The notes under the pieces: generated by a model
Told to the model about the DNA's origin: nothing
Seen by the model: only the letters and a program-made list of their open reading frames with translations
The model's database searches: none
Part shown: positions 1-64,000 of the stretch, piece by piece
Layout: the number at the start of each line of letters is the position of its first letter
How positions within the stretch are numbered: position 1 is the stretch's first letter
NCBI RefSeq assembly: GCF_963853765.1
Contig: NC_088854.1
Location: 23,684,001 to 23,748,000, forward strand
DNA from: Magallana gigas
Taxonomy: Eukaryota
Length of the DNA stretch: 64,000 bases
Direction: 5' to 3'
Program-made: the position numbers and the translations under genes

Positions 1-1
1 T

Positions 2-1993
2 GAAGCTAGCGAAAAGTGCATTGGCTACAAACCAAAACAAAAGAACAAAGAATGGATAACACCTAACACTTGGAAAATGATTGAAACAAGAAAATGCACC
101 AAAAAGAAAATACTTGAAGCCAAATCACTGAGACTTAAGGAGAAACATCAACAAGATTACAGTGAAATACAGAAACAAGTGAAAAAAGCTGTACGTACAG
201 ATAGAAGAGCATACATAGATGCTTTAGCAACAAAAGCAGAAGAGGCAGCCAACAAAGGGGAACAAGGAAATCTATACAAAATAACAAAAGTAATATGTGG
301 GAAAAACAGACCATCACCAAACCTTCCCATCAAAGACAAACAAGGAAAGCTGATAACATCAGAGAATGAAATGGAGGAACGATGGACAGAACATTTTAAG
401 GAGATCTTAAACAGACCACCTCCGATCCATGAACCTGAAATCAGTGAACCCGAATCAGAGTTGAATATCAACATCAATCCACCAGACGTTCCAGAAATTA
501 CATCGGCCATACAGTGTTTAAAAAACGGAAAATCTCCTGGGAGTGACAATCTAAATGCTGAGCTGTTCAAAACGGACCCAATCCTTACAGCTACCATCCT
601 CCAACCAACCTACAAAGAAATCTGGGAAAGTAAGACCATACCAGATCAATGGAATCACGGAGTCATCATTAAAATACCAAAAAAAGGAAATTTAAATGAC
701 TGTAATAACTGGCGTGGAATAACACTTCTCTCCATTCCAAGTAAAATCATGGCTAAAATTATCATCAGAAGAATATCCAAAGCCATAGATGTCAAACTAC
801 GGAAAGAACAAGCAGGGTTCAGACCAGGGCGAGGATGTATCGACCAAATATTCACACTGAGAAACATCATTGAACAGTGTACGGAATGGCAGCGACAACT
901 TTATCTGAACTTCATCGATTTTGAAAAGGCCTTCGACAGCATTCATAGAAACAGTCTCTGGAGAATTGTGCGTTCGTACGGCATCCCCCAACATCTTATA
1001 GACATCATCAAGAGTTTCTACGTCAACTTCAGATGCAAAGTTGGAAATTCAAGCATCGAGTTTGATGTCAAAACTGGAGTTCGCCAAGGTTGTGTAATGT
1101 CATCAACGCTCTTCATCATAGCCATCGACTGGGTCATGAGGAACACAACATCAGACATCCCAAGAGGCATCAGATGGGGAACGTTCACAACACTTGAAGA
1201 CTTGGACTTTGCCGATGATATTGTCCTGTTTTCCCACTCCCATCAGCACATCCAAGACAAAACACATAGGCTCCACGAATTTGCTGGAAATATTGGACTG
1301 AAGATCAATGCCAAGAAAACTGAAGTCATGACCCTAAATGTGAATAACCCACAGGGAATTAAAATGGACAATCACATCCTTCCATTTACAAACAACTTTA
1401 CCTATTTAGGGAGTAGTGTCACAACAGATGGTGGAGCAGACAGGGACATTCAGCAGAGACTAGCAAAAGCCAGAGCAGCATTTAAGAACTTGCAAGCTGT
1501 GTGGAAATCCAGCCAGTATACCAACAGGACAAAGCTCAAACTGTACAAAAGCTGCATCATACCAATTCTTCTGTACGGTTCAGAGTGCTGGAGAATGACA
1601 GAGAACGACCTTAACAAACTGTCAACTTTCCACACCAAGTCCCTGAGAAGAATCCTAAAAGTATTTTGGCCAAATACCATCTCAAATCAGGACCTTCTCA
1701 GCAGATGCGATCAGGAGGATATGGCCACCATCATCACCAGGAGACGATGGACCTGGATTGGCCACATACTCAGAAGGGACCCTGAATCCATCATAAAGAC
1801 AGCCCTCTTCTGGACACCAGAAGGAAAAAGGAAGAGAGGGAGACCAAAAGTTACCTGGCGGCGAACAGTGGAAGCCGAGATGAAAGAGCATCAGAGAAGC
1901 TGGGGCACTCTCCAGAAGCTAGCCAGTGACAGACAGGGATGGAGAGCCCTCGTTACTGCCCTATACGCCAAAGGCGTCACGGGCAGTAAGTAA
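2..1993 (+). CDS. LINE reverse transcriptase ORF, open from the window edge
   Basis: The ORF track gives 77..1993 (638 aa). The same frame stays open upstream to base 2 (EASEKCIGYKPKQKNKEWITPNTWK), and I saw no stops or frameshifts. Confidence 0.9.
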   Translation, partial: EASEKCIGYKPKQKNKEWITPNTWKMIETRKCTKKKILEAKSLRLKEKHQQDYSEIQKQVKKAVRTDRRAYIDALATKAEEAANKGEQGNLYKITKVICGKNRPSPNLPIKDKQGKLITSENEMEERWTEHFKEILNRPPPIHEPEISEPESELNININPPDVPEITSAIQCLKNGKSPGSDNLNAELFKTDPILTATILQPTYKEIWESKTIPDQWNHGVIIKIPKKGNLNDCNNWRGITLLSIPSKIMAKIIIRRISKAIDVKLRKEQAGFRPGRGCIDQIFTLRNIIEQCTEWQRQLYLNFIDFEKAFDSIHRNSLWRIVRSYGIPQHLIDIIKSFYVNFRCKVGNSSIEFDVKTGVRQGCVMSSTLFIIAIDWVMRNTTSDIPRGIRWGTFTTLEDLDFADDIVLFSHSHQHIQDKTHRLHEFAGNIGLKINAKKTEVMTLNVNNPQGIKMDNHILPFTNNFTYLGSSVTTDGGADRDIQQRLAKARAAFKNLQAVWKSSQYTNRTKLKLYKSCIIPILLYGSECWRMTENDLNKLSTFHTKSLRRILKVFWPNTISNQDLLSRCDQEDMATIITRRRWTWIGHILRRDPESIIKTALFWTPEGKRKRGRPKVTWRRTVEAEMKEHQRSWGTLQKLASDRQGWRALVTALYAKGVTGSK

Positions 1994-2008
1994 GTAAGTA
2001 AGTAAGTA
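1987..2008 (+). repeat. (TAAG)n 3' tail of the LINE
   Basis: Five TAAG units plus TA. The ORF stop codon (1991-1993) lies inside the tail. Confidence 0.9.
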
Positions 2009-2134
2009 CAAGCATTTTTGTTCAACCTGAGCAAGATTAAGCAAAAAGGGAAATAATCAACGGTCTAAAAATGATTATAAAGAGATTTGACTTTCACATT
2101 GACTTGATTCAAATTACAAAGTCACTGCACACAA

Positions 2135-3264
2135 TTACCGTAATCCGGTGAATATAATACGCAGTAGTGTACAATACCCACCCCCCACTTTGGGCCTGAA
2201 AATGGTGAAAAAAAGCTTGTTGGGATGTATAATACGCATCAAAAAAATTGACCAAACGGTAATCCTGAGTATCAACAAAGCAGTTTTACTTTGTATGCAC
2301 GCTCAACTTCATCGCGGGAATACGCTACCGGAAATAAGAAAAACACAATATTTTCTTAGATACGGATTTATTGTAACTAATACATCGCGGTAATATCTTT
2401 ATTTCATAATCAATGTTTTTAATAGACCTAGTATTAAATATTCTACCGTAAATAAAATCAACTACTTTTAACAAGCGTGATATAATTGTTTAGTCATTAC
2501 AATCCCTGTGAAGTGAAAAACGGACGATGTACAGGTATGGAGATAACGGACCTACATGTAATTAAATTCTTAAATGACTCCGATCAAAGTGATCAATTAG
2601 AGGCCTGGAACATAATAAAATATATGCACAAATAGTTGTGTTGTGTATAGTACACATAGCCTAAGGGGGTGTCTGAGATACCCAAGGTGTCAATCGTTAG
2701 CGGTGGGGAACCACAACTGTTTCAATGGCTTCAATTAACGGAATAGGTTATAGAATCATTTATATTCATAATTATTTGCAATAAATTAATTAGCATTAAA
2801 TGAAAATGGTTAAAAATGAGCCAAATGATGTGTAAGCTGTTTTCAAAGATCGGCGTCAAATAGCACGTGGCCATCCAAGTCCGCATTCTATTAATAACAG
2901 CTGTAATGGCGGCGTACACGGAGATAAAGAATAGGCAGTTCAAATTAATTTTTAAAGGCCATTTTGAAACAGTTTATTTATTAACAGACTTAAAGTGTAC
3001 ATTTTCTTTAATTACATGCTATAACAATGATTTCCTAAAGGGGTTACATAGTAATATATATGTGATAATGAAGGAATATTACGATGTATAGCGGGGTATC
3101 GGTTCTGTCTGTGAACAGCATAGGTAATACGGCAGTATGATACCCTGTCCTTCAGCTAGGAAAAAATATGCCCAAATCCTATAGGGATGTATAATACGCA
3201 TCCCTTTCTGAAGGTAAAAAATGCTGGGAAAAAAGTGCGTATTATATTCACCGGATTACGGTAA
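2135..3264. mobile_element. Non-autonomous TIR DNA transposon (MITE), TA-flanked, probably Tc1/mariner superfamily
   Basis: Perfect 29-bp inverted termini: ttaccgtaatccggtgaatataatacgca (2135-2163) and tgcgtattatattcaccggattacggtaa (3236-3264). No coding capacity. Confidence 0.85.
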
Positions 3265-3985
3265 CCCAAATGTTCTGTTCATGTGAAGTAGGAGCCAAAT
3301 AAGGCCAAGTGGAGAATATATATATGCTCTGAAAAAAGAATTTTGCGTGATGCAAAATGACCTTGACACTTGACCTACAAACATCATTTAAGGTCACTGC
3401 ACATCCTTAATTGTAGGCACTCTGTGAGTTCAGTATGAGCCAGATTGGACCAAAGGGAGAGAAGATATGCTCAAGATTTTCATATAATTTTGCTATGACC
3501 TTCACAAATTACCTTGAAGCTTGGTTCAAGATCACTGCACACCCTTTAGTTAAAAGCTCTATCAATGTGGAGTATGAGCCAAATAAGGCTAAATGAAGAG
3601 TATATATGCTCTGAAAAAAAGTATATTTCTTTGATCATATATGACCTTGACCTACAAACTGCATTCAAAGTCACTTTACACCTTTTGACCATAGGCATTA
3701 TGTGAGTGAAGTTTGAGCCAGATTGGACCAAGGGCAGAGAAGATATGCTCCGGACAAGACTCTTTCATATAATTCAGCTGACCTAGAAACATGGTTCAAA
3801 GTCACTGCACTTTTAACCCGAAGGCACTCTGGGTGAAGTATGAGCCAGATAGGACCAAAGGGAGAGAAGATATGCTCTGGACAAGAGATTTTAGATGGAC
3901 ATGTGGATGGAAGGATGGATGGACTGAAGGATGGATGGACAGAGTGATCACTATAGGGCACCCAGAGTGGGACCCAAATTAAACA
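3265..3985 (+). repeat. Helentron-like non-autonomous element carrying ~160-170 bp satellite-like units
   Basis: Repeated units gaccttgacct...aaggtcactgcac...atgagccagattggacc..agagaagatatgctc, then a gatggacag microsatellite tract and an end motif. Similar sequence at 2085-2134 suggests the MITE interrupted it. Confidence 0.65.
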
Positions 3986-6879
3986 AATTATTCTCCTAAC
4001 ATGGATATTACACAGTGGTAGTCACCCTTTAAGTGAAGTTTGAGCCAAACTTGACCAAAAAGAATGGTCTGAAGCATGCTAATGGACCAATGCAGGGTAT
4101 CATAAGAAGGGGCCCATATTAAGATAGTGATGCTTCTATTCACCATTTTATTTTTTGTGTTCCCTCAAATGTAAAATTTTTGCAAGATTGGTAGTAATTC
4201 TCACTTTGCATTATAATCATCAAAGGTCTTATTGACTGGTTGGATGACCAGATCCTCTGTTTTCTTTTCAGGTCAAAATGTTGAGGGTCATCAATCTTTA
4301 TTGCTTCACTCTAATTATCATAGATTTTACAATAAGACTTTAAAGGACATATCGCATGTTTTTCAATTTTCGGAATTTTTTAAATAAAATCATTCTATAC
4401 TCATTAAAAATCAAGTTTATTAACGTTTTCATAAAATATTCTGCCTAATTCGTGAGTTTGAAAGTGATGAAATTCAAATGTCGCGATATGCATATTTTCT
4501 CTCTCGATCTACCCGCCATGAAGTGTGACGTCATATGCGACCTCGAGCGAGAAGGTGCTGTTAGCAATCTTTGTAATTGGATAGATTTAAACGACAATTA
4601 AACTAATTATCACCTATTAAATTGCCGATAACGGGACATGATGGTGTTCTGTGCCTCCTGCGGGTGATTTAGCTTCCGAAAATGGGGATTTGGACGGTTG
4701 TTTTTTTAAGTTTCCCTTACGAAAGTAAGCGGAAATCTTGTGACAAATAGGGGTCTATCTGTCGACGAGAGGATTTATAAATAAACATTCAATTCATAGA
4801 TTATTAATTATATGGTACATTTTTGTAATTATAGTTTCATAAATAAATCGTATTTATTTCTCAAAAAGAAAAAAATAGAAGTTTATCCACAGGAGCCTGT
4901 GTACAAAACGCAAGTTCATCGGAGAAAAATAACGAGAGGGGGCGCCATTTTGCAAACCGCCTCGCTTCATTAACTGTTTTCTTTTTCTTATTGTTAAACT
5001 ATACGTTCATGTATGCATCGGTTTTGTATACATGATTTCTTCATTCATACATGTGGCTCACCTCTGCAGAAATCATAATTTTAGTACGGTAGGTGAGATT
5101 TCTGTTAGTTTTATTTTTTGTGGGAGAAGTCATGGATCGAGTTGTCGATATTGATTGGTTACGCGAGAAATAGACAAAGTTTGTTGATATACATTTATAC
5201 GTAAATGGATAAAAAAAATACGGAGATGGGATCTAACAGAAATAAACAATAATTAAGGAAAACTTTGTTGTCTGTTTTTATAATCTAGTGTAATATAAAG
5301 TAAACAACCTTAGACAGTTGTGATCAGTTACTGCCGAAGAAACAAACTTCTTGTGCACCACAGTTTTTACAATAATGAACATTCTGAGTCGTTAGGAACG
5401 CCAAAAACCAAGACTGTTGTAGATTTTAATAAATAAACACCTTTAACAGATTTATTTGAGCTACAATCCTTACTAAGTTGTGTTTACAATGTTTACACGT
5501 CGATCAATTTGATCGTCATTGCCGACTTCATCGTCGCTTTTTCGGCAATATCATTGTTTTTTATCCGTACTAGTGGCTCAAACATGTACGACTGAATAAT
5601 AAGATTCTTTTAATTTATTCATCATGTAAAAAAACAACTTACATGGTGAATGAATGTCAAAATTTAAAGAAGATAATGCTAATCCTACAATTTGTTTTAC
5701 AATCAGCTGTTCAAGTCAAAAAGTCAAAGGGCACAAAATTGGTTTATAGATATGCCCTTGTACAATATTGTTCAGCTATTACATCTTGAGGAAAAACCAG
5801 AGATATTTCAAATTTGCACTTCATTGATTGTTGACTTCACAATGATGATCAGATCGAGTTCATTTTTTGATACCAAACAAAATCTTTCCAATATCACAGA
5901 GGCAATATATTTGAATAAAGCAGTTCATTCATCTTACATAATTATCAATCTGCAGTCGATTTATTTGTTGAACTACTCGTTATTGTCTATAATTACCCAC
6001 TTTTAACAGATTTCTAAATTCATAGCTCTTGCTTTCTATCTTTGAAGTTTTTAACTGATTTGAACCCTAGGAGCTCTTCTAAAATAGTATGGGTGAGGTT
6101 TTGAGATGTTTTTTAGCTTCAATGTGTGAACTTACATCTATGTAATCTTATAATTTAATGGCTCATTGAAGAGCAATAAGTACAGAACTAACTCATGAAA
6201 CTCTCACAAACACTTTCCAACAAGATCTTCTACTTCATAATTTCAAGAGCCACAAAATGAACATCTTTCATTTTAGACCCCTTAATATTTACCTATATTA
6301 TTTCTTCCTCTTTTTTAAGCTTAGCATTTGTTCATTTTTATATCATGTAATATTCAAATGATTTTTTTTTTACAATGTATTGTATTAGGATCAAAGGAGG
6401 ATAATTTCATTTGCTGTCAATAAAACATTTATTTTCATGCATTTAAAATTGATATATACAATAAAGACATACAAAATACAGTGCACAATAATAATTTCAA
6501 GATTGTTGGGCTTCAACTTCGAAGTTTTGAAAGTTAAAATAAATACATTATGAACAACAGGAAAATTAAATGACCTGTTACAATTTTCTCAGCAAAATAA
6601 GGAAATTTAACAAATGTGTGTGCCAAAAAATTATTTATAAACCTCAGTTGCAATTATTTGTGGTTTCTAAAGAATGTTTTGCGTAATTTGTACTTACCTT
6701 CTATTATGCTTCAATCACAAAAAATCTCTTTGCAAACCACTTTGCAACCATGATTCCTGAAAAAAAAATTGCAAATATAAGTTGACAGAATATACCTGGA
6801 GTACTGAGCTGTTTTAGTGTGATTTAATCAAATCAATTTTCTAAGTAAATAGGTTTTTCAGAATATTTTTTTTGTATCT

Positions 6880-7250
6880 TTTACTATCTAAAATTCAACA
6901 TCCCATTGTGGCCCAACCCTATCCCCCAGGGATCATGTATTGAACAAACTTGAATCTAAACTACATGTACCTGGCTATGCTTCTGATTTCTGAAAAGATT
7001 CTTTTCTGAAATGTTCACAAATTTTCAATGATCTCACTTTAAAAGGAGGTGTGTAACCTAATTTTAACAAACTTCTACACACTTTATCCAAGGATGTTTT
7101 GTGCCAAGTTTATGAAAGTTTACATACTGACAGGTTTGCGAAAGTTTACATACTGATAGACAGATGGATGGACAGATGGACATACAGAAAGATGGATGCC
7201 AGACAGAAAGTGATCATAAAAGCTTACATTAACTTTCAGGTAAAGCTAAA
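6880..7250 (+). mobile_element. Helentron-like (HINE/DINE-type) element, 3' part
   Basis: Same layout as the 41156-41781 copy: tgtggcccaaccct..., gatggacag tract, gtgatcataaaagcttacattaactttcaggtaaagctaaaaa end. Confidence 0.65.
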
Positions 7251-7266
7251 AACATAATCTTGATAA

Positions 7267-8289
7267 AGCAAGAGGTCAATAGGCCTTAACGGTCACCTGA
7301 GTACCATAGCTCATATACAAACTTGTCAAGAAGTCTCATATATGCAATAAAGGGACATGGACACGATTTGACTTAAAATTTTCAAATTTTATTTTTCCAT
7401 TTTCACTGTTCATATTGATAAATATAGAAGTTTATAATATCATGTCAAAATTTGAAAGTCAAATATCAAGTTTTAGGCAAGATACGGAGGTTTTATTTTT
7501 TGTTTTGTAAACAAAGCTTGAATATTGTCATTTTTTACATATATGTTGTATTGGCATAAGTTTCAATCAAATGTAACTTTCTTTTGTTGATAATAGTATT
7601 TATGAAGATATTGAGTTAGTTTGAATTGTTTTTACATGTCATTTTGTCCAAGAAATGCTAATTCTCAACATTTCATTTTTTTGTAAACAGCTATAAGACT
7701 CGAGCTTTGTTTACATAACAATCAATTCTTACCTCTGTATCTCGCTTGTAACTGGACTTTAATATTCAATATTTTTGGTCAATCTTTTAAAATGCACCAG
7801 TAAACTATTTTATTCATAAAAAATCTTAATTTTTTTTTATCCCTTTAAATTAATTAAGTTTCATTCTGGAGTAGAAAAATTATAATATTGTAATGACAAC
7901 CACCTCCCTGTAGAAATCTTTCAAAAAGGACTATGAAACCAGGGTCCATGAATTTCACAATAGAGGGTTTCATGGACATTACAAATATAAATATAACCAT
8001 GCATTTAGTTTTTTCCTCACATGTGTGGGAGCAGAGAAGAATTTTGAAAATTTATCTTTCTTTGCATATTTGGCCCTGCCTGTGGCACCCCAGGGTGGTA
8101 GAGCCATGAATTTCAGATTCCTCTTACCATAGATATGCTTCACACCTAAAATACCGGTAGTAACAATTGGCCTTGTAGTTTTTAAGAAGACGTTACATAT
8201 GTAAAATTGTTGACGCACGATGCACAGACGCACGACGACTTATGAAGACCATGCAATAGGTCACCTGAGTGACTCAGATGACCTAAAAA
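7267..8289 (+). mobile_element. Helentron-like element, apparently interrupted by a degenerate TTAA-type element (~7349-7848)
   Basis: Starts aagaggtcaataggccttaacggtcacctgagt and ends gacgcacgacgac...aataggtcacctgagtgactcagatgacctaaaaa (terminal hairpin). The internal segment is bounded by taaagggac...atccctttaa. Confidence 0.6.
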
Positions 8290-8899
8290 TTTATCACATA
8301 TTTTTGCACACAGTCACAAATATTTGGAATTGTGAAGTCAAGGTCATAGGGAAAGACAAGGTTAGATTATGCAAACTTCAATTGTTCTCATAAATACAAA
8401 CTTTTTGATGAAGATTGATAAATATCATGATTCAAAGACCTTCTAATAAGAAAGGTAACTCTCATTAAGATTTCTAATAGTATATAACCTTAACACGAAT
8501 TACATCAAATTTTACTCTCCAAATTGTGAGCACCTTGTTATTTTTTTAAATGGAATAATTTCTGCAAATGTAATAAAGGAGACAGAGGAAAGTCTAGTTA
8601 CCAATCAAACAGTGTCTTATGAATATCAGTATTTCATGCCACTGGACAAGCAGACAACTACCATATTATTTTTTGTAAATATTTTTATTAATGTGTACTT
8701 GTATCCACATATTGCAACTATTCCTAATAACATATGACCATTTATAAATATTTGATACCTTTACTTGCTTGTATATGTATATTTCCACATATTACTAAGA
8801 AATATAAAAGAAACTAGACAAAATTGAAATGGTGACCATCTCAAAAGAGCCCACTTAAAGACAGGACATAGTCTAAGAATGAAAAGCATTTCAGAGGTT

Positions 8900-9640
8900 T
8901 CTGCTTTGATCATAACATCTAGATAAAAAACCATTGCATAATGGAAAGAATATAGAGTTCAGATCAGGATTACTTTACAAAGGTCATGTTTCAGTAAATC
9001 TGCACACCCTTAGACTGTACAGTCTTGTGGTGAAGTGTGAGGAGAAGAGATATAAAAAGTCAAGACTTGATTTTAAAGAGACCTGCAATGATTTTCACCT
9101 AAGGTGTACTAAAAAATTGGTTTAAGGCACTAAACACCCTTTCAGCCTCTAGCACTCTTTATATGGAAGCATAAGCCAGATTAGATTAGGAGCTGAGAAG
9201 ATATGGTTTGGACAAGTATTTTTTGAAGAGGGCTGTTATTACCTTGACCTTGGACCAAGAAACTAAGTTCAAGGTTACTGAATAACCTTTACCCAATTAC
9301 ACTCTAGGTGAATTATGAGCCATATTTGCCAAGGGAAGAGAATATATTGTTCAGACCATGATTTTACATATACTGCTATGATCTTAATCTTTGACCAATA
9401 AACTAGGTTCAAGGTCACGGCACATAATTCACCCACTTACACTGTGAGAGAAGTATGGACCAGATTTGGCCAATGGGAAATGATATACAGTCCAGAGAGA
9501 GATTTTACACGTCTACCACAGAAGTACTTTGTGGATGAATTATGACCAAGTTTGGACTAAAAGGAGATAACATATGCTTCACACAAATGATGTCAACAGA
9601 CACACAGATGGACAGACTAATGGTTCACTAAAGTGTGCCT
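8900..9640 (+). repeat. Degenerate copy of the satellite-carrying family seen at 3265-3985
   Basis: Shared motifs gaccttggacc..aaact.ggttcaaggt.ac, atgagcc and gacacacagatggacagac. Confidence 0.6.
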
Positions 9641-9724
9641 GCCTAGATTTTAAAAGATTTTCATGTGTAATAAAATGGAAAGTAGCTTAAGACTATCTAA
9701 TTTTTCTAAATTCATTTTTCATTG

Positions 9725-10435
9725 CATCTTTGCTAGCCTAGGGTTTACAAACCACTCTGCTACTCTACAACCCTTGGCAGATTTTACGCACAAAATCAAA
9801 ACTTGCTTAACATAATCTGATTGGCTTCGAAGCCAGGCGTTCGCAGAGAATCTGCTAATTGATGGTTTTGTTTCATGAGTTTTCATACGATCAGCCTTAA
9901 CCTAACAGAAAGTAAACCCAAACTTAACCCCAGGTTTACTTTCTGGGTTTACTAGAGTGGACCTAGAGTAAACCCAGAGTAAACCCAAAGTAAACCCAGA
10001 GTGGACACAGAGAGTAAACCCGCAGAGAAGTATACCCCTGAAAGCAGACGCTAACTGTGTATTCGGAATACACAAGGGGCAGGAATTAAAGGCAGTAGGA
10101 TGGTAAAATTAAAGACAGGTCTGCTTTACACTTCAGTGCATACAGTTGACCTTAAAAGCAATTTCCAAGTAAATCCAAAGTAAACCCCAAGTAAACCCAA
10201 AGTAAACCCCGAGTGGACCCAAATTTTCAAAAAGTAAACCCAGAGTAAACCCCAAAGGTAAACCCGGGGTTAAGTCGGGGTTCTAAGGTTGGGTCTGATT
10301 GGTACTGTACATATTTTAGCTGCTCTAATGTAACTAGGTCTAGAAGATGTTGTGCTATTTGTGAAAAAATTAACAAAATCTGCCAAGGGTTGTAGAGGAG
10401 CAGAGAGGATCGTAAACCCTTGGCTAGCAAAGATG
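9725..10435. mobile_element. Inverted-repeat element with ~60-bp arms and a nested AAACCC(A/G)GAGT minisatellite/inverted repeat; unclassified
   Basis: Left arm catctttgctagcctagggtttac...ctctacaacccttggcagatttt (9725-9785) pairs with right arm aaaatctgccaagggttgtagag...aaacccttggctagcaaagatg (10375-10435). Inner inverted repeat: 9915-9940 vs 10259-10283. Confidence 0.7.
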
Positions 10436-12821
10436 TTTTCATTGCTGTATAGAGGGTGTTTAGGTACGAGCTCCCAATTTCTTTCTTGCAATTTAAAAAT
10501 GCACTTGAGATTTTATAATGAAAAAAATGAAGTAATTTTACTCCAAACAGATGAGCAACAGAAAATATGATTTAATAACAAGCGTACCATGATTTTGAAC
10601 AACACTAACTGCATCTTAGTGTTCAAGAAATTCTGAGTACATGTTTCAATTACCACATAACACCTACTACAAGTATTCAACTGAACATCTATACATTTTC
10701 ATTAAACTAGAGTTGTTGCACATTAATGAAGGATGGACAAAGTTTTCCTGTCTTCAAGCAAAATAAAAGCTCTTCTTCATAAGGAGCCATTGGGCAAAAA
10801 CAGACACCTAATATTGAGGGATGGACAATGACATCAGTTTTTCTGTCTTCAAGCCAAATATAAGCACTCCTTCATAAGAGGCCTTTGGACCAAAACAGTC
10901 ACCTGGAAATGTACACAGTTCAATCAGGTGTTTGTGATTCCCAAATACACAACACTTGTACTATAGACTTTATATAAATTCAGATGTTCTGCAGTCTTGG
11001 CTTTTCTCTGATATACACACTCGGTTAATCTCTGCAACATCTCACGCAATTTAAGTAAGTGACTCTGGTGAGCAAAATTCTGTAGGACCAGACAAATTTT
11101 TAACAGCTATCTGGAATGGATATTGATATTTCATAATCAAGTGATAGGATAATTTGCATAAAAGGGCATTATAAAGGCATTTGCAAAAATGATTTTATGT
11201 TGAATTGTATTCTCATGTAACTGTCTTAAGATAAAAAATATGAACAAAGCTCATCTATTCATAAAAAAAACAATGCATGATGAGATGATGCATAATCTAT
11301 AAAATCTCATTAAAAGGGCTGAGCGGGGTTGGGGTGGGGGTGCCGGGAGGGTCATGACAAAACTAATCTCCCTGAGAAGATTGAGCTCTGTATAAAGATA
11401 AAAAAAATTATAAATTTTCTAAAGCCAAAGTATTTCGATTTTTTCTTTACTAAATGATAGATTAAAGCCGAAAAGAACCAACTCCAAAAATTACATACTT
11501 AATTTATATGTAATTTGTTGACCAATTTGTTGCAATTATTTCGCAATTTCATAGACTCATATCAATTATTGCAAGTACATGTCTATGACCATTACATCCA
11601 TATAAGAATTAAGATAGAGAATGAAAAGCAAAGTTTACCAAGGAAGCACCAATCTTTCATAAGATGACTTAATATAACATGACATTACCAGTAAATAATG
11701 TACAGCAAATATAAAAGATTAATTCAATCATTGAATTTCAATAACTCATATCAGTTGCAAGTACATATACATAAAATAAATAACACCCAAGTGAGACTGA
11801 ATATTAAACCCAGAGTAAGGTGTCACTTTTCTTAGTGTGGCACTGAAAAATCAGATAAACCAACTAAAAAAAAAGACCAAGTAGAACTCTTGTCAGCTGA
11901 ATATGTACTTACCCCAGAGATGGCACAACTTTTAATCAAAAAATGGAGGCAGTTGCAATGGTCTCATCTGGTGAGTCAGTATTGCACACACCAAAAACGT
12001 TGCCATGGGCTTACATAATACACACCGAATCAATAGCAAACGCATGAATCTGCAAAATCCAGCCAGATCCGTCTGGATGCTTGCTTTTATACATAATATA
12101 CTGTTCTTCCATGCTGAATTGCCAAGAAATTTACTGTCCAACAACATTCCAATCAGCAACATGACACTTAAACCTCTTTATAGGCTAACACAATGGCAGT
12201 TCTGCTGAACACTTCTGCCAGAACAAGACTTTGCTATTTGACAATCTAAATATACTACATTTTGAGTGTCAGAAATGTCTTGAGCAGCTGCACTCTAAGG
12301 ACAATTAAAATCTGGGTGGGAAAATTCTCACAGATGCCATCACATTCATTTTATCATTATCTTTTATTTCATCATTCAATTCTTCATATTGATTTTCTTT
12401 ACTTCATTGGAGTTAAAATATATTCTTCTTAACATAATTTACTTGTTTTCTTGTCAGATCAAATTAATCATCAAAACTTATAAAATTTTAAAATCTACTT
12501 CTCAAGGATAATAACCTGTTCTAGCAACAGAACGAGTTATGTAATACATATGTACTTGTATCAAAAATAAATATTTTGATATCTTCATATTTCATCAAGT
12601 GATGAGCAAAAACATCTAGAATTAATACAATGTATTGTAATGGATTGCAAGCTGCAATACTCTAATCAATATAGATTTCACTACAAAAGGTCTGAATGTC
12701 TTGAAGACATTTTACATGGCATATTTTCCTAAATCAGTTTTTTAATATATCAGATTAAAATCAGCCGTTGTTAATATATTGCTTACCTCCTTCGAGAGCA
12801 ATGGAAGAGTGGCAATTCATT

Positions 12822-13150
12822 TGTAATAGGATGGGAGAAATAAAGTTGGAATAGACCAGGATTTGAACCCTCGTCCCCTGAATCTCTAGTCAGGTGCTCT
12901 ACCAACTTAGCATTCTGGCCCCGGTATTCAAACCGTTCTGACCATCACATTCTCCCCCCCTTAAATAATTTTTGTCCCTAAAGATCACCCCATAAGAACC
13001 TCGGCAGGAGTTAACCTGTCAGTTCTAGGGGTTGGCATAGCACCAAATGTAATGGAATGGGGGAAATAATGACGGACCAGTCTGCGATTTGAACTCGAGC
13101 TTCCTGAGTCTCTAGTCAGGTGCTCCACAAACAGGTCTGACCGTCACACT
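12822..13150 (-). repeat. Two degenerate tRNA-related (SINE-like) units
   Basis: Both contain gatttgaac..(B-box-like, minus strand)..tctctagtcaggtgctc. Units start at about 12822 and 13048. The same family occurs at 35361-35506. Confidence 0.55.
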
Positions 13151-26989: not shown

Positions 26990-27643
26990 TTATTCACCAT
27001 TCCCACCTGTTGCCTTTAAGGTAAATTTTCGTCCTTCCAGTTTTTTGCTGGGTCGGTCCAGTCGGCTGGACAGAGCAGCGATTACTATAAATATCACAGC
27101 TATTACAATAACCGCAACGGTTGCCACGGCAACTGCCGTCTGCTTCTCCAACAACGGCTTTCCCGTTGTGGTTGGGGTTGCCGCCGTTTGTAAGTCGGCT
27201 TTTGCTCCCGAAGTTTCTTGGTTTGTCGTTGACACTGTTGTTGTTGATGACAATATTGTTGATGACGATATTGTTGATGACGAGTCTGTTGTCAATGTTG
27301 TCGTGTCTGCCGTTGATGTTTGAGCGACGGATGAGTTGTCTGTTGTTTGGTTAGATCCTTCTGTTGTTCTATTTTCTGTAGTTTCGTTATCTGATGTTGT
27401 TGGCGGTGATACCGTTGTTGTTGTTGTTGAAGTTGATGAAGATGTTGTTGTCGTTGATCTTGTTGTTGAATTTGTTTTGGGTACTTCTGAAGATGATGAT
27501 AGTAGAGTGCTTGGTGTCAGTGATCCTGTTGCAGTTGTTGTATTGTTTGGTGTTGGTGTCGTCGATGATGTAGAAGTTGTATTGTCAGCATGACAAGCTT
27601 CCACCAGGAAATGTAAAATCAGGACACACAAAAGAAGACGCAT
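26990..27643 (-). CDS. Mucin-like Ser/Thr-rich single-pass membrane glycoprotein (217 aa, apparently single exon)
   Basis: aaaaccATG context and signal peptide MRLLLCVLILHFLVEACHA. S/T-rich stalk with several N-x-S/T sequons, TM AVAVATVAVIVIAVIFIVIAAL, short basic tail. Confidence 0.85.
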   Translation of the reverse strand: MRLLLCVLILHFLVEACHADNTTSTSSTTPTPNNTTTATGSLTPSTLLSSSSEVPKTNSTTRSTTTTSSSTSTTTTTVSPPTTSDNETTENRTTEGSNQTTDNSSVAQTSTADTTTLTTDSSSTISSSTILSSTTTVSTTNQETSGAKADLQTAATPTTTGKPLLEKQTAVAVATVAVIVIAVIFIVIAALSSRLDRPSKKLEGRKFTLKATGGNGE

Positions 27644-28332
27644 GGTTTTACAAAATCACTTTCGAATTCTAACAGACACGGAAATCCAATTTACTCCTTA
27701 TTCTGTTGAATTCTTTGAATATAAGATATTGAACACATAAGTAGTACACCCACCCTTTTCTTTTTCAAGTCTAAAATGCATAGACACTATCGTCACGACA
27801 GGGGTACACGAAAGGGAAAACTTATTCCAAGTTTCCAATAAACAACTTCAGAGCTTTTATTAGAGATTCTTCAGAAGGATTTTTCAGCGTCATATGATGA
27901 AATTTTAATTCTTATGGCTTTGGTATATCGTAAATATAAAAATTAATAAAGAGAATGAAAAACAATATAACTGCACGTGGCCCATAAAATCTCTTATCAT
28001 CATATTCAGATAACGCACAACATTACTGCATTTGAACAAGGAAGTCCAAAGTGATCAAATAAAATCAATAAACACACCTTTTATCTTACTGAAATTTCGG
28101 GTCTTATGCGATTACCTCACAGCGGAACATTGTTGAAAAAGAAAGTCATGACAAAGTTTATCATAGTCTGTTACAAAAAAATTTACAACTTGCACACGTC
28201 GATATTGTGTATTACAGAGTCAAGAGCTGTCTTCATTGTTATCTAGTTTATTGTTAATTTCAAAACCTAAAACGGTAGAGACGCACTTTATCGTTCGTTC
28301 GAGTCCTGTCTGTCCATAAATAAAATATTACA

Positions 28333-28975
28333 TTCAAATTATCAATTCAATATCTATCTCGTGAGGGCTCGATAAATTTTCATCGTAATGATAACAGTAC
28401 AATGATCAACATTAATATCATCACATTTAAGCGTTTATTTATGGCTATAAAATCCCCCCACCCCACAGATCCTAGCAACTCTGGCTCTCCTGGTAAGATA
28501 TACTAGTATGCAATTTGGCCATCAAAAAGCGATGGCTGAACATAACATATTCTGAATAAGATTCTATATTGGTTGACATTCTTCTGTAACTACATTATCT
28601 CGCTATTCCTCGAAAAGCCTATTTTCTCTGAAAAACAACTGATTTGGAAGCAGTTATAAAATTCCCTAACTATAAATGTGTTTATACGTGTGTTCAAATT
28701 ATCAATTCAATATTTATCTCGTGGGGGCTCGATTAAATTTCATCGTAATGATAACAGTACAGTGACCAACATTAATATCATCACATTTAAGCGTTTATTT
28801 ATGGCTATAATCCCCCCCCCCCCCCGATCCTAGCAACTCTGGCTCTCCTGGTAAGATATACTAGTATGCAATTTGGCCATCAAAAAGCGATGGCTGAACA
28901 TAACAGATCCTGAATAAGATTCTATATTGGTTGACATTCTTCTGTAACTACATATCTCGGTATTCCTCGAAAAGC
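28333..28975. repeat. Tandem duplication of a ~285-bp block (period 360 bp)
   Basis: 28333-28618 and 28693-28975 are near-identical (ttcaaattatcaattcaata...tattcctcgaaaagc). Confidence 0.9.
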
Positions 28976-29367
28976 GCATCTTCTCATTCCATTTTTATTG
29001 ATATTCTAGTATACGTTTAAATAACGATTAAAAACATTGGCTCGATAGTTCGCATTTATTATTTAAGGGGTGTGCCTTTTTTTAAAACGAACATCACAGC
29101 TTTAAGCAGCATTTGGTCGAGAAGCTTTCGGATCGGGAAGAAACCGGGTTAAATATCCTCTTTTAAAAAAAGGTATGCATGTCGACCTTATGAGAGAAAA
29201 AAAAAACTCAGTCGAGTGTGACAGACTGATTTAACCAGATTGTCCATATAGATGAGCAAGAACAGAATTTCAAAGAGCAAGCAGAAACCTCTAAAATACC
29301 CAAGATACTGTTTGAGGTTGACACAACGACTACAAAAACATCTGGTGTTCTTTGGAGAGGGGAACAT

Positions 29368-29740
29368 AAACAATAAAATGCTTTCTTTGGTGATTCATGC
29401 GGGATATGAAGGTAGCGACGTTGCAGAAAAAAAAATAACGCGGGTAATGTATTTTTTCTGCAATGATCGCTACTATCACAATGAATGAATCACTAAAAAT
29501 AGCACTTTATTGTTATATTTACATCTTTCATTAAACAAACGAAAGAATTGATCGTAAAAATTAAGAAAAATTCACTAAATTACTGTTAATGTGTACCAGT
29601 ACATTCATTAGCTAAAGGAAACAGCCAAAACGTCTCCTGTGGGAATCTGAGTCTGACATCATCATGATTATTTCGTGCAATCCGTGATTTTTCATAGGTC
29701 GCTGTAGGTTTTGACCAATCGATAAACGGGATGTGCAGAG
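29368..29740 (-). repeat. Dispersed palindrome-containing repeat (copy 2 of 3)
   Basis: Reverse-orientation match to 14650-15065 and same-orientation match to 37340-37860. Confidence 0.75.
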
Positions 29741-29827
29741 TTTCAATTTAAGGATTGAATGCTTATTTTTGGATGTCGTCGGTCCTATGACACACCAAGC
29801 GGTGCAGACAAAAAAGTGGGGTGGCTA

Positions 29828-29861
<34 letters not shown>

Positions 29862-31218
29862 CGGTTCCAACGCCCATGTGTTTGTAATTTTATGGATAAC
29901 ATTTAGCAGAACAATCGTAAATACTAATTTTACCGTACATCAACTCAGGTATCTATTTATTTTTATTCAAATAAATAGACAATTTATAAATTCACAATAC
30001 CTTAAGTATAATCATCACTTTAAATTTTAGGAGCGAAAATTGTCCACTTCTATCGACTTGAATTATTGATTTTCTCCTCAATTTCTTGAACCAAACACAG
30101 ATAGTTTGTACCTTGTAGCAAGGTATGACTAGCTTGTAACGAGAATTACATTTCTTAACTGTTAAATGTCATTCCGTCTTCATGCTAGTCGTTTTCATGT
30201 AGGGGATCCAAAAGACGATTTTCGCGTAGATCAATGTTTATTGTTTAATTTACTTTGTCGAACTTTCACGTTTTAGTCACGTTTATAGATCGTTAAAGAC
30301 AAACATCTCAAGTTATATTATTAATAATATTTTTAAATTGTCAACGATTACAGACTCGACCGAAAACTCTTGGCTAGCGAAGATGCGGTTACGGTCGATT
30401 AACTAAGAATACACACGAGGTAACTCTCTATCAATACAATATAATGTATATATTAGGTTAGATTATGATCGGATGAAAAATCGTACATTTTTCATGTAAA
30501 TACAGGTAAACTCTTCTTGTTTCCTTTGATGGAATCTTTTAATATTTGGTGAAAAGCCATTTGGACAGGAAAACACAGTTTTATTATGCACTTTGGTGAA
30601 CTTGAAGGAAAATACATTCATCAACAAAGAAAACTTTGAACCATCATGGTATAAAAATACATATGAAGATAAAAATACATTTATATATCCACCAGTAAAC
30701 TTTTTAATACTCTTTCTGGTAGCAGAAAAACATACACTTGTGCCTGAGCAATCAATATCAATATTTTACATGTATGCTTTAGTGATAAATCAAAAACAAA
30801 TCAAACAAACACAGTAAAAAAACCAAGAACTATGTTGCAAACTGAGAATATAGTCTAAAGGGCTACATGTATTGGTCTCTTTGTTTTTAGTTTTTACCTT
30901 GATAGTAAATAAATCATGGGCCGTTAACCATTTTTAAAAAAACTCTGTGAGATTTAACTTACAATCTACCCGTAAACATTGATAGTTTTTATTTTCGCAC
31001 AAGATTCTTAATCCTTAAAAAATCAAAATACCCGAATTTATAAAATTGAAATCGTAAATTTTCTTAGTGAAATTCGAAATAGAACCATCTTAACAAGAGC
31101 TTTGGTTTTGGGTAGTAGTGTCAAATTGCTGGCCATTCAGCCATGGCTCTTTGAAATCAACAAGATTTGTCTGGCTTATGAGTGAAAACTACGCAGTCGG
31201 TGTACACATATTTCGCTC

Positions 31219-31297
31219 GAAACCATCGTCATTTTAACTTGTTTTGACTCAAGAAATAGATATGACATCCAACTGAAAGTCCAAGACCTTGTTAAAA
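31219..31297 (+). repeat. Short dispersed repeat shared with 62162-62242
   Basis: gaaacc..cgtcatttt.aacttgttttgac.caagaaatagat...cttgttaaaa occurs at both loci. Confidence 0.7.
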
Positions 31298-31702
31298 ATA
31301 GTTTTATCTAGTTCTCTACCGTTGAAACCAGGTGTGGGGAGGGGGTTGTAAAGGTTTAATTTGTTTGGCATTTATTATTTTACAATTGGATAATTAGAAC
31401 ATAAATAACAAATTGGCCACAAGCACTATACACAATAGTTGATTTCTTGACATACATGTATTATCTAAAAACTACATTCTAGACAAATGAGTGCAAACTT
31501 TATTTTGACAATGATATGATTATTTGAAATATGTTCAAATGCACAATATAAATCTCGTATCTCAGCTTTAAATGTGAACTCTAGAGTAAGAAAAAACATG
31601 TAAACATTGTTTTAGGGACTATGTTAAAACATCTCTGTGGAGTACCGGTATGTCAGCGGCAAGCGAGGTCTGTGGTCTCTAGGTTAAGAGGTATGTTGAG
31701 AG

Positions 31703-34700
31703 TTATTGCTGTAGCCCCACCATTTTGGCGGACATTTCCCACAACGATTTGGCTGCTTCGTCATCCCGTGCTGCCTTAGATTCCTGAACCACGGCACAAT
31801 CACTGGAATAAATTGTCTCTTACAAAGTCTGAAACATTGCTATATATTTATCGGGATTTAACACTAACATCGAAGGACTGTGTGTACCAATATATACATT
31901 TTAAGGTGGCTCTTTACATCCACAGTTTATTCCAATTTTCAATAGAAGACCACAAAACATATACTTATCAAATATTAAAATGACGATAGGGATACTATAG
32001 GTATTTTTAAAGAATTTGTTAATGTTTTTTCGTGTTTTTGTAAAATATTTTTTAAAAAGACAGCTATCAACAAATTGAGAGAAATTATTTTGTCATATGA
32101 TGGATATTTCCTTGGACACATAAAAAAATATAACACTTCTTAACATTCAAAAATGTTATTATTGCAATTTTTTTTAGTATTTCCCCAAAACATATTTTTC
32201 ATATTTTCTTACTCTGTTGACAAATCATCTGAAAAAGTTGCTTGATGTTATAAGAAAATGTATTTTAATAAATGTGAAATAAAAAATTGAATGAAAACAA
32301 TTGCAAATAAACACAAAAAATATTTTAAATTTTATTTGGTATGAAAGTTCCTCATGTAAGGGTTATCGTTCCTAAGTCCCAAGGCCCAAACACCTTGGGG
32401 AATTTTCATTTCTGAGTTGAAGAAAATTTCCTAAATATAATGTTGGAATGATAAATACATGCATATTTCATTATAGACTTTGCCCTGTTTAAGTGAATAT
32501 ATTCGCTTTAGTGCAAAACTAAGTCAAATAAATAAAGGGGAACATTGACTAGGCTAATAGGATTTATGTATCCCAACCTGAGAAAAATTCAAAGCAACCC
32601 TCTCATCCCCGTTAGGTGTCGATATTAATGTGCATTAAAGTACTATTATAATTGAAATATTTTCACCTGTTTAGAATTTTCTTTCACGGTATTCAACCAA
32701 AAAATACGTTTTAGAAATTTTTGGAAAGTTAAAAAAAATTATTGTTCTCAATGGGAATCGAGCTCATGACCTACTGGTTTGTAGTGAACCCACTAACCCA
32801 CTGCGCTACGGTGTAACATTTCGATGATGCTAAAGAAACTCTTTAAAAATTTATACTTGATTTTATTGTTTATTTCTATAAATAATACCACACAACGTGA
32901 AGGTGTCACATACCACATTACTTGTAAGTAATGAATTTTCCAATTATCAAATTAAATCTATACATTTAACAAATTTTTCAAAATAGCGGTTCCCATACAA
33001 TTCACCTCAGTTTAAATCAGACAGTACCGGAAATGCATGTTTCCAGATTTACTTTTTTGCGTACTGCGTCATCAAAAAGTGGTGTATAGAGCCACCTTAA
33101 AAATGTCAAATGCCATGGACAATTTTACTCCTATTACTTAGATCTAAATAAGTAACAGTATTAACGGATATATATACAGAACGTATTGAATATGTATTTG
33201 TTGATATGGCACCATGAGTTTATCGAAACGTTGTTTATAATATTGCCCTTGTATTGAATTAACTATAACTACATTTCTACTGCAATACCTGAAATATTTC
33301 CCCGTTACGTTTTCCAAACTTTCCTCAACTGCGCAGTGTATGTTCGTTTGTGCCCCTTCCCATGGGGACTTAAAAAACAGAGACAGGGTTGGATATAAAA
33401 TGGTGAATCCTGGGAAATATCTGCCCAGCTCCGTGGCCACTGAACCAGGGTGGAGCGAATTAACTGTCACGCCCGTCCCTAAAAAATGGGTCATAAAAAG
33501 TCGAGAATAGTTTCAGCGGCTATGAAAACGATAGTTTTTGTTTTTAAAAGTTTGAAGATATCCTGTTAAACTAATGAAATATTGTTTTCATATTTAAATT
33601 AAATAATAAATAAATAATAAAATAATTATAAAAATATTATATGTTCTTAGGTTTATAATGTTGACATGTACCTTGAAGTCTCCTGCTAAGCTCTCTGGAG
33701 AACAGAATATTAGCTAGCTTGCTCTGTGCGTACGCTTCGATTCGACTATAGCTTTTCTCGTCTTTGATTTTGTCATAATTAATTTTGGTGGTAACTGAAA
33801 AGAAAGAACGAATCTTTATATCTTCAACAGAATGTACTCTAAAGTATGCTTTTATTCCCAAACTAATGTAAATAGGTTAATACTGATTATTTTTTATTTC
33901 AGAATACACCATACCTCCAAATGCATGCACTAGTTTTCATATGAACTGCGATGGACACAAATGTCACAATTTATGCCTGATGTTTAAGTCAATGTATATA
34001 TACATCTAATAAAATGTCTACAGTCACTTACAGGTATGAGCTAGTGAAGAAACATTAATGATTCTGGCGGGAGCGGATCGTTTTATTTTTTCCAGGAGTA
34101 GGTTGGTCAGAAGGAAATGACCGAGGTGGTTGGTTCCGAACTGCATCTCGAACCCGTCAGAGGTCTTCATGTAAGGGCACATCATCACTCCTTGTATAAC
34201 AGAAATACCACAAAATATGAGGTGTAAAGGAAATCATGGTCTTTCATGAACCGGCGTAACTCTCGGGGGTGAAGTCATCAATTAATGAAAAGGATTGCGA
34301 GTTTTATTTTCTGTTTAATGACTTGTAGAAAACACGAGGAGGATGACATTGTAAAGGAGTTCTCAACAAACTATTTTTACATTCTATATACTTTTCCACA
34401 CAATTATAATCTTATTTAATATCATTTTTACATGTTTTGTATAAGTATCTATCATAAATGGTCAAATTTCAGTGGGAAAACTTATCTTATTTTACAGTAG
34501 GTCCCTACCAAATTTTTAAACGTAAATTGACACGATGATAATGAAGTAACTTACCAGCATTATTCAGCAATATATTTATTCTGGGTTCAGTTTTGTTGAT
34601 ATCTTGAGCGAACTTTCGGACCGATTCTAGTGAGGCCAGGTCCAAACTCTTCAAAACCACTTGTTTACTTCCGGTCCTTTTTATGACGTCAGCTAGCGCA

Positions 34701-36202
34701 TTTTCTCCGCGACTTTTGTCTCGACATGCTAGAATCACCCGAGCTCCTGAAAAAAAATGACTTTGTTTAATAATTTGAATGTCATATGGTGATATTAAGG
34801 TTTGATCACAGACTAACAGTATCCTTTCCGTCTATAAGTAATGGTTATAAAGATTATATTCTTTAGAATTTGGATACAAGGCATTTGTATTCTGAAGTTC
34901 TAATATTAGTATTCCAGGAGGATTATGTGGATAAACAACACGTACATTACTTGAGTGTCAATCAGGACGACGACCTTTTTTCTGCTAACATCTGTAGTTA
35001 ATAATCAATATTTTAAGAAGCCCTGTATACTGTACGTGTACCAAATGTACCTCTGTTCGCTAGGTCCACAGCGGTCTCTTTGCCGATACCCGTGTTTGCC
35101 CCCGTGATAATCACCGTCTTGCCGTCCAGGCGAGCCTTGCTGAGACATCTGCCGCCCGCCTTCCAGCGCCGAAACACTGCCACTGTTATCGCTGAAATAG
35201 TAACCACGGGATTGCGGTAGGGACATCAAAGATAACAATTTCATTCACCACGGCTTGTTATACTGGTTCTCTATATAATTGTTCAGCTACTGACCAGTAT
35301 TTAATATCGGCTATGTTCACAAAATTAGAATAGAAAGTAACTTGACCAAATGAAAAATATTGTAACGGGATGGGTGAAATAATGACGGACCAGAGCGGGA
35401 TTTGAACCCTATTTGAATACCAGCGCCAGATAGCTCAGTTGGTAGGCCACCTGAACAGAGTTCATATCCTGGTCTTGTCCGTCATTACTTCTCTCATCAA
35501 GTTACAATATATGTAAATTTGATGATGAATACATTTTAAATAAATTACGTGCTTTAATTCAATCATCCACATTGACATTACGACAAAGTCAGATTTGGTC
35601 AGCAATTATTGAAACGGTAAACATTGATCGAACTGCTCTACCCAAGTCAAGGGTTTCTGACCCGCTCCGCTCTATGTAAATGTTTATGTAGAGCGGTGCG
35701 GATCAGAAACTCTAGACATGGGAAGATAATCAAATTGACTTTTTCCCATGTTTTATAGACTTATGGTACGGGTGGTTTATCATAGAAACACATAATTGTT
35801 CGTTTTAGGATAACATGTTACAGGTTTAAAAAACTTGATCAATTAATGACTTAGTTAATTTTACATTATCATATATGAGATACATTCTCTTTTGAGAAGT
35901 GGACTGCAGGCACAGCCTACATCCACATGGATTTAGGCTATGCCTGTCCACTTCTCAAACGAGAATATATGATATATAGTGATTTTAATTCAAATTAAAA
36001 AGACCTATATATAGTCATACATAGGGGGTCAAAAACAGGGACAATGGTTGCAGAGGGTGCCAAATATCCATGTTGTACCTGGCGAAATTTACTTCTCGCA
36101 GTTAAAATTGCATTAGTGGATAATCGCAGAAATATTACCTGCTACACCAAGACTCGCAATAATGGTTTGGTTCTCAGTTATTAACTTCCCTAATTCATCC
36201 AT
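31703..36202 (-). CDS. Retinol dehydrogenase 11/12/13-like short-chain dehydrogenase/reductase (~322 aa)
   Basis: Exons (minus): 36202-36139, 35191-35051, 34746-34555, 34190-34032, 33794-33672, 33478-33289, 31802-31703; 969 nt, all phases match. Motifs [28 protein letters not shown] (YxxxK) and NSLHPG. N-terminal membrane anchor [16 protein letters not shown]. Confidence 0.92.
31901..33100. mobile_element. 1.2-kb TTAA-flanked MITE in the last RDH intron, containing a tRNA-related segment (~32755-32815)
   Basis: Termini ttaaggtggctctttacatc and gtggtgtatagagccaccttaa. Confidence 0.8.
35361..35506. repeat. Inverted pair of tRNA-related SINE-like half units in RDH intron 1
   Basis: tgtaacgggatgggtgaaataatgacggacca pairs with tggtcttgtccgtcattacttctctcatcaagttaca. 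The interior agatagctcagttggtag resembles a tRNA A-box/D-arm. Confidence 0.6.
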
Positions 36203-36497
36203 GACGAACTGTTTCGTAAGTTTATCTCAGTTGTTGTTTTTAATACGGAAACCCATAACAGATATAATTATCGTCTACATGTATATAGAAATACTCCAGA
36301 TACAGTTTGATTGCTCGTCGATCCTTTCTTAAATTTATTTCCTCCTTACGGTTTCATAATACATAAATAGTTTACAGTGTTATAATTACACTATTACCAT
36401 TAGGAGTAATATTAGAAATATTTGTATTAGGCCTATATAAAATCATTTTTCCAATATTCTGATTTAAATGATCGAGTCATTGAAAGGATATCTTCTT

Positions 36498-36570
36498 ATC
36501 TTCGCTAGACAAGGGTCTAGGCTTGTAGAGGAGCAGAATGTATCATATAATCCCTTGGCTAGCGAAGATG
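36498..36570. repeat. Collapsed (73-bp) member of the 9725-10435 inverted-repeat family
   Basis: atcttcgctagacaaggg pairs with cccttggctagcgaagatg. The internal ttgtagaggagcaga is shared with the 10.4-kb arm. Confidence 0.7.
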
Positions 36571-37199
36571 TTTTATAATCGACTAATTTAATTAAGCTTT
36601 TGATTTTATTTGATTATTTGAATTCGGATTATCCAAAGCAATACCTTTAAGCTGAGCACGTTTTTTTTTTTAATTTTACTGATTTTATTTTGATTCAAAA
36701 CTAACGCACGCGATAGAGGAAATTAAAATATTTATCATATTCTATGATAAAGATTTCTCTACTGTTAGGAATATACCGCAAACTAATTTCTGTACAGGAT
36801 GACAATTTAATTTTACTTCAGTCAATGCATTTAATAACTTTTCCCACAAAAATATAAGCATAATCTTTTCCGTCATGAAAGAAGAAAATAAACATTAAAA
36901 TTTCACAATAAATTTCGACGTCATAAAAATACAGCTCATATTAAAACCTTAAACTCATTAATTTTGAGTCCAACTTGTCAATAATGTCTATTCATGTCTA
37001 GGACGTTCTTGTTATATCATTTTAAAAATATTAAAGACACAGCTAGTTGCGCTTCCTGGTAATCAATTTATAACATCCAATACAATCAAGTACCTCTACA
37101 TTCGCTTAATTAAGAGAAATGAACAGACCAAGTAAATAAAAAGGCGGTGCTTCTTTTCTACATTTAAATGTACATTATATAAATAGTGCCTGTATAATA

Positions 37200-37860
37200 A
37201 TTCGTTTTATTATTCTTTCATGTTAAATACTGAAATCTGATTGGTTTAGACGCAGTTGGTAACCCGTTCTATTACCCTCTGCGTTAGCAACACACTTGGC
37301 AACGGGTAACATAACGAATTGTTATATGCGCGTAACCTGTATGCGCGTACGGTTATGAAGGTAGCGACATTGCAGAAAAAATACATAACCCGCGTTAGCG
37401 GGTTATGTAAATTTTTCTGCATTGATCGCTACCCTCATAACCCGAATGAATCATCAAAGAAAGCATTTTATTGTTTATATTAACATCTTTCTTTTAGCTA
37501 ATTGATAAATTGATTATGAAAAGTAAGTAAAATTCACTGATATACTGTCAATGTACGTAAGTACATTAGCTAAAAGAAATAGCCAAATCGTCTCCTGTGA
37601 GACTTTGAGTCTGACATCGTCATGATTATTTCGTGCAGTCCGTGATTTTTTCTAGGTCGCTGTAGGTTTGGACCAATCGATAAACAGGGCGTGTCTATAT
37701 CTGTCCTGTCAGTTTCTTATCAGTTTCAGCAGCTGTAGATTTCGACCAATCGATAAACGGGGCGTGTAGATTTCAGTCTGGCTGTTTCTATAGAGCTATG
37801 AATTCAATATAGGTTTCCGTAAGAAATAGAGGGAATACTTTGTAGATGTAAATATATTCA
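37200..37860 (-). repeat. Dispersed palindrome-containing repeat (copy 3, longest)
   Basis: Central hairpin gaaggtagcgacattgcagaaaaaatacataacccgc-gtta-gcgggttatgtaaatttttctgcattgatcgctaccctc. Flanks match the 14.7 kb and 29.5 kb copies. Confidence 0.75.
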
Positions 37861-37984
37861 TATAAATTGTAATATACATGTGTTGCAAAGTCATAATTGA
37901 TGAATAATTTTGTTACATCAGATGATATAGAGTTTCACAATAAAGTGAAATAGACAAATCAAAACATTTTTAATAACTTTAATA

Positions 37985-38660
37985 TTAAGGTAAGGTTTGC
38001 GGCTTGCATTTTTTAGAGGTTGTACCAAAGTTACATACCATTTTGTTCACTATACTAAAGTCTTTTTTCTCATGAAATTCAAATGAATTTTGCCCGTCCC
38101 GTTTTATAAGTACAAAAGGTCAAAGTTCATGATTTCCAATTTTCATTTTGATGAAATGTAAACAATTTCGTGAAAATATGTGCATTTTATATATGACTAT
38201 TATGGGGGTTATTTGTGCTTAAAATGTTTGAAAATAATATCACTATTAAAATCATGATTCACTTTTATTAATTTCTGATGAACTATCTAAAAATAGAATA
38301 AAATGCAACAAAAGTCTTAATTTTGGACTACTATTATGTAAACGAAAACATCTTATTTGAAACCTTTCCAAGTCCACCGATTTCAGGAAAAAGGTATCTT
38401 GGAATATGTGTAATCTGATGTTTCTAAAACACTATTCAAAACCATATGATGCGGATTTCGTTTTCGTGGAAATTGATAAAATGCTTGTGTCCTCTTATTT
38501 TTTTCATTGAATCTAAAAAACCCCGCGAAATAAAAAAAACCTGAAATCAATTATGACGTCATATAAATTTTGACGTCATAACTGAAATAAAGGGTAGTTG
38601 GTGTTACGTCACAATGAAAATGTGTGAGTTATCTCCCTGTAACCGCAAACCTTACCTTAA
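37985..38660. mobile_element. TTAA-flanked MITE
   Basis: Perfect 18-bp termini ttaaggtaaggtttgcgg and ccgcaaaccttaccttaa. Confidence 0.8.
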
Positions 38661-39590
38661 GGTATCTCACTCCTCATGTTTTGATTTCATTGCGCAGATG
38701 ATCATTATATTTAAAATGAATATGATTTTATTTATTTAATCATCACAGATAGATTATTATTTCATAATTACACAACATTCATAAAGAAAATCCATTTGAA
38801 TTCAAGAAACAAACAAGTTTTTTGGGGAACTATTTTTTCCTGCGAAAGGTTTTTTAGACGAAAATGACAGAAACAAGCAATTTTATGAATTTTCAATATA
38901 CTTTTCTTTTTATTATACTTTATTCGTTATTCACATTTTTAACATTTGATAGGTTTGTAACATATTTTATAGGTTCTGTGTGACATGTTCAAAATCAAAT
39001 CTTGAGAATGTGATAGCCGTTTAGCATAAAATCATGCATATATATAGAACATGTCTGAATTTTTTTAAGCCAAATTTTGCGAGAATTTTACCTTTGAAGC
39101 CCTATATCTAAAATTTTAACATCACTGACCCCCATGTTATATTATGTCAAAATGATACTGAATACATATTTAGGCAAACTGGATTAATCTTATAAAATTC
39201 TTGATATTCAAGAAGTTTTCATTTCAAATCAAATTGTAACTATTATAGAAATTGTCTATTTTAAGTGCAAAAAGGTCACACAAAAATTTATGCAGCTTTG
39301 TACAAAATTTTTTCGTAATCCATCTATTCAGTGTGACCATTGTGCATAATTAAAAACAATATTTGAAGAAATAAGTTTGCTTAATCAAAAATACTGACAA
39401 AAAATCCTAATCAGGATGAAATTGCATTTTAGGTGCAAAAAGGTCAAATTAAATTGGCCATAACTCAGAGGGATGGATACTGATCCCCCATTATCTTTGT
39501 ATTTTTTAAGTTTGTTTTGTCTACAGACTTCAATGATATACTTCTCAAGAAAATCTTGATACAACAACATTGATGAGTGGGATACCTTAA
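38657..39590. mobile_element. Second TTAA-flanked MITE, sharing its left TTAA with the previous element
   Basis: Termini ttaaggtatctcactcctca and tgatgagtgggataccttaa. Confidence 0.78.
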
Positions 39591-39918
39591 ATGATTTTAT
39601 TATATCTGACAAGCATGATTACCCGGTAATGAATAATATGGATAACAGACAAAATGAACATAAACCTTACGAAAAATGTTTCTCATTACTATGACCCGTC
39701 AACAGTACTTGTTCATGTACATACATGTAATAAAACAATTAAAGAGCAAAACATGTATTAGCTTTTCTAAAATAAACATAATTCAAAGCATATCAGACAT
39801 ACAAAAGTAAAAAAATATAAAATTATGTACATTGTATACATGGACAGACAAAGATTCTCAATAACCTTTAAATACCAGCATTAAAATAAATCTCTCTTCA
39901 TTTACAAGTTTCAAAATA

Positions 39919-39920
39919 CT

Positions 39921-40002
<82 letters not shown>
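39919..40002. repeat. (CT)n microsatellite about 100 bp downstream of the vWA gene stop (likely 3' UTR)
   Basis: Nearly perfect CT run with one interruption. Confidence 0.95.
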
Positions 40003-40006
<4 letters not shown>

Positions 40007-40101
40007 AGAAGTTGAGAACACCTGTGTCTTTGATTGTTTTACACTTATCACATCTCATTTCTTCTTCTCCTTTATCTCTCGATTCATTCTTTCTCTCTGA
40101 A

Positions 40102-41155
40102 TTAGAAGTTGAGCATGCCTCTATCTTTGATTGCCTTATACTGATCTGGAATCTCCATCAAAGCCTGCAAGGCAAATGCTGCCTGTGGGTTTCTAGCAGT
40201 TGTCATTATCTTATGGAAATCAACAAACTGAAAATTGTCAAAATTTCTTCTAGGTAGACGGTCATCAAAATCTTCCATGATATCCCATGGTCCATCACCT
40301 ACCCCAACCATCACGATTGATATAGGCCAATTGGAGGCTTCAACAATGGCATTCACAGTTTCTCTCTCATTGGTTACTTGTCCATCAGCGACGATAACAA
40401 GGATGTGATACTGAAAGTACCCGAAAATAGTGGATATTATAATGTTGGCTACATTTAAAACCATCCAAGACATGATTTTAAATACAAAACATATTTCCAT
40501 TTTCAAAGTCACAAAGAAGCAGACTTTCCTCAGTCTCTACATATTGCAAATTTTTATTTTCTATGAGATATAGCTTCCCCTTACCGTACGCTCACGTTTC
40601 ACAATATCAATGGCTTTATTGATTAGAGGTGCAAAATTGGTTCCTCCACTCAGACGAATGTTAGGGGTGATTTGATTGTACATCTCAAGGACATCATGGA
40701 AGCCATAACAATAACCCTGTGTACACAGAAAAAAAACCTTTGGATTTTCTGCATGCATCAATACATGTACTAAGTACAGGTATACCGGTAGATGTTTTGC
40801 AAGACCTGACTTAGATTATCATAATTTCAGATATTAAAGGAAAGAAAAATGGTACTAAATATTTCATAGAATGGCACATATAAAATAAAAATCAACCAAT
40901 AAATATTTTATCATAAAAGAAATAAACCAACCTCAGCTCTGAAAGGAAACACAGCTCTATCTCTTGTTGAGGCATCTCCAAATCCAAATGCAGGAATTTT
41001 GCCGTCATCATCAAAGGATTCTAAGGTCTCTCCTAGGATGCAGATCACCTGTTGGTAGTGACAAAACCTTTATAATACTATTCCATTTATTGGTGATAAT
41101 AAGTAATGCATTATTTAGAGGTACACTCAACTTTTACAGGTATTAAAATTCAATT

Positions 41156-41187
<32 letters not shown>

Positions 41188-43903
41188 CAACAAAAGCCAT
41201 AATAAAATAATCTTTTCGAGAAGAAGATATTTCTCTCATGATTTGAGCAAAGTGAAATCTTTACAACCTAAGGATGCTTCCACACAAGTTACAGCTTTTC
41301 TGGCCATTTGGTTTTTGAGAAAAATTTTAAAGTTTTTTTCTTTATTATCCTATGTAAGAATTCGACCCACATTGTGGGCCCACTCTACCCCAAGGATCAT
41401 GGTTTAAACAAACTGGAATCTACACAATCTGAGGATGCTTCCACACAAGTTACAGCTTTTCTGGCCAATTAAATTTTGAGAAGAAGATTTTTTAAAGATA
41501 CCAACAAATTTTTAAAAATTCTTTTTAATCATCCCTCTTTGAAAAAAAGTGTGACCCTTTATTTTGAAAAACTTAAATTCCCTTAACCTAAGGATGTTTT
41601 GTGCAAAGTTTGGTTTAAATCAGCAGAGTGGCTCTTGAGAAGTTGAAAATCTAAAAAGTTTACAGGCAGATGGACAGACAAATGGACGGACAGACAGGCT
41701 GATGGACAGACAGATGGATAGACGCTGGACAAAAAGTGATCAGAAAAGCTCACTTGAGCTTTCAGTCAGTTGAGCTAAAAACTGTATATAATTCTTTGTG
41801 TATGCATGGTAGGGACAAAAAATCACTCACTAGAAGAATAGTTATGCAGTAAGTGCTCCATCTACCAAAGCACAAATTGATACTATTTTTGTGAATAGGT
41901 TATCCAGTTAATGTCTAAGCCTCTTTACTCTGAACTTCAGCTATTTAAATCACTGGTAATTTTACAATTCATTAATCATTATCATGCAGCACATCAGATA
42001 CTTTTGACCAAACTTCTATTTAGACTAAATACACTCAAAACACCAATAATATCATAATGTACAAGTACAGCTTTACAAATGCAGCAGTTAGCTAAGAAAA
42101 ATTAATTAATACATGTACAAGCCAGGGCTGCGTTTTACAAAAGAACTTAAGACCTACTACCAAATTAATGAATGGTAATTAATCACAAACTTATCAATGA
42201 TTCATTCTTATGGCTGGAAAATATAATTATGGGAATTAAAATATTTGTTAACAAATGGTTTTATGTCAATTTTGTTCTTTTAAGATCATTCTACGAGACT
42301 GTAAATCTTTACGACATTGTCGTAAGTTCTTTTGTAAAATGCAGCCCTGGTTATATGTGTGCAAATCTTGGCACTACAGAGGTGCAACTAAAGACATTTC
42401 TTAAAATTGTAGGGAATCATCTATGTGTTTCATATATGCTTTTTTTTTTAAATACAGGCATATCTAAATTTAAGCATGTTTTGTAACTGTAACTGAAAAA
42501 GGGAGGTAAATAAAGAAACTATTGGCAAATCCATCAGTACCTGTTGGTAAGGGTTTAGAAACCTCTGGCCTATAGAGTGAAGGGACTGTCCCCCAAAACT
42601 TCTCTGACCCTGCACTGCATTACTGGCAGTATAATCTATCCCTGTTAACAACAGAAAGAGTGCCCGGTCCTGACATATACACATGGTACTTATATTCTAA
42701 TTACTAAATCTATTATAATTACAAGAAATGCATTTGAAATACATGTACAAACATTTTTTGGCAAATATGTAATAGCTTGGGCAGTTGATTTCAATGTTTC
42801 ATAAGCTTTGGGGGGAAGTAAATATCTTCATGTAGCTGTATTTGAAATTTTAAAAAATCATGTTCTACAGCAAAAAAATCTGTATAACTATGATAGCTCT
42901 CAGGGAAAAGACTGGACCATTGGGCTACAGTAACTGCTCCAATATTCCCACTGTAAGGTTGCCATTTTATGTTCAAATATTAAGGCACCTATGATTCAAC
43001 AGTGTAAATCATTGTTTGTTTTAAATTCTTGGTAACCAAACACTACAAATTAATGCAGCCCTGCTCTTGCAGTTTAATTTCATTAATGTACTTTACAATA
43101 TCTATATTTGGTAAATCTGAAATTTGTATTTATTAATCGGTTTCTTTTGCCTTTGCTGTTCAAAAATCTCTTTTTTATATCTAGCCTTTTCTACACAATA
43201 ACTGATATACTTTATATGAGTTGCCTACCCTTTGATAAGGATTAATTTCCCTGGGATCTATACAGTGCAGACTTTTCCCTCCAAATGTTCTAATCCCTTG
43301 GCACATATTACTTTGTGTAAAATCCACACCTACAACATGCTCATTATTAATTCTCTTTTTCAATTCTATGATATTCATTTCATAAAAAGTACTACATGTA
43401 CTGAAGATGATTTTCAAGTACTGGTACATGTACATGTATCTCAAATGCATTTGAACATATTGTAAATCAAAATTATATTAATGGTAAATGAATTTCAAAT
43501 GCATGTGGTAAACTTATTGTAAACCAAAAATAAACACTTGTACTTATGAATTTACATGTTATAGAAACATCAGTTTTCAATATGATTAAATATTCATATA
43601 CAAAAACTCACCAAATATTAGGCCACATCCCTCTACTCCTGCTTTTCTGATAGCAGTGGTAACATCTTCAAGGGAAGTAAATCTATCAACAAAACTAGAA
43701 TAACTGCTGCCTCCAAAAAAGCTGAAGAGGCTATTGGAGTTGCTTTTCTTTGCCTTCATCTGACTGAGATCTGGGTAGAGCTTGTTCTGTGAGGACCCCG
43801 ATGAGGAGGCTGATGAGGAGGCACTCGATGAGGAGGAACCTCCACAGCAACACCAGATAAAGAAAACTATCACACAAAATATGATCACGCTGATGACTTC
43901 CAT
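40102..43903 (-). CDS. Copine/RGLG-type vWA-domain protein with an N-terminal membrane anchor, no C2 or RING domain (~316 aa)
   Basis: Exons (minus): 43903-43612, then [43329-43229 OR 42641-42541], 41048-40932, 40716-40585, 40410-40102; 951 nt. Copine A-domain motifs GxDFTx[49 protein letters not shown] and DNFQFVDF. A likely non-coding first exon ends at donor 44704. Confidence 0.9.
41156..41781 (+). mobile_element. Helentron-like non-autonomous element (HINE type) in a vWA gene intron
   Basis: Starts aagaggcccatgggccacatcgctcacctgag. Contains internal ~165-bp tandem units (gatgcttccacacaagttacagcttttctggcca twice) and a gacagacag tract. Ends agctcacttgagctttcagtcagttgagctaaaaa. Confidence 0.75.
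42122..42350. mobile_element. 229-bp MITE with ~30-bp TIRs, 190 bp downstream (transcript sense) of alternative exon 3b
   Basis: ccagggctgcgttttacaaaagaactta pairs with taagttcttttgtaaaatgcagccctgg. No TSD was resolved. Confidence 0.75.
42541..42641 (-). CDS. Alternative exon 3b of the vWA gene ([34 protein letters not shown])
   Basis: ctttctgttgttaacag|...CAG|gtactg; 101 nt, phase 1 in and phase 0 out. Confidence 0.8.
43229..43329 (-). CDS. Alternative exon 3a of the vWA gene ([34 protein letters not shown])
   Basis: atgttgtag|...AGG|gtaggc; 101 nt, phase 1 in and phase 0 out. Confidence 0.8.
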
Positions 43904-44405
43904 TCTTCTAAAAGTAAGAGGAACAAATACAAAATATTTGTCTATGTTCATGCATTCATTTTAACATCATGCACTTGGTTTATAATCGATTTTTAATGGA
44001 GAGATTTATGCTTCAAATTTTGGATGGACTATTTATAAAATATTTAATAGATCTACTAAACTACATTGTAGCTGCCATCCTGGAGTTGAATTCTTTTTTG
44101 TTACAGCTATAACCAACTACTTGTAGCAACGTTTAAATAAAGTAATTTAACTCAGCTGACTTTTTAACAATCTCCAGTCCTTTGCAATTAATCCTCAATA
44201 ACTCTTAAATATCCAGGTATTATTTGTTTAAATCACAGATTTGAAAGTTCTAAAAAGTTTTTCCAAAAATATCTTAGCTGGAGAAAATTGCGACATAAAT
44301 TTCTCAAATGTATGAACATCATAATTAAAATAACTCCAATTAATAAGATATGAAGAACAGATATTATATTTTCTAAAATAACAACAATACTATAAGGCTG
44401 AGGAT

Positions 44406-44473
44406 CAATCGCAACTTCTCGGGCCTTTCGTGTTTTTCCAAGCTTGCCGGAAAGGCCCGAGAAGTTGCGATTG
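44406..44473. mobile_element. 68-bp hairpin mini-element with perfect 24-bp arms and a 10-bp target-site duplication
   Basis: caatcgcaacttctcgggcctttc pairs perfectly with gaaaggcccgagaagttgcgattg. GGCTGAGGAT flanks it at 44396-44405 and 44474-44483. Confidence 0.75.
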
Positions 44474-44899
44474 GGCTGAGGATATGACGCCCCTGTGGTC
44501 TGATGCAGAGCACACAATAACTCATTTAAAATAATCAGCATGCGTTTTGACTTCTACTTAGCTTATATCATTTGAATAATTCAACAATACTCTATTGAGA
44601 TAACCTATTCATTATTTTATATTTATTATCCCCTAACGTTATTTATTACTAGATTTGAACAGTTTGAGTATCTCTCTTAAATTTTTCTACAATCACTGTT
44701 TACCTGGAAGCAAATGAGATTCTATAGCTGAGTCTTCTATAGCTGAGTCTTCCTGACCAGTTCGGAAACAAGTCTGAAATTGATAAGAGTTGACAAATTC
44801 CCTGACGATAAATAGAGATGTTATTGCAGCATGAACTTATCAACGACACGTCAGCTCATGCAACAAAACTGAAAGTAAACAAATCAACGTGAATCAGAA

Positions 44900-45254
44900 A
44901 CGGAAAAGAGAGCTCCAAAACCCTCTTAATAAAACGTTTTGATGAATCCGTTATTTTCGGTCCTATCAATTTTAGCAATTCATCTTTTATTCTTGGGTAG
45001 TTTTGCACTTTTAGAACTGTGCCGTAAGTTTAGTTTTTCTTTTTTAAATAAAAAAACTATAACTTTTAGGAGAAAGAATATCATTCGAATAGTAATTTTA
45101 TGCGGAAGCGACAAAATCCCTTAGATCCCAAAGTCTTTTGGCACGAAATCATCTAGCACAAAAACCAAAGACGACTTCCGGTGAAAATAAACGCGTTTTG
45201 CCGTTTTCACGGTTTTGCCTTCTTTTCTAGCTTCGTTTCGTGTCTTTTGCAATC
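44900..45254. promoter_or_regulatory. Probable bidirectional promoter between the vWA gene (minus) and CSTF1 (plus)
   Basis: Head-to-head genes about 550 bp apart (5' exon donor 44704; CSTF1 ATG 45255). ETS-like ACTTCCGG at 45174-45181 and local CpG enrichment. Confidence 0.55.
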
Positions 45255-48200
45255 ATGATCGGTGCATTGGGCGGAGACTCCGAAGTTAAAAACAGAGAAT
45301 TAATGTACAGATTAATGATAAGGTAATACGAACAATAATGCAATAGGCCTAACCATGATTTATTTGCAGGTGTGTTTGCCCCCCCCCCCCAATCACACTT
45401 TTGTACAGTCGTTTGACCAGTTCCGAATTTTGACCAGTTCCGAATAGTTCAGAAGTTAAATAGCAAAAAATTAATGAAATAAAACATGGAGGAAAAAATC
45501 AATACCTTTAATATAAACACGTATTAATGCTTGTTTGAATTCTGCTGTAGTTTCATTTTTTGCGGTCATACATGTATTTGATATCGGTCTTAGATTATTC
45601 GACCTACTTTCGCTTTGTAATAAATCCAGGTCATTGCAACGCTAATATGCACGTAAAATCGTCTGTCGGTGCCTTAAATTTTCACTTGTAACAAGATTTC
45701 TTTTTTTAAATGTAGGTTTAGTATGTATTCTAACATACCCAAAAGCAAACGGGATAAAAAATAAAATAAAAACGCAAGTGGATGCAGAATTTTATTGAGC
45801 CGTCATTTTACGAGTTCCGAATACCCAATTTGTTTCCCTCTGTTTTAGGATTTAATGAAGGGATTGATTAAAACAAATACTTCTGGACTTCATTAAATGA
45901 CTTTCTCCGTCTCAAATAAATCATATTGTACCACAATAATGATAAGTGGAGGAGCTGCGACTGTATTCCGACAAGATGTTAGAAACCAGGCTAAATTATT
46001 GTTACGGTGATTTTGTCTGTCATTTCCGTGCAAATCAAACTGTCTTGTTAAGAAAATACCAATTACTGAGATGTTTGCATTAAACCTGTTATTCAACAGG
46101 TTCAATCAATAGTTTTAAGGCCGAAACTTTTTTTTATCTGCATTCCATATGTATAGGAACAGTTATGTTATTCGGAACCCATCGGCTTATTCACAACTGG
46201 TAAAATGGCTTCCCACGTAATTTGTTAGAATAAAATTTTATTTAAAAAAAATTAAATGCAGTAATATTGCATTTATATCAGCAGGGATATGGTGTATATA
46301 GGCCAAAAAATCAGATCTAAAAATAACACCCAGGAACATTTACAGCACCTCCAAATATGTACCCTATTCGGAACTGGTCAAACGACTGTATCATGGAACC
46401 ACAGGTTAATAGTACTGGTAATGCCAGTCTTTACTCTAACCACTGCAACCACTAAAATTTTATTTTAACTTCGTATAATCCACAACAGTTAAAAAATCAT
46501 AGTGAGAATTTAATATCGGTTTCCCCACAAATGATATAATCTATGCCGATTATTAATACCTCAGGTTCATTTAGGAATTTACAGTACTGTAATGAAATTA
46601 TATATTTTCACATGTATCCTGCTCATGCATATATATACATGTACACTATTTTGCCTTTTTGGTACTTTTTATTCATTCTTTTATGTTGTCTTTACCAGTC
46701 AGTTGTTTTATGATGGACATCAACAGTTAGCAGTTCAGCTCTCTAACCTTGTCAAGGCACACCCTGCTTGTCCCCCATCAGACAGACTCTTCAAAGTTGT
46801 CAAATTTGGCTTGGAATCAGAAGAAGGTGAGTTTTAGGATCTATTCACATGATACACAGATGTTGGGTTTTATTTTCTCCTAAATGCGTTTATATAATGT
46901 AAACTTATCCTATATCTGTATATAGCTTACTTCTATTCGCTCAGAAGGTTGAAAATTGGGGCATTTTAATGCATGTATTGCTGTGTTTTTCTTGAGCATC
47001 GATCTTGTTAAAACCTTAATTTGAACTTTTTCCTTGATATCTTGAAATTTAAAACAAGATAGAAGTTTCATTACAAAAAAACAAACTTGTTTTTTTTTGG
47101 ATTAGCTTTGCATTTGAACAAGTTGTTCTAATACATGTATCTAATCTCATTAACAGAACTGTCTGGAAGCAAAAAGATTGAACAAAATATTGCGCCAGGT
47201 TCAGGAATTGACTTGGAATATGAAACAGATGGTAAAACACTTTGAAAATATTTTTTTTTTATCTGTTAAACTTGTATTCATGAATTCAAATCAATTAATA
47301 TGACTATTTGGTTATGACAAACATGTTGCTCAGCATTGGCTAGTACATGTATATCTAATATCCTGTCAATGTTTAGATAGATGTGATCTAGTTACATGTC
47401 TTCAGCAGTGTTTAATGTACTGAGGCAGCCATAGACACATTTTTGGACACCTTATTTCTTGTAATTTCAGTACAGTCAATATCTCCTGAGGGAGCCCTGT
47501 ATGAGACTTGTTATGTCACAGCCCACAAAGGCCCATGCCGGGCTGGGGCATTCCACTCCTCAGGGAAACTCATTGCCACAGGGTCAGAGGATGCCTCCAT
47601 CAAGGTATGATAGACACTGTTGCTGAAGATTTGCAAGCCATCTACACTATAATGGACCAGGGCAGGCTGGAAGTGTGGATGGTTGGCAGTTGACTTTCAT
47701 TTTAAATTCCTTTTTCAGTGTCTTGAAAGACAAACTTGAAGAACTTTAAGATTAAAGTTGCAGTATTTGTACATTGTATTTTTGCTTCAATACAGTAAAA
47801 CTTGTTTAGTACAAACAGGGATATAGCAAAATCTTGGTTATAGCAAAGTTTTTTGGAGTCCCAGGTAAATTTCTTAACAAATCTTTGCAAAATTTACAGT
47901 TATAACGAATTTGGATACAATGAATTTACTGATATATATGTTATAGTTATTATTATGAATTCGTTTAATGGATATAACGAATTACGGATATAATGAAGTA
48001 AATCCATTAGCCCCTAGGACTTCGCTATAACCGAGTTTTACTGTCTATACATGTATATATGCATGGTTTTATTTTCAGGGAGATGGAGTTGTCAATAGTT
48101 GGTCCATACATTTATCTTTAGACTTATTAAAAGTACTTCATTAATCACAATTGACATCTTGAAAATACTCACATTTTTTGTTTTATTACATAATTATTTA

Positions 48201-50838
48201 GATCTTAGATGTAGACAGAATGTTGGCCAAAAGTGCCACCCCTGCAGAAATAATTGCGATGGAAACCCCACAACAAGCAATGGAAAATCACCCAGTCATT
48301 AGAACACTGTATGATCATATAGATGTAAGTGCAAATTCCACTATTATATGTATTCTATATTTTTGACCAACATTTTATGCTATCGATTTATAAAACTTTA
48401 ATTGCATGAAAATCAAAATCTTTTGAATTACAATTTCAGGAGGTCACATGTTTAGATTTCCATCCTACACATTCTATTCTGGCATCAGGCAGCACAGACT
48501 ACAGCATTCGTTTCTTTGAATATTCAAAACCTTCTGTCAAGAAAGCTTACAAAAGTATACAGGAGGCTGCCCCAGTCCGCTGTCTGTCATTTCATCCCTC
48601 GGGGGATTTTCTCCTGGTGGGGGCGGATCATCCTACAGGTAAATATAACACAGGCACAGTAAATATACACAGACACAGGTTAAAATTACACAGATGCAGG
48701 TAAATATAACACATGGAAATATAACACAGACACTGGTAAACACAACGCTGACATGGGTAAACTTAACACAGACACAAGTAAATATAACATGGACACTGGT
48801 AGATATAACACATACACAGGTAAAAATAACACAGACACAGGTAGATAGACACAGACAGGAAACTGAGAGAAATCTATTGCATATTTATGCATCTGTCGAT
48901 CTTGGAACCAATACATGCAATAACTATTTTAATTTATTTGGAACTACGTATCACAAGCGAGTGAAGTCATTTTAACATGGGATATGTAACACATTATTAT
49001 GCAAAGATTGTGTCAGCATGTGATCTTGTTTTTTTACATACATGTACATGAAGAGATGAGTGCATCAGTTTCAATTATTGAAGTGTGTATTTGTAAAGAA
49101 CGACATTTTGTTTACAGTGAGGTTGTACGATGTGAACACCTTCCAGTGCTTTGTGGGTAGGAACCCCAGTACTCATCACACCCTCCCTGTCACTACAGTG
49201 AGTAAAATGTCTAATGTCAGCTGTATTCTCAGGGATGTCTCAAACTTAGACTCAAGATACATGTATCAGTTTAAGTACAGTTTGCTTCAAAAGACATGTA
49301 ATACATTTATTTAGGTAAAATGGAGCCCCAATGCCAATTTGTACGCCACAGGCTCGTTGGATGGGGATATAAAGGTTTGGGATGGAGTCAGCAATCTGGT
49401 GATTAGCACGTTTAAGAAAGCTCATGATGGAGAAGAGGTGTGTTCTGTCACCTTCTCCAGGAACTCAAAGGTATAACAGCAATTAAAACAGGTCACTTTT
49501 ATACATATGGATACATGTATTTGCATCAACTATTTAAGATTATAATGCATCATCTATATTGTATTGTTTATTACTGGTAAAGTTCTTTGCTTCAGTGTTA
49601 CTTAGAACTTAAAGTCATTTCAATATTTAAATCCCTTTTTAAACCAGGCAAAATCTTTTACAGTTGTGATTGAGCATAAATAACATGGGGCAAAAATATT
49701 TTGTAAACAGGATACTTTTTAGTCATGTTTTAAACGAAATGTTGTTTTATACAAGTATTTCTTGTCATGTATATAACTATGAAAGATGATTTGGAATTTT
49801 ATTTTATACAGATATATTTTTGATAATCTACACTAAACTGTATCATGTACATGGGGAAAATTAAGTTCCATGATAATTAATTTTTCTGAATGTTTGATTG
49901 CTAATGCTTGAGTATTTCTGATTGTACTGTATCTTATGTGTATGTCTGTAATATTGAGATCTGTTGGTCTGTTTCAGTATGTTTTGTCCTGTGGGAAGGA
50001 CTCCTTGGTCAAGCTGTGGGAGCTGTCCACCAACAGGTGTCTGATAGTGTACACAGGGGCGGGGATGACCGGCAAGATGCAGCACGGGGCACAGGCAGTG
50101 TTCAACCACACAGAGGATTACAGTCAGTTCACACATGTAAACTCTGGTCAAAGAGACATGACGTGCAGTTGATGCTAAATTAGCTATCAATATACAATGT
50201 ACTTCTGATTTTGGACCTAAAGTGGAAGAGTCTTTCATTTAGACTGAGTTTTGGGTTTTTTTTGCATTGAGAAACAATGCCATTATCAGTCTCTCCAGAT
50301 TCTATTAATTTAATTGTTAATTTGATTGATTTCTTTCATGTAGTGGAGAGAAAAGGTTCTTGTTCCATGCAGTACTTCTCACTGGCTGCTCAGTAGTTAT
50401 AATTGTGTGTGGATGAACAAGAATACAAATCTCCAATCATTATACCATTTGTTAGAACAGTTTGTTAATTCTATAATTTCATTCCTGCAGTTTTCTTTCC
50501 TGATGAGAACACAACCTCTCTGTGTTGCTGGGACTCAAGGAATGCTGAGAGGCAGAGGTTACTGGCCCTGGGTATGTAGCTTGTATACAGGTTCTATCCA
50601 TATGTGTTTGAAATCTCTAAACAGTACAATGTCCCATGATCTTCATTTTATGGTGGATTCTTTTATTGATTGGTACTTTTATTGGCTAATATAGGCCTAT
50701 TCATTAATTTCTTTACAATTCACAGGACATAACGGAGCTGTACGATACATTGGGCACTCCCCCACTGGCCCCGCCTTCATCACATGCAGCGAGGATTTCC
50801 GTGCAAGATTCTGGTACAGAAAGGCAGATACAGACTAA
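45255..50838 (+). CDS. CSTF1: Cleavage stimulation factor 50 kDa subunit (WD40), ~433 aa
   Basis: 11 exons: 45255-45322, 46699-46826, 47157-47231, 47471-47604, 48202-48324, 48440-48638, 49118-49197, 49315-49470, 49978-50122, 50491-50571, 50726-50838 (1302 nt). Recognisable CstF-50 sequence: [71 protein letters not shown]. Confidence 0.96.
45404..46390. mobile_element. TA-flanked Tc1/mariner-type MITE in CSTF1 intron 1
   Basis: Termini tacagtcgtttgaccagttccgaat and attcggaactggtcaaacgactgta. Confidence 0.85.
47791..48045. mobile_element. Short Tc1/mariner-type MITE in CSTF1 intron 4
   Basis: Termini tacagtaaaact and agttttactgt, with subterminal gctataac/gttatagc repeats. Confidence 0.65.
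48635..48860 (+). repeat. ~21-bp minisatellite beginning at the CSTF1 exon 6 donor
   Basis: Units resemble cag-gtaaatataacacagaca. GT positions at 48639, 48679, 48700, 48736, 48757, 48778, 48799, 48820 and 48841. Confidence 0.85.
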
Positions 50839-50881
50839 ATACATGTATCATGACTTCATTTTCTCATTTTGTAAATACTTC

Positions 50882-50887
50882 AATAAA
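50882..50887 (+). terminator. Candidate poly(A) signal for CSTF1
   Basis: AATAAA about 45 nt after the stop codon, followed by a T/GT-rich tract. AATAAA is common in AT-rich DNA. Confidence 0.45.

Positions 50888-64000: not shown

Follow-up and report, generated by a model that had tools for sequence, protein, structure and literature searches.

In the window analysed here, a 64,000-nt stretch of the Magallana gigas genome, a gene for a Copine/RGLG-type vWA protein runs on the minus strand from position 44908 (exon 1) to 40102 (stop codon), and between its second and fourth exons lie two adjacent exons of equal length that resemble alternative versions of one protein segment. Does the oyster use both, one at a time, and what would the exchange alter in the protein? 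An initial annotation made from the letters alone had proposed a mutually exclusive pair coding for the loop of the MIDAS (metal-ion-dependent adhesion site), with two homologous 101-nt exons of the same phases and with good splice sites; sequence, frame and AG/GT borders bear this out, as translation does for the two 34-residue peptides it had given. The gene comprises the following exons (window positions):

44704..44908, minus strand: exon 1, 5′ UTR, joined by RNA contigs to exon 2 (44704 to 43907; runs X27, X8 and X4), its 5′ limit being the furthest reach of those contigs.
43612..43907, minus strand: exon 2, phase 1 out, from the gene model and RNA joints.
43229..43329, minus strand: exon 3a (type A), 101 nt, from splice sites, frame and RNA joints in X12, X8 and X4; MIDAS loop version DFTQS, peptide ending in NPYQR.
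42541..42641, minus strand: exon 3b (type B), 101 nt, from splice sites, frame and RNA joints in all four runs; MIDAS loop version DYTAS, peptide ending in RFLNPYQQ.
40932..41048, minus strand: exon 4, constitutive, part of the Copine domain, from the gene model, RNA joints and Pfam PF07002.
40585..40716, minus strand: exon 5, constitutive, with the MIDAS Thr (GGTNFAP), from the gene model, RNA, Pfam and a motif match to RGLG1 T258.
40102..40410, minus strand: exon 6, coding part to the stop, with the MIDAS Asp (ADGQV), from the gene model, RNA and Pfam Copine (E = 2e-35).

The intron between exons 1 and 2 has CT..AC ends as read, i.e. GT..AG on the minus strand, and the 3′ UTR extends below 40102. 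The ATG lies at 43903 in exon 2, which codes for the N-terminal hydrophobic anchor, a Cys cluster, a Ser-rich linker and a YPDL motif, as well as the first helix and most of strand β1 of the vWA domain. Exons 3a and 3b, separated by a 587-nt intron, are each preceded by AG and followed by GT, enter in phase 1 and leave in phase 0, and are identical at 58 of 101 nucleotides and 20 of 34 residues (counting the Gly carried over from exon 2). Being adjacent and equal in length, phase and splice-site type, they have the features by which tandem exon duplications are recognized, and their homology was recovered in a whole-genome search with E = 7e-6. The 3b peptide, searched against the whole 564-Mb genome, matched only these two exons and one distant intronless paralogue, and no third copy of exon 3 was found within the gene. 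Exon 2, a single exon 3 and exons 4–6 form an open frame of 316 aa. Since 101 is not divisible by 3, inclusion of both copies (1052 nt) or of neither (850 nt) puts the mRNA out of frame, as the initial annotation had noted, and leads to early stops, so that a productive protein contains exactly one copy. The out-of-frame products would be removed by nonsense-mediated decay.

RNA evidence for the choice between the copies comes from spliced contigs in four public runs (X12, X8, X4 and X27; four studies, two organisms), which are assembled contigs of unrecorded library type, without tissue labels and with only rough depths. Exon 2, exon 3b and exon 4 are joined in all four runs, and exon 2, exon 3a and exon 4 in three of them; bubble contigs of 159 nt hold a single copy of exon 3 together with ~29 nt each of exons 2 and 4. 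The joints 41048>42541, 42641>43612, 41048>43229 and 43329>43612 are all of the GT..AG type when read on the minus strand, and are the same four that the initial annotation had named in the direction of transcription (43612>43329, 43612>42641, 43229>41048 and 42541>41048). In the joints listed, exons 2 and 4 are bridged by either 3a or 3b. Because contigs of both kinds occur, the gene makes two isoforms, as had been proposed, and a whole-genome search revealed no other genomic copy able to account for the exon 3 contigs. Rough depths of 3a and 3b were 7.45 and 12.1 in X12, 16.4 and 14.5 in X8, 6.3 and 12.9 in X4, and 0 and 4.4 in X27, with sums similar to the depth of constitutive-exon contigs in the same runs (15–35); both forms are substantial isoforms. 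Among the joints listed (all but two weak ones), none linked 3a to 3b or exon 2 directly to exon 4, in contigs of a kind that drop rare forms, and rare mRNAs with both copies or neither may exist. Runs with only 3a or only 3b, as they appear from the run lists, were rejected as a sign of exclusive use: X12, listed for 3a only, holds both exons, which makes the per-exon lists non-exhaustive and uninformative on tissue specificity.

Could one copy nevertheless be an unused or decaying duplicate, a pseudo-exon? X27 yields only 3b, at a depth of just 4.4, the acceptor of 3a has a weak polypyrimidine tract and that of 3b a better one, and the database gene models of Saccostrea and Pinctada contain the B type only. 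Against this, 3a is open and in frame, is precisely joined to both constitutive neighbours in three runs, each of a different study, where it accounts for 33–53% of the summed depth, and A-type exons are conserved in four mussels and four scallops. The RNA joints largely refute the pseudo-exon explanation, which we consider extremely improbable: 3a and 3b are both spliced and conserved, the reverse of the outcome that the initial annotation had named as fatal to its proposal (one exon only in transcripts, the other unconserved). We are instead highly confident that 3a and 3b are a true mutually exclusive pair, which arose when the 101-nt exon was duplicated in tandem long ago.

Placement of the exchanged segment in the fold drew on Pfam, the RGLG5/RGLG1 structures, AF2 secondary structure and the definition of the MIDAS in the RGLG1 paper (PMC7155146). 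Exon 6 alone matches the Pfam Copine family (PF07002) with 122.6 bits (cut-off 27), exons 4 and 5 match it too, and orthologues carry PF07002 and PF10138; the closest solved structures are the vWA domains of RGLG5/RGLG1 (E = 1e-79 to 1e-76). By sequence, the protein has a complete MIDAS of the form D-x-S/T-x-S...T...D, composed of DFTQS (3a) or DYTAS (3b), the Thr of GGTNFAP and the Asp of ADGQV, and these segments align to RGLG5 and correspond by motif to RGLG1 162–166, T258 and D286. Exon 3 codes for the end of β1 and the D-x-T-x-S MIDAS loop, then for a short helix and a loop of ~20 residues, and lastly for the opening turn of the helix that follows. The plant RGLG1/2/5 vWA domains (PDB 6K8x, 8HMG and 8XT5; PMC7155146) have the D-x-T-x-S...T...D MIDAS in common with the oyster protein, in which motifs of their Ca site NCBS1 also have counterparts (FDD, FDNFQ and MEIP), with matching residues carried by exon 6. 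Unlike the RGLGs, the oyster protein begins not with a myristoylation-type N-terminus but with a hydrophobic anchor.

RGLG proteins are E3 ligases. The oyster ORF stops 4 residues past the Copine-domain match and contains no RING domain; the protein cannot be an E3 ligase, and the ‘RGLG-like’ names of its orthologues in RefSeq are based on the vWA domain alone. Classical copines combine two N-terminal C2 domains with an A domain, whereas a Pfam search found no C2 match in the 97 aa upstream of the oyster vWA domain, which comprise a hydrophobic helix and a disordered linker. The hydrophobic stretch covers residues 4–20 and is followed by CCC, and AF2 models of two orthologues (the Saccostrea-like P0172, 86% identical, and Mytilus P0191) have a helix at residues 3–21 and then a disordered stretch. 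In the Lingula orthologue, a strongly basic stretch follows the N-terminal helix, which suggests a cytoplasmic vWA domain. The oyster protein, too, is probably held by its predicted N-terminal membrane anchor with the vWA domain in the cytoplasm. In architecture, it can be likened to the ‘atypical’ copine-domain protein CPNA-1 of C. elegans, which likewise has a predicted TM helix, a C-terminal copine (vWA) domain and no C2, and whose copine domain is a cytoplasmic protein-binding module (PMC3583664). CPNA-1 differs in being 1107 aa long, with a long linker and no described exon switch at the MIDAS loop (PMC3583664).

The initial annotation had read the two exons as specifying different metal/ligand-binding loops. 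The loop segment does differ between the isoforms (at the x positions, in the short helix and in the long loop that follows), but the D-x-T-x-S metal ligands are identical, and to judge from sequence ‘different ligand surface’ would be a more apt description than ‘different metal binding’. The two Cys said to be added by 3a are present in the oyster but absent from mussel and scallop A-type exons; this oyster-specific pair is thus no general feature. AF2 gives the helix after the MIDAS loop 4 residues in the B type and 9 in the A type, a difference we do not interpret since the A and B models are from different species. We propose that the two versions would bind metal through the same ligands while presenting different surfaces around the metal site, which may confer different partners or affinities.

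The vWA domains of copines and RGLGs are regarded as cytoplasmic modules that bind proteins via the MIDAS face, and the targets of animal ‘copine-domain-only’ proteins are, to our knowledge, almost unknown. A natural isoform pair that differs only in 34 residues at the first MIDAS loop amounts to a specificity experiment already set up by nature: positions that consistently distinguish the two types point to the surface likely to contact partners, and comparison of the isoforms could reveal binding partners of copine-domain-only proteins. A related exchange occurs in the Drosophila β-PS integrin (myospheroid), whose mutually exclusive exons 4A/4B swap a segment of the β-I (vWA-like) domain near the metal site. 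There, however, the domain is extracellular, the gene is unrelated and the swapped segment is not known to be the first MIDAS loop itself.

The arrangement extends well beyond the oyster. Tandem 101-nt pairs with AG/GT borders are present in the genomes of Mytilus, Lingula, Capitella and Lineus, and RefSeq contains equal-length isoform pairs that differ only in the 34-aa segment for four mussels (Mytilus), four scallops (Mizuhopecten and three further species), Lingula, Lineus and a chiton. Conservation in other bivalves extends to both exon types, and four further lophotrochozoan lineages have pairs of a comparable kind. Among mussels each type hardly varies, and the same is true among scallops. 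Certain residues are type-specific in oyster, mussel and scallop, with R as the last residue of the A type and Q as that of the B type, and the B type always has F three residues before NPYQ. The initial annotation's expectation of selection on both copies is matched by their retention across bivalve families and other phyla; on comparative grounds, both are kept by selection in other species. The two isoforms might still be functionally interchangeable, the pair being maintained through neutral partitioning of expression, and the residues that never vary in the segment (G, D, T, S, N, G, LH and NPYQ) are indeed all common to both versions. Yet the type-specific residues just described have been kept across the three bivalve groups, and between-family conservation of each type (59–71%) is similar to that of the rest of the protein (66–72%); we regard interchangeable isoforms as unlikely and favour versions that differ in surface. 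We found no relevant paper on this event in copines or vWA proteins. The family's lack of an earlier description thus holds for the literature searched, but not for databases, as RefSeq already lists the isoform pairs of related species. With this pair, a familiar splicing mechanism gains a new and deeply conserved case; no new mechanism is revealed.

How might the choice between 3a and 3b be steered in the oyster? Two intronic segments, complementary to each other, bracket exon 3a:

43429..43452, minus strand: upstream arm of the predicted helix, in intron 2, 99 nt before the 3a acceptor, from complementarity, simulations and a genome search.
42726..42749, minus strand: downstream arm, in the intron between 3a and 3b, 84 nt before the 3b acceptor, from the same evidence.

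Their predicted duplex contains 23 Watson–Crick pairs and one G-U pair, with an energy of −33.8 kcal/mol. Global RNA duplex folding of whole introns was uninformative, giving energies no better than those of shuffles (z = 0.3), and was replaced by a statistic on the longest uninterrupted helix. By this measure, the 24-bp helix is the longest in the 2.56-kb interval from exon 2 to exon 4, a length reached in 0 of 300 simulations (simulated maximum, 20 bp). Pairing of the arms would loop out exon 3a and draw the donor of exon 2 close to the acceptor of 3b, which could tip the choice towards 3b; the helix may thereby bias the use of the two exons. In Dscam1, srp and 14-3-3-zeta, intronic pairing loops out one exon and brings a constitutive donor near the acceptor of another (PMC4691838, PMC6071210), and the predicted oyster helix has a like geometry. 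It differs from these docking/selector systems in having one pair of arms, no set of competing selectors and no conservation across species: no exon-looping helix of equivalent geometry was found in Mytilus, Lingula, Capitella or Lineus, where strong helices lie elsewhere (Capitella and Mytilus), a pair flanks the other exon (Lineus) or none is present (Lingula).

The missing counterparts in these four genomes fit an alternative that we hold to be somewhat the better bet, namely that palindromic intron sequence gave rise to the complementarity incidentally, without any role in exon choice, with frame, nonsense-mediated decay and ordinary splicing factors being sufficient. Two palindromic cores make up the arms, which also share a 13-nt direct repeat, and intron 2 can form an alternative local hairpin (−15.4 kcal/mol). 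A mere by-product sits less well with the excess of helix length over simulation, with the occurrence of the arm sequence at only these two places in the 564-Mb genome, with the matching positions of the arms before the two acceptors, or with the geometry of known exon-looping pairings. The locus also offers a simple system, of two exons and one helix, in which RNA-pairing control could be tested outside arthropods.

Finally, the distribution of the pair bears on its age. Where 3a and 3b code for the same residue, only about half of the codons match, which argues that the copies are old, and their synonymous sites are saturated. In an exon tree resting on 34 columns, a joint AU test rejected the topology in which all duplications are lineage-specific (delta lnL 17.1, p-AU = 0.009), but not that with one A clade and one B clade (AU p = 0.47). 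Tests of single clades on the same 34 columns were all non-significant, even for a duplication confined to oysters (p = 0.28), and so cannot date the duplication; only the joint topology test discriminated. Given the rejection at p = 0.009, the exon pair is probably ancient in Lophotrochozoa, as far as these sequences can tell. A close precedent is coq-2, whose exons 6a/6e in helminths, annelids and molluscs are likewise adjacent, homologous, equal in length and phase and used singly, swap a functional-site segment of one protein, and are present in molluscs and annelids and absent from deuterostome orthologues (PMC7434440). It concerns a different gene family and site, and its biochemical consequence is proven (PMC7434440), whereas the oyster pair is known from sequence and RNA. 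For the debate on ancient versus recurrent origin of mutually exclusive exons in lophotrochozoans, the present pair is a well-supported addition that draws on the genomes of five lineages.

Recurrent origin would mean that this exon was duplicated independently in bivalves, chiton, brachiopod, annelid and nemertean. There is precedent in mrp-1, for which same-length mutually exclusive exons arose separately in helminths, annelids and molluscs (discussed in PMC7434440). By our labels, which were assigned after inspecting the sequences, Lingula has the opposite order, with B before A, and a single copy is present at the starfish, Pomacea (gastropod) and Mercenaria (heterodont) loci. With the non-significant single-clade tests, these points leave recurrent duplication a minor but real prospect, rather unlikely in view of the joint AU test. 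As a tentative conjecture, to which we give somewhat less than even credence, a single duplication preceded the split of molluscs, annelids, brachiopods and nemerteans, and the pair would then have persisted for over half a billion years as a switch between two states of the partner surface around the MIDAS of a membrane-anchored cytoplasmic protein, lost in gastropods and heteroconch bivalves, and steered in oysters by the lineage-specific 24-bp helix. Two further observations speak against independent duplications: in the free tree, the two exons of one species are never sisters, and position 2 of the segment (V/M/A versus I) tells the two types apart in all seven lineages.

The copine-like gene comprises six exons on the minus strand of the window, with two alternative copies of exon 3 and with UTR limits set by RNA contigs:

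~44908-44704, minus strand, exon 1 (5′ UTR), limits from RNA contigs
43907-43612, minus strand, exon 2, with the ATG at 43903
43329-43229, minus strand, exon 3a (101 nt), AG before and GT after
42641-42541, minus strand, exon 3b (101 nt), AG before and GT after
41048-40932, minus strand, exon 4
40716-40585, minus strand, exon 5
40410-40102, minus strand, exon 6, coding part up to the stop codon

Exons 3a and 3b are identical at 58/101 nucleotides and 20/34 amino acids, and each, joined to a leftover G of exon 2, encodes a 34-residue peptide. A single exon 3 copy yields a 316-aa ORF; since 101 is not divisible by three, inclusion or skipping of both copies shifts the frame and introduces early stop codons. 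Inspection of sequence and translation found the initial annotation's description of the pair (coordinates, splice sites, peptides and frame rule) to be right in all details.

Public RNA runs were queried with 3a and 3b separately, and four of them (X4, X8, X12 and X27; four studies, two organisms), all consisting of assembled contigs of unrecorded library type, were then mapped on 40020-45900. All introns, each bordered by GT..AG, are missing from the contigs, which indicates an origin in spliced RNA. After the stated cut offsets, the joints 41048>42541 and 42641>43612, i.e. exon 4-3b-exon 2, were found in X12, X27, X8 and X4, and the joints 41048>43229 and 43329>43612, i.e. exon 4-3a-exon 2, in X12, X8 and X4. 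Thus, all four joints implied by the two isoforms that had been proposed on sequence grounds occur in RNA contigs, with either exon spliced between exons 2 and 4. The two copies each reside on a separate 159-nt contig, composed of the 101-nt exon and ~29 nt each of exons 2 and 4; this is a de Bruijn assembler bubble, with two alternative middles and common ends. Taking contig depth as a rough measure only, the 3a/3b arms (7.45/12.1 in X12, 16.4/14.5 in X8, 6.3/12.9 in X4) sum to values close to those of constitutive-exon contigs (15.5-18.1, 25.2-35.2 and 14.7-16, respectively), which is what one expects if nearly all transcripts have exactly one exon 3 copy. Among the contig-based joints listed for the four runs, a list that leaves out two weaker joints, none links 3a to 3b or exon 2 directly to exon 4, though rare forms of this kind may exist. 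A genome search revealed no further copy of 3a or 3b able to account for the RNA contigs. The apparent '3a-only' and '3b-only' runs proved to be an artefact of incomplete run lists, as X12, listed for 3a alone, has both exons.

Pfam hits for exons 4-6 are Copine (PF07002) and vWA-TerF-like. Among solved structures, the vWA domains of three plant E3 ligases, RGLG5, RGLG2 and RGLG1, come closest (E = 1e-79 to 1e-76), followed by the copine BONZAI1 (1e-21). ORF and domain searches showed that the oyster protein lacks both the C2 domains found in classical copines and the RING domain of the RGLG ligases. At its N-terminus, a hydrophobic helix (residues 4-20), the putative membrane anchor, is directly followed by a Cys cluster (CCC); next come a low-complexity linker rich in Ser and, ahead of the vWA domain, a YPDL sequence (43780-43794, minus strand; residues ~41-47). 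Alignments of 36-40 orthologues, ranging from amphioxus to molluscs, give LYPDL as the consensus there. The YPDL of the copine-like protein is similar to YPxL motifs, which bind ALIX. AF2 models of two orthologues, the Saccostrea-like P0172 (B type, i.e. 3b-like; 86% identical) and the Mytilus P0191 (A type, i.e. 3a-like), have a mean pLDDT of 85-86; residues 3-21 form a helix, after which a disordered stretch leads to a vWA fold modelled with confidence. The Lingula orthologue carries a strongly basic stretch just after its N-terminal helix, which by the positive-inside rule argues for a vWA domain facing the cytoplasm. In its layout of N-terminal helix plus copine domain, the oyster protein resembles CPNA-1 of C. 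elegans. CPNA-1 is classed as an 'atypical' copine-domain protein, has an N-terminal TM helix by prediction, and binds cytoplasmic muscle-attachment proteins through its copine domain (PMC3583664).

The alternative segment corresponds to residues 89-122 of the P0172 model; it runs from the end of strand beta-1 through the D-x-T-x-S loop, a short helix and a ~20-residue loop into the next long helix, of which it covers the first turn. The MIDAS of RGLG1 holds Mg2+ by D-x-T-x-S (162-166) together with T258 and D286 (PMC7155146). In the oyster gene, the corresponding Thr (GGTNFAP, exon 5) and Asp (ADGQV, exon 6) are both encoded by constitutive exons, to which motif mapping also assigns the putative counterpart of the allosteric Ca site NCBS1. 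The residues that 40 orthologues all share (G, D, T, S, N, G, LH, NPY) are present in 3a and 3b alike, and the differences fall on the x positions, the short helix and the long loop. The exon switch is hence predicted to alter the surface near the metal site and to leave the metal ligands the same. The initial annotation had envisaged different metal/ligand-binding loops, which holds for the segment around the MIDAS loop but not for the D-x-T-x-S metal ligands, identical in both isoforms; likewise, the two extra Cys it noted in 3a exist in oyster but are missing from mussel and scallop A-type exons. From these comparisons we infer that the two isoforms may have diverged in function.

A profile-free search with exon 6 and two word-based searches recovered a large family, named 'copine family protein 1/2-like' or 'RGLG-like' by NCBI. 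Tandem 101-nt exons with AG/GT borders were found at orthologous genomic loci (L004, L005, L008 and L010) of four species:

Mytilus edulis exon pair, L004 3818-3919 and 4315-4416
Lingula anatina exon pair, L005 5049-5150 and 5912-6013
Capitella teleta exon pair, L008 4419-4520 and 4613-4714
Lineus longissimus exon pair, L010 2465-2566 and 4320-4421

The Mercenaria, Pomacea and starfish Acanthaster loci have one copy of this discrete 101-nt exon, followed in Acanthaster by GC, not GT (L009 4012-4018), apparently a GC-AG intron. RefSeq isoform pairs of equal length that differ in the segment only exist for Lingula, Lineus, the chiton Liolophura, Mizuhopecten, four Mytilus species, Pecten, Argopecten and Ylistrum; where echinoderms, gastropods and heterodont bivalves have RefSeq isoform pairs, the differences lie outside the alternative segment. 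Both exon types are thus kept in mussels and scallops, as RefSeq isoforms and, for Mytilus, the genomic locus attest. Among mussels, and likewise among scallops, either type hardly varies, and between oyster, mussel and scallop the A-A (20-23/34) and B-B (22-24/34) identities are similar to that of the whole protein (66-72%). Type-specific residues are retained, namely the last residue (R in A vs Q in B) and, in B, an F three residues before NPYQ. Head-to-head with the oyster gene, ~1.7 kb from exon 1, lies CSTF1 (46592-50300, plus strand), whose cleavage stimulation factor subunit 1 dimerisation domain (E = 7e-22) precedes WD40 exons. The Lingula locus also has a head-to-head CSTF1, a common neighbour that supports orthology of the two copine-like loci; the microsynteny looks conserved, possibly with a shared bidirectional promoter.

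In five genomes, about half of the codons match where the two copies have identical residues, indicating saturated synonymous sites. A 31-row tree of the 34-residue segments, on which single-clade AU tests are underpowered, was poorly resolved, and the two exons of one species were never sisters. In a joint AU test, which rests on 34 columns and on A/B labels given after inspection, a lineage-specific-only topology (bivalve A and B in one clade; Lingula, Capitella, Lineus and chiton pairs each sisters) lay 17.1 lnL units below the free tree and was rejected (p-AU = 0.009), a single A clade plus a single B clade stood (p = 0.47), and so did a duplication shared by molluscs only (p = 0.17). By those labels, exon order is B then A in Lingula, and A then B in oyster, mussel, Capitella and Lineus. 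Same-length exon pairs of independent origin occur in these phyla for mrp-1, as discussed in PMC7434440. The pair is certainly older than the oyster-mussel-scallop split, and probably, though not certainly, dates from an early lophotrochozoan, in which case gastropods and heteroconch bivalves would have lost it later.

As to how one copy is chosen, steric hindrance is ruled out by the 587-nt intron between 3a and 3b, and U2/U12 incompatibility is not involved, every splice site being GT-AG. Transcripts with both exons or neither would be cleared by NMD. The polypyrimidine tract is better at 3b than at 3a. Between exons 2 and 4, the longest helix that can form without interruption measures 24 bp (23 Watson-Crick pairs and one G-U; -33.8 kcal/mol), with the arms:

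43452-43429, helix arm 1, 99 nt upstream of the 3a acceptor
42749-42726, helix arm 2, 84 nt upstream of the 3b acceptor

None of 300 first-order Markov simulations gave a helix above 20 bp. The 24-mer has two sites only in the 564-Mb genome, the helix arms themselves, and so is no transposon family. If formed, the helix would loop out 679 nt with exon 3a and place the exon 2 donor near the 3b acceptor; long-range pairings of the same geometry have experimental support in other mutually exclusive clusters (PMC4691838, PMC6071210). A weaker local hairpin within intron 2 might compete for the arm there. No equivalent arrangement was found in the Mytilus, Lingula, Capitella and Lineus loci. Capitella has a significant 28-bp helix all within intron 2 (L008 3586-3613 / 4347-4374; 0/60 simulations), ending 45 nt before the first alternative exon; Mytilus a 20-bp helix within the A-B intron; Lineus a 20-nt, 95% complementary pair around the second (B) alternative exon (L010 4081-4100 / 4493-4512); and Lingula no strong intronic helix near the exon pair. 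The 24-bp helix is a plausible oyster-lineage modulator of exon choice.

Tandem exon duplication is a textbook route to mutually exclusive exons. In fold, the closest known analogue of the oyster pair is Drosophila beta-PS integrin, with its 4A/4B exon choice in the beta-I domain. The closest within the same phyla is coq-2 exon 6a/6e (PMC7434440). What is unusual in the oyster pair is its depth of conservation and its location at a binding site. A full-text literature search found no description of alternative exons for the MIDAS loop in vWA-domain proteins, whether copine, RGLG-like or other, in agreement with the initial annotation, which knew of none for the family; automatic RefSeq annotation already holds the isoform pairs of relatives.

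The sole other match to the exon peptides in the genome is an intronless 332-aa paralogue (G000:C3:57511891-57512889, plus strand; L003 1207-2205) that has a hydrophobic helix at its N-terminus and a complete Copine domain (E = 1.5e-61) and may be an old retrogene. Just downstream of the copine-like gene and co-oriented with it lies an RDH12-like short-chain dehydrogenase gene (31706-35174, minus strand); a Saccostrea cucullata RefSeq model, 'retinol dehydrogenase 12-like' (P0320, 605 aa), joins the copine-like protein to this dehydrogenase and is probably chimeric. A (CT)42 microsatellite (39919-40002) lies ~100 nt 3′ of the copine-like stop codon, within or just past the 3′ UTR. Between exons 3b and 4, intronic repeats at 41156-41766 and 42250-42350 have RNA-contig depths of up to ~15,000 and numerous loose ends, suggesting that they belong to abundant families of transcribed repeats, and an inverted repeat (42122-42153 / 42319-42350; 32 nt, 94%) resembles a small hairpin element.
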